Notes under the pieces: generated by a model
What the model saw: only the letters and a program-made list of their open reading frames with translations
What the model was told of the DNA's origin: nothing
Databases searched by the model: none
Made by a program: the position numbers and the translations under genes
Virus record (IMG/VR): IMGVR_UViG_3300021600_000007
Span: 1 to 52,801 of that record
Reading direction: 5' to 3' (one strand)
DNA from: a virus
Lineage: Duplodnaviria; Caudoviricetes
DNA length: 52,801 bases
In this document: in pieces, positions 1-52,801 of the stretch
How the letters are laid out: each line of letters begins with the position of its first letter
Numbering within the stretch: position 1 is the stretch's first letter

Positions 1-34
1 TGGTATTAAGATATTTTTGTATCTTTGCTTTATT

Positions 35-544
35 ATGACGAAAGAGGAATTTAAGATAGAGAAACTTGTTGAGATGCGAAATGAGCTTGATGAACGCATT
101 CAGAACTATAGAGACGGTTATTTCTATATCTGTGAAGTTCGTTCCTATGGTCGTAGTTGGAAGGATAAATATACCTTTAATACCCATACTCTTCAGGAGT
201 TGTGTTACCAATATAATGGTGATGATGGGATTGTTGATGTTTATTCTAATAACCCCAACCTTCATAAGATTACTAACTACGGTAATGTTATGTTTGTTCC
301 AACAGTTGAGGACCATAAGAAATGGGTGGAGTATACCTCATTATCTAATAGCATCCCTAAAGCTGAGGAAGAATTGGATGCTTGGGATAACCGTGACAAT
401 GTACCTTTTATGTATAGACCTACGTTTGCACCTTTCTATACTCGCAAAGACCTTGAGGATATGAAGTCTCAAGTCAACAATTTTGATATGTCATTTGTTG
501 CACCTGTTCGTGTTAATTACATCGAACCTGACGAGGAAGAATAA
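35..544 (+). CDS. hypothetical phage protein
   Basis: ORF; start moved to ATG 35 just after TATCTTTG promoter element (20-27). Confidence 0.7.
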   Translation: MTKEEFKIEKLVEMRNELDERIQNYRDGYFYICEVRSYGRSWKDKYTFNTHTLQELCYQYNGDDGIVDVYSNNPNLHKITNYGNVMFVPTVEDHKKWVEYTSLSNSIPKAEEELDAWDNRDNVPFMYRPTFAPFYTRKDLEDMKSQVNNFDMSFVAPVRVNYIEPDEEE

Positions 545-592
545 ATCTGTCGTTGTGTGGCTGGCTTCAAATCCCCCAACCCCCTTTTTTAT

Positions 593-871
593 TTATACGG
601 ACTTAAGAACAACCTCCAACATCTGAATCTTTTCTCGGTCAGCCTTGGTCTTTGTTTCTTTATTCTTGAGGAACTGAATGGCGTCCAAAACTTCTTGTCT
701 TTTGTTGTTCGGTGGTGTCATAACATTTTTAGTCTCACCTTTCATCACAACAACCTTATTGTCCTTAGATATTGTAGGAGTTTGGTCGTATAGGATATCG
801 ATAATCATCTGAGCCTTTCTCTCATTTCTAACGATTGCAAGTATGATTATGTGTTTAAGTAGTTTCTTCAT
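593..871 (-). CDS. hypothetical protein
   Basis: ORF, ATG 871 directly after TATATTTG element. Confidence 0.6.
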   Translation of the reverse strand: MKKLLKHIIILAIVRNERKAQMIIDILYDQTPTISKDNKVVVMKGETKNVMTPPNNKRQEVLDAIQFLKNKETKTKADREKIQMLEVVLKSV

Positions 872-884
872 ACCACAAATATAC

Positions 885-913
885 AAAAAAACCCCCACTT
901 TATGTGAGGGTTT
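885..913 (-). terminator. intrinsic terminator (recurrent CCCTCAC..GTGGGGG-Un family)
   Basis: minus-strand hairpin plus U7 right after stop of 916-2667. Confidence 0.75.
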
Positions 914-915
914 GG

Positions 916-2667
916 TTAATAAAAAGTTTTCACATTCATGTATTTTGATAAATCGTATTTGTCAATTATCTGTTTGAAGATTTGTTGCCTATATCTTACA
1001 CCTAATATGTTTTTTTTATTAATAAAACTATAACCAAATCCTGAATCACCACTTGTTCCAACAACTCTATAATAGTTTTGGTTATGAAGTCTTGTTGGAG
1101 CTAATGTAGCGTTGAATGCGTATCTCAGACCATTCTTGGAACCATATGCGAATTTACCTAATTCTTTTTCATTACGACCAGCCCACCCTATGTCTTTTAG
1201 TCCAAGTTCATCAACTAACGCCTTATGTATATATAAATTCATTCTGTCTGTAGACATATAAGCAAGTGGAGTAGTTGTGTCTTCACTGAACTTAATTATG
1301 TCGCCATCATAAGCAATTTTAATTATATTTTCAATACCCATTACTTTAACCATTGTTTCAAATTGGTTAGGGTCTTTTATTAATTGTCTGATGTTTTCAA
1401 TTTTGGATTCTCTATCTTCACTAATAAATTTAAAATTAGTTTCTATTGGTCGTTTCCCGTGTTTCTTCTCCATCAGTTTCCTGTGAAGTTCCCAATCAAT
1501 AATCGATTCTGTCATTTCTGTATCGTCTTTTGCCATTGCATATAGTTTACTTATTCTTTTCATTGCTTGGTCTGAAACTCTATGGAATCGGTCTATTTCA
1601 CTCTTAAAGAATTGTATTGGATTATCTCTATATTTTAAAACGTGATTTTGAAATTTTGATTTAATCTTGTTAAGTTTAATCTCTTCTTCATCATCGGCAA
1701 TACCTGATTGTCCCATCGCTCTAAGAAATTGTGCGAACATATTTTCACTACTACCAACATAATCTTCAAATGTACCCAATTTCATATTGGAAAGATTGAC
1801 ATAAATTATTTTTAAGAACTTTTCCACCTTATCTTTATCAGACATTCCCTCAGTATCCACATCAATAGCGTCAAAGATTTCATTAACGGTATCAAGATTA
1901 TCGTAAATCCCTTTAATTAATTTTTCAAAGGTAAAGTTTTTAATATCAACCAAAGTTTTAAAGGTTTTATTGTTTTGTAAGAATTCTCTAAATTGAGATT
2001 TACTAATACCTTCACTCCTCATGTTGGAAGCAACCTCTGTTGTTCTAACTAAATCCTCAGTTCCATCTGTAAAATACAAATAACGAACAAATTGTTCATC
2101 AACCTCAGGGACATGAAACGATGGTAGTTTATCTACCGCAAGATATTCAGCGTCTTTACCAATTAAATCAATTCGTTTGGCTTGTTTATCGTATTTGTGT
2201 TTTAATTCATGAGCCAAAGAACCAATACTTTTACTTTTCTCTCTAATGAATTCATCATACAAATCTTGAGGTTCCCATTCAGGTGAAGCATAATAAACAA
2301 TATTAAATTCAGCACTTGTTGATGGTTGTATTTCTTTCATCATGGTGTCACGGTTAAATCTAAATTGTTGTGACATACCCATTGAAGATATTGTTACGTT
2401 TCTATCAGGAGTAACTCTTTTGTGGAAATCATCAACTTCTTCAATTTCAACCTCTAAAGTATATTCATCAATTGTAATCTTCTTCTTGTCACCCAATACC
2501 ACATCAATATCATCTCTAAATTCATAAGACGATTCTTTATCTGTAATACTTTTTAAGTTATCTGCGAACATATCATATAACTCTTCAGCAGCATCTAAAA
2601 TTGAATCAGGAACACCTAACGCCTCCTTAATAATCATATGCTGTCCTTTGGTAACAATAATCTTCAT
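916..2667 (-). CDS. large hypothetical protein with HExxH zincin-like motif; N-terminal MKIIVT..Q tag
   Basis: 583 aa ORF; LAHELKH motif; TATTTAAT upstream. Confidence 0.6.
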   Translation of the reverse strand: MKIIVTKGQHMIIKEALGVPDSILDAAEELYDMFADNLKSITDKESSYEFRDDIDVVLGDKKKITIDEYTLEVEIEEVDDFHKRVTPDRNVTISSMGMSQQFRFNRDTMMKEIQPSTSAEFNIVYYASPEWEPQDLYDEFIREKSKSIGSLAHELKHKYDKQAKRIDLIGKDAEYLAVDKLPSFHVPEVDEQFVRYLYFTDGTEDLVRTTEVASNMRSEGISKSQFREFLQNNKTFKTLVDIKNFTFEKLIKGIYDNLDTVNEIFDAIDVDTEGMSDKDKVEKFLKIIYVNLSNMKLGTFEDYVGSSENMFAQFLRAMGQSGIADDEEEIKLNKIKSKFQNHVLKYRDNPIQFFKSEIDRFHRVSDQAMKRISKLYAMAKDDTEMTESIIDWELHRKLMEKKHGKRPIETNFKFISEDRESKIENIRQLIKDPNQFETMVKVMGIENIIKIAYDGDIIKFSEDTTTPLAYMSTDRMNLYIHKALVDELGLKDIGWAGRNEKELGKFAYGSKNGLRYAFNATLAPTRLHNQNYYRVVGTSGDSGFGYSFINKKNILGVRYRQQIFKQIIDKYDLSKYMNVKTFY

Positions 2668-2680
2668 ACTATTAAATACT

Positions 2681-2926
2681 TTAATCTTCTAAATCAAGAT
2701 TGGCTTCGTTTAAAATCTTTCTCATTTCTTCCCTGATTTTCACACACACTTTGTATTCTTCATTAGATGCTTCATAATTTCCGAATAAACTAACATCGTT
2801 CCTTTCAACAGAACGTAAAACTTGGTCAAGGTCCCACATGGCGATTTTCCATTTTGACCCATCAAGTGCATTTCTTGCTTCAACAGATTCCTCAATTGAA
2901 TCAAATTCTAATATTATCTTTCCCAT
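2681..2926 (-). CDS. hypothetical phage protein
   Basis: 81 aa ORF, TAACTTTG promoter element upstream. Confidence 0.65.
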   Translation of the reverse strand: MGKIILEFDSIEESVEARNALDGSKWKIAMWDLDQVLRSVERNDVSLFGNYEASNEEYKVCVKIREEMRKILNEANLDLED

Positions 2927-2970
2927 AGATACAAAGTTAAGTATAAATTATATAAAATACAAATAATTTT

Positions 2971-3026
2971 TAATGTGTCATATAAGGGACAAACTCATAT
3001 TATTTTGTGTCTTTTATGACACATTA
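2971..3026. repeat. intergenic imperfect palindrome
   Basis: TAATGTGTCATA (2971-2982) / TATGACACATTA (3015-3026) perfect 12-bp arms with partly paired interior. Confidence 0.7.
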
Positions 3027-3050
3027 TCTTTAAGGTCGAAATTTTCTACC

Positions 3051-4211
3051 TTAAACATCTTTACTACTACAACGTTCTCTATAATAATCTTTGAGCTCTT
3101 CTTCTTTGAAATTTGATATGTAATCATAGATGTCTAACCATTCAACATCATCCACACCAAAGTCTTCATTTTTAACTAACCAACTGAGTTCATCAATAAC
3201 TCCCTGATAAAACTCTTCTTCATCATCGTAATCACATGGGTACATTGAATTTTCAATCAGACTATCTATTAGTCTGTCGACAATACTCATTTTTCTTTTG
3301 AACCTATTTGAAACTTCAATCTTTTTGGATTCATACAAATCGTGATTATTACAATTTTCATAATAAAACTCTTTCAATCCATTAATCATATGTTCCTCAA
3401 CATATTTAACACCTTCATCATAAGTTAACCAATCTGACACAGGTGTCCCATCTTCATTTTCACCTTCAGAAATTATATCTCTAATTTCGTTATGAACTCC
3501 TAACATAAATTCCGTGAAATTATCAAACTCACAAGGGTATTGAAAAGCGAAAGATTGTTTAATTAAACTTTTAAACCAATAATTTCTTCTTTTAAACTTA
3601 TTGGAATATTCGGTTTCTTCTTTCAATACTCTTCTAATAGATTCCTTTAAAGAATTCTTAATAAGATTATTGTCTTTCAAATATTCAAACATGGATTTGG
3701 CCAATTTTTCACCGAACTTAATGTCAGAAGGATAATGAGCCTTTGCCATTAGTCGAGAGTATTCAATGTCTTTAACTATCTTATCAAAATCTTTTTTATA
3801 ATTCGGATATAAATCATTTAAAACTAAACCTAATAGATTTGATTGTGTTGAATGACCTGATGGGTAAGAATACCCTTTTGTGGATTTTATTGATGGGTCT
3901 TTAAAATCATGGTCTAACTTAAATGGTCTTGGTCTTTTAAAATAATCTTTTAATTCTAATATAACGTCAACCGCATCAAGTACTATTTTTCTTAATAGTT
4001 TCTTATCATACTTAACTTTTTTACTGTCCAAAAAATGAAAGAAGTTACCAATTAAATCATCTTTTTCTTGAAAAAATTGTTTATCTAAATCAATTGTACT
4101 TAAGTATTTTAATTCTTTCTTTGTTTTCTCACTATCATTTTTTGGTGGTAGTTCTTTTTTAAAAGGTGAGACATTAAAATCCTTATATAAATTAGTATCT
4201 TTTGATGCCAT
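3051..4211 (-). CDS. PAP2-family (acid) phosphatase fused to a duplicated C-terminal domain
   Basis: KxxxxRxRP, YPSGH, SRLMAKAHYPSD motifs; two FKRR..YPC(E/D) modules after LKESIRRVLKEE linker. Confidence 0.8.
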   Translation of the reverse strand: MASKDTNLYKDFNVSPFKKELPPKNDSEKTKKELKYLSTIDLDKQFFQEKDDLIGNFFHFLDSKKVKYDKKLLRKIVLDAVDVILELKDYFKRPRPFKLDHDFKDPSIKSTKGYSYPSGHSTQSNLLGLVLNDLYPNYKKDFDKIVKDIEYSRLMAKAHYPSDIKFGEKLAKSMFEYLKDNNLIKNSLKESIRRVLKEETEYSNKFKRRNYWFKSLIKQSFAFQYPCEFDNFTEFMLGVHNEIRDIISEGENEDGTPVSDWLTYDEGVKYVEEHMINGLKEFYYENCNNHDLYESKKIEVSNRFKRKMSIVDRLIDSLIENSMYPCDYDDEEEFYQGVIDELSWLVKNEDFGVDDVEWLDIYDYISNFKEEELKDYYRERCSSKDV

Positions 4212-4855
4212 TATATCGTATGTGTGACAAAATATTCAGTTATTTTACCAAAAGGAGCTTGAAGAATATTTTTAACAGGTCCAAAACATTTTCCACCTTT
4301 TGATTTTATGTCGTTACATTTACCCGTCATTTTTGATGCGCCTGGGTCATGTCCCCAACCACCACGTCTATCTAATTGATATGTCTCATCACTTTTCTCG
4401 ATTGGTACTGTGATTGACAATGTCGAATCTTTCCCATTTTTACCTCCTTCAGTTCTAATACCATCAATATTTGGTTTCATTTTACCTTGAGATAAGAATG
4501 GATTGATTTCACATATCAAAACGTTATATAATTGATGTATTGTGTCTCCGCCGTTTGCAGCATGAGCTATACTTAAACCTGATGAAGGTCCTTTATAAGA
4601 TATTTTAAATTGGTTTGGAGTTTTATTAATACTAATCTTATCACTCCATCCACTTACACCACCTTTAGATTTCCACGCACGACATGATTTCCATGATGAA
4701 CCAACAACACTTTTTGAACTACTTGATACATCAGTTTTTTGAGTATCAATTTGTTTACCCATATCTGTTTTAAAATTTGTACCTTTAACCATATCAAAAA
4801 GACCACTAAGTAGTCCCGTTAATTCTTGTTCCGTAAGTCTCACTATTCTTGCCAT
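4211..4855 (-). CDS. hypothetical protein with N-terminal RLTEQEL tag (putative virion-associated)
   Basis: 214 aa ORF; TATTTAT upstream. Confidence 0.65.
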   Translation of the reverse strand: MARIVRLTEQELTGLLSGLFDMVKGTNFKTDMGKQIDTQKTDVSSSSKSVVGSSWKSCRAWKSKGGVSGWSDKISINKTPNQFKISYKGPSSGLSIAHAANGGDTIHQLYNVLICEINPFLSQGKMKPNIDGIRTEGGKNGKDSTLSITVPIEKSDETYQLDRRGGWGHDPGASKMTGKCNDIKSKGGKCFGPVKNILQAPFGKITEYFVTHTI

Positions 4856-4882
4856 ACAAATAAATATAATAATATATTAAAT

Positions 4883-4909
4883 AAAAACCCCCACATTTCT
4901 GTGAGGGTT
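4883..4909 (-). terminator. intrinsic terminator (recurrent family)
   Basis: AAAAACCCCCACATTTCTGTGAGGGTT; follows 4914-7133. Confidence 0.75.
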
Positions 4910-4913
4910 AATT

Positions 4914-7133
4914 TTATTTTAAAACATTCAAACTACCTGATAATACTTTTCGATAGTCAGTCTTTAATGCTTTGAGTTCTACATTCCATGTATAAATTCC
5001 GATTGGTACCATTCGATTATTAAACGTTCCATCCCATCCCTCTTCAATATCATGAGATTCCCATATAATTTCACCCCATCTATTAAATAATGTCATCTTG
5101 TATCCGTAAATGTCAAACCCTGAAGTTACTATAGGTAACCATGTATTGTTATGTTCATCACCATCAGGAGTAAACGAGTTTGGAATATATAAAATGTCTT
5201 GAGGACATTGGATTATGGTTATTACTGTTTCTTGTTGTGGTGATGCACATTCATTAACATAATTCACAACAGATAATGTAAACATTCCAAATTCATTCCA
5301 ACTTGTATTAAATGTTTCAGTTTGTGTTGTATTGTTTAATAATGTCCATTCGTTATATCCACCAGGAACTGTTGAAACAATACTATATATACTTGGTATT
5401 GAATCTCCATCACATAGTTCAAAGAAATCGTTGTATGGAGTTATTTGAGAGATTGTTGGTCTTTCATAAACAATGATGTTTGTTGTTGTATCAAAGATAC
5501 ATCCACTTTGAATATATGTGTATGTAATATTATTGTTTAATGTATCCGCATTGGATGGGTAGAAATCATTTCCTGTAATTCCTGTACCATTAAACACTCC
5601 TCCGATTGGTGTTGCGCTTAATGTGGTAAATTCATCGTTGGAACAAAATGGTCCAATAGGTGTTATAACGGGAATTACATTAAAGATTGTAATGTCGAAC
5701 GATACAGGTACACTTATACATCCATTTGGACTTACGGCAACCATGTCAACCGCATTTGGAATGAACCCTGCAGGAAACCCTGACCAATCAACAACGATTG
5801 AATCTGTTCCTTGACCTGAAACAATATTACCAACTGACATCCATTGATATGTGTATCCAATACCTAAATCAGTTGTGGTATATACTATATTTGTTGATTC
5901 ATAACATACCGTATCTGAAGCGATGATTGGGTTTGCAATTACAGGTAATGGATTAACTAATGTTGCTCCACCTGAAACGGTACATCCTGCGGCATCGACA
6001 ACGGTGAATGAATATGCTCCCGCACATAAATTATTTATTGTGAACGATGGTAATTGACCATTCCAAGAAATGGTGATAACACCTGTTCCTCCAATTGATA
6101 TTACATTAATTGCGCCATCACAACTACCTGTACAATTTGGATTGAATGTTGTTACAATTGGTGGTGGTAAATTTGGTGGACCTGGTGCAACAAAAACCGT
6201 ATCAGGTCCTAAGTTACCCGTATTTAAATTACAGGATGTCCATCCCGCATTACATGTTGGGTATACAAAATGACAAGTATAGTTTGTTCCTCCTGCAGGT
6301 GGTGTAACCGTAATGGTTGGTCCCGTTCCTATTGGAGTTGAGTTACCTACCTGATACCAAGTTAACGTTGGAGTAACTACAGGACCGCTTGGTGTCCATC
6401 TGTAAGCATCATTGTTTGCCGTCCAAGCAGTTGAGTTTCTACCTGCAACAGCAATACCAATAGTTCCACCTAAATTATGTATCCCTTGTGTTGATGTACC
6501 TCCTTGCCATTGTAAACACGCAGGTTTACTTTGAATGTAACTCTCAATATTGTTGGATGATTCGTATATTACAATATGAAAAGTTCCTTGATTACCTGTA
6601 CAAGAAAACATAGGAACTCCAATCCAACTAACAACAAGTTTTCTACATGGTGCAACTCCTTGAACTTGATATTTGATTTGACCTCCAATACCAGGATGCC
6701 AATCTTGCCAAGGTCCCATGATACAATTCTTAGGCACTAACGGATTAGCCGTTGGGATTGGTTGAGATGTAAACGTTACGGGTTGTCCTCCACTGAATGA
6801 AATCCAACCATTAGACCCAACATAAAATTGAGTATAGGTTGTACCAAAGAAACAGAAGTTAAACCCAATACTAAATGGTCCTTGTTGGGAATCATCTGTC
6901 ATAAACAAACTTGTCCCTGTGTTGGTTTGAGCAACGTACGGTATGTTAGTAACACCGTAGTTTGTTGTTTGATTTGGGTTTACACCACCTCCACCACATT
7001 GGGATAGGTTAGCGGTTAATGTTGTCGTACCAATACCACATGGAAGTAATTGGTCAGGTCCTAAATCAGGACAATACTGCGTATACCCCATAGACGTTAA
7101 TAGGGTTAAAAATAAAATAGTTAGTAATCTCAT
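4914..7133 (-). CDS. secreted beta-rich protein with gliding-motility-associated (T9SS type B) C-terminal domain
   Basis: signal peptide MRLLTILFLTLLTSMGYTQ; SprB/Ig-like Cys-Gly-Thr segments; C-terminal YIPNSFTPDGDEHNNTW...FNRWGE...GWDG signature. Confidence 0.85.
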   Translation of the reverse strand: MRLLTILFLTLLTSMGYTQYCPDLGPDQLLPCGIGTTTLTANLSQCGGGGVNPNQTTNYGVTNIPYVAQTNTGTSLFMTDDSQQGPFSIGFNFCFFGTTYTQFYVGSNGWISFSGGQPVTFTSQPIPTANPLVPKNCIMGPWQDWHPGIGGQIKYQVQGVAPCRKLVVSWIGVPMFSCTGNQGTFHIVIYESSNNIESYIQSKPACLQWQGGTSTQGIHNLGGTIGIAVAGRNSTAWTANNDAYRWTPSGPVVTPTLTWYQVGNSTPIGTGPTITVTPPAGGTNYTCHFVYPTCNAGWTSCNLNTGNLGPDTVFVAPGPPNLPPPIVTTFNPNCTGSCDGAINVISIGGTGVITISWNGQLPSFTINNLCAGAYSFTVVDAAGCTVSGGATLVNPLPVIANPIIASDTVCYESTNIVYTTTDLGIGYTYQWMSVGNIVSGQGTDSIVVDWSGFPAGFIPNAVDMVAVSPNGCISVPVSFDITIFNVIPVITPIGPFCSNDEFTTLSATPIGGVFNGTGITGNDFYPSNADTLNNNITYTYIQSGCIFDTTTNIIVYERPTISQITPYNDFFELCDGDSIPSIYSIVSTVPGGYNEWTLLNNTTQTETFNTSWNEFGMFTLSVVNYVNECASPQQETVITIIQCPQDILYIPNSFTPDGDEHNNTWLPIVTSGFDIYGYKMTLFNRWGEIIWESHDIEEGWDGTFNNRMVPIGIYTWNVELKALKTDYRKVLSGSLNVLK

Positions 7134-7264
7134 ATTGATAATTAGTTTAGTGTCCAATATATTAGACGTTAGTTCAACGTTAAAGTACGATGAATGAATA
7201 ATAATACTTATATTTTTATTATTCAACTATTTTCAACAATTAATAATTACTATCTTTATAACAT

Positions 7265-7528
7265 ATGACAGCTCTTGAAAAACACATTATTAATTTTATT
7301 GAGGACAAATTTAGTTTTCCTTATTTATACTACAATAAGGCCGAACAAACGTGGTCAAACGAATTCTTCCTTTACGACATAAAAACAAGTGTGATGTATG
7401 TTAGTGACGAAGCCAAATCAATTTTAGGTAAAAAATACGGTGAACCATTTATGACTAACCTTATGTTAAAAGTTGTAAACTATTGGTTCAATAGAACCTA
7501 TAAGTTAACAGTAAAAGAAATTGGATAA
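7265..7528 (+). CDS. hypothetical protein
   Basis: 87 aa ORF. Confidence 0.65.
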   Translation: MTALEKHIINFIEDKFSFPYLYYNKAEQTWSNEFFLYDIKTSVMYVSDEAKSILGKKYGEPFMTNLMLKVVNYWFNRTYKLTVKEIG

Positions 7529-7549
7529 TTTAAAAGTATTTATTATAAC

Positions 7550-7897
7550 ATGAGTAATACCACCAAAATAGAAAAAGTTATTAGTAAAATTATTGTACCT
7601 CAGCATCCTGAGTTGTTAGAATTTGAAGTTAAAGATTTATTTGAAGATATGTATGACTCAGGAACTACATTAGGTCAACAAATGTTGGGTCGTCAATATG
7701 TTATAGAGTTTATCACATCGGAATGTTTAGATACAAAGAAACAAATGGAAATCGATACTGAGGTAAAATCATTATTTGTGATGTTATCTCCTGATGTCAA
7801 CAATCTCCATCAGAAAACACCAAAAATATCATGTTTCTTTGATTGTGAAGATGGTGAAGGATTTGTATTTAACTCAGAATATGGGTACAATCATTAA
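7550..7897 (+). CDS. hypothetical protein
   Basis: 115 aa ORF; GTATTTAT just upstream. Confidence 0.65.
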   Translation: MSNTTKIEKVISKIIVPQHPELLEFEVKDLFEDMYDSGTTLGQQMLGRQYVIEFITSECLDTKKQMEIDTEVKSLFVMLSPDVNNLHQKTPKISCFFDCEDGEGFVFNSEYGYNH

Positions 7898-8610
7898 CCC
7901 ATATTAATTATTGACCATTTACCGTCAAAATCCTCAACCAAACAAGTCGCATTCTCACAGAAATCACCTGAATTCATATAGTCCTCAGTTAATTTTGGTT
8001 GGTGGATATGTCCACATACCGCAACATCACAACCTTTACTCTTTGTCAATCCTTTAGCGTTTTCTTCAAAGTCAGATACAAAATTGATTGCTCCCTTAAC
8101 ACTTTGTTTAATATCATTTGCTAATGAATGATAAGGTAAGTTAAACTTTCTCCTGAAAAAATTATATGTGGTATTCAATCTTATTACCAAGTCATAAGAT
8201 ATACCACCAATTATTGCTAACCATCTTACTTTCATAATAACAAAGTCAAGAACGTCTCCGTGAAAACAATAGTACTTTCTACCATCGGCTCCAATGTGAG
8301 TATATTTCCTGACAATTTGAATGTTATTCATAAAGAATGGTACAAATGGTTTTAGAAAATCATCGTGATTACCTCTAATGTAAACCACTTTTGTTCCTGT
8401 CTCACTTCTCTTCATAAATCTTCGGAATATTTTGGAACATTCTTTTTTCCATTTTCCTCCACTTTTAAGTGCCCATCCATCAATGATGTCACCATTTAAA
8501 ATTAATGTCTCAGACTGATTATTTTCCAAGAATTTAATAATCTTGTCTGTTTGTGATTGTCGCGCACCAAGATGCAAATCACTCATTATTATTGTTCTCC
8601 ATGTGTTCAT
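7894..8610 (-). CDS. LpxH-like metallophosphoesterase (UDP-2,3-diacylglucosamine hydrolase family)
   Basis: SDLHLG, NGDIIDGW, RGNHD, HGD, GHIH, NSGD motifs. Confidence 0.85.
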   Translation of the reverse strand: MNTWRTIIMSDLHLGARQSQTDKIIKFLENNQSETLILNGDIIDGWALKSGGKWKKECSKIFRRFMKRSETGTKVVYIRGNHDDFLKPFVPFFMNNIQIVRKYTHIGADGRKYYCFHGDVLDFVIMKVRWLAIIGGISYDLVIRLNTTYNFFRRKFNLPYHSLANDIKQSVKGAINFVSDFEENAKGLTKSKGCDVAVCGHIHQPKLTEDYMNSGDFCENATCLVEDFDGKWSIINMG

Positions 8611-9338
8611 GACCAATAACTCTTACTGTCTTTAAAATATTCTTTATTGTTTTTATTTAGGACCGACCCAATCATTAATTTGGTCATGTACCACAAACCT
8701 TTATTATGGAATCTTCTTGGTGGTGTGTATACAAAAGCATTATGTATTTTAAACATATTACTTTTTATTTGTTTAGAGTAAACATAATCTTCAGCAACTT
8801 TAGCTTCTTCATCAAACCCACCAATTTCTTTGAATTTTGATGTCTTTGTTAACATGAATCCACCTAAGCAGAATGGCGATATTAACATTGAAAGTTTTTG
8901 TAGGATGTCAAAAATCTTATAAACATAATTGTAGTTTCCGTTGTCAGTTCTGAACCTAACACTAACTAAGTCTAAGTTTTCATTTTTTATCTTTGATACA
9001 ACGTTATTTAACAATTCACTATCCAATAAGAATATGTCAGCATCCATGAATAAAACATATGGTGTTGAAACTAATTTAAAACCGTTATTTCTTGCGGTAG
9101 CAGGTAACCCACCTTCCATCAAATTTAAATTGAAGTTATCTGTAATCGAATCGTATTCCAATCTGTCTAATAATGATGGTTTTGTTATTCCATCATTTGA
9201 TGAATCACACACAACAACTTTAACTCCATAAATATTTGTTTGATGGTTTAATAAATCTAATGTCTTAAATATAATATCTTTCTCGTTCTTACAAGGAATG
9301 ACAATAGTTAATAAATCACTTAATTTCATATTACTCAT
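8607..9338 (-). CDS. glycosyltransferase family 2
   Basis: TIVIPCKNE, ARNNG, FMDAD, GGFDE..AED motifs. Confidence 0.9.
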   Translation of the reverse strand: MSNMKLSDLLTIVIPCKNEKDIIFKTLDLLNHQTNIYGVKVVVCDSSNDGITKPSLLDRLEYDSITDNFNLNLMEGGLPATARNNGFKLVSTPYVLFMDADIFLLDSELLNNVVSKIKNENLDLVSVRFRTDNGNYNYVYKIFDILQKLSMLISPFCLGGFMLTKTSKFKEIGGFDEEAKVAEDYVYSKQIKSNMFKIHNAFVYTPPRRFHNKGLWYMTKLMIGSVLNKNNKEYFKDSKSYWS

Positions 9339-9344
9339 TTATAA

Positions 9345-9740
9345 TTAAATACTACCAAGACGTTTTCGTAATTCCGTTGAACTATATTTGTGAGTTCTTT
9401 TGTTAAAATGATATTCCATTTCTAAATTGCATCCCGTGAAAACTTTGTTTCGATATTCATCACCTAATATTCGAATACCAATGTTATTATTTTGAAGGAT
9501 TGTCATTAGTTCTTTTTCAGTTTCATATGGTATAATCTCATCAACATATTTTACTGCAGATAATTGAGTCCATCTCTCATAAAAAGATTGAATTGGTTTA
9601 TTCTTATCAGGTCTATCCAATGTTGGATTTACTTGTAAAGCAACAATCAGATGGTCGCATGCCGATTTTGCTTCTTTTAACATTAAAACGTGTCCCGCAT
9701 GTAATAAATCAAACGCACTGGCAGTTATTCCTATTTTCAT
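9345..9740 (-). CDS. cytidylyltransferase (TagD/glycerol-3-phosphate cytidylyltransferase-like)
   Basis: FDLLHAGH (HxGH), YVDEII, R.H.YSSTELR motifs. Confidence 0.88.
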   Translation of the reverse strand: MKIGITASAFDLLHAGHVLMLKEAKSACDHLIVALQVNPTLDRPDKNKPIQSFYERWTQLSAVKYVDEIIPYETEKELMTILQNNNIGIRILGDEYRNKVFTGCNLEMEYHFNKRTHKYSSTELRKRLGSI

Positions 9741-9742
9741 AT

Positions 9743-10603
9743 TTAAATTTTTTCACCTTTTTTAATAACACCGTCAATTCTATTTTTGTGGTGATAATCT
9801 TCACCGATGGTTTCTTTGATACTCTCTTTTATTGTTTGAACTACTTCTCGTCGTCTATGGTGAGGGTCGTTAAGAGTTGCTTTTACTCCATTTTGAATGA
9901 TATCATCCAATCTCTCATCACCATCCTCCCAATCACCATATTCGGTATGTTTCACACCATTATCAATAACCTCTTCAACATCAAATTGGTCTGACCAATC
10001 ATATTCTTTAGGTAGAATATCAGAATAAGTGTTTTTAATACCCTTTTGAATGATTTTTTCAACTGATTTGGTTAACTTCATATCATGACAACAGGTCTCT
10101 TTGATACCATTTTCGATAACATCTTCAATAACACAAGAACCATCAATTTGTAGAGAGCCGTTGGTTAATTTTACCCCATTTTCAATGGTGTTTTCAATAA
10201 AATAATCACGATTATTAGGTGCACCAAGTTTAGTATCTTTTACACCATTCTCTATGGCATCTTCAACCTTTGTACCTAAAAGTTGCGGTTCGTGCCAACT
10301 TGTGTACTTCACCCCATTTTGTATTATGTTTTCAACATCTTGCACGGGCATGTTTCCGAATTTGTTGATTTCCTTCACCCCATTTTGAATGGTGTCTTCA
10401 ACCCTTTCCTGAGAATTAAGACTTTTTGAATCCTCGGTGTGTTTCACCCCATTTTTAATGGTGTCTTCAACATCCTCCGACGACAAATATGGACCACTAC
10501 TGGTGTGCTTCACCCCATTTATAATGGTATCTTCAACAATGCCACCATATCTCCGGTGTAGGAGGTTGGTGTGTTTCACCTTATTTATAACATTATCCTC
10601 AAC
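9743..10603 (-). repeat. CRISPR-like in-frame array A (13 x 36-nt repeat, 12 spacers of 30/33/48 nt)
   Basis: repeat left ends on + strand at 10568,10502,10436,10367,10301,10232,10163,10094,10028,9944,9875,9809,9743; coding consensus GTTGAAGACACCATTCAAAATGGGGTGAAACACACC. Confidence 0.85.
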
Positions 10604-10822
10604 CCATTTGGTAATGTAGTGTTGATTTTCAACAACATCCATTGAAAGGTACATCATTAAGTCTTTAAAGAAATTATAGTTATACCATAGGGTACCGTCT
10701 TTTGTGAGTTCGATTACCCATTTTTTACTTTCCGTAAATATAAGCCATGTGGAGTCTTTGGTTTTATATGTATCGACTCCTTCGACGGCATCATTAATCA
10801 TTCTATTAACAACCTTCTCCAT
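9743..10822 (-). CDS. repeat protein A: conserved N-domain + 13 VEDTIxNGVKHT repeats with variable spacers
   Basis: 359 aa ORF, paralog of 12826-13887. Confidence 0.8.
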   Translation of the reverse strand: MEKVVNRMINDAVEGVDTYKTKDSTWLIFTESKKWVIELTKDGTLWYNYNFFKDLMMYLSMDVVENQHYITKWVEDNVINKVKHTNLLHRRYGGIVEDTIINGVKHTSSGPYLSSEDVEDTIKNGVKHTEDSKSLNSQERVEDTIQNGVKEINKFGNMPVQDVENIIQNGVKYTSWHEPQLLGTKVEDAIENGVKDTKLGAPNNRDYFIENTIENGVKLTNGSLQIDGSCVIEDVIENGIKETCCHDMKLTKSVEKIIQKGIKNTYSDILPKEYDWSDQFDVEEVIDNGVKHTEYGDWEDGDERLDDIIQNGVKATLNDPHHRRREVVQTIKESIKETIGEDYHHKNRIDGVIKKGEKI

Positions 10823-10864
10823 TTTACAATTATAGAGAATAATATCATAACAAACAATACCTTA

Positions 10865-11050
10865 TTATTTTTTTCCTTTGGGAATGATTCTAAATGCGAG
10901 AACTCTCTTACCATTAACGGTTGGCATTCCGTATTCGTCTTTACCAATACTCTTAACGGTTGTTTTTTTGTTTTTAAATCTACCTGTATAGATGGTGTCC
11001 CCAATCTTTAATGGGACATATATTCCGTCAATTCTATTATTGTCTTCCAT
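10865..11050 (-). CDS. small hypothetical phage protein (SH3/KOW-like)
   Basis: LKIGDTIYTGRFKNK..V..IGKD..G.PTVNG. Confidence 0.65.
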   Translation of the reverse strand: MEDNNRIDGIYVPLKIGDTIYTGRFKNKKTTVKSIGKDEYGMPTVNGKRVLAFRIIPKGKK

Positions 11051-11371
11051 TTATTCTATAGTTTCTTCTTCCATACAGTTGTCGGATTGGTTAAGTAAAA
11101 CCGTTGGTCTAACCCCAATGAAGTTTTCAATATAGTTGGCAAGTCTATGTTCGGTTTGATTACCATGATAAGTTGGTGTTATGACTAGCACAATATATTC
11201 GTCTGTTTTATCTATTGGCATTTTAACTGCCACAACATCACAAATAGGACCTTTAATAAAATTAAAAACAAGTTCTTCCATCATTTGACCTAACTGACCT
11301 CTATCAATATTTTCTTTATTGAATTTTTTGGTCATGGTCCTTAATTGTTGTTCAGTTATAATATATTTCAT
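11051..11371 (-). CDS. hypothetical protein with MKYIITEQQL tag
   Basis: ORF in operon, ATG 11371. Confidence 0.7.
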   Translation of the reverse strand: MKYIITEQQLRTMTKKFNKENIDRGQLGQMMEELVFNFIKGPICDVVAVKMPIDKTDEYIVLVITPTYHGNQTEHRLANYIENFIGVRPTVLLNQSDNCMEEETIE

Positions 11372-11943
11372 CAATTGTTTTCCCTGTCTTTAATATCAAA
11401 ATAGAAAACATCAAGGTCTCTACCATTTTCAAGTTGTCGTATCACATCTTGTCTTTTAAATAAAGTGTGAGCCACAATATAATCAATCATTTCATCATCT
11501 GTTATTCCCTCAGGTCTAACAGGTTCATCTTTGCAACGGGATTCTCTTTCAACAGAGCCAATTTCATCAATATTTAATCCTGATTCATTAACCAACTCTT
11601 CAAATTTTGGAACCATAAATTCATCATACCATTCTTCAATAACATGAAGAGCATACGATTCTTTAACACTGAATATGTTTTTGATTTTATTAACAAAATT
11701 GTTAGTCACAATTAAATGTCCCGATTCAAACTTACCGTCTTCAAAGTAATAAATTGCGGTTATTGAATTAACATTATCAATACACCAATCTTCACTAAGA
11801 TTTCCAAAATTGTTGTTTTTTGTTCTGAAAGTTCTTTTACCCTCCGAAATAAGAAGATTTAAATATTTAACAATCCCATTCTGTAAAGCAAGACTACTTC
11901 TATTGAATCGATTGAATTGTTCTTCTGTAATTATTATTCTCAT
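11371..11943 (-). CDS. hypothetical protein with MRIIITEEQF tag
   Basis: 190 aa ORF. Confidence 0.7.
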   Translation of the reverse strand: MRIIITEEQFNRFNRSSLALQNGIVKYLNLLISEGKRTFRTKNNNFGNLSEDWCIDNVNSITAIYYFEDGKFESGHLIVTNNFVNKIKNIFSVKESYALHVIEEWYDEFMVPKFEELVNESGLNIDEIGSVERESRCKDEPVRPEGITDDEMIDYIVAHTLFKRQDVIRQLENGRDLDVFYFDIKDRENN

Positions 11944-12236
11944 TTTTTCTTGTTAACTTTATTAAAACCTTTTCTAATTTTATTATTAAATTGTCCCGAT
12001 ATTAACATCATAAATTTGTGACTTGGGACTTCAATATTTGGATTATTATCTTCAAAATCACCTTCAATTCTATTTATTAACCATCTTTCATAAACACCAA
12101 AATTATCAGGTCTATTACCTGGCCCACCACCTTTTATATCATCATTTAATTCTTTAATATTAGTGTCAAGAATTTGTTCTAACTCACTTAATCTTCTTAA
12201 TAAGGCCATTTGAGATTCCGATAATATTATTCTCAT
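11940..12236 (-). CDS. hypothetical protein with MRIILSESQM tag
   Basis: 98 aa ORF; GTATTTATA upstream. Confidence 0.7.
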   Translation of the reverse strand: MRIILSESQMALLRRLSELEQILDTNIKELNDDIKGGGPGNRPDNFGVYERWLINRIEGDFEDNNPNIEVPSHKFMMLISGQFNNKIRKGFNKVNKKK

Positions 12237-12284
12237 AACTTATAAATACTTTGGTAGTATAAAGATTTTATGTATCTTTGTAAA

Positions 12285-12815
12285 ATGATACACCCTAAAC
12301 AAGTTTTGAAATTATTTGATGAGTTGAAGCCATTCCTTTATGGTCAGTCAATCAACGATAAAAATAATTTAATGGACGTAACATTGACATATACCAATCG
12401 TGGTCAATATGAGCTTAGGTATTTGATTCATCATCAATATAATAATAACATTATATTATATGAGGCAATTGTTGATTCCACCGAAAACTTAAACGAATGG
12501 TACGATTTTTCTCAACATGGTGATGATTTCAGGGTTATCATAGATTTTCATGAGGGTAATAGTAAAACTCATTTCAATTATAATTTCTTTGAGTTGATTT
12601 GGGAGATTGAAGAAACCAAGTATTCTCATATTGTTGGTTATGGTAATGACTCTAAACAATTATTGAGTCGAGACAAATCAAGATATAAAAGATACCGTGA
12701 ATGGAGAGTCGAACATCAGGAAAAGTTATCTCGTTTAATTGAACAAAAAAAACAAGAGTCAAATAAATTCCAAAAAAGTTTTTTGACAAGATTTAAAGAA
12801 AAATTATTCCACTAA
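12285..12815 (+). CDS. hypothetical protein
   Basis: ORF; ATG 12285 after TATCTTTG (12273-12280). Confidence 0.7.
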   Translation: MIHPKQVLKLFDELKPFLYGQSINDKNNLMDVTLTYTNRGQYELRYLIHHQYNNNIILYEAIVDSTENLNEWYDFSQHGDDFRVIIDFHEGNSKTHFNYNFFELIWEIEETKYSHIVGYGNDSKQLLSRDKSRYKRYREWRVEHQEKLSRLIEQKKQESNKFQKSFLTRFKEKLFH

Positions 12816-12825
12816 TAAATAAATT

Positions 12826-13887
12826 ATGAATGACAGATTAGAAAAAATATTGTTTATCATGTTTGATGAGTTAATCGAAGGTGTTGACCAATACAACCAT
12901 CAAGGTAGTTTATGGTTGATATTAACCGATGAAAGAAAATGGATTCTTGAGTTCACGAAAACGAAAACTTTATGGTACAACTATACCATATTCAAAGAAA
13001 GGATGAGTTTTGCAGCCATGGATTGTGTTGAAAATAAAGAGTATATAACCAAATGGTTTGAAAGTAGATTTTTGAATAAACCAAAGGCTCAGGACACTTG
13101 GTTTAAACGTAGTGATACGTCAAATCAAATTGAAGACACCATTCAAAATGGGGTGAAACACACCAACCAAGGAATTTTAAACATCATGGAGGCTGTTGAA
13201 GACACCATTCAAAATGGGGTGAGACACACCAGTAGTGGTCCATATTTGTCGTCGGAGGATGTTGAATACACCATTCAAAATGGGGTGAAACATACCGTTC
13301 CAGATGCATCAACAATCGGATATGCGGTTGAAGACGCCATTCAAAATGGGGTAAAACACACTCAACAACAACATAAACGTTCGAAGTTCACGATTGAAGA
13401 CACCATTCAAAATGGGGTAAAGAAAACCGATTTTAATATGTATCGTGACAACAATGCCGTTGAAGACACCATTCAAAATGGAGTGAAGGACACCCTCCTT
13501 TGGTTGAATACCAGAACTACTGTAGTTGAAGGAGCGATTCAAAATGGTGTGAAACAAACAAAACGTAGTTATGAAGGTTCAAGAAAACAGAGAACAAATT
13601 ACGTCATTGAAAATGGGGTAAGACATACAATGTGGAGTAACGATGATGACGATGTTGAAGATGCCATTGAAAATGGGGTGAAACTCACCTCTTGTGCAAA
13701 TTCAAACACAGATTCAAAAATTGAAGAAACAATTGAGAATGGTGTGAAACTAACCTTAGGTGAACGGATGAATCGGGATTATTCTGTTAAAGATATCGTT
13801 GAAAATGGGGTAAAGGATATTCGAAGTTATTGTGATAGGGATAAAAAAATAATTGAGGGTATCACTAAAAATGGAGTTAAGAACTAA
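12826..13887 (+). CDS. repeat protein B: conserved N-domain + 12 VEDTIQNGVKHT repeats with variable spacers
   Basis: 353 aa ORF, paralog of 9743-10822 (shared EGVD.Y....WLI.T...KW..E.TK..TLWYNY..FK...YITKW). Confidence 0.8.
   Translation: MNDRLEKILFIMFDELIEGVDQYNHQGSLWLILTDERKWILEFTKTKTLWYNYTIFKERMSFAAMDCVENKEYITKWFESRFLNKPKAQDTWFKRSDTSNQIEDTIQNGVKHTNQGILNIMEAVEDTIQNGVRHTSSGPYLSSEDVEYTIQNGVKHTVPDASTIGYAVEDAIQNGVKHTQQQHKRSKFTIEDTIQNGVKKTDFNMYRDNNAVEDTIQNGVKDTLLWLNTRTTVVEGAIQNGVKQTKRSYEGSRKQRTNYVIENGVRHTMWSNDDDDVEDAIENGVKLTSCANSNTDSKIEETIENGVKLTLGERMNRDYSVKDIVENGVKDIRSYCDRDKKIIEGITKNGVKN
13129..13887 (+). repeat. CRISPR-like in-frame array B (12 x 36-nt repeat, 11 spacers: nine 30 nt, one 33, one 24)
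   Basis: repeat starts 13129,13195,13261,13327,13393,13459,13525,13594,13654,13720,13786,13852. Confidence 0.88.
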
Positions 13888-13910
13888 TAAATTTTTATTA
13901 TCTTTGTAAA

Positions 13911-14588
13911 ATGATAGACAATTTAGAAATAATCAAACCACTTTTGAACTTCACTGATGCAGGTGACTTCTACATGCTTTATGTGTTCAAAAGAAAGAAA
14001 GACCAACCTGAAGATGAAAAAGACAATCATCAATCTGTAAGGACTATTAAGACCTATTGTATTGAAAGTATTGACCACCTTGAACGTAGATATGATGAGA
14101 TTAAACAACTTTGTGAGATGTTTAAGGCTCGTGCTTATATCCATGTCCAAAAACAAAATCACTTTGATGTTTCATTAAATATGATGGTTGAGTTGGCACA
14201 AAGAATTCAAAGCGGACAACACAATCAAAAAGGTTTATTTGATTCAGTTGTTGGTCAAATAAAAACCACAGAGAAAAGATGGATTGTTGATGTTGACATG
14301 AAAGATGAGGACGCATTAATGAAAATTATGAAACTCATTAATAATGGTTGCAAACCGTTGGATGTAGTGAATGAAACTCATTTACATAAGTCTGATGGTT
14401 CTGTGGAAGTGACTTATGATTATGACCCAAAAGTAATTGAGGTTATTCCAACTAAAAGTGGATATCATTTAATCACTAAACGATTTGATGTTATGACCTT
14501 TAACAAGATTATGTCTTTACAAGGTGATGTACCAGAAATACAAAAGAAGAACCCAACTTTATTATTTTACCCCAACTCTTTAGATTAA
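13911..14588 (+). CDS. conserved phage protein, possible AEP (primase-polymerase)-like fold
   Basis: WIVDVD (DxD) and PTKSGYHL motifs; TATCTTTG promoter. Confidence 0.5.
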   Translation: MIDNLEIIKPLLNFTDAGDFYMLYVFKRKKDQPEDEKDNHQSVRTIKTYCIESIDHLERRYDEIKQLCEMFKARAYIHVQKQNHFDVSLNMMVELAQRIQSGQHNQKGLFDSVVGQIKTTEKRWIVDVDMKDEDALMKIMKLINNGCKPLDVVNETHLHKSDGSVEVTYDYDPKVIEVIPTKSGYHLITKRFDVMTFNKIMSLQGDVPEIQKKNPTLLFYPNSLD

Positions 14589-14591
14589 GAT

Positions 14592-14951
14592 ATGAAAATT
14601 AATAGAGAAGAGGTTTATAATAAATGTGTCGGACATTGTGCGTATTGTGGTAATGATATTACAATAAAACAAATGCAAATCGACCATAAAGAACCTTTAT
14701 TTAGAAATCATACAGATAAACAATTGGAACACTATAAAAGGGAAAGAGGTACCAATGATATGGATAACCTCTTACCTTCTTGTGGAAGATGTAATAAATG
14801 GAAGAGTACATTCACTGTTGAGGCATTCAGAAAGATTGTAGGAACGTCTTTAGTTAGGTTAGAACGAGACACACCAAACTATAGGTTGGCTCGAGATTTT
14901 GGATTACTAACTGAAAATAATATTGATGTTGTATTTTATTTCGAGAGATAA
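14592..14951 (+). CDS. HNH endonuclease
   Basis: CAYCG..QIDHKEP..NLLPSCGRCNKWK. Confidence 0.9.
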   Translation: MKINREEVYNKCVGHCAYCGNDITIKQMQIDHKEPLFRNHTDKQLEHYKRERGTNDMDNLLPSCGRCNKWKSTFTVEAFRKIVGTSLVRLERDTPNYRLARDFGLLTENNIDVVFYFER

Positions 14952-14953
14952 TT

Positions 14954-14981
14954 AAAAACCCCCACATTTCTGTGAGGGTTT
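14954..14981 (-). terminator. intrinsic terminator (recurrent family), between convergent genes
   Basis: AAAAACCCCCACATTTCTGTGAGGGTTT. Confidence 0.75.
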
Positions 14982-14987
14982 CTTTTC

Positions 14988-15809
14988 TTATTTAAGTAAG
15001 TTGTAATACTCTTTGAAGTGTTTGATTCTATCTACCAATCCAATAGTTCCACCATTCACTCGTTTTGTAACCGCAGTTACCGTAATATCATCCGCTCCTT
15101 TATCACAGATTTCCCATAACTTATTTGAGTTAAAGAAAAATGCTGCAGAAGCTAATGGGTATTTTGTTGCAACCAAATCAGGATTAGCAACAGTATCTTC
15201 ACCAATGAACTTAGCGAAGTTTGTGTAGTTTGCTTTACCTGTCAATTGGATGTAACCTCTACCTCTAAATTTAAAACCTTCTTTAGTTGCTTCATCACCG
15301 TTACCCATTCTACCACCATATACTTTGGAAGCGATTTTCTCAGGGTTTCTTGCGTATGACTCAGCAAGATTACCAGGGAAATACTTAGGAAAGATTTTCT
15401 TCAATCCATCTGCAGAATAACTTAAGTTTTCTGACACAGCTTTAAATCCACCTGACTCATGACTGCATTGAGCCAAGAAGTGAGCCAATCTTAAATTGTT
15501 TGTAATATTGAACTTTGCAGCAGTTTCAGGAATTTGAGCAATAACCAAATCAGGAACATGTCCTTTTAATTTCTCTATGTTTAATGTACCTGTCTTAGGA
15601 ATTACCACATCTTCTTTAATTGGTTGAACTGAAAACATTTTTTCCCAAGTTATATCACCAACAATACCGTCATCCTTTAAACCATTTTCTTTTTGCCATT
15701 TTTTAACCACAATATCGGTTTTGTCTCCAAAGTCACCATCATCTTTTAATCCTAAGAACTTCTGTAGTTTTTTAACATCTTCACCTGTTGAACCTTTTTT
15801 TAATAACAT
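14988..15809 (-). CDS. endolysin: peptidoglycan-binding domain + GH19 lysozyme/chitinase-like domain
   Basis: LKKGSTGEDVKKLQ..DG.FG..T..WQ..DGIVG; FLAQCSHESGGF, FRGRGYIQLTG..NY, VTKRVNGG. Confidence 0.92.
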   Translation of the reverse strand: MLLKKGSTGEDVKKLQKFLGLKDDGDFGDKTDIVVKKWQKENGLKDDGIVGDITWEKMFSVQPIKEDVVIPKTGTLNIEKLKGHVPDLVIAQIPETAAKFNITNNLRLAHFLAQCSHESGGFKAVSENLSYSADGLKKIFPKYFPGNLAESYARNPEKIASKVYGGRMGNGDEATKEGFKFRGRGYIQLTGKANYTNFAKFIGEDTVANPDLVATKYPLASAAFFFNSNKLWEICDKGADDITVTAVTKRVNGGTIGLVDRIKHFKEYYNLLK

Positions 15810-15885
15810 AATTTAATTTTTATTTTAATTTATTTAACTATAAATACTCTTTGATTAAGAGATTTTTTTAATTACCTTTGTTATT

Positions 15886-16092
15886 ATGACAGAAGAAGAA
15901 TTTGACAATTGGAAGGCGGTTGATTACCGAATGAGAGAAGAAGGGATTGGCTATTGTTTTGAACATTACAGTTCATTCAAGGAAATTGAAGATGAAGAAT
16001 TCCACAAATTGAGATTGGAGTTCTTAGAGAGTATGAAAAAAATACGTGAATACGTTAAAGATAAAGTTGAAAGTTATGAAGAAGAGTATTAA
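15886..16092 (+). CDS. hypothetical protein
   Basis: 68 aa ORF after TACCTTTG. Confidence 0.65.
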   Translation: MTEEEFDNWKAVDYRMREEGIGYCFEHYSSFKEIEDEEFHKLRLEFLESMKKIREYVKDKVESYEEEY

Positions 16093-16330
16093 TATATTAT
16101 TGGTTTTAGGTTTAATCTCGTCTTGTACCATCAAACCTGATGTCCTTGAAACCAAAATAAAATTTGTGATTGATTCTGTTGAGTATCATGGAATTGGTCA
16201 GGACAATTCATTGCAGACAACTCCTTATTGGAATATACATTTAAAAGAAAAGAATTTGTGGACGAGAGTTATTAAACGTCAGGAGGTTGGAGATACTGTA
16301 GAATTTACAATTTATAAATCACAATATTAA
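16076..16330 (+). CDS. putative lipoprotein
   Basis: MKKSINILLVLGLISSC lipobox-like signal. Confidence 0.6.
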   Translation: MKKSINILLVLGLISSCTIKPDVLETKIKFVIDSVEYHGIGQDNSLQTTPYWNIHLKEKNLWTRVIKRQEVGDTVEFTIYKSQY

Positions 16331-16731
16331 TCCTGTTCGTAAATTACATTACTGTATTGGGGATTTTCTTTATCAAATTTTTTAACGAGAATTCCCGATA
16401 AAGTATTTGCCATGTTTTCTTCAGGACCACCAATGTCCTGTATTTTATCGGTATCTTTAAGTCCCATCTTTTGATGCTGGTATTCATGAACCCATTCGTG
16501 TGCAATGGTTCTAAAAATATCAATTAATAATCTTTTGTGTGCTAAAACAAATATCTTGTGACCAGGCATTCTAACACCTGTAGTCATCTTTATATCTCTA
16601 TTACCTGTGAACGTAATGTAGACATCATCTGTAAGTGGTAATTCAGTCTGCAAGAACTTGACAAACTCTTTCGTAACTTCGATTTGTTCGGGTGTTGAGA
16701 ATTTATTAATATCTTTGAAACATGCTTTCAT
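16327..16731 (-). CDS. HExxH metallopeptidase-like protein
   Basis: RTIAHEWVHEYQ...E.MAN; GTATTTAT upstream. Confidence 0.65.
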   Translation of the reverse strand: MKACFKDINKFSTPEQIEVTKEFVKFLQTELPLTDDVYITFTGNRDIKMTTGVRMPGHKIFVLAHKRLLIDIFRTIAHEWVHEYQHQKMGLKDTDKIQDIGGPEENMANTLSGILVKKFDKENPQYSNVIYEQD

Positions 16732-16747
16732 TATTAATAAATACAAT

Positions 16748-16919
16748 AAAAAGGGTTAAGTGAAAAAAGTTGAATAAAATGTTTAAAAGAATTTTAACAT
16801 TTGAGGTATCGAAAGGTTTGACAATTTGAATACTGAAATTTGAGTACGTATCAGTTCAGGTATCAAGTTTCTAGAATGTATGTAGATAACGTATTATCCT
16901 TCCTCTTCCAACTTAACCC
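16748..16919 (-). ncRNA. candidate structured RNA / 3' element closed by long terminal stem
   Basis: 5' GGGUUAAGU-U-GGAAGAGG pairs with 3' CUUUUUUC-ACUUAACCC followed by U5; no ORF. Confidence 0.5.
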
Positions 16920-16925
16920 AATATC

Positions 16926-17366
16926 TTAAATGGATGTTGTAGCGTTATGCTCATCCAACTCCTCTTGGAGTCTTTCAATTTCTTCTTCGATTTTTAAAAC
17001 CATTTGGTCTTTTTCCAATACGCTAATTTTTGCGGTTTTGATGATTGGAGTCTCTCCACCCATTCTACTATAACGGTCAGAATATTTACCTTCAACACAA
17101 TCCAATGATTTTAAATTTGACAATTGAGATTTCAACTCAGACATACGGAAAATCTTACCGTATACAGGTCCATTTGCCAAGTGTAATTTGGTTTTTAATT
17201 CAACCAATTCTTCACTCATGGTCAACCAATTTCTCATTGATTCTACAACATCGTAAACTCGTGCTGAACCTTCCTCAACAGAATTATACATTTGAACTTT
17301 ACTGAACTCTTGGTTCATTTTTGAAGCTAATTTCTTCTTGTACTTTAATGCTTGTTTTACTTTCAT
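16926..17366 (-). CDS. coiled-coil protein, DIP1984/DUF6847-like
   Basis: MKVKQAL..KKL...LVELKTKLHLAN...LQEELDEHNATTSI pattern. Confidence 0.55.
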   Translation of the reverse strand: MKVKQALKYKKKLASKMNQEFSKVQMYNSVEEGSARVYDVVESMRNWLTMSEELVELKTKLHLANGPVYGKIFRMSELKSQLSNLKSLDCVEGKYSDRYSRMGGETPIIKTAKISVLEKDQMVLKIEEEIERLQEELDEHNATTSI

Positions 17367-17417
17367 AATCTTGTTTCTTGTTTGTATAATATAAATGTTT
17401 TATTTTAAAAGTCAAAT

Positions 17418-17756
17418 TTAATCATCTCCAGCATCCCATTCAGTCAATATAAATTCCAATTTAATGAATGTTATTTGATTGTAACGGTTCTTATATACTG
17501 CCGCCTTCAAACCACCACTTGATGACCCGTAGGCCTCGTTTAAACCCATTCTACCCGCTTCTTTAATCCCTTCAATAGCAGATTGAATTCTATCTTTAGC
17601 CGCCTCGATTAAATCGTACTTTGTTGGGATTCTATATCCTTCATATGTCATCCATCTCCAACCCATATATTCCATCATTAGTTGGCACTTATAGAAGTCG
17701 AAGTTTTGGATTACCTCATCAATTAATTCTTGTTCTTTTCTGTTAATGGTTGTCAT
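17418..17756 (-). CDS. hypothetical phage protein
   Basis: 112 aa ORF. Confidence 0.7.
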   Translation of the reverse strand: MTTINRKEQELIDEVIQNFDFYKCQLMMEYMGWRWMTYEGYRIPTKYDLIEAAKDRIQSAIEGIKEAGRMGLNEAYGSSSGGLKAAVYKNRYNQITFIKLEFILTEWDAGDD

Positions 17757-17946
17757 GTGGGTCTCCTATTTTTTTAACTCTATACTTGTATCCTGAATCA
17801 GAGTTGATTTCAAATCGAAGTCTCATCTCATCAGCCTCTTCTTTAGTGTTGAATTCTAACACGTGGTCTTCACTGTCCAAAATAATGACAGGTAATTCTT
17901 TTTCTCTGTTGGCGTCTTTCACCATCTTTATAATAATGTAACTCAT
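17743..17946 (-). CDS. hypothetical protein
   Basis: 67 aa ORF after TATATTTG. Confidence 0.65.
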   Translation of the reverse strand: MSYIIIKMVKDANREKELPVIILDSEDHVLEFNTKEEADEMRLRFEINSDSGYKYRVKKIGDPHDNH

Positions 17947-17960
17947 TTCCCAAATATAAG

Positions 17961-17993
17961 AAAAGAATCCCCACCTTTCAAGGGTGAGGATTT
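17961..17993 (-). terminator. intrinsic terminator
   Basis: AATCCTCACCC-TTGAAA-GGTGGGGATT-CTTTT on minus strand. Confidence 0.65.
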
Positions 17994-17999
17994 ACTTTT

Positions 18000-18578
18000 T
18001 TACATTGATTTTACGATAACTTCTGTCATTCCGTTCCACTTTTTGATTTGTGATTTTGGAACCCAAAAATCCATTTCCCCAATTTCCTCAACTCGTTTCA
18101 AGTAATCGTTACGGAAACGTTCAACCTCAGACTTGTCCTTGATGTACTCCACTTTCATGTGTTTAGAACATGTCTTACCCATTTTAGTCAACATTGAGAA
18201 CTCATCACTTAAATCACGACCACAACACATACAGATATTTCCACGTTTTACGGTCATCTTACCTGAGAACTTCACCGCTTTAGGACTAACCGCCAACAAA
18301 CGAGTGATGTCAATCAAGGTTGGGTTAAACTCCAAACCATAGGTCTCTTTCAATTGTTGTCCGATTTTACGAGCCAAGATGATAGATTCACCTTCGGTTG
18401 GCCAGTTCATCTGAATGGTTCTTTCATTGTGTTCTTTTTGAAAGATACCAATAACAACTTCCTCTTGTTTTGGTGATAATCTGTTATACTTGCTGATAGT
18501 ATCTTTCATTTTGATGATGAAAGAGTTTGTACCTTTGTAGTTCTGTACTTTTTCGATGGTGGTGTTTGTAGTTGTCAT
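18000..18578 (-). CDS. zinc-finger protein (DUF6011-like)
   Basis: CMCCGRDLSDEFS...MGKTC motif. Confidence 0.6.
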   Translation of the reverse strand: MTTTNTTIEKVQNYKGTNSFIIKMKDTISKYNRLSPKQEEVVIGIFQKEHNERTIQMNWPTEGESIILARKIGQQLKETYGLEFNPTLIDITRLLAVSPKAVKFSGKMTVKRGNICMCCGRDLSDEFSMLTKMGKTCSKHMKVEYIKDKSEVERFRNDYLKRVEEIGEMDFWVPKSQIKKWNGMTEVIVKSM

Positions 18579-18598
18579 ATGTCTTATCCTTATTTGTT

Positions 18599-18642
18599 AA
18601 TACAAAGATACAACAATAATTGACTCCCACAAATCTTTTTTA
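18599..18642 (-). promoter_or_regulatory. Bacteroidota sigma-A type promoter (copy 1 of duplicated 44-mer)
   Basis: TTTG-N19-TATCTTTG. Confidence 0.8.
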
Positions 18643-19182
18643 ATACTTTACCCAATTATTTTTATAATTTTTGTTGGTTGCCGCAAAAACCGCATATGAG
18701 TTTCTAACAGGTGAACCAGTATTATATCCCCCACAAGCCAACATCCAATCACGAGTCATGTCATATCGAGTTCTCAACATCTTCATACTAATCTTAACAT
18801 TTAAGTCAATGTTATTACGTAGTTCTTTTTCACCAACTCTTCGTTGAGCGTAACTGTGAGCCCATCTTGTAATGATTTGCATTGGTCCCTGTGCTCCTGC
18901 AGAAGATACCTTCCTGTGGTCATATCTCCAATGGAATGGACCCTGATATCGAGTTTCAAGATATGCGACGTTATATGCAATGTATTTGGGTACATTGTAC
19001 ATCTCACTGTACTTTTCAATTGAGGTGTACATCTGTAAACAGAAGGGTGAGTTTGGTTGTCCACCCAACTCTGATAGTTCATATTCGTCTTGACGAATAT
19101 ATTTGTTTGTTAAACTCATGGAGGCTAAAATCACCCCCATGAGACACATGACATAAAAGAACTTCATCCCTTGCTTTAACAT
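18640..19182 (-). CDS. lytic transglycosylase (SLT-like) with N-terminal membrane anchor
   Basis: AYLET, SSAGAQGPMQI, GGYNTG motifs. Confidence 0.8.
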   Translation of the reverse strand: MLKQGMKFFYVMCLMGVILASMSLTNKYIRQDEYELSELGGQPNSPFCLQMYTSIEKYSEMYNVPKYIAYNVAYLETRYQGPFHWRYDHRKVSSAGAQGPMQIITRWAHSYAQRRVGEKELRNNIDLNVKISMKMLRTRYDMTRDWMLACGGYNTGSPVRNSYAVFAATNKNYKNNWVKY

Positions 19183-19511
19183 CACTTCTCGATTTTAGGA
19201 GTTGATGGTGCCGCTGCTTGTCCCCAGATATTCTTAGCGTATAGGTTGAAGATTAAGTATCCGATTGAATCCTGATACACAGTATAAGACCCGTCGGTTT
19301 GTCTGATGATTAATAGGTTGTTGTTCTCATCAACCGCCAATTTGATTTCCGATTTCTTAACCGAAGTAAATTGTGGTTCTTTGTGGTAACTCTTCTTGAT
19401 GAAGTCGTAGTAATATCCAATTGATGTTCCAGCTACAAAGCTGATTAAGATTACTGTGTACAACGAAATTTGTTTTAACACTTGTTTGATTTTTTCTTTG
19501 ATGTTTTCCAT
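19182..19511 (-). CDS. membrane-anchored hypothetical protein
   Basis: single N-terminal TM segment; coupled to SLT gene. Confidence 0.65.
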   Translation of the reverse strand: MENIKEKIKQVLKQISLYTVILISFVAGTSIGYYYDFIKKSYHKEPQFTSVKKSEIKLAVDENNNLLIIRQTDGSYTVYQDSIGYLIFNLYAKNIWGQAAAPSTPKIEK

Positions 19512-19553
19512 AGTTTTTAGTTTTAAATGGTTTGACTTATATTTTAAAGGTAC

Positions 19554-19580
19554 AAAAAACCCCTTGTATTATCAAGGGGT
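19554..19580 (-). terminator. intrinsic terminator
   Basis: ACCCCTTG..CAAGGGGT hairpin + U6. Confidence 0.7.
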
Positions 19581-19592
19581 ATCGATTGTTTT

Positions 19593-20069
19593 TTAATTTT
19601 GGGTGAAGGACTTGTCAGCCCAAGTCTTCGCTCCCATTCGTCCCCAAAGATTCATGTCACACATGTCAGGGAATGAACTTCTCATATCACCAACGGTCAA
19701 CACATCCAAGAAACTTTTATCGATTCCGTGCCACTTATTTCCTTTAGTAGTGAAAACATTGTGCCAGTATTCAACTCCGTTATCGTAAGAAACCTTAACT
19801 TGGATGTTTACCAAAGTGTTTTTCTTGTATCCTGCGATGACAGAATGAGCAGTACCTTTCTTGTCGTGGATACTAAGAAAACCTGCTCGGCATTTTCCTG
19901 CGATACGGAATTCATATTCTTTATTAAGGTCTTTGATGTGGTTGGAAACCATCACAGAGATAGTTTTACCCTTGATTTGAGTATCGAATGAGCCGTAGAA
20001 TACGTCTCCTGACATTGTTCCTTCGGTTACTTTGATGATGCTGTTGGTGTTGGTGGTTGTGTTTGTCAT
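19593..20069 (-). CDS. hypothetical early protein
   Basis: ORF from ATG 20069, Thr-rich N-terminus. Confidence 0.7.
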   Translation of the reverse strand: MTNTTTNTNSIIKVTEGTMSGDVFYGSFDTQIKGKTISVMVSNHIKDLNKEYEFRIAGKCRAGFLSIHDKKGTAHSVIAGYKKNTLVNIQVKVSYDNGVEYWHNVFTTKGNKWHGIDKSFLDVLTVGDMRSSFPDMCDMNLWGRMGAKTWADKSFTQN

Positions 20070-20086
20070 AGTTATATCGTTTTGTG

Positions 20087-20130
20087 AATACAAAGATACA
20101 ACAATAATTGACTTCTACAAATCTTTTTTA
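20087..20130 (-). promoter_or_regulatory. Bacteroidota sigma-A type promoter (copy 2 of duplicated 44-mer)
   Basis: 42/44 identical to 18599-18642. Confidence 0.8.
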
Positions 20131-20291
20131 CAATTTTCTTCTTCAGGAGTGCATTTTTTTTCTGCCCCACATATTGGACATTCATGCGGTTCCTTCGATT
20201 TGAGGTATTTCATTCTAACAAGTTTACCCAATTCAAAATCATTTGGGGTATCTGAAATTTCTTTTTCTGTGATGATTATATATGTTGACAT
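20115..20291 (-). CDS. small Cys-containing protein (not in ORF track)
   Basis: MSTYIIITEKEISDTPNDFELGKLVR...CPICG...C...C; TATTTAT upstream. Confidence 0.55.
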   Translation of the reverse strand: MSTYIIITEKEISDTPNDFELGKLVRMKYLKSKEPHECPICGAEKKCTPEEENCKKDL

Positions 20292-20355
20292 AATTGATAT
20301 TGTTTACATTATAAATATAATAGTTCATTTTTAGAAAATAAATCTATTTATAGTT

Positions 20356-20763
20356 ATGGGATTAGATAATGATAAATTAAAACGTCTTGAAGATAAATTA
20401 AAATATTTATATAAGATGGAACTTCAACAAAAAAGGTTTGTTGTTAGTGCTATAGACATTGATTTTGAATCAGACCAACTTGAAAATGGTGAGTGGATTC
20501 TTGATAGGGCTGTTATTCAAGTGGATTTTGAATACGATGGAGCACTTGATGGTGATGAAGTATATTACTTTACCCGTGACTTAAAAATTATGTCAACCGC
20601 CTTTACTTCCGCAATTTCACAATATACCCCAACCCAAGAAGGTAAAATTGTCAGTGGTACTTCAGATAGTCTTGTTTCAGACCCAATGGTTATCAGAGTC
20701 GATTACAAATATGAGGACACCCACAATTTTACATTAGCAACTTATATTACATTCCCAAGATAA
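20356..20763 (+). CDS. hypothetical protein
   Basis: 135 aa; TATTTATAG upstream. Confidence 0.7.
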   Translation: MGLDNDKLKRLEDKLKYLYKMELQQKRFVVSAIDIDFESDQLENGEWILDRAVIQVDFEYDGALDGDEVYYFTRDLKIMSTAFTSAISQYTPTQEGKIVSGTSDSLVSDPMVIRVDYKYEDTHNFTLATYITFPR

Positions 20764-21551
20764 TGAACGATAAATTAAAAAGATTGGCCAAGAACATATC
20801 TGAGTTGTTACCAGATACTTCGAAAAGTCCTCAACAGATATTTGATTTATTTGCTGGACGTATATATGATTCCCAAGATGATTATTTTAGAGCTCTTGGT
20901 GGTGATGCAATAGTCAAAATAGTTCTATACATCTATTCTCTTAAAGAGACAGGTGATTTTAAAATGGGTGACAATATGATAAATAAATTGTCATTCATAT
21001 CTGTATTCTACACCAGTGGGAATTACGCAGATGAGGAATGTTCTGAATGTGATAGTTCGGGCACGGTACGTTGCGATAATTGCGATTATGAGGGTAGGGT
21101 AAAATGTGTCCAATGTGGTGGTGATGGTGAGGATTCATCGGGTGAAACATGTGATGACTGTCAAGGTGGTGGTGACGTATATTGTGACCAATGTGGTGGT
21201 GATGGTGACATCAGCTGTGATACTTGTGATGGCACAGGTGAAATTGAAACTAATAATTTAGAGTATATGTACAGTTACATTTGTACTTGGGACAGTAACG
21301 TAGAGAATCAGTGTTATTTAAATGAAAGAACAGGTGAACCAGCCATGTCAGAATATGACTTTGACCGTTTAAGTGATAAATTTATTACTTTATTTTATAC
21401 TGAAGAAAATGCCGAATTAAGAAATTTTGTTGAGATAAATCAAGTCTATTGTGTTTCTTATTGGGATGAACCAAAATTATTAATAGGTTCTGGTAAATTT
21501 TTACAAATAAAATGGGACGATTTAGGAGAATTTGATTATTATAGAAATTAA
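20763..21551 (+). CDS. protein with DnaJ-type CxxCxGxG zinc-finger repeats
   Basis: six CxxC units at about aa 95-160. Confidence 0.75.
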   Translation: MNDKLKRLAKNISELLPDTSKSPQQIFDLFAGRIYDSQDDYFRALGGDAIVKIVLYIYSLKETGDFKMGDNMINKLSFISVFYTSGNYADEECSECDSSGTVRCDNCDYEGRVKCVQCGGDGEDSSGETCDDCQGGGDVYCDQCGGDGDISCDTCDGTGEIETNNLEYMYSYICTWDSNVENQCYLNERTGEPAMSEYDFDRLSDKFITLFYTEENAELRNFVEINQVYCVSYWDEPKLLIGSGKFLQIKWDDLGEFDYYRN

Positions 21552-21553
21552 TT

Positions 21554-22060
21554 ATGAACATTACATCTTACCTTAAATTGTTATCTAAAATTGATTATCC
21601 AAATCAAACAGAGAGTTTAGCCAGTATATCTAAAGCGGTAGATTATACCCCATACCTATTTAATGAAAATTTATTAGAGACTCTTGGTGTAGAAGGTGTT
21701 ACCGACTTTGTTGGAAAGACCTTCTCAAAAATGGGCGCCATGTCCAAACCTGGATTTAAAGTTGATTTAGATGATTTTGGAGAAGATGGTTCTTACATTT
21801 ACCTGATTATTGATTCATACGAAATAATTCAAAATAACGAAGACGGTTACTTTCCATTTGAAGTTTGGATAAATTATAGTTGGGGTAATAATCAACTTAT
21901 TCATGATGGTACTGCGTTAACTTTAGATGAAATATATGACGAAGTTGGATTGGGTGAAGTTGGTGATTATGATGAACTTTTAGATGATATTAGGGATAAT
22001 GTGTCGTACAAAGTATATACCCAAACAGGATTTCATATACACTTTGACGGTCAAATATAA
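21554..22060 (+). CDS. acidic hypothetical protein
   Basis: 168 aa ORF. Confidence 0.7.
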   Translation: MNITSYLKLLSKIDYPNQTESLASISKAVDYTPYLFNENLLETLGVEGVTDFVGKTFSKMGAMSKPGFKVDLDDFGEDGSYIYLIIDSYEIIQNNEDGYFPFEVWINYSWGNNQLIHDGTALTLDEIYDEVGLGEVGDYDELLDDIRDNVSYKVYTQTGFHIHFDGQI

Positions 22061-22088
22061 AAAAAGAGAGACCGAAGCCTCTCTTTTT
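22059..22088. terminator. bidirectional intrinsic terminator
   Basis: A-tract GAGAGAC-CGAA-GCCTCTC T-tract between convergent genes. Confidence 0.75.
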
Positions 22089-22142
22089 GGGACCGACAGG
22101 ATGTGTCAGACTTCCACCACCTTGTTTTTCTAAACAAGGAAA

Positions 22143-22457
22143 CTATACCTCAATACTTAGGTCTTCTCGTTTAACCACAAAGTTTACAAGTTTTTCAACT
22201 TCTTCACTCGTCATCCACCCAATTACATCATCGGTTGCTTCAGGATAAAAAAATCGAGTAATGAAATCTCTCGATTGAACATCAAAAATTGCAACCTCAA
22301 AGGTATCCACAAAATCACCATACAATCCAGTATCTCCACCTACAATAGAAAACTCAACCTTGTGGTTACCAAATCGAGCTTGTTTACCACCTCTACCCGT
22401 AAACTTAGTCGTAGGGTGTGGTTTCGCCCATTTCTTTACGTCATCAATTGTTATCAT
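22143..22457 (-). CDS. hypothetical phage protein
   Basis: SIVGG..GLYGD...FEVAI...DDVIGW. Confidence 0.7.
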   Translation of the reverse strand: MITIDDVKKWAKPHPTTKFTGRGGKQARFGNHKVEFSIVGGDTGLYGDFVDTFEVAIFDVQSRDFITRFFYPEATDDVIGWMTSEEVEKLVNFVVKREDLSIEV

Positions 22458-22735
22458 TTTGTCTCTAATGCCTCCATTTTAGATTTGGCAACCAAATGCT
22501 CTGCCAATGTATAAGCGTCCACGTTAGTCATGATAATTGAACTCACCAAGTGTTTGTGAGGGATATGAACAAGGAAATCCACACCGTTGAAGAATGTCAA
22601 ATCATTCTTTAACTCAATACAACCTTGTACCATCTTCAAGAACAACTTGAATTGGGTATTGTTAACGAATGTCTCATTCAATAATACTCCGAATGTCTCG
22701 TGTTGAATCTTGATGTTATGTGATGCCATGTTCAT
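22454..22735 (-). CDS. hypothetical protein
   Basis: 93 aa ORF after TATCTTTG. Confidence 0.65.
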   Translation of the reverse strand: MNMASHNIKIQHETFGVLLNETFVNNTQFKLFLKMVQGCIELKNDLTFFNGVDFLVHIPHKHLVSSIIMTNVDAYTLAEHLVAKSKMEALETK

Positions 22736-22784
22736 ATCCTTTAATTTAGATTACAAAGATAGTGTTTAATTCCGAACTAACAAA

Positions 22785-23657
22785 TTAATTATTGAATTTA
22801 TCCAAACTTTTTTCAACTGTACTTACAAAAGTATTTACCAAATTGTCAACATTTTTGAACTCACTCTCACCTCGTTTTTCAAGGTATTTTAAATTTGAAT
22901 GAAGTTCATCAAGGTTGATGTTTTTCATCGCATCAATTAGAGATTCGACTTTACTCTTCGCTCGTTTAATCGCCTCTCTATCCACATGGTAAGCTCGAAA
23001 CCTTAACATCAACTCAGCCAATTTCTCATGTTTCCAACCTTTTTCAACTAAACGTGATTCATTCGTTTCGTTATCGTTTTGACTGTAGATACTGATTTCA
23101 CCAGAAAGAGAATGTCCCGAATTGTTATAAAAAGCAATCTTTTGAAAGTTTTTTGTTTTGGACTCAGTCTTATCAATCAGATATACTAAACATCCGTTTT
23201 TACAGTATCTTTGGAAAGTATCAGGATTACTTTTAGAAGCAGTACACCAAGTAGTACCTGCCCCATACTTTAGAGACCCCCTGTGAGTTTTAGGTGAAAC
23301 CATAATCAATTCATCGTCCTCATAAAGTACATTGGCATGTTCTTCCCTTACAAATGTCTTATCATCTTTCATAATTTGAGCATTATCATTCATTTCAACC
23401 AACTTCGGATAAGAATTAAATTCTTGTGAGTAGATGTCTTTAGTTACATGATATGGTAATAATCCATCAAATCTTTTAACCTCATTAAAGAGTTGAGTGA
23501 TACTATGATTCATACCGTATCCATTACGTGATATCCAACTTTTTAACATATACTCCAGATATTTGTGAGTACCTGTGAAATCAAATTCAACCATCTTGAT
23601 GAATGTAACATTAGTTACTTTAGGAAATTTTGCTCTTAGTTCTACTACTTTTGACAT
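22785..23657 (-). CDS. 'YG.GT.WCT' domain protein (paralog 1)
   Basis: KYLEYM..; SLKYGAGTTWCTAS..FQRY..G.LVYLID. Confidence 0.7.
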   Translation of the reverse strand: MSKVVELRAKFPKVTNVTFIKMVEFDFTGTHKYLEYMLKSWISRNGYGMNHSITQLFNEVKRFDGLLPYHVTKDIYSQEFNSYPKLVEMNDNAQIMKDDKTFVREEHANVLYEDDELIMVSPKTHRGSLKYGAGTTWCTASKSNPDTFQRYCKNGCLVYLIDKTESKTKNFQKIAFYNNSGHSLSGEISIYSQNDNETNESRLVEKGWKHEKLAELMLRFRAYHVDREAIKRAKSKVESLIDAMKNINLDELHSNLKYLEKRGESEFKNVDNLVNTFVSTVEKSLDKFNN

Positions 23658-23662
23658 AATTT

Positions 23663-24088
23663 TTATTTTAATGTTCTACTTATTTCTTTTTGAATATCTT
23701 TCTCCTTCATGGTCTGTCTCTTGTCGTGTAGTTTTTTACCACGAGCGAGTACGATGTCAACCTTGAGGGTGTGTTTTACTTGGTAAATTTTGTAAGGGAT
23801 AATACTTAAACCTTTGTCTAAACTCTTTTGAAGTTTAATCAACTCACGTTTTCTAAGTAATAACTTACGGTCTCTTTTGATGTTATCAGTACCGATGCCT
23901 GAGATGGATACGTTTTTCATGAATAACTCTCCATCTTGGAACATACAATAAGAATCAACAAAAGATAACTTACCATCACGAATGAATTTAACCTCAACAC
24001 CAGTCAAGACAATACCCGCTTGATACGTGTCCAAGAACTCGTATTCGTGCTTTGCTCTCCTGTTTACTATGTTGACTCCCTCTTTCAT
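23663..24088 (-). CDS. smpB: SsrA-binding protein SmpB
   Basis: NRRAKHEY..AGIVLTGVEVK.IR.G..RDRKLLL..E..LARGKKLHDKR. Confidence 0.93.
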   Translation of the reverse strand: MKEGVNIVNRRAKHEYEFLDTYQAGIVLTGVEVKFIRDGKLSFVDSYCMFQDGELFMKNVSISGIGTDNIKRDRKLLLRKRELIKLQKSLDKGLSIIPYKIYQVKHTLKVDIVLARGKKLHDKRQTMKEKDIQKEISRTLK

Positions 24089-24121
24089 GGGAACAAAGAT
24101 AATACAAATTATGATATAAAC

Positions 24122-24148
24122 AAAAATCCCCCACATTTCTGTGAGGGT
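24122..24148 (-). terminator. intrinsic terminator (recurrent family)
   Basis: AAAAATCCCCCACATTTCTGTGAGGGT. Confidence 0.7.
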
Positions 24149-24168
24149 CTCATAAATATTTTGGATGG

Positions 24169-25014
24169 TTATTTACCTAACGATTTATCATCAACCATTT
24201 TCTTTTCAATTGCACCTAACTTATCGTAAGCCGATTTATAATCTAACGGTTGATTCTTTTTCATAATAGACAATTCAATCGAACTCATATCAGTTAATTT
24301 TTTTGGTGCGGTAGGTGTTTCTGTCGTTGCTGGTGTTGTTGTTGCCGCTACTGAGGTAGTTCCCGCTGTTTGAGATTTAATCGCTCTTGATGCCAAGTTC
24401 TTAGCGTTTGCGGGATAATTCTTACTTATGTTATAAACTTTATTAGTTGTTGAGTTTTTACCATACCAAGTTCCATTTTGGTTAGCATATACAAATTTAG
24501 TATCACCAGGATATGTATAGTCAAAAGTTAAACCATTAATAATGTTTTGGTCAATTACTGATGTCTGTGTTTTAGTTTGAACAGTTTTTACAGGTTCTTT
24601 AGCTGCAGGTTTATTGTAAGCAGCATCTTTAACTGTAACCATTTTATTTCCCTCTAATTTCCAAGAACCTTTAATTGTTGGTTCTCCTGTAGTTACACCT
24701 TTAGGATATTGATACCATCTGTTTTGAGTGTAAATTATTGTTGAATTTGGATTGTAGTCATACTTCAATGCGGATTTACCTGAATATGTAGTTCTTTCCA
24801 GTCTATAACTATTACTTACTTTTGGGTATAGTTGGTCAATCCAATTATCATCATTTGGAGCCAATTCAGGTGCCTGAGCCAATTGTTGTTGGTTTACACG
24901 GTCCATATTAATATCGGCACTACCTTGTTCGTTCAAAGTTTTTGACTTGTCATAAGTGACAAGTTCTTTCATTCTATTAATTTCTTCTTGAAGAATAAAT
25001 TTTTTTTTGTTCAT
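24169..25014 (-). CDS. hypothetical, probably virion-associated protein
   Basis: LQEEINRMKEL..TLNEQ N-terminus; TATTTAT upstream; Thr/Ala-rich linkers. Confidence 0.65.
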   Translation of the reverse strand: MNKKKFILQEEINRMKELVTYDKSKTLNEQGSADINMDRVNQQQLAQAPELAPNDDNWIDQLYPKVSNSYRLERTTYSGKSALKYDYNPNSTIIYTQNRWYQYPKGVTTGEPTIKGSWKLEGNKMVTVKDAAYNKPAAKEPVKTVQTKTQTSVIDQNIINGLTFDYTYPGDTKFVYANQNGTWYGKNSTTNKVYNISKNYPANAKNLASRAIKSQTAGTTSVAATTTPATTETPTAPKKLTDMSSIELSIMKKNQPLDYKSAYDKLGAIEKKMVDDKSLGK

Positions 25015-25044
25015 GATTTTTTATTTATAAATATCCAATAAAAC

Positions 25045-25070
25045 AAAAACCCCCACATTTCTGTTAGGGA
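25045..25070 (-). terminator. intrinsic terminator (recurrent family, variant)
   Basis: AAAAACCCCCACATTTCTGTTAGGGA. Confidence 0.6.
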
Positions 25071-25076
25071 TTATTA

Positions 25077-25643
25077 TTACCAACTTTTACAAGCCCAATA
25101 ACGGGGTTTCCATCTTGGTCCTGGTGTATCACAATTCATTCTTGCTCTAAAGTTCTTTCTACGTTCAGGATTATTTTTTTTAATTACCATCCTTTTCCCA
25201 TGTGCAGATTTTCCACCAAAACCAAAGTTTACCTTAACAACCTTTCCCTTATCATTTTTAACATATACCTTGAATTTCTTAACGTCACCTTGCATTCTTT
25301 TTCCCAATTGAACTTTTCTACCTTGATATTCTGCTTCGGTTATTAAATCACCAATAATAAAATTGGTTTCTTCTACTGAGCCAAATTCATCTTCATATAA
25401 AGATTCATTTTTAGGTTTAATACCCCTCTTCTTCATATTAATAGCAATTGCCGCTTGTTGCGCAGGACTTGAAGCTTCATTTGTTTCTTCAGATTCATTC
25501 TTAACACAATTTGGATATTTTTTTCCAAACATTGTTTTCATCCCTTTCTGCTTATAACCACTCCAACATTTTTCCGTTAGTTGTTCTTTTGAATCATTTT
25601 CAAATATGGTTTTAAATTGTTGTTCAGTTATTATTATTTTCAT
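25077..25643 (-). CDS. conserved large-phage basic protein with MKIIITEQQF tag
   Basis: modules CWSGY..PNCVK and EAEYQGRKV..KFKVYV..KVNFG..FRAR.NC..RYWAC..W. Confidence 0.75.
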   Translation of the reverse strand: MKIIITEQQFKTIFENDSKEQLTEKCWSGYKQKGMKTMFGKKYPNCVKNESEETNEASSPAQQAAIAINMKKRGIKPKNESLYEDEFGSVEETNFIIGDLITEAEYQGRKVQLGKRMQGDVKKFKVYVKNDKGKVVKVNFGFGGKSAHGKRMVIKKNNPERRKNFRARMNCDTPGPRWKPRYWACKSW

Positions 25644-25665
25644 ACTAATAAATATATCGTAAAAC

Positions 25666-25695
25666 AAAAAACCCCAACAATTTCTTGTCGGGGTT
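25666..25695 (-). terminator. intrinsic terminator closing the large ncRNA
   Basis: AACCCCGACAA-GAAA-TTGTTGGGGTT-TTTT. Confidence 0.8.
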
Positions 25696-26600
25696 CTTGG
25701 CTTCAGGTTGAGAATACACCTTCTTACGAGAGACTTTACAGGAGATTATTGTTTACTCCGATTTCCACTTCCTTTTGAGAAGTACCTCTCAGTCACGGTC
25801 AATTAGATTAACCAATCCTTGAGTCGTAATCTACTCTGTTTTTACTCGTTGCTCTTCAAGGTTGCCACCCTGATTATGTCTTGCGGACTTAGAGAACTTT
25901 CACAACAATCGTATTAGGCTTGGGACCTTTTACGGCCATGAACATCTCATGACTATGTAGTGACCTGTCAATCACGACTGGCGAACGCTTTTCCTTGTAT
26001 CTTTTAGTTGTTAAACCTTAATTAACAAAGTTTGCGGTTGTGGATGATGAAAGTAGCGGTTCGCCGACCAAGCCATGTTATCTTTTGAACAACACGATAC
26101 TTAACTACTCTCTGAAATGTCCCCATCTCCATACTTCAAGTTTGTTTCATCTTAAATCTCTTGGTAGAGATTTTAAGAAGGAATCACCAGCACCACCTGT
26201 ATGACCTCTTACCTTTCGGTTTTAAACCCACTCTTGTAATGAATCACGCAATAGTATGGTAGGATAACCATATGTCTTACAATAATTCTACGAGTTATTC
26301 TTATTGATGTTCCCACCTCAACCAAACGACCCACATCGCTTGGTCATCAAACCAGTTTCCCTACAGTGTCACCCTCGGTACTCAAGGTCTAACGATATCT
26401 CGCTTGTCTACTCGAGCTCCCTTTCGGAAGCCGCAAACCACTTAACCAAATGATTCACTTTATACCACTTTCATGGTTTATTTTATGGACTATAGACCGC
26501 CCAATATCTTTATCAGATTAAATGTCTCATAATCAACCCGAAGGTCTTATAATCAACTACTGAACGGATAATATCTTTAATTCAAAGAACGTTTTCTTAA
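25696..26600 (-). ncRNA. large (~900 nt) structured ncRNA, GOLLD-like
   Basis: no ORF >=60 aa in any frame, higher GC than flanks, several GNRA-capped hairpins, own promoter and terminator, adjacent to tRNA; family assignment inferred from size, context and remembered motifs. Confidence 0.7.
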
Positions 26601-26608
26601 TTGTTTTA

Positions 26609-26640
26609 CAAAGATAAGTATACTTTTTTGATTTTCCAAA
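26609..26640 (-). promoter_or_regulatory. Bacteroidota-type promoter for large ncRNA
   Basis: TTTG-N20-TATCTTTG. Confidence 0.75.
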
Positions 26641-26667
26641 TCTTTTGTAAACTTTTTTTTTGTTTAG

Positions 26668-26739
26668 TTGCGGGGGAAGGATTCGAACCTCCGACCTACG
26701 GGTTATGAGCCCGTCAAGCTACCACTGCTCTACCCCACG
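26668..26739 (-). tRNA. tRNA-Met (CAT), initiator type
   Basis: cloverleaf CGTGGGG..CTCATAA..GGTTCGAATCC..CCCCGCAA; C1:A72 mismatch and GGG/CCC anticodon stem; CCA not encoded. Confidence 0.93.
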
Positions 26740-27044
26740 ATATATTTTATGTTAAAAAACTTTAATATTAATGTCTCACAAAGATAAAACTATTTTTTCA
26801 AATAACCAAATGTTTGTGAGACATTTTTTTGAGACTCTCATCTCAATTGTTTCACAAAGATAAACAAAATTCTCATTCTGTCAAATTTTTTATGAAACTT
26901 TTTTGGGGATGTCCGTCATTTCTGACTGAAACAATAAATATACCCAACAATTTCAAAAGTACTACTTTTTTATAGATAAGTCAAATTTTTCCTATAAAAA
27001 AGTTAAAATTAACATATCTTCCAACATTCTTTGTATTTATTGAT

Positions 27045-27392
27045 ATGAAAGTTAAAATCAACGACAACATCTTTAAAGTTAAAACACTGATAGATAGCAA
27101 ATCTAAATCTATTGGAATGATGGGTAAGAAATTTGATAAAACTTTTAACGGATTGTTATTCTTAACAGGTGGTGACAAGCAATCTTTTTGGATGAAGAAT
27201 TGTATCATACCGTTAGACATCATCATTATTAAAAATAATGTGATTGTTAATATACACCACAATTGCCCTCCATGTCGTGGAAATGAATGTCCAAGTTACG
27301 GTGGAAACGGAAATATTGTATTAGAAGTTAAGGGTGGAACTTGTGAATATTTGGATATTGAAGCTGGAGATACCGTTGATTACTTACTTTGA
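27045..27392 (+). CDS. DUF192 family protein
   Basis: GMM..GLLF..FWMKNC.IPLDII..VLEV.GG. Confidence 0.85.
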   Translation: MKVKINDNIFKVKTLIDSKSKSIGMMGKKFDKTFNGLLFLTGGDKQSFWMKNCIIPLDIIIIKNNVIVNIHHNCPPCRGNECPSYGGNGNIVLEVKGGTCEYLDIEAGDTVDYLL

Positions 27393-28781
27393 TTCGGCAA
27401 TCTTTTCTTTAAGTTTCTTTTCAAACTCAGTCGCAATCATCTTTGTAAACTTAACTGAAGGTGAATCATCTTTTTCAGAATCATATTTATATTGTCCTTG
27501 AGGTGGTCTTTTACCTCTTCCCAAATAATTTAAACCTGAAATGTTTGTGATACATTTGTGTCCACCTGAATTTGATTGAATTAAATCCCAAGCGTTAATT
27601 CCTATTTTATCTAACATAGCTCTATGTTCTTCAGTCAAATCTTTGAATGGTGTTTCCATCATTTCATGAATATGGTCTAAAGCCTTTTCACCACCGTCAA
27701 TTGTGGTAAACTTATCACCATATAAAGCTTCAAAATCTTTAAATGTAAATCCAATACTTTCAGGACCTACAGAAGTTTCACTAACCCACTTAATAGTTGA
27801 TAAAGGAATTGTTCTTTGTTTTAGTTGGTCTTCCCATTTACCTACAACTTCTTGAGCAATCTCGCCTAAGTTAACACCTTTTAACTCTCTTTCTTTTTTG
27901 AATGGATTACAAGACGCTTGAACTAATCCCATTGGCCACGCCATAATTAAAAAGTCAGCATCAGGATTATTTCTGAATGGAGTATATCTATCATAAGAGC
28001 CAGGTTTAAACATACTACCACCACCATATTGGAAAATAATACTATCACTAACTCTTGGATAACCTTTCATTTTTGTTTTATAATCTTCAGCGTTTTTTTG
28101 TAGTTCTTCTGGTTTTGCAGCATTTGTTCTCTTCATCCATTCTTTAATGTTTGTTAAAATAGACATTAAAGATGGTTCAGAATCCATAACTAATGATTCT
28201 AAAAACCCTGGTTTGTTTTTAAACGCCAATAATAACTTATTAATAACCAAACCTAATAACATTTTGTTTTTTTGAAGTGGTTTCTCTTTATCTAATCGGT
28301 AGATATAGTTTACAACCTCATCAGGTGTAATATCATGTTTAGCATAATCTGCAGAGTCAACCGTATTAATTAATAAAATATCTGAAGATGGAAACAAATC
28401 TTTTGGTGATACCACTTGAGATATTGTTTCTACATTTGAACGAGCTCCTCTAAATTGTTTTGAAGTTCCCTTTTCAACACCAACTTGTTTGTCGTGGTGG
28501 TCCGTATGAATTACGAACATTGGCTTACCGTGAGCAAAGTCTACAAGAACTGGCATCACATCTCCCTGAGCATCATTCTTTTTAACTGCAAATTCTTTGT
28601 CACCGTATTGGATTATGTGAGCACCCACTACATCAATACCATTGTCTTCAAGGTATCTTTTCATTGCGATTGCAGTCGTCACGCCATCCAAATCTTGGTG
28701 GAAGTATATCTCTGCTTTAGAATATCTTTTCTTTAACTCAGAAATATCTCTTATTCCTGTTTCTTTAATTAGTTTTCTCAT
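27384..28781 (-). CDS. DHH-family phosphoesterase-like protein
   Basis: HQDLDG, VDF, TDHH, GGH motifs. Confidence 0.7.
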   Translation of the reverse strand: MRKLIKETGIRDISELKKRYSKAEIYFHQDLDGVTTAIAMKRYLEDNGIDVVGAHIIQYGDKEFAVKKNDAQGDVMPVLVDFAHGKPMFVIHTDHHDKQVGVEKGTSKQFRGARSNVETISQVVSPKDLFPSSDILLINTVDSADYAKHDITPDEVVNYIYRLDKEKPLQKNKMLLGLVINKLLLAFKNKPGFLESLVMDSEPSLMSILTNIKEWMKRTNAAKPEELQKNAEDYKTKMKGYPRVSDSIIFQYGGGSMFKPGSYDRYTPFRNNPDADFLIMAWPMGLVQASCNPFKKERELKGVNLGEIAQEVVGKWEDQLKQRTIPLSTIKWVSETSVGPESIGFTFKDFEALYGDKFTTIDGGEKALDHIHEMMETPFKDLTEEHRAMLDKIGINAWDLIQSNSGGHKCITNISGLNYLGRGKRPPQGQYKYDSEKDDSPSVKFTKMIATEFEKKLKEKIAESK

Positions 28782-29188
28782 TAATCCCAAGATGCTGTCA
28801 CTTTAATACCATTATTACCCAATTCAACACCAAACATAACTCCCATATCACCTTTTTTAATTTTAGCTAATTCACCTTTTGGTACAAAAGTTAACTCACC
28901 ATCTTCATTAGTAATTTCAATAAAATCTTTAGATTTAAATTGTTTACCCGTAGGATTTGATACACCTCCAACTTTAACTCCACGAGAATTTACAATCTCC
29001 CAAACGTACTCAGGATTTTGCATCCATTTATATTCTGTTGGAAATTCAGACCTATGTGCAAAGTTTTTCTTTGCAATATCACTAAGAGAACCTTTCATTG
29101 ATGGAGTCATACTTTCTTCTTCTTGAATCACTCTTTTAACTATTCGAGCTAAATCAGATTCAGTTAATCTTATAATTTTTTGTCCCAT
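28781..29188 (-). CDS. hypothetical protein with KIIRLTESDLARIVKRVIQEE tag
   Basis: 135 aa ORF. Confidence 0.7.
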   Translation of the reverse strand: MGQKIIRLTESDLARIVKRVIQEEESMTPSMKGSLSDIAKKNFAHRSEFPTEYKWMQNPEYVWEIVNSRGVKVGGVSNPTGKQFKSKDFIEITNEDGELTFVPKGELAKIKKGDMGVMFGVELGNNGIKVTASWD

Positions 29189-29189
29189 G

Positions 29190-29561
29190 TTAGAATTTTA
29201 AAGTTAATAAGTATTTTAATTGATTAATATCACCTAACATCTCATCTCTAAGGTTAAGTAAATCAGTATCATATCTTGGGTCTAATTGGTCTGTCATTGA
29301 AACTAAAAATTCAGTGATTCCGTCCATAAAGTCTTGTACACTTAATGACTTAATGTCTTGAAACATAATGGAAAACTCACCATCAAAGTCAGGTCTACCG
29401 TATTTACCCATCATAGCCTCAGTAAATTTATCTATAAGTTCACCTAAACTATCATATATCCCACCATAGGCTCTGTGTTTAGCGTCACCAAATGTTTGCC
29501 AATGCAAAAATCTAAATTGATTTTGTATTTGGACTAGTTTTAAAATTAATTCTTCTTTCAT
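29190..29561 (-). CDS. ferritin/Dps-like four-helix protein (DUF5856-like)
   Basis: HWQT...H.A....Y.....ID...E..MGKYGR; DE......KYLLTL. Confidence 0.75.
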   Translation of the reverse strand: MKEELILKLVQIQNQFRFLHWQTFGDAKHRAYGGIYDSLGELIDKFTEAMMGKYGRPDFDGEFSIMFQDIKSLSVQDFMDGITEFLVSMTDQLDPRYDTDLLNLRDEMLGDINQLKYLLTLKF

Positions 29562-29571
29562 ATATTATGTA

Positions 29572-30606
29572 TTATAGTGCCGCCATGGCAATGTTTTTTA
29601 ATTGTCCTCCAAATATATCTGACATAAACCCTTGAATTGGGTCAGAACCTGAAGATGATGTTGAACTTGATGGAGGTGTTTGCGATGTATTTTGTGTATT
29701 TTGATTTGTGTTAGCACTTCCAAAGTCAGCTTCAGCATTTCTTTTACCTTCCTGAGTTTGTGAATATTGTTCCATTTTTTTAGTTAAATTTCCTTCACCC
29801 ATTTTTTTTGCCAATTCATCAGGTCCAACAAAATTGGCAACACCAATAAAATCTAAAAATCCTAACCAAAACTTTGTTCGTCTCATTAAAACTCTCATTT
29901 CTCTATTACCAAATAATCTTGGCGCACCACCTAAAAATATTTTAGCCATAGGACCTTTTTTAGTTAAACCTGTGAATATTTTTTCATTTTTTAACATTTT
30001 TTGTAAAGCAGCAATATTTTCTGCAGGTTTGGCCGCATTTCCAATATATTTTGAAAGGTTTCCAGCGGCTTTTTGAAATTTAGCACTTTTAGCTCCAGCG
30101 TTTTCTAATAATTTCAAATAATCTAATATAGTATTTCTTAAACCTTTGAGTGGTCCTCCAGGAAGTTTTTCAACATATGATGCAACTTTTGGTGACCATG
30201 ATTTTGCACTCTGTAAAAATTTACCAACAACACCAGGTTCTTTTGCTAATTTTGCTAAACTAGCACTTGCTTCAGCAGTTTTACCTACCTTAGCTAAATC
30301 CATAGCAATTTTTAATTCTTTAGTTGCCGTACCCCCTATTTTTAATGCTCCGACTACAGGTTTTGAAATAATGTCACCAACATATGGTACAGCGGAAATA
30401 ATACTAAGTATTCCAAATAAAGTATCTCCTTGTGAAAAATAAGATATTCCATTAATTATATCGATTGTTGGTGTGGGGTCAAAAATACCTGCAATATCAC
30501 CAACAGTGTTATACCATTCAGACTCATTAATATCCTGATTCTCCTTTAATACCTGTTCTTTAGTTATTAAAGCCAATTGTCGTTCTGTGATTATAATATT
30601 AGACAT
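29572..30606 (-). CDS. hypothetical protein with pre-toxin-TG-like segment and MSNIIITERQL tag
   Basis: DIAGIFDP...DIING..YFSQGD...G.LS..SAVPYVGD. Confidence 0.6.
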   Translation of the reverse strand: MSNIIITERQLALITKEQVLKENQDINESEWYNTVGDIAGIFDPTPTIDIINGISYFSQGDTLFGILSIISAVPYVGDIISKPVVGALKIGGTATKELKIAMDLAKVGKTAEASASLAKLAKEPGVVGKFLQSAKSWSPKVASYVEKLPGGPLKGLRNTILDYLKLLENAGAKSAKFQKAAGNLSKYIGNAAKPAENIAALQKMLKNEKIFTGLTKKGPMAKIFLGGAPRLFGNREMRVLMRRTKFWLGFLDFIGVANFVGPDELAKKMGEGNLTKKMEQYSQTQEGKRNAEADFGSANTNQNTQNTSQTPPSSSTSSSGSDPIQGFMSDIFGGQLKNIAMAAL

Positions 30607-30660
30607 TCAATTTTTATTAATAAATATCCATAAAACAAAAAAAAGGGTTATTAAACCCTT

Positions 30661-31512
30661 TTATTTAAATTCCATTTCAATTTGTTTATTCTTATCTATA
30701 AAATGTTGGACTCTTTCTTGAGCAACTTTATTATAATTTTCACTTAATTCTATTCCAATCCATCTTCTACCACTAATCTCTGCAGCAACCATACTTGTTC
30801 CACTACCACAGAATGGGTCAAGGACAACATCATTCTTATATGTAAGAATCTTAATAGCTTTCATTGGAATATCCATTGAGAAAGTTGCTTTAGTTTGTTG
30901 TCTTGTATCGGCAAAATATTCCCACTGACCATAAACCAAAGACATAAATTCTTTTTTGTCCTCATCTTGATAAACGGCTTTAGTTTTTACGGTACCATCT
31001 TCTTGTTCTAAGTCAACCATCTCAGATTTCCATTGTGGTTCACCTTTAATTTTTTTGATACGGTCTTTCTTGTAAGCCAAGATAACACATTCCTTTGGGT
31101 TGTATATGTAAGGACTTGATGGACTCATCCATGAACCCCAAGCTGTGGTCTTACTTCTGTGTGGTGAATTCTCATCAAGGTCAACAAGACCATAAAACTT
31201 AAACCCGACCTCTTTCATGATGGTCCAAAACTCTGACATGAACAATACTCGTCCACCTCTGTCCTGTACGTTTACTTCGTAAGGAATGTTTACCGCAATC
31301 CTTCCATCATCTTTTAATGTGTTGTAGGCTTCGGTTAACCATTGTCGTGAAAACTCCCAATAGTCCTCCATACTCATTCTGTCGTCATGACTATCGTAGT
31401 CAATTCCAACATTATATGGTGGTGATGTCACAACCAAATCAACACAACCCTCAGGTAATGTTTTCATTACCTCAATACAATCACCTTGTAATATTTTTCC
31501 CGTTTCTATCAT
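30661..31512 (-). CDS. DNA methyltransferase (N4-C/N6-A, beta class)
   Basis: VTSPPY followed by VLDPFCGSGT. Confidence 0.92.
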   Translation of the reverse strand: MIETGKILQGDCIEVMKTLPEGCVDLVVTSPPYNVGIDYDSHDDRMSMEDYWEFSRQWLTEAYNTLKDDGRIAVNIPYEVNVQDRGGRVLFMSEFWTIMKEVGFKFYGLVDLDENSPHRSKTTAWGSWMSPSSPYIYNPKECVILAYKKDRIKKIKGEPQWKSEMVDLEQEDGTVKTKAVYQDEDKKEFMSLVYGQWEYFADTRQQTKATFSMDIPMKAIKILTYKNDVVLDPFCGSGTSMVAAEISGRRWIGIELSENYNKVAQERVQHFIDKNKQIEMEFK

Positions 31513-31733
31513 ATCTTATTTTTCTTTAAATTTTCTATTCTCCTTTGAAGATACCATAGAGCCTTATTAAGGTCTTGTAATTCTTTATCTGTTTCTTTTT
31601 TTCCCGCCCTTGAAATATACTTAACGGTATTTCCAAGATGGAAATTTAACTCCCATGCTTCAATCACTTTAATTGCTTCATATGGATTATCTTCCCCTCC
31701 GTAATGTTGGGGGTGATTAACTTGTTCACTCAT
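31509..31733 (-). CDS. DUF3310 family protein
   Basis: VNHPQHY..EAI..F.LGN..KY..RAGKK..DL.KA.WYL. Confidence 0.88.
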   Translation of the reverse strand: MSEQVNHPQHYGGEDNPYEAIKVIEAWELNFHLGNTVKYISRAGKKETDKELQDLNKALWYLQRRIENLKKNKI

Positions 31734-31899
31734 TTTCTTTTTCTATATAAAAACCAATTTTTGGTTGTTGATGGATAATCTCTTTCAACTTTTCATTTTC
31801 TTGATTAAGTGGTTTAATTGCCATTAAATACATCATCATTGCACCTACCCACATTCCAACACAACCTGCAATTATTAATTCAACTATTGTACTTTTCAT
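31726..31899 (-). CDS. small membrane protein
   Basis: one TM helix. Confidence 0.55.
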   Translation of the reverse strand: MKSTIVELIIAGCVGMWVGAMMMYLMAIKPLNQENEKLKEIIHQQPKIGFYIEKENE

Positions 31900-31900
31900 T

Positions 31901-33106
31901 TTATTTCCCATTTAAATTAAACTTTATTTCCTCAGGTTTTGTATTCGCCTTGGACTCCATCATCTCAGATGTTAATTCATATTCTTCATCATTTTGATAC
32001 TCATTGAGTAATTCTTCATTTGAAAGTGTGCCAAACTTTTCATTTAAATCACTAGTATTATAATCACTCATATTATTTTTCATGGTCATAAGTTCTTCCG
32101 CAAATTTTAAACTATCCAAAATTACTTTTGTAACTCTATATGGGTCAGCGTTTGAACCTGGTCTTCTATCTTCCAAATATCCTGTCCAAGATGATGCCGT
32201 AGATATAGGAACTCTAATTGACGCTCCTCTGTCAGCAATACCCCAAGAGAATTTATCCATTGATTGTGTTTCGTTTTTACCAGTCAATCTGTATTCATTA
32301 CCAGAACCATAATTTTTAATATGAACATCATGTCTTGATTCAAATGCATTGAAAATAGATTTGAAGTACTCTTCACCACCTTCAGTTCTCATTCTTTCAT
32401 TGGAGAAGTTGCAGTGCATTCCTGAACCATTCCAATCGCCATGTCTTATTGGTTTTGGATTCAAATCAATATTTAAATTATAATACTCAGCAACTTTGTA
32501 TAACAAATAACGAGACATCCACAAATCATCAGATGCTTTAATCGCTCCTTTAGAGAATAGTTGGTATTCCCATTGACCTAACAAAACTTCAGCATTTACA
32601 CCAGTAATGTCTAATCCAGCATTTAAACATAGTTGTAAGTGCATGTCAACAAATTCTCTTTCTGACACATTTTTTGTACCTACACCACAATAATATTCTC
32701 CTTGATGTTTAGGAAATCCTTTTTCAGGAAATCCAGCGATATTACCGTCTTTGGTTTTTAGAACATATTCTTGTTCAAATCCAAACCATATAGAATCATC
32801 ATCTAAACCTATTTCAGCTCTTAAATTAGATTTGTGTTCATTCCCAGTCATTGGGTCCATTACCTCGCACAAAACATAGTTAGTTGCATATTGACTAATA
32901 TCAAATGACGGATAAAGTCTTACAGGTCGGAGAATACAATCTGAAAAATTACCTTCAGCTTGTTTAGTAGATGAACCATCAAACGACCATAATGGTAAGT
33001 CATCCAATCCAAATTCCATTGGTAAATCAAGGATTTTAATTTTACTTCTTAAATTTGGTTCGGGACTGTATCCATCTAACCAAATATATTCTAATTTAGT
33101 TTTCAT
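31901..33106 (-). CDS. glnII: glutamine synthetase type II
   Basis: EYIWLDG..LRSK, W.FDGSST.QA, GFEQEY, YYCGVG, NAEV..GQWE, PKP..GDWNGSG.H, RGASIR, EDRRP.SN.DPY. Confidence 0.92.
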   Translation of the reverse strand: MKTKLEYIWLDGYSPEPNLRSKIKILDLPMEFGLDDLPLWSFDGSSTKQAEGNFSDCILRPVRLYPSFDISQYATNYVLCEVMDPMTGNEHKSNLRAEIGLDDDSIWFGFEQEYVLKTKDGNIAGFPEKGFPKHQGEYYCGVGTKNVSEREFVDMHLQLCLNAGLDITGVNAEVLLGQWEYQLFSKGAIKASDDLWMSRYLLYKVAEYYNLNIDLNPKPIRHGDWNGSGMHCNFSNERMRTEGGEEYFKSIFNAFESRHDVHIKNYGSGNEYRLTGKNETQSMDKFSWGIADRGASIRVPISTASSWTGYLEDRRPGSNADPYRVTKVILDSLKFAEELMTMKNNMSDYNTSDLNEKFGTLSNEELLNEYQNDEEYELTSEMMESKANTKPEEIKFNLNGK

Positions 33107-33128
33107 TTTATTATAATTGTTGTTTTAT

Positions 33129-33317
33129 TTACACGGTTTTAATTACATAATAATCTTTTGCATATTTAGATTCTTCGATTACATTTTCATCAATAAGATT
33201 ATTTAATATAACTCTTGTATCATCTTCGGAAACTCTGAGAATATATTTTGAAATATAATCTATGTGAATCGGTTGTCTTAATTTAGACAATAATGTTTTA
33301 GTTGTTTTACTATCCAT
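33129..33317 (-). CDS. small winged-helix-like protein
   Basis: 62 aa ORF in operon. Confidence 0.55.
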   Translation of the reverse strand: MDSKTTKTLLSKLRQPIHIDYISKYILRVSEDDTRVILNNLIDENVIEESKYAKDYYVIKTV

Positions 33318-33503
33318 CTATTTAATTATTAATTCTAAAATTTCTTTATCCGTCTTACCTTCCTCGTGAAGTTTAAATATATCACGACTTTTTTGGTCCA
33401 TAAAAAAAAGAGAATCACTTTTACCGTAATACTCTTTCAGTCTATTATTCTCAAGTGCCGACAAGCTTCTGTCGTAATTAATAAGTCGTTTATTGAATCC
33501 CAC
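33318..33503 (-). CDS. hypothetical protein
   Basis: GTG start after TATATTTG. Confidence 0.55.
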   Translation of the reverse strand: MGFNKRLINYDRSLSALENNRLKEYYGKSDSLFFMDQKSRDIFKLHEEGKTDKEILELIIK

Positions 33504-33521
33504 GACACAAATATAGGTAAA

Positions 33522-34301
33522 TTATATTTTAGAGTCAAAGTTTTTTACCTTAACCATGTTAACTATTTGAAAAATATATGCGGTCACTTTTCTTTTCATG
33601 ATTGGTACCATGGCTTGTTCCATTGGAAAATCTTGATTACTGGACATTTCAAACACTGGTAGTCCTTTATAATTAGTGGTTTTGTTGAACTTGGAGTAAT
33701 TTTCAATAATTGAAACTAATGTTGTGTTTTCAGGATGACTCTCATATATCTTAGTTATATATGTCTGAGTTAAACCTTTCCCTCCTCGTTTCCTTTTTAT
33801 TTCATATTCCCAAACATAGATTTTATTCTCAGTCTTTCTATAATAAAAAACATACCCAGAACCTGATGCCAAATTTTCTTTATTTCTTTTAATTGAAATA
33901 TCAACACTATCAAAAACAATATTCCAAATAGATTTTGCAACATTGAATGTGTCAAATAATTTATCGTTTGAATATCTGATTGTTTTATTTAATTCACCCT
34001 CTTCTTCTTTTGATAATTCTCTTGGTTTCTTTGGATATAAATCTTTTAACATGATTTCATCATCACACGAATTAAATTTCTTATCTGTTAAAAGAAGGGT
34101 ATTTTCTTTGGATAGGGATTGAAGGTTTGCCAAATGTAATGATAACTCAACAAAATCAGGATAAATCTCAAACTTATCCAACCTTTGTTCGCACTTTTGA
34201 ATGTAATCCAACAAAGTATATTTGTTGTATTCAAAATCCAAAGGTTCTTTTAACATCCACTCAGGATTTAGCTTGAATGCTAATTTCTTTCTTCTCCCCA
34301 T
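33522..34301 (-). CDS. hypothetical protein
   Basis: 259 aa; W...P.DFEY.KY.LL.Y motif. Confidence 0.7.
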   Translation of the reverse strand: MGRRKKLAFKLNPEWMLKEPLDFEYNKYTLLDYIQKCEQRLDKFEIYPDFVELSLHLANLQSLSKENTLLLTDKKFNSCDDEIMLKDLYPKKPRELSKEEEGELNKTIRYSNDKLFDTFNVAKSIWNIVFDSVDISIKRNKENLASGSGYVFYYRKTENKIYVWEYEIKRKRGGKGLTQTYITKIYESHPENTTLVSIIENYSKFNKTTNYKGLPVFEMSSNQDFPMEQAMVPIMKRKVTAYIFQIVNMVKVKNFDSKI

Positions 34302-34327
34302 ATAATAATTATAACCAAATAAAATTC

Positions 34328-36088
34328 TTAATCAATCCTCATTACGTAATAGGTCTCACCTTTAACGTTAATTTCATCGGCACTTCCATCATAACCATTT
34401 AATGTGGTACCATATCCATCTTCGTCAACAACCGCCCTAATGAATGCATCTTTGTCTATATACTCATTCATTTCTAATCCCCACTCATTCATAAAACCTT
34501 CTACGTCATTTTTTACGTCTTCAACTCTATTTTCAATTATCTCTTCAAGTAGTTCATTAGGGAAATCACCTTCAGGGTCATCTTTAATATCTTCAATCTC
34601 TGTGTCCATCTCAGTAATCTCATCATTCAACTCATCAATCCTTTCTTCAATATCCTCATCATCCTCACCATCCATACTACCTTCCAATTTGGTTATTAAC
34701 TCTCTATATTTTTCTATTTTATCTTGTAAGATTAAAATCTTTTCTTCTTGTTTTGGAGATAAATTTCTTTGCTCATCATCCAAATAAGAGTCAGGACTCT
34801 CATAAACATCTTGGTTGAATAAATCTTCGGCATATGAAATAACCGCATCCTCATCAATATGTTGTTTCACAAAATTAGAATTGAATCCTTCAAACCCTAT
34901 GTCATCAATTAATTGTTCAACATATTCATAAGCACTTGTTTCCATCTCATTCTCATCACCAACAACATATCTACGGTCTTCTACCTCAGGAGCTCCAATC
35001 ACTTCAAACTCCGACGCATCATAATAAGTTCCCGTTGGGATAATATTATATACATCTATCTTGTTATTTAATTCAGTTAACTCATCTTCCAACTCACTTA
35101 TTTCATCTAACAAATCACCTCTTACTTCATCGTCATTATCATATTCCGCTTGAAGTCGGTCAATTTCATTTTGAATTCTTGCAATCTCGCCTCGGTCTTG
35201 GTTGGTCATTACTTCAATATCACCTTCTATCTCAAGTAATTTCAATAACGCATGAGCCTTCAATCCAATTTCAGGACAAGCAGGGTCATCTAAAGACCAC
35301 CAATTATCCAATCTTCTTTCTTGGGCTTCAGTTTCTCGTTGTCTTAATATTTGAGATTGTCTTGCTTTTTCCAATCGGTCTCTTTCTTTTCGAGCCAATT
35401 CTATATCACTATAAATCTTAACTTGGTCAGGATAAGTTGATTTAATATAATCATCAACCGAACTTAAAATCTCGTTTAACTTATTTGTTCCAAAAATCCA
35501 GCCACCATTAACTGTTGCGTCCAAAGCATCATAATAGGTTTTATCCCCATCAAATTTTTGAAGTAATGCGACCTTATAAAACTTATTGTCAGATGGTGCA
35601 GTTCGGTCCAAGATATAAAATAATTTACCGTCTTGATTATATCTGTTGAACTGGTGGTCTGAATCCGCAGTGGTACACCATTTAGTACCTTTACCATAAT
35701 AACATGATGAATCATGGGTTAAGGGATTTACAACAAAGAATCTACCATCATCATAAACAACATTTCCACCTTCAACTTTTTTAATTACTCGTCTTTGTTT
35801 CCCCTCATACTCTGAAAGAGCAGACAATAGTTGTCCTAAATTTTTGTATTGAAATAAATCTGTGATTGGAAGGTTAGTAGATATTTTTTGAAACTTGTCT
35901 AAGGCTTGACTAATCTTTGAAAAGTTGTCCTCAAAATTAACCATGTCCAAGTTTTTACCAACCCAATCCAAATATTTTTGTGGGACTGCCCCAAGAATTT
36001 TATTTACATTCTCTGTACCAAACTTTTGTGAGTACTTGGCTTTGAAGTCATCAACTCGTCCTTCTTGTATTAATTTTAAAAAATCCAT
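34328..36088 (-). CDS. 'YG.GT.WCT' domain protein (paralog 2) with highly acidic coiled-coil C-terminus
   Basis: SCYYGKGTKWCTT..FNRY..G.LFYILD; ATG 36088 after TATTTAT. Confidence 0.75.
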   Translation of the reverse strand: MDFLKLIQEGRVDDFKAKYSQKFGTENVNKILGAVPQKYLDWVGKNLDMVNFEDNFSKISQALDKFQKISTNLPITDLFQYKNLGQLLSALSEYEGKQRRVIKKVEGGNVVYDDGRFFVVNPLTHDSSCYYGKGTKWCTTADSDHQFNRYNQDGKLFYILDRTAPSDNKFYKVALLQKFDGDKTYYDALDATVNGGWIFGTNKLNEILSSVDDYIKSTYPDQVKIYSDIELARKERDRLEKARQSQILRQRETEAQERRLDNWWSLDDPACPEIGLKAHALLKLLEIEGDIEVMTNQDRGEIARIQNEIDRLQAEYDNDDEVRGDLLDEISELEDELTELNNKIDVYNIIPTGTYYDASEFEVIGAPEVEDRRYVVGDENEMETSAYEYVEQLIDDIGFEGFNSNFVKQHIDEDAVISYAEDLFNQDVYESPDSYLDDEQRNLSPKQEEKILILQDKIEKYRELITKLEGSMDGEDDEDIEERIDELNDEITEMDTEIEDIKDDPEGDFPNELLEEIIENRVEDVKNDVEGFMNEWGLEMNEYIDKDAFIRAVVDEDGYGTTLNGYDGSADEINVKGETYYVMRID

Positions 36089-36184
36089 TGTATCTTTAAT
36101 TGATAAATATTCTTTTACTCTTATATTTCCACAAAGATAGTATTTATTATCAAGAAACAAATAAACAATCTAAATTACAATATC

Positions 36185-36346
36185 ATGGGATGCGGATGCA
36201 AAAATAACGGAAACCAATCACAACAGCCTTCACCTCAACAGGTTCAACAGGCTGCGGCTCAGAAACAACAAACTAACGAAAGTGTTAAAGCGGCTATCAA
36301 AAAAACAGTTGAGAAGTACTACAACGTAAACAAAACGAGTAAGTAA
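36185..36346 (+). CDS. small MGCGCK protein (not in ORF track)
   Basis: 53 aa MGCGCKNNGNQSQQ...NESVKAAIKKTVEKYY; TATTTAT upstream. Confidence 0.65.
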   Translation: MGCGCKNNGNQSQQPSPQQVQQAAAQKQQTNESVKAAIKKTVEKYYNVNKTSK

Positions 36347-36413
36347 TGTTACACATTTGAGAAAATTAAGGAGGGGGCAATGAGAATTGTCCCTTTTTTC
36401 ATATTTATATTAT

Positions 36414-37403
36414 ATGGATATTAATGATTTAATAGAAAAGTTTAATGAGGGAGAATTAGATGTTGAATCATATTTCAATGACTACGAAACTTTTTTCAAC
36501 ATTTTAAAGAAAAGAGGTGTTATGTCTCAAGTAGACCCCGAAGCTCCTAACTCTGAAGAATGGCAGAACGAATACTTTATTTGGTTATATTCTAATGACA
36601 AAGAAAAATTTGATGCATATATTGAAAAATTATTAGGTGATGTTGAGATTGTTAATGATACACCATATTTAATTCTTGATTCAAGAGGTGAACTTGCCAA
36701 ATTATTTTGTAGTGGCAATAGAAACGATATGAGTCAAGATACTATTGAATCAATTTTATATGGTGAATATGACAGAGATTTTTATTACGATTCAACCGAT
36801 GATGTTTATAGAGATGTTATTCAAGAACTTACCAAAGAAAATTTAAAGAGATTAAAAGAATATATCATTCAAACTTTAGATGGTCAACAATTATCCACAG
36901 ATACGGAAGTTCTTGAATCTATCTCCAAATCTCAAGGTAATGATTATGTAACCGTTGATGAAACAAACATTGATGAAATTGTTGATGATGAAGAAACTAT
37001 GAATGAATTAATGAAAGATGAATTAGGTGAGTTGAAATCTGAATTATATAGTGTGCATGGTGGTGCGTACAATACAGCTTATGAAGATGATTTGTATGAT
37101 TCTATTTGGAGTAAGCTTGAAGAGTTTTTTCAAGGTCCTGGTGAATGGTTAAACAGACCTCACACATATAAAAAAGATACTCAAGTCCAAAAATTTAAAG
37201 TACCTATCAACAATTTCTACAGTAACATTTTAGATTATCTACAAGATAATAAGGGTTATAGTAATGGTAATTTAGAATATCATGGTTCTTATGTAGACAT
37301 ATTAGATGAGGGACAGGAATGTTTAAGTGTTTATGCCCCTGATTATCCTGACTCAAGAAAAGTAGATAAATATATCAACGAATTCTTTAACGATTACATT
37401 TAA
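36414..37403 (+). CDS. acidic hypothetical protein
   Basis: ATG 36414 after TATTTAT. Confidence 0.75.
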   Translation: MDINDLIEKFNEGELDVESYFNDYETFFNILKKRGVMSQVDPEAPNSEEWQNEYFIWLYSNDKEKFDAYIEKLLGDVEIVNDTPYLILDSRGELAKLFCSGNRNDMSQDTIESILYGEYDRDFYYDSTDDVYRDVIQELTKENLKRLKEYIIQTLDGQQLSTDTEVLESISKSQGNDYVTVDETNIDEIVDDEETMNELMKDELGELKSELYSVHGGAYNTAYEDDLYDSIWSKLEEFFQGPGEWLNRPHTYKKDTQVQKFKVPINNFYSNILDYLQDNKGYSNGNLEYHGSYVDILDEGQECLSVYAPDYPDSRKVDKYINEFFNDYI

Positions 37404-37467
37404 TATTCTTTTTACGAATTAAATTGTTTATACTTAAACAAGAATAAATTCTTTTAAAGAAATACCA

Positions 37468-38229
37468 ATGATATTAAAATCACCAACAAGCAAACTATCA
37501 ATAGTTAATTTACTCGCAGATTACATTTTAAATAAAATTCCAAAGGACGAAGAAAGTATTATACAAGTCGTTGACTGCATGAACTTTTACGTAATCAAAG
37601 GTAAAACAACCTATAAAGAAACTTTGGATATTGCAAAGATAAAAGATGAATTCACATCAAAGTTCAAAGAACAATTAGTTGACCTGAAATTAACTCACAC
37701 AATTGATTTAATCGATTATAATTCCAAATTGAGCCCGTTAGATGAAATAACTTTTTCATATCATAACAACTCAAGTAATTGTTCGTACCATAAACATCAA
37801 TGTGATGAATATTTAATTGACGACACAAAGTCTTACGACCATAACTTCCACGTAAAACCAATCTTGGAAGATAATAATTTAATTTTCTGTTCTGAGTTTC
37901 CTCATGGGTATTCTCTAAAACAGGGAAGGTTGATGTATTACTATGGAAAACATATTTTCTACAACATACCATACAACTATCCATACTCAACCTTGACATT
38001 CACAATGTCAACAAACAAAGATGAATCAGGTGATAACCAATTTTCTGTTAAGAACTCACGCCAAAAAGAAGATGAAACATTAAAGTCTGCAATTTTGGAT
38101 GTATTTGATTTTGACATGTCTTGGTTGGATACAGAAATGAAAAAAGTGGATTGGTCTATTGAATTAACCAACCCACTTCAGGATTATGATTTTCTTAAAA
38201 AGAAAGTAAAAGATTTTGTAATTTTTTAA
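37468..38229 (+). CDS. hypothetical protein, possible degenerate MetK (SAM synthetase)-fold
   Basis: by-eye similarity to MetK N- and C-terminal segments; catalytic motifs absent. Confidence 0.45.
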   Translation: MILKSPTSKLSIVNLLADYILNKIPKDEESIIQVVDCMNFYVIKGKTTYKETLDIAKIKDEFTSKFKEQLVDLKLTHTIDLIDYNSKLSPLDEITFSYHNNSSNCSYHKHQCDEYLIDDTKSYDHNFHVKPILEDNNLIFCSEFPHGYSLKQGRLMYYYGKHIFYNIPYNYPYSTLTFTMSTNKDESGDNQFSVKNSRQKEDETLKSAILDVFDFDMSWLDTEMKKVDWSIELTNPLQDYDFLKKKVKDFVIF

Positions 38230-38525
38230 ATCAGACCAAGTTTTTGTCTGTGTCCTTGAATGATGGTGACCGCCTCACTTAATTCGTTATAGTTTCTTTC
38301 AGGTGCATATAAAAAAGATTCATGTTTCTCATCATTACCTTCAATAATTAACATCGCTGGTATCATGTCATTGTCTGTAACCTCAACAAAGATATCATAC
38401 TCGTCTTTATAATCATCGATATCTCGGTCAAAAAATTCGATTCCTTCTTTAGTTAACATTTCTTTAAAGTCAGTACAAAAAGGACATCCCTCCATTGTAT
38501 AGACAACAACACTTAAATCATTCAT
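38226..38525 (-). CDS. glutaredoxin-like protein
   Basis: VYTMEGCPFC. Confidence 0.85.
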   Translation of the reverse strand: MNDLSVVVYTMEGCPFCTDFKEMLTKEGIEFFDRDIDDYKDEYDIFVEVTDNDMIPAMLIIEGNDEKHESFLYAPERNYNELSEAVTIIQGHRQKLGLI

Positions 38526-38529
38526 AATC

Positions 38530-38850
38530 TTAATTTAATAACCCAAGAACTTCTGTTGGTGACAGAACACCAGCTTTTGAATAAACTTCAGAACCTCCCT
38601 TGAAAATTTTTATTGTTGGCACACTTCTAATTCCCAACTCTTGCATAAACGTCATGTCGGTATCGACATCAAATTTATAAATATTATATTTAGGTCTATC
38701 AGTTGATTCACTAATTAGTGTTTCATTTACTTTACCCAAATTACTTAACATAACTTTACATGGTCCACACCAGGTGGCATATAAATCTAATACGAAGTTC
38801 TCTCCGTTGCTAATCTTTTCTCTTAATTCAATTGTTGTTAGTTGTTCCAT
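38530..38850 (-). CDS. trxA: thioredoxin
   Basis: YATWCGPCK, IRSVPT. Confidence 0.88.
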   Translation of the reverse strand: MEQLTTIELREKISNGENFVLDLYATWCGPCKVMLSNLGKVNETLISESTDRPKYNIYKFDVDTDMTFMQELGIRSVPTIKIFKGGSEVYSKAGVLSPTEVLGLLN

Positions 38851-39163
38851 TCTTATATGTTTTTAATAGTTGTCCTATAAATAATTTTAATTCATTTAAT
38901 TGTTCTTCTCGATAATAAATAGCCAAGCTTTTGTAATCCATAGCACTTTTAAATAAATATAAATAAAACGATTGTTTGGTTGAATATATTTTACTTCTTA
39001 CTTTAACTTCACCTGTCTTAAACTCCATCCAATTATCACTATAAACTGTGGTGAATGCACGACCATCCAAGAACTTTGGAAAGTCATCAGGAACCTCAAG
39101 TTCCAACGTTGAGAATGGTACTCCATTTTCAACTCCTATTATATATTCAGGTTTACTTACCAT
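38828..39163 (-). CDS. hypothetical protein
   Basis: 111 aa ORF in operon. Confidence 0.6.
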   Translation of the reverse strand: MVSKPEYIIGVENGVPFSTLELEVPDDFPKFLDGRAFTTVYSDNWMEFKTGEVKVRSKIYSTKQSFYLYLFKSAMDYKSLAIYYREEQLNELKLFIGQLLKTYKNGTTNNN

Positions 39164-40812
39164 ATATTCCCAATTTCGTCTTTATCCCATGCCAAACGGC
39201 CATCATCCCTCCAATGAGAAGTAGAATCAAGTTCCAAACCAGACTTGTGAACTTTTTTAATTTTGACTGTATCAAAGTTTTCATCTTTAACATAATATAA
39301 CATACGCTTATCCAATTTAAATAGAACGTCATTCCATTCTTCAGTTAATTTTTTATTAAATCTTCCCAAAGATTGTACTCGGTCAACATAAATAATTTTT
39401 TTAGCAACCAATGATTTATTTAATCTATATTCAATTGTCGCTCTAACCTCTGAATCAATTCCACCCTGACGCAAAGACACAATCATCGACCCACAATTAC
39501 CAATGTATGTCTTAACACAATTAGATTGAGTTGCACTCTCCTCATTATAATTCCTACTGTTATCCAATAACACAGGATAATAAACCTCGCCACCATGTTC
39601 AATTGGCTCACTTATAACCTTATAACTATACTCAGGGTACTTACGATAATAGGTACCTTCTCTGTATGATTGGAGTTTATCCGTCCAATCCAAATGTTCG
39701 TCCCTAAAATCACTTTTATTGTCATCAGATGACATCCATTTAATATTTGGTTCGTACAACTTCAAATCACAATAAAATCTCATATGGTCATAGAATGTAT
39801 GAGCATCCAACGTACCATGTATAACAACATGTCTAAACAATTTATACACACGTTTCAATTCTTCATTGGTGACAAATTGTTTAAAGTCCACAGGTAACGG
39901 ATAATAACTAATATTTGAATTTAAACATCCCAAAATTAATTCGTAGTCTTGATTAACCCAATCATCATTAAACATATTACGAGCCAAAGTAAGCATTGCA
40001 AGATTTAAACTTTCACAATTATGTAAAGCTTTCTTAATCTGTTTACCTGATAACTCATTACGTTCCATAACAGCATCAACCATTCGATTACCACTCCATT
40101 TAAGAATTTTTTTAATCTCAGGTCCAAACCACTCATTTGTATAAACATAAAAATTGTTAGGAAACTTAACACCTCGTTTATTCAAATAGAACTTGAATAA
40201 CCTTTGATTGTGGGTTAACTTACCAAAATTATCAATCGGGTCAATTGTTTGAATGAAAACATCCAAAGCATCATGAGCACAATCCACATCAAGATTAGAA
40301 TCCACACGTCTTATACAATTCCTAATTGACAAACTCAAATTATTCAAAGGTTCACCAATAAAGTAATTTCTTCTAATTTTTTTTCTTGATTTTCTTTTTA
40401 AGTGGTAATTATCAATACCTCCAACATACACATCACCAGTCTTGGTATTTACACTAATGAATTCAACATGTTTAATTGTCTTGAACCAAACAACACCAGC
40501 TCTTCTGTGTTTATAACCCCAAAATAATTTAATTGCAACTTTGTCCCCATCTCTTTCAACTACAATAGTGGTATTATTTCTAGTAACAGCACACATTTGG
40601 TCTGCAAATCTGGTAACAAACTCTTCCTCTGTTTTATTAGTTTTTTTATAAATAAATAATGGATGTTTTTCTGTTGGTTCAGGTCCAACTTCAACTTCAA
40701 GATTTAGAAAATCATTTGTAAATATCTTCCTTTTAAGTGGGAAGTCACTACAAGATTCGTGCTCAATAGTTTCATAACTCACGAACTCTTTTTTAAATAA
40801 CACCTCCTTCAT
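39157..40812 (-). CDS. PcfJ-like domain protein
   Basis: C-terminal EES..Q.NCV..Y....I.SLR...RATIE...Q..GRFN. Confidence 0.65.
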   Translation of the reverse strand: MKEVLFKKEFVSYETIEHESCSDFPLKRKIFTNDFLNLEVEVGPEPTEKHPLFIYKKTNKTEEEFVTRFADQMCAVTRNNTTIVVERDGDKVAIKLFWGYKHRRAGVVWFKTIKHVEFISVNTKTGDVYVGGIDNYHLKRKSRKKIRRNYFIGEPLNNLSLSIRNCIRRVDSNLDVDCAHDALDVFIQTIDPIDNFGKLTHNQRLFKFYLNKRGVKFPNNFYVYTNEWFGPEIKKILKWSGNRMVDAVMERNELSGKQIKKALHNCESLNLAMLTLARNMFNDDWVNQDYELILGCLNSNISYYPLPVDFKQFVTNEELKRVYKLFRHVVIHGTLDAHTFYDHMRFYCDLKLYEPNIKWMSSDDNKSDFRDEHLDWTDKLQSYREGTYYRKYPEYSYKVISEPIEHGGEVYYPVLLDNSRNYNEESATQSNCVKTYIGNCGSMIVSLRQGGIDSEVRATIEYRLNKSLVAKKIIYVDRVQSLGRFNKKLTEEWNDVLFKLDKRMLYYVKDENFDTVKIKKVHKSGLELDSTSHWRDDGRLAWDKDEIGNIW

Positions 40813-40863
40813 ATTACAAATATAATAAAAAAAGAATGGGGGACAAAATATCCCCCACACTTT

Positions 40864-41613
40864 TTAACAATAAGACTCGGCTAGTTCCCAAAGGTTAGTG
40901 TTAATCTTGTTGATGTTATGGAAGTTCTTCAACTCTCTCATAGTCATCACACGACCCTTCTTACTCTGATACTTCATACCACCACGTATGAACTTTTCCT
41001 GGATTACATTAAAGGTCTTCCAAACACTATTCCCTACGTCACCTTCTCTTTCGGGGTGAAGGAAAGATTCGATGTCAATTTTTGGGATTGAACCTTTTTC
41101 CCAACGGAGCATCGCTGCTCGGTCTACAAAGTCAACTAACTTGGATTCATCCAAGAAAGTATTCTCCATCATACTAACTGAACGTTGAATGATTGGTAAT
41201 CTTTCAGCGAACTGGTCAGTGATTTCACGTACCGTACCCAAATCAACTTTCATGTGTTTAACTGCAATTGAGTCAGACACTGAAGTCGGAACTGTCAATC
41301 CATTGGAACACACTAAACGGTGTAGTCCTGAACTGATTGACAAGGTACTAAGACCATTGTGTGAGTTACGGATAATCGCCTCAATCAAAGAGTCCCCAAC
41401 ATTTGGTAGTTCTCCATTACGAAGACGTAGTTCGTGTTGAGCATACAATCCTTTACCTACTTGACGAGCGGAAGCTACGTTCCATCCTTCTCGTTCAAAG
41501 TTTTCAAGGATATCAATTGTTGGTACAAAAGTGTACTTGTCAGACATCTTTGGAGATGGGGCTGTCGCGAAAACAGATGGGGTAATTTTTTTTAGGTCAT
41601 CTAATAATATCAT
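40864..41613 (-). CDS. DUF932/DUF945 family protein
   Basis: SDKY.FVPT, NSH.G, G..RLVCSNGL, W..FN.IQE, N..LW.LA. Confidence 0.85.
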   Translation of the reverse strand: MILLDDLKKITPSVFATAPSPKMSDKYTFVPTIDILENFEREGWNVASARQVGKGLYAQHELRLRNGELPNVGDSLIEAIIRNSHNGLSTLSISSGLHRLVCSNGLTVPTSVSDSIAVKHMKVDLGTVREITDQFAERLPIIQRSVSMMENTFLDESKLVDFVDRAAMLRWEKGSIPKIDIESFLHPEREGDVGNSVWKTFNVIQEKFIRGGMKYQSKKGRVMTMRELKNFHNINKINTNLWELAESYC

Positions 41614-41667
41614 GTCTTATTGTTTTAGGTTGATATAATGATAACACTTTTTATTTAAAGAACCAAC

Positions 41668-41955
41668 TTAATTCAAAAAGATTGTCCCAAATTTTGTGCT
41701 CATCATATAACTTTCGAGCTTCTCAGGTTTGGGGTCATTAGGATTCTTACCATTTAGTATAACACATATGTCAAGAATTTGTTTTTGAGTTAAAGAAACG
41801 TCTTCACCTTTACCAATATTTTTAAGCGATGCATCTCTAATCTTATCATAAAATTCATCTTCTTTCCCTTTTGGTATTAGCGTAAAAAGGTCATCAGGAT
41901 TATTCTTGAAAAATTTGATAATGCCATTCATGTATATTTCAACATCAACATTCAT
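41668..41955 (-). CDS. hypothetical protein
   Basis: 95 aa ORF. Confidence 0.65.
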   Translation of the reverse strand: MNVDVEIYMNGIIKFFKNNPDDLFTLIPKGKEDEFYDKIRDASLKNIGKGEDVSLTQKQILDICVILNGKNPNDPKPEKLESYMMSTKFGTIFLN

Positions 41956-41981
41956 TGTAATAAGTTTTAAAAGTTAAACAA

Positions 41982-43301
41982 TTAATCTTGAAGGTCCCAC
42001 ATTCCTCCACCCATATCAGTTCCTTTGGATTGAATTGATTCTGGTACTTGAACGTTTGCACTACCTTTAAGATTCAAGAAGTATAAGTTAGGTAAATCAG
42101 CAATACACTCAGGAATACTTCTAAGTTTGTCATTGTTAATTAACGCCAAGAATCTTAATTTAGGTAAAGTACAGATTGATTCAGGAACACTTGCAACACA
42201 GTTGTCAAATAATACCATTGTCAATTCTTTGAATCTTCCAATCTCTTCAGGGATTTGGATGATTAATCCAGTCTTATCTTTGTTTTGAATTTGGAACTCT
42301 TTTAATGTATCAGGTAAACTACCAATTAAATCGTCTAATCCGTATAATCCAATGAATTTACCAATTGCACCATGACTGAAACTGTCAATAACTAATTTCT
42401 CACCACCAACAGTTAATCCTTTTGCGAATTCAGGTTTAAAGAATCCTTTCAACTCTTTCATTGGTCCGTTTAATAATTGAACCAAGTCTTGTTGACGGTC
42501 ATCTTTATCCATAAACTGATTCGATGGGAAGTGGAACTGATATCTATTTTTTGGTAGTCCTGTTTCAGCCGCAACATCAGTATCGTTTGGATTAAATACA
42601 ACATATAAAGGACCATCCTTAATATAACGATTGAACCATTGGTCAGTACCAGGTGTTGAAGTACACCATCTTGTTTCTCTATTGTGTCCTCCGTAAAAAC
42701 AAGCGGCTTCTTTACCTACAGTTCCTTTATTTTCAATTTCAATAACTCTCCATGTTGGTCCGTCAAATACCAATTTAGCTCCAGGGTGAACAGGTGCCGA
42801 TTGTCTTTCAGCTTTAGTAGTTGTTGCCAAAGTCAAATCAAAATCCTTAACCGCATCATATAATACCTCAGGAGTTAACTTATTAATATCTCTCATCTCT
42901 TGAGGAAGTTTACCTTTAAACTTCTCATATTTAGCAAGGTCTTCTTTAACCTTATATAAATCCTCCATGAAAGTATCCTTAACGTTTTGAACTTCACGCT
43001 CGTAACCATTATCACCAGGTTGTCTTTCGGTTTTTGGCATTAAATATTGTTTAATTAACCACTGAACGTATTTACCCGCCTTAACCTTTTCAAGTTGTTT
43101 GGAGTCAGCGTTAGTTAAATCAATGTTATTTAACCTTGTTGTTGGGTCAGCCTCGACTAACTTATTAAACTCTTCTCTGCTCATCTTAGGCTTTACCTTA
43201 TTACCTTCTTTATCTTTAGATGGCTTAGTAAGTGCGTCCGACAACAATTCAAATCTTGATTGTTCTAAAATGACCCTTTTTAATATTGACGTGAATTTCA
43301 T
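41982..43301 (-). CDS. 'WCT' domain protein (paralog 3) with C-terminal leucine-rich repeats
   Basis: ACFYGG..ETRWCTS..FNRY..GPLY; IPEEIG..L..L / VPESI..L..L..L.L / IPECI.DL.NL..LNL. Confidence 0.75.
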   Translation of the reverse strand: MKFTSILKRVILEQSRFELLSDALTKPSKDKEGNKVKPKMSREEFNKLVEADPTTRLNNIDLTNADSKQLEKVKAGKYVQWLIKQYLMPKTERQPGDNGYEREVQNVKDTFMEDLYKVKEDLAKYEKFKGKLPQEMRDINKLTPEVLYDAVKDFDLTLATTTKAERQSAPVHPGAKLVFDGPTWRVIEIENKGTVGKEAACFYGGHNRETRWCTSTPGTDQWFNRYIKDGPLYVVFNPNDTDVAAETGLPKNRYQFHFPSNQFMDKDDRQQDLVQLLNGPMKELKGFFKPEFAKGLTVGGEKLVIDSFSHGAIGKFIGLYGLDDLIGSLPDTLKEFQIQNKDKTGLIIQIPEEIGRFKELTMVLFDNCVASVPESICTLPKLRFLALINNDKLRSIPECIADLPNLYFLNLKGSANVQVPESIQSKGTDMGGGMWDLQD

Positions 43302-43347
43302 CTTTGTTATTTTATTACTATAAATATATTGACGATACAAAAATAAC

Positions 43348-44187
43348 TCAATAATTCAAGATTAACAACTCTTCCCCCATATTTTGTTTTGTTCCCTTCT
43401 TAGCTGCAGCCGCTTTAGCAAACTCTTTCTTCTCCCAACGGTACTGTCCTTCAGGAAACCACTCGTGTAATAACTCAAAATCGTAATAGGATAAACTGAA
43501 TTTACCTTGAACATTATGTAAGACATTTGCAAGTCTTTCATGGTCTTTTCTGTCAAAGTCATGGTTACTATAATAGTTTTCAGTTTTCCAGTATGGTGGG
43601 TCTAAATAGATGTAGGTTGTTGGAGAATCATACTTTTTAATAACATCAGCAAAATCCATATTCTCAACCTCAGTGATTTTTAGGAAATGTTCTACCCAAT
43701 CAGGTTTAGATAACTTATCTCTAAATGTAAGGTACTTTGATTTGTATTTACCTTTTAAGTCAATAAATGAACTTGTTTCAGGTTTACTACCACTGAATAC
43801 CTGTGTTAAGACATAGGCATATTTGGCGGCGATTTCATAATTTTCAGGTTTTAAGCTTAAATCTTTATCAAAAATTTCAGCCTGAAAGCTTATAAACTGT
43901 TCTTTATATATAGATGGTGTAATTTCTTCACCAAATTGTTGACATGGGATTGCATTGATTGATTCTAATAATCTTTCAGGATTCTTAATACATTGAAATA
44001 AATTGTAGTTAAGTGGGTTGAAGTCATTATAAACAACTTTCTTAAGATTTGGGAATTGTTTTAAGTCCATGTTGAAGAAACACCAAAACATCCCTCCAAA
44101 TGTTTCGACATATGTTTCAATGTCTTTATCATAGAAAGGGACAATCCACTTTCCAATTTTACTTTTACCTCCAATGTATGATAGCAT
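43348..44187 (-). CDS. Dam-like (D12 class) DNA adenine methyltransferase
   Basis: YIGGKS, YVETFGG, YND, YLDPPY. Confidence 0.9.
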   Translation of the reverse strand: MLSYIGGKSKIGKWIVPFYDKDIETYVETFGGMFWCFFNMDLKQFPNLKKVVYNDFNPLNYNLFQCIKNPERLLESINAIPCQQFGEEITPSIYKEQFISFQAEIFDKDLSLKPENYEIAAKYAYVLTQVFSGSKPETSSFIDLKGKYKSKYLTFRDKLSKPDWVEHFLKITEVENMDFADVIKKYDSPTTYIYLDPPYWKTENYYSNHDFDRKDHERLANVLHNVQGKFSLSYYDFELLHEWFPEGQYRWEKKEFAKAAAAKKGTKQNMGEELLILNY

Positions 44188-44235
44188 ATTTTTACTTTTA
44201 TAAAAGTATAAGTAAAAAATACGAAAAGGCAAATT

Positions 44236-44412
44236 TTATTTGTAACAATTTTTGTACGGTCGACAAGATGCCTTCTGAGTAAATCCCATATTTTTACACG
44301 AAGTACTTTCACAATATGATTTACTATACTTGCGAGGTTTCTTATATTCCTCTTGTTCTTTCTCATCAAGATATTGATAAAGAACTCTTTTAATAATTTG
44401 CTCAATTAACAT
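44236..44412 (-). CDS. small Cys-rich protein (not in ORF track)
   Basis: MLIEQIIKRVLYQYLDE...YCESTSCKNMGFTQKASCRPYKNCYK; TATTTAT upstream. Confidence 0.6.
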   Translation of the reverse strand: MLIEQIIKRVLYQYLDEKEQEEYKKPRKYSKSYCESTSCKNMGFTQKASCRPYKNCYK

Positions 44413-44422
44413 AATTATAAAT

Positions 44423-44569
44423 ATGTCAGAAACTGGTTGTAAAAAATGTAAACAAAAAGGTCCTAGTAATTTTCAAATAGGTTCAATAATTTTAGGTGTC
44501 TATATTATAGTGACATCAATATACGGAACGATTGAATTTGTTAAAGATATTGTAGGATATTTTAAATAG
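44423..44569 (+). CDS. small CxxC + TM protein (not in ORF track)
   Basis: MSETGCKKCKQK..TM helix. Confidence 0.5.
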   Translation: MSETGCKKCKQKGPSNFQIGSIILGVYIIVTSIYGTIEFVKDIVGYFK

Positions 44570-45491
44570 GTCTGTTAAATTTAACATTTAATTTAACATA
44601 CATATCTCCGCTATTATATCCCTTACCCTTTAATCTTAAAGGTTTAGAGCTATCAAATATTGGTAAAGCGTTCATTACCAAATCACCATTTGGATGTGGA
44701 ATATTAAATTTATCCTGTTGGATTTGTTCTAAATCTAAGAATAGATTATAAATCAAATCATTATTAATTTTTTCATAACCATCTTGGTTAACCATTTCAA
44801 TTTGAATAACTAAATCACCGTATTCACCGTTTCTAAAATCACCTAAATTACCAACTTTAAGGTATTGTCCATTGTCAACCCCAATTGGTAGTTTAACTGT
44901 AACCTCATGATTTTGTGGTTTAACCCCTTTACCATCACAATGATAACATCTATGTGTTAAAGTATGTCCTCGACCTGCACAAGTGCCACAAGCGGTTCTA
45001 ATTTGTTGAACCATGAATCCTGTACCAAATGTTTTTATTTGGAATCCAGCTCCTCCACAAGTCCCACAAGGTTGTTGTTCTCCACCACTACCAGAACAAA
45101 TGTTACAATGATTGTCTTTTATATAGTTAATCACCTTATCAACTCCTTTAAACGATTCAATCGGATTAACCTGAACTTTGATTATTTTATCGGGTGCAGA
45201 TTTTCTTCTTTGATTGAATGGATTTTGTTGTTGTCCAAACATTTGATTAAAAATCTCCTCATAAGACATTCCGCCATTACCAGCAAATGGATTGTTTAAG
45301 TTGTTATTGTATTGAGCTCGTTTTGCCTCATCACCGATTATACCATATGCAACCGTAATCTCTTTAAATTTCTCAGCACCTTCAGGATTTACATCAGGAT
45401 GGTACTGTTTACTTAATTTTCTGTAAGCCTTTTTGATTTCATCTTGTGTAGCATCTTTACTTACACCTAAAATTTCGTAATAATTATTCAT
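44562..45491 (-). CDS. dnaJ: DnaJ chaperone
   Basis: J domain with HPD, four CxxCxGxG, C-terminal domain. Confidence 0.92.
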   Translation of the reverse strand: MNNYYEILGVSKDATQDEIKKAYRKLSKQYHPDVNPEGAEKFKEITVAYGIIGDEAKRAQYNNNLNNPFAGNGGMSYEEIFNQMFGQQQNPFNQRRKSAPDKIIKVQVNPIESFKGVDKVINYIKDNHCNICSGSGGEQQPCGTCGGAGFQIKTFGTGFMVQQIRTACGTCAGRGHTLTHRCYHCDGKGVKPQNHEVTVKLPIGVDNGQYLKVGNLGDFRNGEYGDLVIQIEMVNQDGYEKINNDLIYNLFLDLEQIQQDKFNIPHPNGDLVMNALPIFDSSKPLRLKGKGYNSGDMYVKLNVKFNRPI

Positions 45492-45493
45492 AT

Positions 45494-46141
45494 ATGGAAA
45501 ACTATTTGGTAGTCTTATTCAAAAATAAAAAAAGAAAACGAATAATAAAGAAGTTTGTCACTTTATCTCGCTCAAAATTGTTTTTTAATAAATTAATTAA
45601 TGAATCGGATGAGGTAATATTCGATGTTCTCATTGAAAATACAAAAGATTGTAAGTTTGAATTAGGTTTAATTGAGATGACAACCAACCAATCCGCACCA
45701 GTTTATATTACAGACGAATACGGGAGGAATGTTAAGGTTAAATTGGAAGATGATGGTATGTCAATTTTACAAATCAAACCTTACCGTGAAGAAGAATTAA
45801 TTTTTGACGTTCATAAAAAAAAGAAAATAACCACAAAGGACTTAATAAAAACTTATCTTAAGACTGATGGATTAAAAATGATTTCAGTCTTAAATAATAA
45901 AATTGTAGTTCAAAAAGATGAGGACATTAAACTTTTCTCATTGAAGAATGAAAAAGAATCATCAAGATTTATTGATTGTTTGTCGTCGTATTTCTTTAAA
46001 ATAAAAAGAGGTGACTGTCTTTTTATTAAAGACTATTCGTCACCTCAAAGAAAATACTTGTATAGTTTGTTAGAATCTAACGGGTTTGATAAGAAAGTTC
46101 TTTACAGAAAATTTACAACTTATCCTTCTCGTCCAAAATAA
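45494..46141 (+). CDS. hypothetical protein
   Basis: 215 aa ORF. Confidence 0.7.
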   Translation: MENYLVVLFKNKKRKRIIKKFVTLSRSKLFFNKLINESDEVIFDVLIENTKDCKFELGLIEMTTNQSAPVYITDEYGRNVKVKLEDDGMSILQIKPYREEELIFDVHKKKKITTKDLIKTYLKTDGLKMISVLNNKIVVQKDEDIKLFSLKNEKESSRFIDCLSSYFFKIKRGDCLFIKDYSSPQRKYLYSLLESNGFDKKVLYRKFTTYPSRPK

Positions 46142-46346
46142 AATGGAACTCAGTTCCTGATATGTCCATTGAAAATTGTTTGTGGTGTCTGTCGACCTCT
46201 CTAAAGTGGCTAATCACACTATTGTACTCACCTTTAGGTAATTCAAATATAATTGTACCCTTACCACTAAATAAGGTTTGAACTGATTCTGCAATCAACG
46301 CCAACTTTTCTATTGTCCTAAGAGAATTATCTTTATTTTCTTCCAT
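46113..46346 (-). CDS. hypothetical protein
   Basis: 77 aa ORF. Confidence 0.6.
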   Translation of the reverse strand: MEENKDNSLRTIEKLALIAESVQTLFSGKGTIIFELPKGEYNSVISHFREVDRHHKQFSMDISGTEFHFILDEKDKL

Positions 46347-46504
46347 ATACTTAATTTTTTTGGTTTAGGGAATAAGGCTTCTTTATTAAGCCCTTTAATT
46401 TCTTTAATTATTTTTTCTTTACCCTTATCAAGTTCCCTTTTGTCCTTCAGTTTTTCACTGTTGAACCAATTCATTAATTGTTGGCTTCTGTCCGTATTGC
46501 TCAT
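46310..46504 (-). CDS. hypothetical protein
   Basis: 64 aa ORF. Confidence 0.55.
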   Translation of the reverse strand: MSNTDRSQQLMNWFNSEKLKDKRELDKGKEKIIKEIKGLNKEALFPKPKKLSIWKKIKIILLGQ

Positions 46505-46916
46505 CTTCTAAATTTATTTCAGTTTCTAAATCAGTATCTAATTCATCTTCCACTTCAAAATCAAAATAAAGATTTTGTAGTTTATCTAAATCAGTTTTTT
46601 CAAAAGTTTGTTTTAACTGTTCGACAGTTTGTTTAAACAATCTTTCTTTTAATTCTCGTTCCTTATTTAATTTAATAATCTTACCAATTTTAACTATGAT
46701 TGAAGAAACTTCTTTTTCTCCTATTGGACTAATAAAGGTAATCCCTTTCATGTTTGGGTCCTCAACTTCAAATCCAATGACTTGACCCTCGTCAATAATA
46801 TTTTTTGGTATTGACCACTTTGTTTGGAATTTCATATCAAAACTTAGATATGTTTCCAATTTTCTAATTGAATGGATATATTCAACGAATGGTGCTATTT
46901 CTTTATAAAAACTCAT
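46455..46916 (-). CDS. hypothetical protein
   Basis: 153 aa ORF. Confidence 0.65.
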   Translation of the reverse strand: MSFYKEIAPFVEYIHSIRKLETYLSFDMKFQTKWSIPKNIIDEGQVIGFEVEDPNMKGITFISPIGEKEVSSIIVKIGKIIKLNKERELKERLFKQTVEQLKQTFEKTDLDKLQNLYFDFEVEDELDTDLETEINLEDEQYGQKPTINELVQQ

Positions 46917-47101
46917 TTTTGTAATAGATATGTTATTAAATAACTAATTGATGCTCCTAAGAGAAAAAGTTCCCTGTTACTAAGAACCAATGGTGTTGGT
47001 TCTTTTTGTAACAGGGCTCTTAAAAATTTTAAGACATTCAAAGATGCCACTAATATTGTGAAAACAAATATAAAAAGATATATTGTGTCAATATTATGCA
47101 T
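46913..47101 (-). CDS. small two-TM membrane protein
   Basis: two hydrophobic helices. Confidence 0.6.
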   Translation of the reverse strand: MHNIDTIYLFIFVFTILVASLNVLKFLRALLQKEPTPLVLSNRELFLLGASISYLITYLLQK

Positions 47102-47276
47102 TCTTGTCTGACTTGTTGTGTTCTAAAATTTCTCCTCTTAATTGTTGAAGTAATGCTTTCAACTCTTGTGCGGATTTTCTTGCTCTAGTACCAGCACTTT
47201 TGTTTCCTCCGAAAAATTTTGTTGTATCTACCGATAATAACTCAGCCAATACTTTGATTTGTTCTAATGTTTCCAT
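47094..47276 (-). CDS. histone H1-like (Hc1-family) protein
   Basis: D..KF..GNKSAGTRARK...EL......LR motif typical of Bacteroidota Hc1-like proteins. Confidence 0.75.
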   Translation of the reverse strand: METLEQIKVLAELLSVDTTKFFGGNKSAGTRARKSAQELKALLQQLRGEILEHNKSDKNA

Positions 47277-47350
47277 TTTTTTAATATCTAATAGTTTATT
47301 TATAGTCAAAATAATAGGTTTTTCCCTTCTGGTGTAAATAGAATCGACAT

Positions 47351-47809
47351 TTATTCTGAATTTTTTTCAATTAATTTGTAAAGTTCTGTAAGTAAATCTA
47401 AATCAGATTTAGAATAAGTCATTCCAACTTCAAATATTTCATTTAAAAATTTTGAGATTGATTTTTTGAGATTACTTTCAGTTTGATTATAAAAAGTATC
47501 AATAAAAAAAGATTGGAAATACTCTTTATGGTCTCCGTCAGACTTAATTATAATGTTTTCCCTTTTAAAATTTTTAATTACTTTGTTCCAACACCATTCA
47601 AAATGAGAAAGATTATCTTCGTTGGATAGAGATATTTTGGTTTCAGATGTATTGTCACCTAAATAAGTGTCCATAATAATTTGATTCAATGACTTGAAAA
47701 AATCACCATATAGGTCAATTTTTTCATAAGTCATATTATGAATATTAAACCAAATTATTATTTCATCTTTAGGCAAGGGCTTGGTCATCCAATTAAAAAA
47801 ATTCTCCAT
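47351..47809 (-). CDS. hypothetical protein
   Basis: 152 aa; TYLGD..HFEWCW motif. Confidence 0.7.
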   Translation of the reverse strand: MENFFNWMTKPLPKDEIIIWFNIHNMTYEKIDLYGDFFKSLNQIIMDTYLGDNTSETKISLSNEDNLSHFEWCWNKVIKNFKRENIIIKSDGDHKEYFQSFFIDTFYNQTESNLKKSISKFLNEIFEVGMTYSKSDLDLLTELYKLIEKNSE

Positions 47810-47859
47810 AGAGTATGAGTCTATGGAGAATGTAATACAATTTTAATAAATGTGAATTT

Positions 47860-49449
47860 TTATTGAGTTTTTCTGTTGTATGAAATTAAATTTTTCATTT
47901 TTTGTAAATCCTCGTTAATGATTTTTGTCGCTTTAGCTTCAGTAGATTCTAATTGATTCATTATTTTTTCTGCTTTACCTGTTGAGTTTGACTTAATACT
48001 TTTAAGAGAACCATTTTGTTTTTTAGAACCCGCAACATCAACTGGTTGTGGTTGTCTTTTATAAGAAACATTCATTTGTTCTGCCCCATATAAGTTTTCA
48101 TCAAAATTTTTCTTAAATCTATCTCCCACTTTTTCACTTCTTTTTGAAACGTTTCCTAACGCTTTGCCATCTTTACTTGTAATAGCATTACCATTTTTAG
48201 AATCACCTTTAATTTGTTTTGTAATCATTTCATCATCAGGTTTAATTTCATCATAAACAAGATTAGTCATACCAGGATAAGAAAACGCCTCAATATACTC
48301 TTCAACAGCATCAGATGGATGATATTTCATTTCATTGTGTTCTTTTTCCATATCATAATTACTTTGAGGGAAATCATCTGGATTCTCTTCATATCCTTTA
48401 CCACCCATATACATATCCTTCATGTAATCTTTCATTTTCTTGACAACTTCTTTACTGTAGTTGTCATTTTCTTTTTTACTTTCACCTTGAGCTTTTTCAG
48501 TTTTCTTTAAACCTTGAGGCTTATTTAAACTGAAATTATTTTTTTCTGATGGGTCTTTAACAATTTGTTCTTTTACAATTTTTTCAATCATGTTAATTAA
48601 CTCGTCCTCACTGAAAGACAAAGTATTTTTACTCTCATTAAGACCACCTAAAGTTAATGCCATATTAACTTGTTTTAATAACTTAGAATCTGCATCAGAC
48701 AATTTCTTATCACCTTTAGCCTTTAACATTAAATCTTTTTTAATTGAATTTAATTTTGATTTTGGTATTTTATTACCTTCAGGGATTCCTAAAGCTTTAT
48801 GTAATCCACCTTTTTTCATGTTAGCCTTTTGAATAAATTTGTCTTCAGATTCATCCATTCTTTTCTCACCTTTAACGTGATATGTTTCACCGTCAACTTC
48901 AAAAGTATCTTCACCATCTTCTATTGCCTGAGCTCTTGCTCCTGAAAAAGCGTTACCTTCAGTTGCTTCATCTTCTTCTAATTGAGACCAGTCAGTTTCA
49001 ACGTCCAATTCTTCTTCGTCTTCATCACCGTTAAATCTATTTCTTATAGCATCTTTAACTTTACTGATAATTTTATTATCTTTTAATCCTCTACCAACAT
49101 AAGTTGGTTCGTTCTGAGACATTTCTTCAGCCTCTTCATCTTCTTCCTCATCACCATGATACTGACCATAATTATCGTCTTCATCATCCTCTAAATCAAG
49201 TTCCATAAAATATTCTTCAACTTGCCCTTTATGAGTTTTTGCATCTCTTAATTTTTTGAAGTCGGCTGCAGTAATCTTACCTTTAGGTTCTGCAACGTCA
49301 ATTTTAGATTGACCACCTGTAAGTTCTTCATCCATTTCAATTTCTTCCCACTCACCTTTATTTTCCATTATTTTTCTAACTTTAGAGTCAATTTCTTCAC
49401 TAAGAATTTTTGAAACTAATTTATCGATATCATTTTGAAAGTCTTTCAT
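47860..49449 (-). CDS. large acidic modular protein, probably virion/head-associated
   Basis: short modules separated by Glu-rich linkers; TATTTAT upstream. Confidence 0.65.
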   Translation of the reverse strand: MKDFQNDIDKLVSKILSEEIDSKVRKIMENKGEWEEIEMDEELTGGQSKIDVAEPKGKITAADFKKLRDAKTHKGQVEEYFMELDLEDDEDDNYGQYHGDEEEDEEAEEMSQNEPTYVGRGLKDNKIISKVKDAIRNRFNGDEDEEELDVETDWSQLEEDEATEGNAFSGARAQAIEDGEDTFEVDGETYHVKGEKRMDESEDKFIQKANMKKGGLHKALGIPEGNKIPKSKLNSIKKDLMLKAKGDKKLSDADSKLLKQVNMALTLGGLNESKNTLSFSEDELINMIEKIVKEQIVKDPSEKNNFSLNKPQGLKKTEKAQGESKKENDNYSKEVVKKMKDYMKDMYMGGKGYEENPDDFPQSNYDMEKEHNEMKYHPSDAVEEYIEAFSYPGMTNLVYDEIKPDDEMITKQIKGDSKNGNAITSKDGKALGNVSKRSEKVGDRFKKNFDENLYGAEQMNVSYKRQPQPVDVAGSKKQNGSLKSIKSNSTGKAEKIMNQLESTEAKATKIINEDLQKMKNLISYNRKTQ

Positions 49450-49472
49450 TTTGTATTTTTATTATAAATATC

Positions 49473-50123
49473 TTATTTTATTCTTTTGTTTAGTATTTCA
49501 TACTCATGTTCCAAAATTGTCTTTACGACATTAGGACTGACACCCATTTTTTTAGCAACAATATTAATTGCTTCTTTAACAGATTCGTTTTTACTAATTT
49601 TTAAATTATTAATATCACCCTGATTACAGTATGGAAATTTAGTACACTTCTTTTTAATTTTTACAAACCCACCTCCAGGATATTGTGTTTTTCTACTTGG
49701 TCCCCAATCTTTCTTACTTGTTGATTTAGCCCACATTGATGGTGATTCATATCCACCCACAGAACCTGATGTCGTGGCTTCTTTAGCTTCAACTTTCTCA
49801 ACATCACTTTCTTTCAATCCTGGTGTTTCAGACCTACTTTTTTCCCAAAATTCATCATTGTCACCTCCACCAAATACAGGTCCTGAATAAGCTCCTGATG
49901 AACCTGAGCCTGTAGCCTCTTTAGTTTCTGATTTATTCTTCTTTAATTTTTTACTTTTATTTAAAAAAGTTTCATATTTATTTCCATCTTCGTCAACTTC
50001 TTCAGTAAAACTTGATTTGTATTTTAATGCATCTCCCATAGTAGTTAGATTTAATTTAACATTTGGTTGAGTTGTATATGCTTTATCTATAGCATTTTTA
50101 AATTGATTTGCCGAACTTTCCAT
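49473..50123 (-). CDS. hypothetical protein with EAT..GS.G.Y repeats
   Basis: EATGSGSSGAY / EATTSGSVGGY; KCTKFPYCNQGD. Confidence 0.7.
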   Translation of the reverse strand: MESSANQFKNAIDKAYTTQPNVKLNLTTMGDALKYKSSFTEEVDEDGNKYETFLNKSKKLKKNKSETKEATGSGSSGAYSGPVFGGGDNDEFWEKSRSETPGLKESDVEKVEAKEATTSGSVGGYESPSMWAKSTSKKDWGPSRKTQYPGGGFVKIKKKCTKFPYCNQGDINNLKISKNESVKEAINIVAKKMGVSPNVVKTILEHEYEILNKRIK

Positions 50124-50125
50124 GA

Positions 50126-50371
50126 TTAAGCGTTTTTAAGTCTTGGCTCCCAATAACTACGGTTCATCCACATAAATTGGTAAAATTCACGGAACATTCT
50201 TAGGGTTATTTCTTTTACTTCACCAGTAAGTTTTCCCTTTTTAATCTCTTTTGTGATTCTATCCATCAATTTGTCTTCAAATTGTTTAAGGGTACTATTA
50301 TCCATAAAGCTTCTAATTTCTTTACGAATCATTGTTTCGATTTCTTTTTTATCAGTTGTAGTAAGTGCCAT
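50126..50371 (-). CDS. hypothetical protein
   Basis: 81 aa ORF. Confidence 0.65.
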   Translation of the reverse strand: MALTTTDKKEIETMIRKEIRSFMDNSTLKQFEDKLMDRITKEIKKGKLTGEVKEITLRMFREFYQFMWMNRSYWEPRLKNA

Positions 50372-50784
50372 TATTTTACAATTAAAAGTGCCGTTAATAG
50401 TGCAATCACACTACCTGACAAGATAGATGTGAATTTATGTTTTACTTTTTGTTTTTTTAAATCTTTTTCAAGTTTTTTTGAGTAGTCTTCCAAAATCACA
50501 TATTTTTGATTTTGAATCTCAATGTCTTTAAGATAATTGTCTTCTTTATGTTTCATATTACCAATGATACTATCTTGTATTTGAACTTTTTGTTCCGTTA
50601 AAACTAATAAAGAATCACTCAATTTTAATTGAGCTTTGGCTTCATCTCCAATTAACAAATCTTTCATGATTTGTTTTACAACAGGAACAGGAAAACATTT
50701 AACCTGATTATCGGTACCTGTTTGTGAAAAAGCTGTCAAGTTGAGCATCATTAAGCCCATCAACACGATTAATTTTTTCATCAT
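50371..50784 (-). CDS. signal-peptide coiled-coil protein with C-terminal TM (spanin-like candidate)
   Basis: MKKLIVLMGLMMLNLTAFSQ; overlaps upstream TM coiled-coil gene. Confidence 0.55.
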   Translation of the reverse strand: MMKKLIVLMGLMMLNLTAFSQTGTDNQVKCFPVPVVKQIMKDLLIGDEAKAQLKLSDSLLVLTEQKVQIQDSIIGNMKHKEDNYLKDIEIQNQKYVILEDYSKKLEKDLKKQKVKHKFTSILSGSVIALLTALLIVK

Positions 50785-51070
50785 ATACTTTCTTAACTAT
50801 GAGTTTTTCTTTCTTTATCGTTGATATGTTTTTATTTAAACCAATCAATTCTTTATTTAATACATTAATACAACTATCTAATTTTTTTTGTGATTTGATA
50901 ATCTCATCAAGTTTGTTATCAATTAACTCAATTTTGTATTTGTCTACTTCAGGCATTTTATTTTTTGGTGTTGTAAAATAAATTACCCAATATAAAACAA
51001 AGAGACAAATCAAAAATATGATTATCTCTTTATAATACTTAACCAAAAAATTTTTAACTGTTGTAAACAT
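50708..51070 (-). CDS. N-terminal TM coiled-coil protein (i-spanin-like candidate)
   Basis: TM helix + coiled coil, near amidase. Confidence 0.55.
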   Translation of the reverse strand: MFTTVKNFLVKYYKEIIIFLICLFVLYWVIYFTTPKNKMPEVDKYKIELIDNKLDEIIKSQKKLDSCINVLNKELIGLNKNISTIKKEKLIVKKVYDEKINRVDGLNDAQLDSFFTNRYR

Positions 51071-51657
51071 TATTCAGGGGATTCTTTTGTTTTCTTTCTA
51101 CTTGCAAGAACTTTACCCCATTTGGATTTGAACTTTTGGTAGAACTTTTGTAATTTATTAATCATAGTTAAAAAGTCTTCGTCAACTTTAACCATAGTAC
51201 CATTAATATAGATTCCACTATCTTCACCAATTGTAAATGTAAAATCAATATCTTGGTCTATAACTTTACCTGACCAATCTACATTGTTTGGATAAACATT
51301 TAATGTATCAAAATCAACTAAATCAGAAACCTCCTCAACAAACTCGTCCATACTTTCTTGGAACGCTACTTTTTCATCAGTTGTAATATCTAAGTCATTT
51401 TTATTTTTACCATGTAATGCTAAGATACCACCAGAAATTCTATACTTCTGTGTCTTATCATTTGACGTTCTTTGACCATCTTCAATATCGTCACCATCTT
51501 CTCTATCACTAACTGCAGTTTCATATTCTTGGTCTTGACCAATTCTTTGTTCAATGCTCGCAGCAACATTATCCTGAGCATCTTGCTCAAGTAACATTCT
51601 TGATTTCTTTAATAACGACTTAATCTCGTCGTACCTGTCATTGTGTGTGTTCGCCAT
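51070..51657 (-). CDS. hypothetical protein
   Basis: 195 aa ORF. Confidence 0.7.
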   Translation of the reverse strand: MANTHNDRYDEIKSLLKKSRMLLEQDAQDNVAASIEQRIGQDQEYETAVSDREDGDDIEDGQRTSNDKTQKYRISGGILALHGKNKNDLDITTDEKVAFQESMDEFVEEVSDLVDFDTLNVYPNNVDWSGKVIDQDIDFTFTIGEDSGIYINGTMVKVDEDFLTMINKLQKFYQKFKSKWGKVLASRKKTKESPE

Positions 51658-52246
51658 TTTCTATTAATTTAATAAAGTTTTGAAAATTAAAAGATGGATT
51701 TAAATCTGTGTATTTTCCGTCAAAATTGCTCTTTGAGACAATCCCTTCAAAATGTTCAACACCTTCAAATCTGGTGTTATGACCTATACACTTCTTTTTA
51801 ATCTTAAGTATTTCTGTTAAGTGCAAACACAATTCTGCGGTAGATTTAACTTGTTCCTCAGAATATGGTTCCCAAAAAAAGAAATCTCTCCATTTTTTTT
51901 CGTAAACCTCTTGATTATAAATACTTCCTTTCCAGTTAATGTGATAATTAGTTAATGGTTTCTTTTCTAACCATCCCAAATTTTCTAAACATACAATAAC
52001 AGAGTTTCGATTGATGTTATCTTCCACAAAAAAATTTGTGTGACCCTCATCAGGAAGTAGTTGAAGGACTTTACCATTTTTGGTAATGATATAATTAGGA
52101 ATTCTGTCATACTTGGAATTGTATCTAAAATTAAGGGAGGTCAAGTATTCCTCAACCTCCCTTGATGTATGACATAAAATTATTTGTTTTTTCTTTTTTT
52201 GTTTACCCGTTGTTTTGAAATTTCCGTAACTTTCAATATTAAGCAT
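51638..52246 (-). CDS. N-acetylmuramoyl-L-alanine amidase (Amidase_2-like)
   Basis: IILCHT, NYII.K.G.V.Q, NS..V.LEN.G, Y..EQ, IGHN, D.NP.F. Confidence 0.75.
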   Translation of the reverse strand: MLNIESYGNFKTTGKQKKKKQIILCHTSREVEEYLTSLNFRYNSKYDRIPNYIITKNGKVLQLLPDEGHTNFFVEDNINRNSVIVCLENLGWLEKKPLTNYHINWKGSIYNQEVYEKKWRDFFFWEPYSEEQVKSTAELCLHLTEILKIKKKCIGHNTRFEGVEHFEGIVSKSNFDGKYTDLNPSFNFQNFIKLIENGEHTQ

Positions 52247-52801
52247 CTCGTCTACTGTAATTTAACCTTCTTACTTGGTCTTCATTTATTGGGTTAGAAG
52301 TTTCCTCAGTTAAGTTACCAAATTTTTGTTCGTTAACTCGTCTTAATTCTTCCTCAAGTCTTTGTAAATCGTCTTGAGTTGGAGTGTACTTTTCTTTTTC
52401 AACTTCAGCTTCTTTCTTTCCTGCTTCGGTACTCAATGCTTCGATATCAATATCAGGTTTAGGAGATTCGGTTTTTCCCTCTTCCTCAAATTTAACTAAC
52501 ATGTGTAAAAAGGACAGAGAAATTATTGGTAACATACCTCCTGCAAATAATGCCAAGAATCTTTTGTGTCCAATAGGGTCTCCTGATTCAACACCAAGAT
52601 AACTAACCACTGGGTCAACCAAATCAACCCAATCTTTAAACGCTTTTGCATCAACATCAATATATTGATAAGCAAAGAAAATATTACCGATAAATTGAAT
52701 AAAGGTTACGATACCAAATGGGATATAAACTTTTTTACCCATATTTGCAGATATTGCGGCAACCGCAGATAATGCTGCAATCTCAATACCAATTGATAGA
52801 T
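52239..52801 (-). CDS. multi-TM membrane protein (5' end beyond window)
   Basis: frame stays open upstream of 52742 to window end; several TM helices. Confidence 0.65.
   Translation of the reverse strand, partial: LSIGIEIAALSAVAAISANMGKKVYIPFGIVTFIQFIGNIFFAYQYIDVDAKAFKDWVDLVDPVVSYLGVESGDPIGHKRFLALFAGGMLPIISLSFLHMLVKFEEEGKTESPKPDIDIEALSTEAGKKEAEVEKEKYTPTQDDLQRLEEELRRVNEQKFGNLTEETSNPINEDQVRRLNYSRRDA

Follow-up and report, generated by a model that had tools for sequence, protein, structure and literature searches.

Genes A and B of the window (the whole 52,801-nucleotide stretch of viral DNA analysed here) are translated genes of an uncultured large freshwater phage, and the protein family to which they belong is big, unannotated and restricted to viruses. 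The reading that we favour, and to which we give somewhat better than an even chance, is that they encode variable-surface repeat proteins diversified by module exchange. In such a protein, a small folded N-terminal domain would be followed by a rod or string of 22- to 23-residue modules, each made of a constant piece and a variable peptide. The constant pieces would most likely stack as rungs of a beta-solenoid-like scaffold, and the variable peptides would form an exposed, changeable face, giving a putative surface-binding protein. Whole modules would be gained, lost, replaced and re-ordered by recombination inside the 36-nt constant pieces, with the DNA of these pieces kept uniform even at synonymous sites and change quickest at the N-proximal end. 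Recombination may be the only source of this change.

A preliminary description had reported gene A as a second, inverted paralog, about 2 kb from the other copy, with its own in-frame array of 13 repeat units. Parsing of the open reading frame (ORF) returned the same number of units and exactly the same spacer lengths (30, 30, 33, 30, 33, 33, 33, 30, 48, 33, 30 and 30 nt), with all spacers in frame and free of stops (Table 1). The 36-nt (12-aa) repeat is present as 12 clear copies and a degenerate first unit, VEDNVINKVKHT, which covers aa 74-85 and was modelled by AlphaFold2 inside the last helix of the N-domain. The paralog, gene B, lies 2003 nt from gene A in divergent orientation, and the N-domains of the two proteins are 50% identical. 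The spacer content of the two copies is, as had been described, almost entirely different: the single common linker, SSGPYLSSED, is identical at 30/30 DNA positions and is also found in five relatives (L044, L054, L047, L088 and L057), and the other linkers could not be aligned between the paralogs.

Table 1. Features of the A/B region of the window.
Feature	Position	Strand	Description
Gene A	9743..10822	minus	359-aa protein, N-domain and 13-unit module array; ORF listing and parsing
N-terminal globular domain of A (aa 1-82)	10577..10822	minus	AlphaFold2 model
Array A	9743..10603	minus	13 units of 36 nt, 12 linkers of 30-48 nt
Linker SSGPYLSSED of A	10472..10501	minus	Sole linker in common with B
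Gene B, paralog of A	12826..13887	plus	353 aa, N-domain and 12 units
Array B	13129..13887	plus	Units 1-6 (13129-13494) are the query of register-perfect alignment A2
Linker SSGPYLSSED of B	13231..13260	plus	
Conserved upstream neighbours of A (61-, 107- and 190-aa ORFs)	10865..11943	minus	No family assignment
Downstream neighbours of A	7894..9740	minus	Pfam matches
Cytidylyltransferase-like gene downstream of A	9345-9740	minus	Pfam
Family 2 glycosyltransferase gene downstream of A	8607-9338	minus	Pfam
Metallophosphoesterase gene downstream of A	7894-8616	minus	Pfam

Three further points of the preliminary description held in both genes. The best-conserved repeats had been placed near the 5' end, at units 2-4, and conservation is highest at these units in A and at units 1-6 in B. 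The stop had been described as the last codon of the final repeat, and it is codon 12 of the last unit both in A (IDGVIKKGEKI, then stop) and in B (IEGITKNGVKN, then stop). Finally, the reported 240 stop-free spacer codons were recovered as 131 in A and 109 in B, with no stop among them. The five alternative frames of family linkers contain 0.04-0.16 stops per codon, and from this rate we estimate the chance probability of 240 open codons at about 1e-5 or less. Because the spacers are unrelated, Tandem Repeats Finder is blind to most of these arrays; it detected array B in part (period 66, 2.5 copies) and nothing in array A. A search for additional paralogs, which had also been suggested, found no third copy within the 52.8-kb record.

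Homologs of A numbered 2423 at E<=1e-3, and the N-domain alone matched 330 representative clusters (50% identity); among the 150 of these clusters that were listed, the match begins within the first 54 residues of the protein. The family was found on 39 viral loci, on contigs of up to 318 kb, and has 252 metagenome relatives. Prokaryote genomes from 185,579 species yielded one match, on a 3.4-kb contig of a metagenome-assembled genome. Family members have an N-domain of about 82 aa followed by 5-29 modules of 22-23 residues, in which a constant 12-residue piece, [VI]E[DN]xI[QE]NGVKxT, is joined to a variable linker of 10-11 residues. The glycine at position 8 is present in 1327 of 1357 family units and the lysine at position 10 in 1280 of 1357. 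Linkers are 10 aa long in 1377 of 2518 cases and 11 aa long in 451. Family arrays terminate at a stop inside the last unit (EKGEKI followed by the stop 11 times, SRGISI followed by the stop 9 times, and others).

Searches of Pfam, PHROG and NCBIfam with A, B and their neighbours returned only sub-threshold matches, and the three upstream ORFs had no match in these collections. Dodecin (PF07311) was rejected as an assignment, since it scored 21.9 bits against a gathering cut-off of 22.5 and covered only a 16-residue stretch of B. No match to A was found by tblastn against 50,697 phage records, the ESM Atlas contained the A protein itself and no usable neighbour, and a search of the open-access literature found no description of this protein family.

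The upstream ORFs of A keep their synteny in relatives, with 80-100% identity in those closest to the window, and the downstream neighbours are 96-100% identical in close relatives. The downstream set of cytidylyltransferase, glycosyltransferase and metallophosphoesterase was found at 8 of 36 distinct loci with enough sequence (the nucleotidyltransferase at 6), and this synteny is thus lineage-specific. Glycosylation of the conserved threonine was considered as a general mechanism on the strength of the nucleotidyltransferase and glycosyltransferase genes and the heptosylation of TibA-like beta-helices; the idea was dropped because these neighbours are present at only 8 of the 36 loci. The neighbourhoods (122 neighbour proteins from 11 loci) are accessory regions with small ORFs, about one-sixth with a Pfam match, and no structural (virion) module, protease or modifying enzyme was found in them. 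These neighbourhoods count against the favoured reading, as they offer no tie to virions or to a target. A promoter and terminator scan gave results at chance level (48 found versus 48.8 expected). Contigs from RNA libraries among the sequencing runs are a weak hint of transcription.

The array is coding. Across all family loci examined, 1018 of 1038 DNA-level unit matches lie in ORFs with the N-domain, every one of the 1018 in frame, and the remaining 20 belong to contig-truncated or broken genes. The dN/dS of the spacers, a comparison proposed in the preliminary description, was estimated from linkers paired at >=60% identity with those of 10 near relatives; dN was 0.005-0.046 and dS 0-0.32, and the ratio is biased downward because pairing needed this identity. 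Linkers that are kept are under purifying selection.

Modules turn over, and their turnover is polar, being fastest N-proximally. Whole modules distinguish relatives whose N-domains are nearly identical, and in close relatives with flanking genes 96-100% identical only 22-100% of the array is alignable, as expected from the earlier suggestion that spacers turn over much faster than the scaffold. Orthologs of gene B in two relatives (L047 and L088) have N-domains 91-94% identical and different N-proximal modules. Mapping of metagenomic reads for polymorphism in units or spacers had been suggested, and a contig from one sequencing run (X4) showed such variation: 9 differences were found in 809 nt of flank, and in the array 202 nt were skipped and 40 nt replaced by 103 nt. 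Uncovered array stretches in a second run (X3) carry no evidential weight. Alternative junctions at repeat units were seen in a third run (X1) and may stem from other family genes in the same sample. Unit content thus varies in populations and spacers other than the common one are unalignable between the paralogs, the reverse of what had been named as evidence against such turnover. As for its mode, whole units are gained, lost and replaced together with their linkers, and point mutation is not the route, the linker dN being as low as given above.

Common linkers occur in varying order, and internal repetition of linkers was found in only 14 of 204 proteins. Along 84 complete genes, the identity of units to the family consensus drops from 0.83 at the N end to 0.70 at the C end, and the proportion of linkers common to close relatives climbs from 0.27 to 0.58. 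Of 39 linkers with near-identical flanking units, 32 sit in the first two-fifths of the array. C-proximal linkers are conserved family-wide, and turnover is concentrated in the N-proximal half; in the gene A lineage, the first linker is common to relatives and change begins at module 2. A diversity-generating retroelement target was rejected as a class for these genes, since no RVT_1 domain was found in five near-complete relatives and variation proceeds by whole modules rather than by point changes.

The N-domain of A was predicted by AlphaFold2 as a helix, four strands and two helices, with pLDDT 93-97 over residues 1-80. Foldseek returned no match to this fold at E<=1e-3, and the best VIA score (Z 5.3, the SecA2 cross-linking domain) was at noise level. 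In the whole-protein AlphaFold2 model, residues 83-359 of the array had pLDDT 32-62 and were unfolded, and the ESM Atlas model of A had a mean pLDDT of 0.56. When AlphaFold2 was given the register-perfect alignment A2 (43 six-unit segments), the top one of five models reached pLDDT 63 and pTM 0.55, and each of its units had strands at residues 2-6 and 9-14; the other four models had pLDDT 32-33. The constant piece probably forms a pair of short strands with an Asn-Gly turn between them. Among solved structures, the best model came closest to beta-solenoids only: MpAFP (Z 8.9), TibA (Z 8.8), EtpA (Z 8.8) and CsgA (Z 8.1), where a Z of about 9 lies in the range that repeats attain by arrangement alone; the weak Foldseek rows were of the beta-solenoid class too. 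The appearance of this fold in one of five models and the unfolded array of the whole-protein model weigh against the favoured reading, as do the hydrophobic residues, which number about three per module and are sparse for a solenoid core, and the linkers, which have no hydrophobic pattern.

These properties could also indicate that the array is intrinsically disordered. The 12-mer would then be a short docking motif whose 5-29 copies bind with high avidity to a partner that is itself multimeric or polymeric, with the linkers acting as spacers of fixed length. We consider this unlikely. It is consistent with the low pLDDT of the array in the whole-protein and ESM Atlas models, with linkers that are polar, low in alanine and without positional pattern, and with the strong conservation of G8 and K10 in the motif. 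However, unlike mere spacers, many linkers are conserved family-wide and are under purifying selection, their strict length of 10-11 residues fits a structural period, and the one model obtained with the registered alignment folds every unit alike.

Unit DNA is uniform. Across 1231 units from 107 genes, synonymous codons are fixed position by position: valine is GTT in 94% of units at position 1 and GTG in 65% at position 9, threonine at position 4 is ACC in 84% of units versus 31% outside units, and glycine at position 8 is GGG in 60% versus 10%. Conserved columns of the N-domain mostly have mixed codons, and the last 14 or so codons ahead of the array are codon-invariant. Young linkers, taken as those with near-identical flanking units (34/36 positions or more), are exactly 30 nt long in 38 of 39 cases; older ones measure 27, 30, 33 or 36 nt. 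The young linkers have GC1/2/3 of 0.45/0.40/0.45, without codon-position structure, in a phage of 31% GC, and the more the flanking units have diverged, the lower is the linker GC3 (0.45, 0.32, 0.30 and 0.26). Without locus L029, GC3 was 0.41 versus 0.28 (Mann-Whitney p=2e-5; Spearman rho 0.24). At L029, runs of 5-6 identical units enclose unrelated linkers of GC 0.54, and the locus has GC 0.31. Young linkers are more hydrophobic (0.31 versus 0.26) and less charged (0.19 versus 0.28) than old ones, and linker-to-linker identity within a gene is random (0.287). Foreign origin of the linkers in bulk was rejected, because singleton linkers have GC3 0.31, like the phage, and the signal emerges only after classing by flanking-unit identity. 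Plain recombination does not explain the position-specific codons or the 30-nt inserts of foreign composition at one end. It does not readily account for the identical 36-nt units with unrelated linkers at L029 either, and these and the fixed length and flat GC profile of young linkers stand against the favoured reading.

A CRISPR-type integrase could produce such a pattern if it inserted, close to the N-proximal end, a perfect copy of the 36-nt unit along with 30 nt of captured DNA. The enzyme would be host Cas1-Cas2, acting in trans on the repeat-like unit, or a novel enzyme of the phage. As 36 plus 30 nt equals 22 codons, each capture would write a new 10-residue peptide, and selection would retain stop-free inserts and polish them later. 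The 36+30 geometry of the newest linkers, the composition of L029, the fall of GC3 with flanking-unit divergence, the random identity between linkers and the N-proximal position of new modules are all consistent with capture. The invariant codons before the array resemble a leader junction, and the higher hydrophobicity and lower charge of the newest linkers are what raw sequence would give. In Flavobacterium columnare, repeats are 36 bp long in the II-C array as well as in the VI-B array, and the latter is filled in trans (PMC8092290).

Nevertheless, we regard capture as quite unlikely. A search for cas1/cas2 and reverse transcriptase genes had been recommended, and neither Cas1 (control search positive in 7 of 14 genomes) nor reverse transcriptase (RVT_1) was found in five relatives that are 91-100% complete. 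Rfam over positions 9000-14500 gave no CRISPR-DR match at E<=1 and only a chance snoRNA row. Protospacers were not found in searches of the loci, IMG/VR or cultured phages: the linkers of the window match only family arrays, 578 distinct linkers had three chance-level matches of 20-21 nt outside arrays among about 120 loci, two exact 30-mers in IMG/VR were self matches only, and the L029 arrays gave only chance matches to cultured phages, outside young linkers. Further, the shared first linker of the gene A lineage, with change from module 2, indicates that insertion would not be strictly at the first unit. If capture were true, this would be a heritable, polar, capture-driven diversification of protein and a new way to make proteins diverse. 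It might be exapted from CRISPR adaptation or related to it, and would add a new link to the evolutionary history of that process.

Multi-core peptide precursors, known from the cyanobactin literature, carry conserved recognition sequences around hypervariable cores, and the layout of A and B is akin to theirs. The N-domain would here serve as leader and each constant piece as a site of recognition or cleavage, and the linkers would be set free as peptides of 10-11 residues, in keeping with their sharply constrained length. This is very improbable: no protease or modifying enzyme is conserved nearby, comparison of the N-domain with leader-binding folds gave noise (PqqD Z 3.4, TbiB1 E 0.9), and the N-terminus has no signal peptide-like sequence. 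A genuine guide-RNA CRISPR array or RNA decoy with an incidental open frame is scarcely credible despite repeat and spacer sizes in the CRISPR range, unique spacers and degenerate repeats at one end, as a conserved folded domain precedes all 1018 units in the same reading frame, arrays end family-wide at a stop inside the last unit, selection is purifying at the amino-acid level, unit RNA structure equals that of shuffles on either strand (z ~0), and there is no Rfam match and no cas gene in relatives.

If the favoured reading of module exchange is true, A and B represent a large unannotated phage protein family with its own fold and thousands of members, which probably takes part in conflicts of phages with hosts or with one another in lakes. 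CRISPR-like loci in protein genes are known as false positives of array finders (CRISPRidentify, PMC7913763), and the vlpC locus of Helicobacter pylori is a CRISPR-like pattern in a protein gene (PMC6330956). The arrays of A and B resemble these cases in having a repeat-spacer pattern inside a coding tandem-repeat gene; polar addition, fixed 30-nt new inserts and a compositional gradient are not reported in the accessible portions of these two sources.

With CRISPR arrays themselves, such as those of F. columnare (PMC8092290), A and B have in common 36-nt direct repeats with a period of 66 nt and inserts, unrelated to one another, of about 30 nt. In both, the newest units gather at one end and degenerate ones at the opposite end, and strains have old inserts in common. 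Array A falls within the size definition of a CRISPR array (repeats of 23-50 nt, unique spacers of similar size). In contrast to CRISPR arrays, the A/B array is translated behind a folded domain, ends at a stop and keeps old inserts as peptides, and there are no cas genes in relatives, no repeat-family match and no protospacer found in the loci, IMG/VR and cultured phages searched.

Beta-solenoids, including TibA/AIDA-type autotransporters, EtpA, curli CsgA and the antifreeze protein MpAFP, are the nearest folds to the predicted structure (Z 8.1-8.9), with a rung per ~19-23 residues. Unlike these adhesins, to which they have no sequence relation, A and B are phage-encoded without a secretion signal, and the likeness comes from a low-confidence model in one of five runs. 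PARCEL/DUF285 proteins (PF03382) also consist of tandem modules, about 25 residues long, in which hydrophobic positions are conserved and hydrophilic ones vary; they differ in unit number, undergo shuffling and horizontal spread and have been seen in a jumbo phage too (PMC7765460). In A and B, however, conserved and variable residues form distinct blocks and are not interleaved, and this class was rejected, as neither protein had a DUF285 match in Pfam at E<=0.1.

The FNIP/FGxxFN protein Crov588 of Cafeteria roenbergensis virus (PDB 6nyr) likewise has a 22-residue period with a constant and a variable block (PMC9525666). The profile of alignment A1 matched Crov588 with an E of 1.4e-11 summed over three weak stretches, with VEDTIQNGVKHT aligned with VENVLPNGLTHL. 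However, this match rests on the other half of the repeat, and the LxxLxFGxxFN core is absent in A and B, where the variable linker takes its place. The FNIP/FGxxFN leucine-rich repeat (LRR; PF05725) was therefore rejected: the period agrees, but unrelated linkers stand in the place of the FGxxFN half, each predicted rung consists of two strands rather than strand and helix, and Pfam gave no FNIP or LRR match at E<=0.1. A further likeness to LRR and FNIP proteins is diversity that arises from module exchange. The variable lymphocyte receptors of lampreys are LRR proteins with conserved and variable segments, and recombination-driven modular surface change in A and B would be the phage counterpart of such variable LRR receptors.

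Genes A and B of the window encode members of a new phage protein family, in which an N-terminal domain (N-domain) is followed by a translated, fast-rearranging array of modules, each made up of a constant 36-nt (12-amino acid) unit and a variable linker. A sequence search at E ≤ 1e-3 matched 2423 proteins, almost all of them metagenomic (protein lengths of 214 to 620 amino acids among the 120 matches listed), and no real Pfam family was found for these 2423 proteins. Exhaustive searching with the 84-amino acid N-domain yielded 330 representative clusters; among the 150 listed, the match began within the first 54 residues. Viral contigs as long as 318 kb and 252 stretches of metagenome sequence contained relatives, and five relatives of 272 to 318 kb, 91 to 100% complete, each carried a single family copy. 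The one match among 185,579 prokaryote species (one genome each) was an N-domain at the end of a 3.4-kb MAG contig labelled Polynucleobacter (locus L124), most likely a phage fragment binned into the MAG. Across all loci examined, 1018 of 1038 DNA-level unit matches lay inside N-domain ORFs, all 1018 of them in frame, and the other 20 were in broken or contig-truncated genes. At four loci, the ORFs directly after a full family gene were small, with 0 to 1 units and an N-domain-like match, and a single stray unit separated them from it; they probably represent split or broken copies.

Features discussed in the text (positions in the window unless a relative locus is named)
Feature	Location	Strand	Details
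CHU_C type IX secretion sorting domain protein	4914-7226	-	770 aa; domain E 3.5e-12
Gene A	9743-10822	-	359-aa ORF, 13 units
ORF just upstream of gene A	10865-11050	-	61 aa
Three small adjacent ORFs	11051-12236	-	107, 190, 98 aa
Gene B	12826-13887	+	353-aa ORF, 12 units
SmpB	23663-24136	-	E 1.5e-44
Glutamine-synthetase-like protein	31901-33106	-	
DnaJ	44562-45491	-	full three-domain
Tandem paralogs, head to tail	L029:9264-11227	+	
Small ORFs after family gene	L013/L014/L015, about 10936-11708		
Small ORF after family gene	L017:6670-7051		

The preliminary description had reported gene A as a second, inverted paralog with its own in-frame array and rapidly changing spacers, and both the observation and its reading stand. 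The two genes are divergently oriented, 2 kb apart, with N-domains 50% identical. In gene A, all units (consensus [VI]E[DN]xI[QE]NGVKxT) are in frame and the linkers measure 30, 30, 33, 30, 33, 33, 33, 30, 48, 33, 30 and 30 nt, as described; in gene B, ten linkers measure 30 nt and two deviate, at 33 and 24 nt. The stop codon is indeed codon 12 of the final unit in both genes, and many family members likewise terminate within a unit. Spacer content had been described as almost entirely different, and the sole linker common to A and B was SSGPYLSSED, identical at the DNA level. Two metatranscriptome contigs (198 and 172 nt) mapped to positions 9955 to 10249 of array A with 0 to 6 differences, a weak hint of transcription, with DNA carry-over possible.

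The 107-, 190- and 98-amino acid ORFs beside gene A had no family match; they share a similar N terminus, M[RK]IIITE[EQ]Q..., and may be paralogs. Many relatives keep the first two in synteny with the repeat gene. The protein of the 61-amino acid ORF, of no known family, was 100% identical in at least 8 relatives with differing arrays. The window (52.8 kb, 32% GC) has a completeness estimate of 18% in its IMG/VR virus record and is therefore a fragment of a large phage; it also encodes a GH19 plus PG_binding endolysin, an SLT transglycosylase and two DNA methylases. The CHU_C domain is a hint only of a Bacteroidota host, and its protein may be a phage product exported via the host secretion system. 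The public runs bearing the region were lake and freshwater metagenomes.

The proposed rapid turnover was borne out in close relatives, in which flanking genes were syntenic and 96 to 100% identical and the array was alignable over 22 to 100% only. Compared with A and B, relatives with nearly the same N-domain had whole modules inserted, deleted, replaced or fused. The terminus of A is an internal unit fused with the family's terminal KGEKI unit, and because of this fusion three modules of relatives L045, L046 and L048 are absent from A. Variation was also detected at the population level: a contig from sequencing run X4 had 9 differences over 809 nt of upstream flank, while within the array 202 nt were skipped and 40 nt were replaced by 103 nt, and array-internal contig breaks occurred in all three DNA runs. 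Linkers shared between relatives are under purifying selection (dN 0.005 to 0.046 versus dS 0 to 0.32), with the matching cutoff of at least 60% identity pushing dN downward. The 2518 linkers of 215 proteins comprised 1019 distinct sequences; those of 10 residues formed 365 clusters (195 singletons), and those of 11 residues only 27. EYGDW[EL]DGDER (84 times) and xxSLQIDGSCV (63 times) recurred widely in 122 proteins. The order of common linkers was variable, with internal repetition in only 14 of 204 proteins.

Codon choice within the unit was fixed position by position (1231 units, 107 distinct genes): GTT for Val at position 1 (94% versus 60% outside units), ACC for Thr at position 4 (84% versus 31%), GGG for Gly at position 8 (60% versus 10%) and GTG for Val at position 9 (65% versus 12%). 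In the N-domain, by comparison, most conserved columns mixed synonymous codons, except for the last ~14 before the array. This uniformity reflects either continual homogenisation across the phage population or constraint on the DNA itself. The array was polar in 84 complete genes: from its N-terminal to its C-terminal fifth, units matched the family consensus at DNA identities of 0.83, 0.84, 0.81, 0.75 and 0.70, and the fraction of linkers that could be paired with one in a close relative was 0.27, 0.32, 0.43, 0.53 and 0.58 (214 non-independent pairs). We slightly favour the reading that the array is a scaffold with a variable surface, whose diversity arises by recombination within its DNA-uniform constant pieces.

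Residues 1 to 82 of A were modelled by AlphaFold2 with pLDDT 93 to 97 as a helix, four strands and two helices, with no recognisable fold in structure-database comparison, and the array part had pLDDT 32 to 62. An array of disordered, multivalent docking sites is one of the two main alternatives to a scaffold that presents a variable surface, though an unlikely one. Because module shuffling scrambles ordinary alignments, 43 six-unit segments in perfect 22-residue register were aligned. One of five resulting models reached pLDDT 63 and pTM 0.55 (remaining models, pLDDT 32 to 33), with two strands about an Asn-Gly turn in every unit. Its nearest solved folds were all beta-solenoids (Z 8.1 to 8.9), and weak Foldseek matches were also of this class; a beta-solenoid-like array fold is suggested by this model, not established. 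The family profile also matched Crov588, an FNIP-type repeat protein (E 1.4e-11 in total over three weak stretches), but only in the repeat half that lacks FGxxFN, the defining core of that repeat (PMC9525666).

The clearest young array seen was that of the L029 tandem paralogs, whose first 5 to 6 units were identical at 36 of 36 nt, with unrelated 30-nt linkers between them (linker GC 0.54 versus 0.31 for the locus) and one linker in common with a single mismatch. When linkers were classed family-wide by the identity of their flanking units, GC3 was 0.45 at 34 or more of 36 positions (39 distinct linkers, 38 of 30 nt), 0.32 at 30 to 33 (113; mostly 30 nt, some 33), 0.30 at 26 to 29 (212; 30 nt plus 33, 27, 36 and 24) and 0.26 below 26 (214; a mix of 30, 33, 36 and 27 nt). 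GC1 and GC2 were about constant; GC1/2/3 in the newest class was flat at 0.45/0.40/0.45, and the GC3 contrast persisted without L029 (0.41 versus 0.28, p=2e-5). Compared with old linkers, the newest had higher hydrophobicity and less charge, and 32 of the 39 lay in the first two fifths of the array. They look foreign in composition, and the pattern reads like raw 30-nt DNA inserted with a duplicated unit and then ameliorated.

This uniform length and flat composition would suit a CRISPR-type capture of DNA that writes peptides, but we consider such capture, the other main alternative, improbable. Neither Cas1 nor reverse transcriptase, a search for which the preliminary description had proposed, turned up in the five near-complete relatives. 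Window positions 9000 to 14500 matched none of the CRISPR repeat families in Rfam, and no protospacer was found for linkers against ~120 loci, two exact 30-mers against IMG/VR or the L029 arrays against cultured phages. The unit RNA had no special structure, and 122 neighbour proteins at 11 diverse loci, which were accessory regions with small ORFs without known function, included no cas, reverse transcriptase or virion-structure genes. In Flavobacterium columnare, the repeats of the II-C and VI-B arrays are 36 bp long, and it is the II-C machinery that fills the VI-B array in trans (PMC8092290); a host-driven reaction on the phage array is therefore conceivable.

Follow-up and report, generated by a model that had tools for sequence, protein, structure and literature searches.

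The repeat-spacer array at positions 12826-13887 of the window (the whole stretch of 52,801 nucleotides of viral DNA that was analysed) is almost certainly no CRISPR array but belongs to a family of protein-coding repeats. From the features of its sequence, the open reading frame that contains it, referred to here as gene B, probably encodes a helix-loop tandem-repeat protein of a large Bacteroidota phage that has been diversified by recombination of cassettes. We class gene B and its relatives as an undescribed family of freshwater phage repeat proteins. The parts of gene B are:

12826..13887, plus strand: gene B, 353 aa, an N-terminal domain (N-domain) followed by 12 framework/cassette units, from the ORF listing
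12826..13128, plus strand: N-terminal globular domain, aa 1-101, with a conserved W/Y-rich core seen in the alignment columns
13129..13494, plus strand: homogeneous zone, units 1-6, with a 36-nt framework that is 31-35/36 identical to the consensus
13525..13884, plus strand: degenerate zone, units 7-12, with 22-32 identical bases and cassettes of 33, 24, 30, 30 and 30 nt

A six-frame check of the locus revealed one open frame, with the other five closed. Invariant columns in the alignment of the N-domain are S28, W30, W39, E42, T44, L49, W50, N52 and Y53. The N-domain of ~100 aa and the 12 copies of a 36-nt repeat reported in an earlier note on this DNA were confirmed by the ORF listing and the unit map, in which the 12 units start at 13129, 13195, 13261, 13327, 13393, 13459, 13525, 13594, 13654, 13720, 13786 and 13852. 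Nine of the 11 spacers are exactly 30 nt long (30 nt six times, then 33, 24 and three times 30 nt), in agreement with the 66-nt period that had been claimed, and all lengths are multiples of three without stops, as had also been stated. Identity to the 36-nt consensus was 35, 35, 34, 33, 31, 33, 29, 23, 32, 28 and 25 of 36 for units 1-11 and 22/33 for unit 12, which bears out the description of units 1-6 as near-identical and of units 7-12 as decaying towards the 3' end. This decay of the framework from N- to C-terminus is a trend throughout the family. Units 1-6 encode [VI]E[DY][TA]IQNGV[KR]xT and each is followed by an unrelated 30-nt cassette, the one after unit 6 (13495-13524) lying just outside the homogeneous zone, where GC content is 0.41-0.42 vs 0.28-0.31 in the flanks. 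The closest homologs (P0001 and P0002) retain most cassettes of the degenerate zone in the same order, and the protein of gene B terminates within the last framework unit (IEGITKNGVKN). Compared with each other and with the window, the spacers reached at best 16-21 identical bases, the level of shuffled spacers and thus consistent with the earlier view that they are mutually unrelated; spacer 2 was the exception. Because the spacers differ, Tandem Repeats Finder detected only the first 2.5 copies of the array, at period 66. The synonymous variation described for the repeat is present at its Gly (GGG 8, GGT 2, GGA 1) and Val codons (GTG 7, GTA 4).

The coding nature of the repeat extends well beyond this locus. 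At the nucleotide level the repeat was matched 479 times in the window and 126 viral loci, the latter picked by a nucleotide pattern, and all 479 matches lay in a stop-free stretch in the VEDTIQNGVK frame. These stretches were at least 150 aa long in 476 of the 479 cases (median 439), and the other five frames were open for a median of 16-61 aa. A set of 122 proteins yielded 1392 units, vs 0 after shuffling, together with 1270 cassettes, 753 of exactly 10 aa and 166 of 11 aa; long cassettes of 26-34 aa also occur. Each cassette is a distinct peptide, subject to purifying selection and part of a pool that different phages have in common. Cassette pairs at least 60% identical numbered 6206 vs 10 after shuffling, 8 of the 10 gene B cassettes examined had counterparts with other unit indices in 2-14 further proteins, and cassette pN/pS was 0.30-0.33 in 192 pairs at least 70% identical at the nucleotide level (0 such pairs after codon shuffling).

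With more than 2,000 metagenomic proteins that have a common N-domain and 5 to ~30 units, the family is large. Among 8000 candidates scored, 2099 were homologs of gene B at E<=1e-3. A phmmer search with the N-domain over 1.84 billion representatives returned 273 matches at E<=1e-3, and in the 150 matches listed the alignment starts within the first 50 residues; the repeat motif was present in 119 of the 125 newly listed N-domain matches of at least 150 aa, and the N-domain anchor in all 120 listed homologs. At least 117 viral contigs, the longest of 281 kb, carry family genes, with 1-11 copies per genome and protein lengths of 205 to ~784 aa. One divergent relative carries the module three times, with an apparent in-frame junction to a nucleotidyltransferase-like domain. 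Searches of Pfam and NCBIfam gave no family above the curated cut-off for gene B or its paralog A (see below), PHROGs gave for both at most weak matches to families of unknown function, and the N-domain profile had 0 matches in the PDB at E<=10 and no relative in Pfam. The strings TIQNGVK, IQNGVKHT and EDTIQNG did not occur in the literature searched, and a search on hypervariable tandem repeats of jumbo phages returned nothing relevant. In cellular genomes, a 26-nt degenerate core of the repeat had 0 matches (one genome per species, 185,579 species), and a profile-guided scan also yielded 0 matches. The names that homologs carry in their source (peroxiredoxin, dodecin, PurS, transcriptional regulator) were rejected as mutually inconsistent and resting on summed helix-like matches. 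Dodecin was also rejected as a domain assignment (PF07311, ~64 residues): it scored 21.9 bits vs a cut-off of 22.5 with only profile positions 15-30 (helix) matched and no single stretch passing; homologs reach this cut-off solely through the summing of repeats.

Framework and cassette differ in character. The framework consensus VEDTIQNGVKHT accounts for 12 of the 22 residues of each 66-nt period, while the remaining ~10 form the cassette. Its hydrophobic moment peaks at 0.59 at 90-100 degrees vs 0.10-0.29 at 160-180 degrees, and Pro does not exceed 1.2% at position 1 and 0.4% at positions 2-13; the framework shows the amphipathic periodicity of an alpha-helix. Cassette entropy is 3.85-4.18 bits at all positions with no amphipathic signal, and the hydrophobic pattern of the cassettes (46% at position 5, 38% at position 9) is so slight that it weakens a reading as solenoid core. 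Disorder-promoting residues make up 53% of cassette residues, and W, F, Y, I, L and C occur there at ordinary frequencies. The cassettes appear to be near-random, loop-like peptides with a sequence almost unconstrained by position. Codon usage in the framework is skewed relative to cassettes and N-domains of the same genes (ACC 67% vs 27-34%; GGG 63% vs 10-24%), with chi-square p-values that are overstated because units are not independent. Either homogenisation or selection at the nucleic-acid level could account for this preference for rare codons, and the two causes are not separable here. The ESM Atlas model of P0002 (61% identical to gene B) has a pLDDT of 0.59 and a pTM of 0.46 and no structural neighbour at TM >= 0.5, and feature matches of gene B in the ESM Atlas (0.76-0.77) remained under the noise bar. 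According to this model, partial disorder of the protein is possible.

A recombinational mosaic of cassettes is likely. In three of the largest clusters, genes with N-domains at least 93% identical yet displayed 5, 5 and 4 cassette architectures, with units gained or lost at first and interior positions, and the number of cassettes varies between 3 and 13 among genes with 93% identical N-domains. In cassette pairs with an identity of 90 to <100%, pS was 0.148 in the cassette vs 0.354 in the flanking framework, and the flanks therefore do not share the history of the cassette; among framework units pS was 0.35-0.5. In DNA contigs from other lake metagenomes, framework repeats of the arrays are joined across stretches of 30-36 foreign letters, at a minimum likeness of 90 and possibly from related phages instead of the same strain. 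Among 21 pairs of close relatives, the share of matched cassettes by position fifth was 0.56, 0.46, 0.50, 0.63 and 0.61, and the first cassette was matched in 24/42 and the last in 25/42 comparisons. Whole units are gained, lost and replaced at all positions and turnover is thus not polarised. The suggestion of a protein diversified by polarised insertion of 10-aa cassettes therefore stood with respect to gain, loss and replacement of whole cassettes, but its 5' polarisation did not, given the flat share across fifths. A diversity-generating retroelement target was rejected as well: no RVT_1 was found in the record, which is a fragment, and variation proceeds by whole cassettes and not by point changes.

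A second array (array A) and a cassette shared with gene B are located in the same window:

9743..10822, minus strand: paralog A, 359 aa, N-domain and framework motif as in gene B; array at ~9746-10537
13231..13260, plus strand: cassette 2 of gene B (SSGPYLSSED), 30/30 nt identical to a cassette of paralog A
10472..10501, minus strand: paralog A copy of the shared cassette, from nucleotide comparison with cassette 2 of gene B

A is a diverged, inverted paralog of gene B within the window (39% identity, E 2e-71 by BLASTP), with N-domains of 59% nucleotide identity. The frameworks that flank the shared cassette are 31/36 and 33/36 identical, and the next cassettes 5/30 and ~14/36, which indicates cassette transfer with breakpoints in the repeats. 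Cassette sharing between paralogs was observed in 1 of 16 diverged paralog pairs.

The phage is large, uncultured and of freshwater origin, and its host probably belongs to the Bacteroidota; the ORF at 4914-7226 contains a CHU_C type IX secretion sorting domain (E 3.5e-12). Two genes follow gene B outside the array:

13911-14588, plus strand: phrog_14949 protein, 225 aa, syntenic neighbour
14592-14951, plus strand: HNH endonuclease, syntenic neighbour

Both also adjoin family genes in loci L005, L006 and L010, and the phrog_14949 family is present in 42/127 loci. Other neighbours of family genes include thymidylate synthase (ThyA), ClpP (protease genes in 18/127 loci), phosphoesterases and HNH proteins. 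Contigs of 121-293 nt from the lake metatranscriptome library X19 matched gene B (12945-13095 and 13662-13785), paralog A and neighbouring genes at 90-99% likeness; they show neither transcription nor its direction, since they are strandless and DNA can contaminate such libraries. A promoter/terminator scan stayed at chance level, with Bacteroidota promoters outside its coverage.

A CRISPR array of any type was rejected, as the array lies inside the 353-aa ORF, the cassettes are shared peptides with unpolarised turnover, and no cas genes were found in the record or the neighbour families scanned and no protospacers in the phage collection or the window. The repeat matched none of the CRISPR repeat families in Rfam, PADLOC detected nothing among 7 local proteins, and no cas genes were found in the neighbour families (10 representatives of frequent clusters scanned). 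Cas1 (PF01867) is absent from the record, a fragment that is 18% complete and has a largest ORF of 770 aa; with no cas1 and no ORF above that size, the observation that the window holds no cas gene was upheld. No blastn match to the spacers was found in 50,697 phage records, which leaves the idea of foreign-derived spacers without a source in that collection, and the window contained no protospacers beyond the shuffled level except the paralog. Type VI-B repeats, in the part of the published description drawn on here (10.1101/092577), are 36 nt long and contain a poly-U loop, and their 5'-GUUG and CAAC-3' ends are complementary and form a defined stem; our comparison was made against this description. 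The repeat of gene B has the ends GUUG...CACC in sense and GGUG...CAAC in antisense orientation. The likeness to VI-B repeats proposed earlier was therefore found in the 36-nt length, the U-run in the middle and the antisense CAAC end, but not in complementary GUUG/CAAC ends, which exist on neither strand. The 5' end of the antisense repeat corresponds to codon 11, which encodes His in 23% and Glu in 38% of units. The internal hairpins CCAUU/AAUGG and CACC/GGUG that had been pointed out exist, but their folding stability does not exceed that of dinucleotide shuffles (z = 0.03 sense, -0.35 antisense); a terminal stem is missing from the minimum-energy fold, and 111 distinct units displayed no compensatory covariation in these hairpins, with no pair altered on both sides.

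Even though the locus is coding, its antisense (or sense) transcript might in addition undergo processing and act as a decoy for, or imitation of, host VI-B (Cas13b) crRNAs, the dual function envisaged in the earlier note, which we regard as extremely improbable. The 36+30 geometry, the antisense U4 run in the middle and the CAAC 3' end match VI-B as described (10.1101/092577), the host is probably a member of the Bacteroidota, and the rare-codon skew of the framework leaves room for constraint on the nucleic acid. On the other hand, this dual function drew no support from Rfam, cas genes, VI-B ends or repeats in cellular genomes (0 matches in 185,579 species, one genome each), nor from the fold and covariation results given above. 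The low share of His at codon 11, the degenerate repeats 7-12, the framework pS and the spacers without protospacer in the phage collection or window also argue against it. Orthologs with alignable spacer peptides, which the earlier note had set against its own reading, were found. Another distinctly unlikely explanation is a multi-core precursor similar to RiPPs or polyproteins, with the N-domain as leader, the framework as recognition or cleavage site and the 10-aa cassettes being released. Cyanobactin precursors have hypervariable cassettes in a conserved background, and conserved flanks around hypervariable cores of near-fixed length (753/1270 = 10 aa), near-identical N-domains with differing cassette sets and ClpP in 18/127 loci are consistent with such a precursor. 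However, a scan of frequent neighbour families (10 cluster representatives) revealed no heterocyclase, macrocyclase, subtilisin-like protease or radical SAM protein, cassette ends show no enriched residue that could mark cleavage or modification, C-terminal units are degenerate yet kept as orthologs, and cassettes can be as long as 26-34 aa. The threefold module of the divergent relative, with its in-frame junction to a nucleotidyltransferase-like domain, is more in keeping with a domain than with a leader.

Rather unlikely, too, is a disordered multivalent array in which the helices are linear motifs that bind copies of an abundant host or phage partner, with the cassettes as spacers of constant length. 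The low-confidence language-model structure, the lack of a periodic hydrophobic pattern and the 53% disorder-promoting residues in the cassettes, and a framework that is by far the most conserved element favor this possibility; conservation of the cassettes as discrete peptides under purifying selection, the ordinary frequencies of W, F, Y, I, L and C, unexpected in mere linkers, and the exact termination of the proteins within a framework unit, as in capped repeats, argue against it. Relatedness to tail tape-measure proteins, with a role as virion ruler or scaffold, is suggested by the only matches obtained in the 50,697 phage records, tape-measure proteins in five Enterococcus phage records (27% identity, E 1e-6). 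The 11-aa repeats of these Enterococcus phages, [IV][WF]NG[IV][KR]N[TV], resemble IQNGVKHT, and 22 equals 2 x 11. We consider a ruler very unlikely, as the period is 22 and not 11 and lacks a W/F marker, the 205 to ~784 aa and 3-13 cassettes at 93% identical N-domains are incompatible with a ruler, genomes carry 1-11 copies, and the neighbours are metabolic or auxiliary instead of tail genes.

In the preferred reading of gene B as a helix-loop tandem-repeat protein, the 36-nt framework repeats would serve as homology tracts at which recombination carries cassettes from allele to allele and sometimes from one paralog to another. This exchange would also homogenise the codons of the framework, rare ones among them, in the N-proximal units, and the CRISPR-like 36+30 geometry would be a by-product of a 22-residue structural repeat. 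Less firmly, the protein may be a cytoplasmic modular binding scaffold, either a helix-loop solenoid or an array, that displays variable loops. We propose this binding function tentatively. A role in phage-host conflict would be probable, since the gene sits among auxiliary and nucleic-acid-processing genes. A more speculative possibility, which we do not favor at present, is that of a combinatorial display protein, in which framework codons are kept alike as recombination sites and a population-wide pool of hundreds of 10-residue cassettes is constantly reassorted. Each phage would thereby present a different loop set on a common helix-loop scaffold that binds or blunts fast-evolving host factors, and such a protein would represent a phage analogue of cassette-based variable receptors.

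The analysis disposes of an easily made false-positive call, since here a coding repeat has almost exactly the VI-B geometry in phages of a Cas13b-bearing phylum, and brings out a very large uncurated family with more than 2,000 sequences, found on viral contigs and in none of the 185,579 species genomes. Its mode of variation, with whole 10-residue cassettes from a common pool and recombination at framework repeats, is not a common one among phage proteins. Should the cassettes prove to be binding loops, the family could provide a natural library for phage-host recognition or counter-defence in freshwater Bacteroidota, as well as a compact scaffold for loop display.

Among known systems, type VI-B (Cas13b) arrays as described (10.1101/092577) share with gene B the 36-nt repeat, the spacer length of 30 nt, the period of 66 nt, a central U-run on one strand and the Bacteroidota context. 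Unlike in these arrays, the array of gene B lies wholly in a conserved ORF with selected peptide spacers common to homologs, and its repeat has no complementary ends, no significant fold and no match in the cellular genomes searched; half of the array is degenerate, and cas genes are missing. CRISPR finders, according to the portion of one report considered here (10.1101/2020.11.05.369512), count overlap with an ORF or likeness to tandem-repeat proteins against an array. Gene B is a case of such a false-CRISPR tandem-repeat protein, but its truly unrelated spacers of CRISPR-like uniform length are unusual for coding repeats. The FNIP/IP22 (FGxxFN) LRR proteins of giant viruses, for example Crov588 (PDB 6nyr), likewise have a 22-residue viral repeat. 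The family profile matched Crov588 with a summed E of 5e-11 and single-domain E of 0.005 and 0.16, aligning VEDTIQNGVKHT with VENVLPxxLTHL. Large FNIP/IP22 repertoires are thought to bind many ligands, in the section of PMC9525666 referred to here. In contrast to those repeats, the FGxxFN motif and the LxxLxF strand with its Phe spine fall at the hypervariable cassette of our family, which has no conserved F, G or N there, and gene B had no match to Pfam FNIP or LRR at E<=1. Siphophage tape-measure proteins with W/F-marked 11-aa repeats, for which we refer to part of PMC3271669, resemble gene B in NG[VI][KR]xT after a hydrophobic residue, in variable repeat number and in being phage-borne. Gene B differs from them in its period of 22 with a variable half, the missing W/F marker, the short protein and the non-tail context, and the number of units is not conserved among its close relatives. 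Lamprey VLRs, antigenic-variation cassettes and cyanobactin precursors all have variable cassettes that can be exchanged within an invariant framework, and conserved flanking DNA as possible recombination sites. Unlike for these cassette-based variable proteins, neither silent donor cassettes nor a dedicated enzyme turned up for gene B, and its cassette exchange appears to proceed by ordinary homologous recombination among phage genomes.

The repeat gene B encodes a protein in which about 101 N-terminal residues precede 12 units, each composed of a 12-aa framework (the 36-nt repeat) and a variable cassette of about 10 aa (the 30-nt spacer). A paralog, A, with the same N-domain and motif lies in inverted orientation and has 39% identity with B (E 2e-71). 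The features of the two genes are as follows, the reading frames being taken from the ORF listing.

12826..13887, + strand: ORF of B, 353 aa
13129, 13195, 13261, 13327, 13393, 13459, 13525, 13594, 13654, 13720, 13786, 13852, + strand: starts of the 36-nt cores of B units 1-12
13231-13260, + strand: cassette 2 of B, identical in 30/30 nt to a cassette of A
9743..10822, - strand: ORF of paralog A, 359 aa
10472-10501, - strand: the copy of this cassette in A

The re-derived unit starts and lengths agree with the earlier note, which had described 12 copies of a 36-nt repeat separated by spacers of mostly 30 nt; the spacers measured here are, in order, six of 30, one of 33, one of 24 and three of 30 nt. 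Units 1-11 were identical to its consensus at 35, 35, 34, 33, 31, 33, 29, 23, 32, 28 and 25 of 36 positions, and unit 12 at 22 of 33. Its claims of synonymous changes within the repeat and of mutually unrelated spacers were likewise upheld; likeness of the spacers to the rest of the window never rose above the level of shuffled spacers, with the exception of cassette 2 and its match in A. Small hairpins do exist in the repeat as proposed, but on neither strand did their stability exceed that of dinucleotide shuffles (z = 0.03 and -0.35), and none of the proposed pairs showed a two-sided change among 111 distinct units. The antisense of the array is open for 82 aa (13309-13557, - strand) and reads repeated PILNGVFN because the framework is partly palindromic; across loci the median open stretch of this frame was only 61 aa, and the open antisense frame is therefore a by-product.

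The earlier note had suggested a CRISPR-like (type VI-B) array read in frame as protein. In the window and 126 fetched viral loci, all 479 repeat matches were located in a stop-free stretch of the single VEDTIQNGVK frame; 476 of these stretches comprised at least 150 aa and the remaining three 101, 142 and 142 aa, while the other five frames had median open stretches of 16-61 aa. Neither a reverse transcriptase nor Cas1 was found in the record, and PADLOC returned no match for 7 local proteins. The cassettes recur in homologs as alignable peptides, the sign by which the earlier note would recognise an ordinary tandem-repeat protein, and the CRISPR array reading was rejected. The need for ORF and tandem-repeat-protein filters in CRISPR finders for such cases is stated in an excerpt of 10.1101/2020.11.05.369512.

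In 5.8 billion proteins, a word-seeded search over lengths of 194-618 aa yielded 2099 matches to B at E<=1e-3 among 8000 candidates scored. The 120 homologs listed were 33-66% identical to B and all contained the N-domain anchor, and 13 longer forms (620-784 aa) simply had more units. With the N-domain alone as query, 273 proteins were found among 1.84 billion cluster representatives; the match started within the first 50 residues in the 150 matches listed, and the repeat motif was present in 119 of the 125 matches of at least 150 aa that were newly listed. A 26-nt degenerate repeat core was present in at least 117 viral contigs and had no match in 185,579 bacterial and archaeal species (one genome each), and a profile-guided protein scan of the same collection confirmed none of 85 candidate stretches. 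No curated Pfam or NCBIfam family scored above cut-off, PHROG matches were weak and to families of unknown function, and the literature searched by string contained none of the motif strings. This is an undescribed family of phage proteins whose framework is constant and presumably helical and whose cassettes of 10 residues are exchangeable.

A position matrix detected 1392 units in 122 proteins and none in shuffled proteins. Of the 1270 cassettes that these units delimit, 753 have a length of exactly 10 aa and 166 one of 11 aa, with a tail of longer cassettes. Cassette pairs at least 60% identical numbered 6206, compared with 10 after shuffling. Eight of ten cassettes of B that were examined recurred in 2-14 other proteins at differing unit indices, with DFNMYRDNNA, for example, occupying unit 5 in B and unit 1, 7 or 10 elsewhere. 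For 192 cassette pairs at least 70% identical in DNA, pN/pS was 0.30-0.33, and no such pair was left after codon shuffling. The "spacers" are thus peptides drawn from a shared pool. As a class they are almost unconstrained: over 338 distinct 10-mers, the per-position entropy was 3.85-4.18 bits throughout, hydrophobic residues were only weakly enriched (46% at position 5, 38% at position 9), and periodicity of the helical or strand type did not exceed that of shuffles.

Cassette lists differed even among genes with N-domains at least 93% identical, one cluster having 13, 12, 3, 3 and 3 cassettes. Apart from one duplication, these lists differed by gain, loss or replacement of single units, which affected the first position as well as interior ones. 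The 5'-polarised turnover considered in the earlier note was not observed, as the share of cassettes matched in the partner was, for successive position fifths, 0.56, 0.46, 0.50, 0.63 and 0.61 in 21 pairs. Around the cassette shared by A and B the frameworks are 31/36 and 33/36 identical and the adjacent cassettes unrelated, the N-domains having 59% nucleotide identity. This was the only case of sharing among 16 pairs of diverged paralogs, which indicates that exchange occurs mostly between genomes. In 147 cassette pairs of 90 to <100% identity, pS was 0.148 for the cassette and 0.354 for the flanking framework; the flanks therefore do not have the cassette's history, as expected for breakpoints inside framework repeats. 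Contigs from other lake metagenomes covered the genes flanking the arrays at 95-99% likeness, and joints inside arrays linked framework repeats across 30-36 foreign letters or connected array A with array B on the opposite strand, although some of these joints may reflect assembly or related strains. Good support exists both for the cassette mosaic and for recombination as its origin.

Codon usage of the framework, analyzed in loci chosen by peptide patterns and hence codon-unbiased, was skewed: Thr-4 was ACC in 93/115 (window-wide usage 12%), Gly-8 GGG in 108/168 (8%) and His-11 CAC in 43/50 (34%). Within a set of 16 genes, the skew was also apparent in comparison with their own cassettes and N-domains, with p-values that are overstated, the units being non-independent. 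Identical residues used different codons at a rate of 0.29-0.33 in the framework at any divergence, while in the N-domain this value climbed from 0.01 to 0.55 with divergence. The repeat decay reported in the earlier note holds as an N-to-C loss of the motif, also family-wide (of 10 consensus residues, units in the first fifth keep 8.6 and those in the last fifth 6.0), but the cassettes turn over without polarity. Based on the flat framework codon divergence and the motif decay, N-proximal units would undergo concerted evolution through the recombination that also exchanges cassettes. The codon skew could also stem from selection acting on the nucleic acid, but the pS of 0.35-0.5 among framework units speaks against an RNA element under strict conservation.

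A divergent branch with the framework VERILQKEVKDT was present in another virus record (G003), in these ORFs of three loci.

L132:656-2812: divergent ORF
L133:508-1707: divergent ORF
L133:1956-3029: divergent ORF
L134:755-2677: divergent ORF

Here each ORF contains three copies of a block formed by the N-domain and 2-5 units, with an acidic linker between copies; 11 N-domain copies are present within one 190-kb record. In one ORF the reading frame stays open into a domain of 288 aa (phrog_36119); homologs of this domain that occur on their own bear PF01909 nucleotidyltransferase matches, and the source's gene caller had split this part off as a separate 260-aa protein. The threefold repetition and the in-frame nucleotidyltransferase-like domain favour a domain-like module with a putative adaptor or binding role.

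The window record is a 52.8-kb virus fragment estimated to be 18% complete, related records reaching 281 kb and 96% completeness, and runs with the locus were lake and freshwater metagenomes. Other features of the window are as follows.

4914-7226, - strand: 770-aa ORF; PKD-like domain, and at the C-terminus a type IX secretion sorting domain (CHU_C, E 3.5e-12)
13911-14588, + strand: 225-aa phrog_14949 protein (E 2.8e-27)
25705-26112, - strand: full-length GOLLD RNA (RF02032; 322.5 bits, gathering score 150; E 1.2e-91; model positions 1-416)
26667-26739, - strand: tRNA-Met (CAT), about 555 nt from the GOLLD RNA on the same strand
31901-33106, - strand: glutamine-synthetase-like protein (auxiliary gene)
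44562-45491, - strand: full DnaJ (auxiliary gene)
30661-31512, - strand: DNA methyltransferase, N6_N4_Mtase class (auxiliary gene)
43348-44232, - strand: DNA methyltransferase, D12 class (auxiliary gene)

The CHU_C domain presumably points to a Bacteroidota host, whose T9SS would apparently export this phage protein. Counting the window stretch with the 126 others gives 127 loci, of which 96 had one family ORF, 28 two and 2 three; 31 of 32 neighbouring pairs shared a strand and lay no more than 300 nt apart, the exception being the divergent A/B pair. An ORF of about 102 aa without Pfam or NCBIfam match followed the repeat gene in 55/127 loci (e.g. L050:2901-3260, - strand) and was absent from the window; its position directly downstream on the same strand, at a median gap of 2 nt, suggests a translationally coupled partner. 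The phrog_14949 protein, with no relative in Pfam, NCBIfam, PADLOC or PDB, accompanied family genes in 42/127 loci, mostly upstream on the same strand, and thymidylate synthase was nearby in 41/127. Other frequent neighbours were GIY-YIG and HNH endonucleases, phosphoesterases and ClpP.

The mean hydrophobicity profile of the framework gave a hydrophobic moment of 0.59 at 90-100 degrees versus 0.10-0.29 at 160-180 degrees, with V1, T4/I5, G8/V9 and T12 on one face. Proline accounted for at most 1.2% at framework positions 1-13 and appeared just outside them. Designed armadillo repeats were matched in the PDB and, below threshold, Dodecin (positions 15-30) and HU-CCDC81 in Pfam, in each case on helices; the ESM Atlas model of a close homolog (P0002, 61% identical to B) was poor (pLDDT 0.59). 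Judged from sequence, the units may stack as a solenoid or instead make up a less compact array of helices and loops, and we infer a possible binding-scaffold function. The family profile matched Crov588, a giant-virus protein of 22-residue FGxxFN leucine-rich repeats, at a summed E of 5e-11, with single stretches reaching only 0.005 and 0.16, and the alignment placed the framework on VENVLPxxLTHL. Passages of PMC9525666 describe FGxxFN as diagnostic of that leucine-rich repeat family; in the phage family this position falls in the variable cassette, and membership was therefore rejected. The string NG[IV][KR]N[TV] is shared with Enterococcus phage tape-measure proteins, where it occurs in 11-residue repeats (an extract of PMC3271669 describes tape measures with 11-aa W/F-marked repeats), but the family differs from these in period, marker residues, length behaviour and context.

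Follow-up and report, generated by a model that had tools for sequence, protein, structure and literature searches.

A long ORF-free stretch in a freshwater phage fragment

The window, meaning the whole stretch of 52,801 nucleotides analyzed here, is an IMG/VR virus record (IMGVR_UViG_3300021600_000007) that is 18% complete, with an implied genome size of roughly 290 kb. PHROGs recognizes an endolysin, two DNA methyltransferases, and an HNH endonuclease among its products, and most ORFs belong to no family. In the ORF list for the whole window, the region from 25668 to 26980 contains no ORF of 90 or more amino acids, and all other gaps between ORFs of that size are shorter than about 450 nt. 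The region is therefore the only long ORF-free stretch, as the initial annotation had described it. Along its minus strand lie a tRNA gene, a promoter-like motif, a two-domain structured RNA, and an intrinsic terminator. The longest frames inside 25668-26640 run to only 32-54 amino acids, and a 93-residue frame just beyond the stretch, at 26981-27262 on the minus strand, is overlapped by a conserved DUF192 gene at 27045-27392 on the plus strand. The GC enrichment claimed for the stretch is also present: 0.40-0.43 across 25700-26600, against 0.30-0.34 in the left flank and 0.24-0.30 in the right (0.24-0.34 for the two together). No trace of a decayed protein gene was found, and the single-sequence fold of the 906-nt RNA has a z score of -3.8 relative to 20 shuffles.

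Identification as a GOLLD RNA

The initial annotation proposed a standalone RNA of about 900 nt, GOLLD-like and close to an initiator tRNA, and suggested a search with Rfam covariance models as a check. That search supports the family call. Model RF02032 (GOLLD) matches 25705-26112 on the minus strand with 322.5 bits, against a gathering score of 150, and an E-value of 1.2e-91. The match spans model positions 1-416 of 416, that is, the whole model without truncation, and its composition bias of 0.3 bits argues against an artefact of composition. A scan of the whole window at gathering thresholds returned exactly two matches, GOLLD and a tRNA; group I and group II introns, ROOL, OLE, HEARO, and tmRNA gave none at gathering score, and ARAGORN likewise reported no tmRNA. 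The initial annotation had left room for a new large RNA class, an option that now lacks support, since the GOLLD model fits over its full length.

The Rfam model describes the 3' half of the RNA only. A more sensitive Rfam search of the 5' half (26100-26680, E up to 1) gave just a chance sRNA match, with an E-value of 0.96; this half has homologs in the 5' halves of other GOLLD loci, and its covariation is strong. We therefore recognize two domains in a conserved core of 798 nt, with about 900-935 nt from promoter to terminator. The 3' domain, at 25705-26112 on the minus strand, is the 408-nt region aligned to RF02032 positions 1-416. Within it are an A-rich loop (UCAAAAG, 26082-26088), whose CAAAA is invariant in 54 of 54 aligned sequences, and an AU-rich linker at about 25986-26048 (columns 703-799 of the alignment described below), which is variable in length and gappy and answers to the variable single-stranded J13/15 of the GOLLD family. 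The 5' domain, delimited by homology and covariation, covers some 390 nt at 26114-26502 (minus strand), lies outside the Rfam model, and carries an invariant GAAA loop at about 26211-26220. It is preceded at 26503-26600 (minus strand) by a variable 5' leader, read from the sequence and the alignment, with a small UUCG-loop hairpin at 26535-26546. The leaders of relatives contain differing small hairpins, often with UUCG-type loops.

Relatives in phage genomes and metagenomes

In a blastn search of 25600-26800 against the phages of GenBank, LR745206.1 (634,780 bases) and LR756502.1 (642,428 bases), both from uncultured phages, match upstream of the Rfam part; among the best 30 of 133 matches these are the two that touch GOLLD, and the other 28 match the tRNA. 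In both genomes an RF02032 match adjoins the blastn match (287.3 bits in LR745206.1, 275.3 bits in LR756502.1), and one of the two has a tRNA-Met at the same upstream position. The RNA in the window and the two GenBank phage RNAs align over their whole length.

A 17-nt pattern from the 5' domain, searched in IMG/VR, led to at least 119 loci, and an HMM built for the whole RNA recognizes 119 of 119. The 5' domain in the window is homologous to those of loci L002 and L003 and of all of these IMG/VR loci, at least 119 in number. Among the matches listed, at least 98 relatives are full-length and at least 57 are non-redundant at 92% identity. The alignment used below, A2, consists of 54 non-redundant sequences; L001 stands for the window itself, and the truncated loci L028, L094, and L047 were left out. 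Contigs carrying related GOLLD loci reach 483 kb and include two complete genomes, of 308 and 321 kb, with terminal repeats. A second 5'-domain pattern, CAGGTGGTGCTGNTG, was also tried in viral contigs. It matched at least 120 stretches, of which only L008 and L228 were GOLLD; the remaining matches, among those listed, were judged to be chance and dropped.

Covariation and long-range pairings

A consensus structure computed with RNAalifold on the 54-sequence alignment comprises 223 pairs in 43 helices. Over the whole RNA, 95.2% of the positions so matched can pair, compared with 77.2% in shuffled alignments (0 of 500 reach the observed value) and 39-44% after sliding of the partners by 1-3 columns. 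Because the alignment that yielded the structure also served for the counting, the slid control is somewhat flattering; counts of compensatory change are independent of that. By this latter measure, 159 of the 223 pairs show changes on both sides among the 54 sequences, and the analysis of covariation in homologs that the initial annotation had suggested thus comes out strongly in favor of a conserved structure. The 5' domain, with 114 pairs in 22 helices, behaves like the whole (96.1% paired versus 79.7% shuffled, 0 of 500, and 36-42% slid), and 83 of its 114 pairs are compensatory in the 54 sequences. In the 3' domain, helices 25-43 (columns 639-1085) are mostly 94-100% paired, and most of their pairs have changed on both sides.

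A scan looked beyond the nested structure for antiparallel segments that covary, and counting with the same kinds of control followed; this identified four long-range helices with 21 pairs in all (98.6% paired versus 81.3% shuffled and 31-47% slid). The UCUA tetraloop at 26493-26496 (minus strand) pairs with UAGA at 26407-26410, as a pseudoknot or a kissing contact; its four pairs are 100% paired, and two of them have changed on both sides, one in 17 and the other in 33 of the 54 sequences. The 5'-domain hairpin loop UGUGGG at 26330-26335 (minus strand) pairs with UCCACA at the start of the linker, 26039-26044, through six pairs (95.4% paired, four changed on both sides). This pairing may form within one molecule or between subunits, both of which fit the sequence. 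A GGCGAA bulge at 26060-26065 (minus strand) pairs with UUCGCC at 25980-25985, so that the helix closes the AU-rich linker as a loop; all six pairs are 100% paired and six of six have changed on both sides. The last helix, a pseudoknot within the 3' domain, joins 25961-25965 (minus strand) to 25791-25795 by five pairs (99.6% paired, four changed on both sides). Bridge B7 of the published cage joins L20 to J13/15; in the present scan, which detects varying pairs only, the linker had no covarying partner among the loops of the 3' domain.

These results bear directly on whether the stretch might be something other than GOLLD: a new class of large RNA, a ribozyme such as a self-splicing intron, or a coding gene in decay. 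Such a reading could draw on the failure of the 5' half to match an Rfam family and on the absence of an ORF. It has to contend, however, with a full-length GOLLD match at more than twice the gathering score, with introns, ROOL, OLE, HEARO, and tmRNA all falling below gathering score in the window, and with a 5' half that in the relatives is always attached to a GOLLD 3' half. Compensatory changes in 159 of 223 pairs, moreover, would not be retained by a decaying gene. We regard such an identity as extremely improbable. The stretch is, with high confidence, a GOLLD RNA gene on a fragment of a freshwater jumbo phage whose host is probably a member of the Bacteroidota. The setting, in a lake, in a phage, and beside a tRNA-Met, has already been described for the GOLLD family, which has received much study of late, and this instance leaves the picture of the family unchanged.

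Promoter, terminator, and representation in RNA libraries

Directly upstream of the GOLLD RNA, at 26609-26640 on the minus strand, pattern matching finds a promoter-like motif, TTTG-N20-TATCTTTG. We take this motif to belong to the class of the Bacteroidota housekeeping (sigma-A) promoter, of the -33/-7 type. The window contains 20 copies of the pattern TTTG-N17-22-TAnnTTTG, where 4.5 would be expected, and 0 of 100 shuffles reach 20. Of 56 non-redundant relatives, 36 have the motif on the same strand no more than 400 nt upstream, as compared to 0 of 56 on the opposite strand and 0 of 56 after shuffling. Its distance from the conserved domain is mostly 93-101 nt in the relatives and 106 nt in the window. 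Two further promoter-like motifs, also found by pattern match on the minus strand, lie upstream of the tRNA at 26779-26810 and 26855-26885.

At the other end, a hairpin, CCCCGACAAGAAATTGTTGGGG, followed by a T-run forms an intrinsic terminator at 25667-25698 (minus strand), with a 14-pair stem that includes five G-C pairs. It lies just past the 3' end of the Rfam match and is the only terminator-like site in 25000-27500. The count of such sites is by itself not significant, as shuffles average 1.1; the terminator is supported instead by its position and by its conservation, for a hairpin with a T-run occurs within 110 nt of the 3' end of the RNA in 28 of 54 relatives, with differing stem sequences. 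Both transcription signals predicted in the initial annotation, the minus-strand promoter at 26609-26640 and a terminator at 25666-25695, are thereby upheld, the latter to within a few bases; indeed, every element it named was recovered in place or a few bases off. The GOLLD gene looks like a self-contained unit with its own promoter motif and terminator. The scan of 25000-27500 detected no terminator-like site between the tRNA and GOLLD, so read-through from the motifs at 26779-26885 would be possible as well.

In 6 RNA and 14 DNA sequencing runs, at least 40% of the words sampled from the stretch are present, and the runs were selected on that account. The labels of 19 of the 20 name lake water or freshwater metagenomes, and one reads simply "metagenome"; the DNA runs containing the stretch are lake or freshwater metagenomes. 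Metatranscriptomic contigs from four libraries map onto 25701-26483 and the tRNA, so that the stretch is represented in RNA libraries, several contigs having 0-2 differences over 133-531 nt. Contig X17 matches 25703-25915 with 0 differences, X16 matches 25791-26321 with 2, and X19 matches 26172-26306 and 26319-26461 with 0 differences each. Many RNA contigs on 24800-27600 stem from relatives that are 90-95% alike. Contigs from two studies stop at 25701 and 25703, adjoining the Rfam 3' end, a weak hint of the 3' end of the RNA. The flanks at 24800-25645 and 26774-27600 had no cover in four RNA runs, which is not evidence that they are silent, since the runs were picked for the RNA gene and contigs drop rare sequence. 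The contigs carry information on neither strand nor ends, and RNA libraries may hold DNA; the cover is consistent with an abundant, stable RNA, and the contigs do not prove strand, ends, or transcription.

Host and related phages

The host is probably a member of the Bacteroidota, judging from a 770-residue protein in the window with a CHU_C type IX secretion domain and from the promoter motif. The Bacteroidota-type promoters that the GOLLD genes of these lake phages have of their own, often along with terminators, point more particularly to Flavobacteria-like hosts, in which experiments might be feasible. A search for the host with GAGCTCGAGTANNCAAG in genome contigs gave one real match among the 120 listed, a 272-nt contig in a Clostridium aciditolerans assembly, which is uninformative on the host.

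Freshwater phages of 293-331 kb with 31-34% GC and predicted Bacteroidetes hosts are described as encoding the ribosomal protein bS21 in the available text of Chen et al. 2022 (PMC9723584). We searched ten of the related, GOLLD-carrying records and found bS21 above cut-off in three, which are also three of the five records at least 90% complete. No bS21 was found in the window, an uninformative result in a fragment with 18% of the genome. bS21 is an initiation factor-like ribosomal protein. Among the literature matches listed, none paired GOLLD with Bacteroidetes, Bacteroidota, Flavobacterium, or jumbo or huge phages, so the host assignment and the co-occurrence with bS21 may be small additions; they are leads, not results.

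The initiator tRNA-Met

A tRNA-Met (CAT) of initiator type lies at 26667-26739 on the minus strand, 165 nt upstream of the conserved GOLLD domain. The Rfam tRNA match covers 26668-26739; ARAGORN identifies the gene as tRNA-Met and reports no other tRNA in the window. Bacterial initiator tRNAs are marked by three features: C1 mismatched with A72 (C1xA72), the pair A11:U24, and a run of three G-C pairs at the end of the anticodon stem. All three hallmarks are in the sequence (the stem being closed by GGG/CCC), and the call of an initiator tRNA beside the RNA, made before any tRNA search, therefore holds.

The association recurs in relatives. Of the 121 related loci listed that have room upstream, 48 carry a tRNA on the same strand in the 400 nt ahead of the RNA, with tRNA-Met the nearest in 33, and the other 73 carry none there; a tRNA-Met anywhere in that interval on the same strand is found in 34 of the 121. 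Downstream tRNAs are less frequent, at 9 of 87 related loci listed. The 34 upstream tRNA-Met genes represent 23 distinct sequences. At position 1:72, 14 of these have CxA, 7 some other mismatch, and 2 a U-A pair; the anticodon stem finishes with GG/CC in 20 of them and with GGG/CCC in 2.

A predicted RNA cage and its possible role

By homology to the solved structures of the GOLLD RNAs known as env-38 and Sag, the 5' part of the transcript would fold as a "cap" domain and the 3' part as a "ring" domain, with the flexible AU-rich linker between them. Some 12-14 copies would then come together, free of protein, as a closed dihedral nanocage; kissing loops and A-minor contacts would join the copies, and the linker would point to the inside. 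We think it likely that the GOLLD RNA of the window assembles in this way. GOLLD is among the few natural RNAs known to build a closed cage without protein. Among the papers listed on GOLLD, ROOL, and phage, none gives a function for GOLLD, and the available text of Kretsch et al. (bioRxiv 10.1101/2024.12.08.627333) treats its biological role as unknown, while noting that GOLLD expression rises at phage-induced lysis and that ribosomes were pulled down with it. The present survey contributes at least 119 closely related GOLLD loci of lake phages, at least 57 of them non-redundant, whose 5' domains can be aligned, covary, and contain four long-range pairings.

The cage might act during lytic growth in the takeover of translation by the phage, for instance by holding or shielding tRNAs or ribosomal components. 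We offer this role tentatively, as somewhat unlikely, on the strength of the recurrent linkage to phage tRNA genes, chiefly initiator tRNA-Met. A narrower version, to which we give little credence, is that in freshwater Bacteroidota jumbo phages GOLLD forms part of a kit for taking over translation initiation together with the initiator tRNA and bS21. Here the cage would act on initiator tRNA or small ribosomal subunits, by binding, concentrating, or shielding them, so that phage messages would start in preference to those of the host. The considerations behind it are the tRNA-Met directly ahead of GOLLD in 34 of 121 listed loci, the bS21 genes in three of five near-complete records, and the ribosome pull-down. 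The repeated link to an initiator-type tRNA-Met, with bS21 in some complete genomes, narrows the functional hypotheses to translation initiation; the links to initiator tRNA and to bS21 should be taken as leads only.

The same neighborhood admits other explanations. The promoters at 26779-26885 might drive a single precursor containing both the tRNA-Met and GOLLD; GOLLD would then work mainly as an extension of the tRNA transcript and would control how the initiator tRNA is released, stored, or kept stable. This would agree with the terminator-free interval between the two genes, with the upstream tRNA at 48 of the 121 loci listed (nearest a tRNA-Met in 33), and with an unpaired position 1:72 in 21 of 23 distinct tRNA-Met sequences. 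A parallel is the tRNA-Phe inside J13/15 of a Mycolicibacterium GOLLD, for which the available text of PMC12990946 raises the idea of "inhibited storage." In our loci, however, GOLLD has a promoter motif of its own between itself and the tRNA, both here and in 22 of 26 distinct combinations of tRNA-Met and spacer; 73 of the 121 loci listed have no tRNA within 400 nt upstream; and the tRNA of the window stands outside the RNA, not within the linker. We consider a common precursor quite unlikely.

Alternatively, GOLLD could serve in counter-defence, as an abundant, highly structured multimer that acts as a decoy or sponge for RNA-targeting or tRNA-cleaving immunity of the host and has no part of its own in translation. 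Its location in phages, its strong promoter motif, and its nearness to tRNA genes would suit such a role. Phage tRNAs are often read as replacing host tRNAs cut by defence nucleases, and this counts in the same direction, as does the rise in GOLLD expression in phage-induced lysis in the available text of 10.1101/2024.12.08.627333. Against it, no defence or anti-defence gene was recognized nearby, where PHROGs and Pfam give DUF192, a weak DHH match, and DUF5856, and a closed cage with conserved contacts between subunits would seem over-elaborate for a decoy. We consider counter-defence quite unlikely, and a part in the takeover of translation remains our preferred, if tentative, reading.

Comparison with known giant RNAs

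ROOL (Rumen-Originating, Ornate, Large) RNAs resemble the RNA described here in being large, borne by phages or prophages near tRNA arrays, and able to form RNA-only nanocages. They differ in being unrelated in sequence and fold, and the window has no ROOL match at gathering score.

The GOLLD RNA of Lactobacillales prophages, represented by Sag from Streptococcus agalactiae (700 nt, a 12-mer), belongs to the same family. It shares the conserved 3' domain, a phage or prophage location, and proximity to tRNAs. Its hosts are Firmicutes, whereas that of the window is probably a member of the Bacteroidota. In the available text of PMC12990946, Sag GOLLD lacks P9, P11a-c, and P21b and forms a 12-mer; by comparison with that description, its 5' domain is shorter, and the RNA in the window is about 100 nt longer and keeps extra 5' hairpins.

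The closest resemblance is to env-38. The portion of Kretsch et al. (bioRxiv 10.1101/2024.12.08.627333) available describes env-38 GOLLD as an 833-nt RNA downstream of a Met-tRNA. Its closed cage, 380 A in size, is a 14-mer of D7 symmetry in which the 5' regions make up the caps and the 3' regions the rings, around an interior that contains the linker. Kissing loops and A-minor contacts hold that cage together, with the A-run of L14 as an A-minor bridge and L11a as a GAAA loop (10.1101/2024.12.08.627333); its cryo-EM structure is listed as PDB 9MEE in the text available of PMC12990946. The two RNAs differ in provenance, env-38 coming from a marine metagenome and the window from a freshwater lake, with a host that is probably a member of the Bacteroidota. 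Both belong to RF02032, have two domains and an AU-rich linker, and lie downstream of a tRNA-Met, and their lengths are comparable (833 nt, against a core of 798 nt and about 900-935 nt from promoter to terminator in the window). Going by the text descriptions, the UCAAAAG loop of the window would correspond to L14, its GAAA loop to L11a, and the three-hairpin insertion in its 5' domain that contains the GAAA loop falls at the place expected for P11a-c. In GOLLD, L14, L11a, and the palindromic loops L21a and L21b serve in contacts between subunits. Elements absent from the 12-mer form are kept in the RNA of the window, which probably belongs to the 14-mer class. Its size, two domains, linker, A-rich loop, and GAAA loop all fit the description of env-38, and point to a cage of the larger class.

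The 3' end of GOLLD and its surroundings

In the alignment of 54 non-redundant GOLLD relatives, the 3' flanks of five loci (L003, L002, L037, L121 and L058) show an apparent tRNA directly after the 3' end of the RNA, in place of a terminator. In L003, for example, the GOLLD match at 2002-2408 is abutted by a tRNA at 1920-1992. In phages with such an abutting 3' tRNA, tRNA processing may thus set the 3' end of GOLLD.

On the other side of GOLLD in the window, a short way beyond the initiator-type tRNA-Met, are genes for a DUF192 protein (27045-27392, plus strand) and a 468-aa protein (27384-28790, minus strand), the latter with no more than a DHH phosphoesterase match that falls below threshold (22.6 bits vs. 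a cut-off of 28.1). By tblastn, with identities of up to 94%, the 468-aa protein is found at 57 of 122 related GOLLD loci and the DUF192 protein at 60 of the 122. This co-occurrence may be plain synteny of related phages, or it may mark a functional neighbor of the RNA. The 305-nt spacer at 26740-27044 is very AT-rich (GC about 0.24) and contains, in addition to the copy at 26609-26640 outside it, three pattern matches to the promoter-like motif TTTG-N17-22-TAnnTTTG, all on the minus strand (26779-26810, 26855-26885, and 26954-26985), with a short inverted repeat around 26830-26850, between two of them.

Gene content, host, and distribution

A phage-encoded glutamine synthetase-like protein (31901-33106, minus strand) scores 56.9 bits against Gln-synt_C and 36.2 bits against Gln-synt_N. 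A 770-aa protein (4914-7226, minus strand) has at its C terminus the type IX secretion signal domain CHU_C, which scores 46.7 bits, and also shows a weak match to a PKD-like domain; this phage protein may be secreted or located at a surface. Since type IX secretion is characteristic of Bacteroidota, the CHU_C domain provides a clue to the host.

The ribosomal protein bS21 was not found in the GOLLD-carrying records of 207 kb and 150 kb, both at least 90% complete. Three other GOLLD phage records that reach this level of completeness, of 308 kb and 321 kb (both with terminal repeats) and 483 kb, do encode it, in genes L363 (G001:C1:272389-272547), L364 (G002:C1:299562-299720), and L362 (G003:C1:237936-238088). 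A further GOLLD match, unexpected in an isolate genome, occurs in the assembly of Clostridium aciditolerans DSM 17425, where the 272-nt sequence L312 (NZ_JAEEGB010000114.1) scores 183 bits to positions 243-512 of the GOLLD 5'-domain HMM; it may represent a stray contig.
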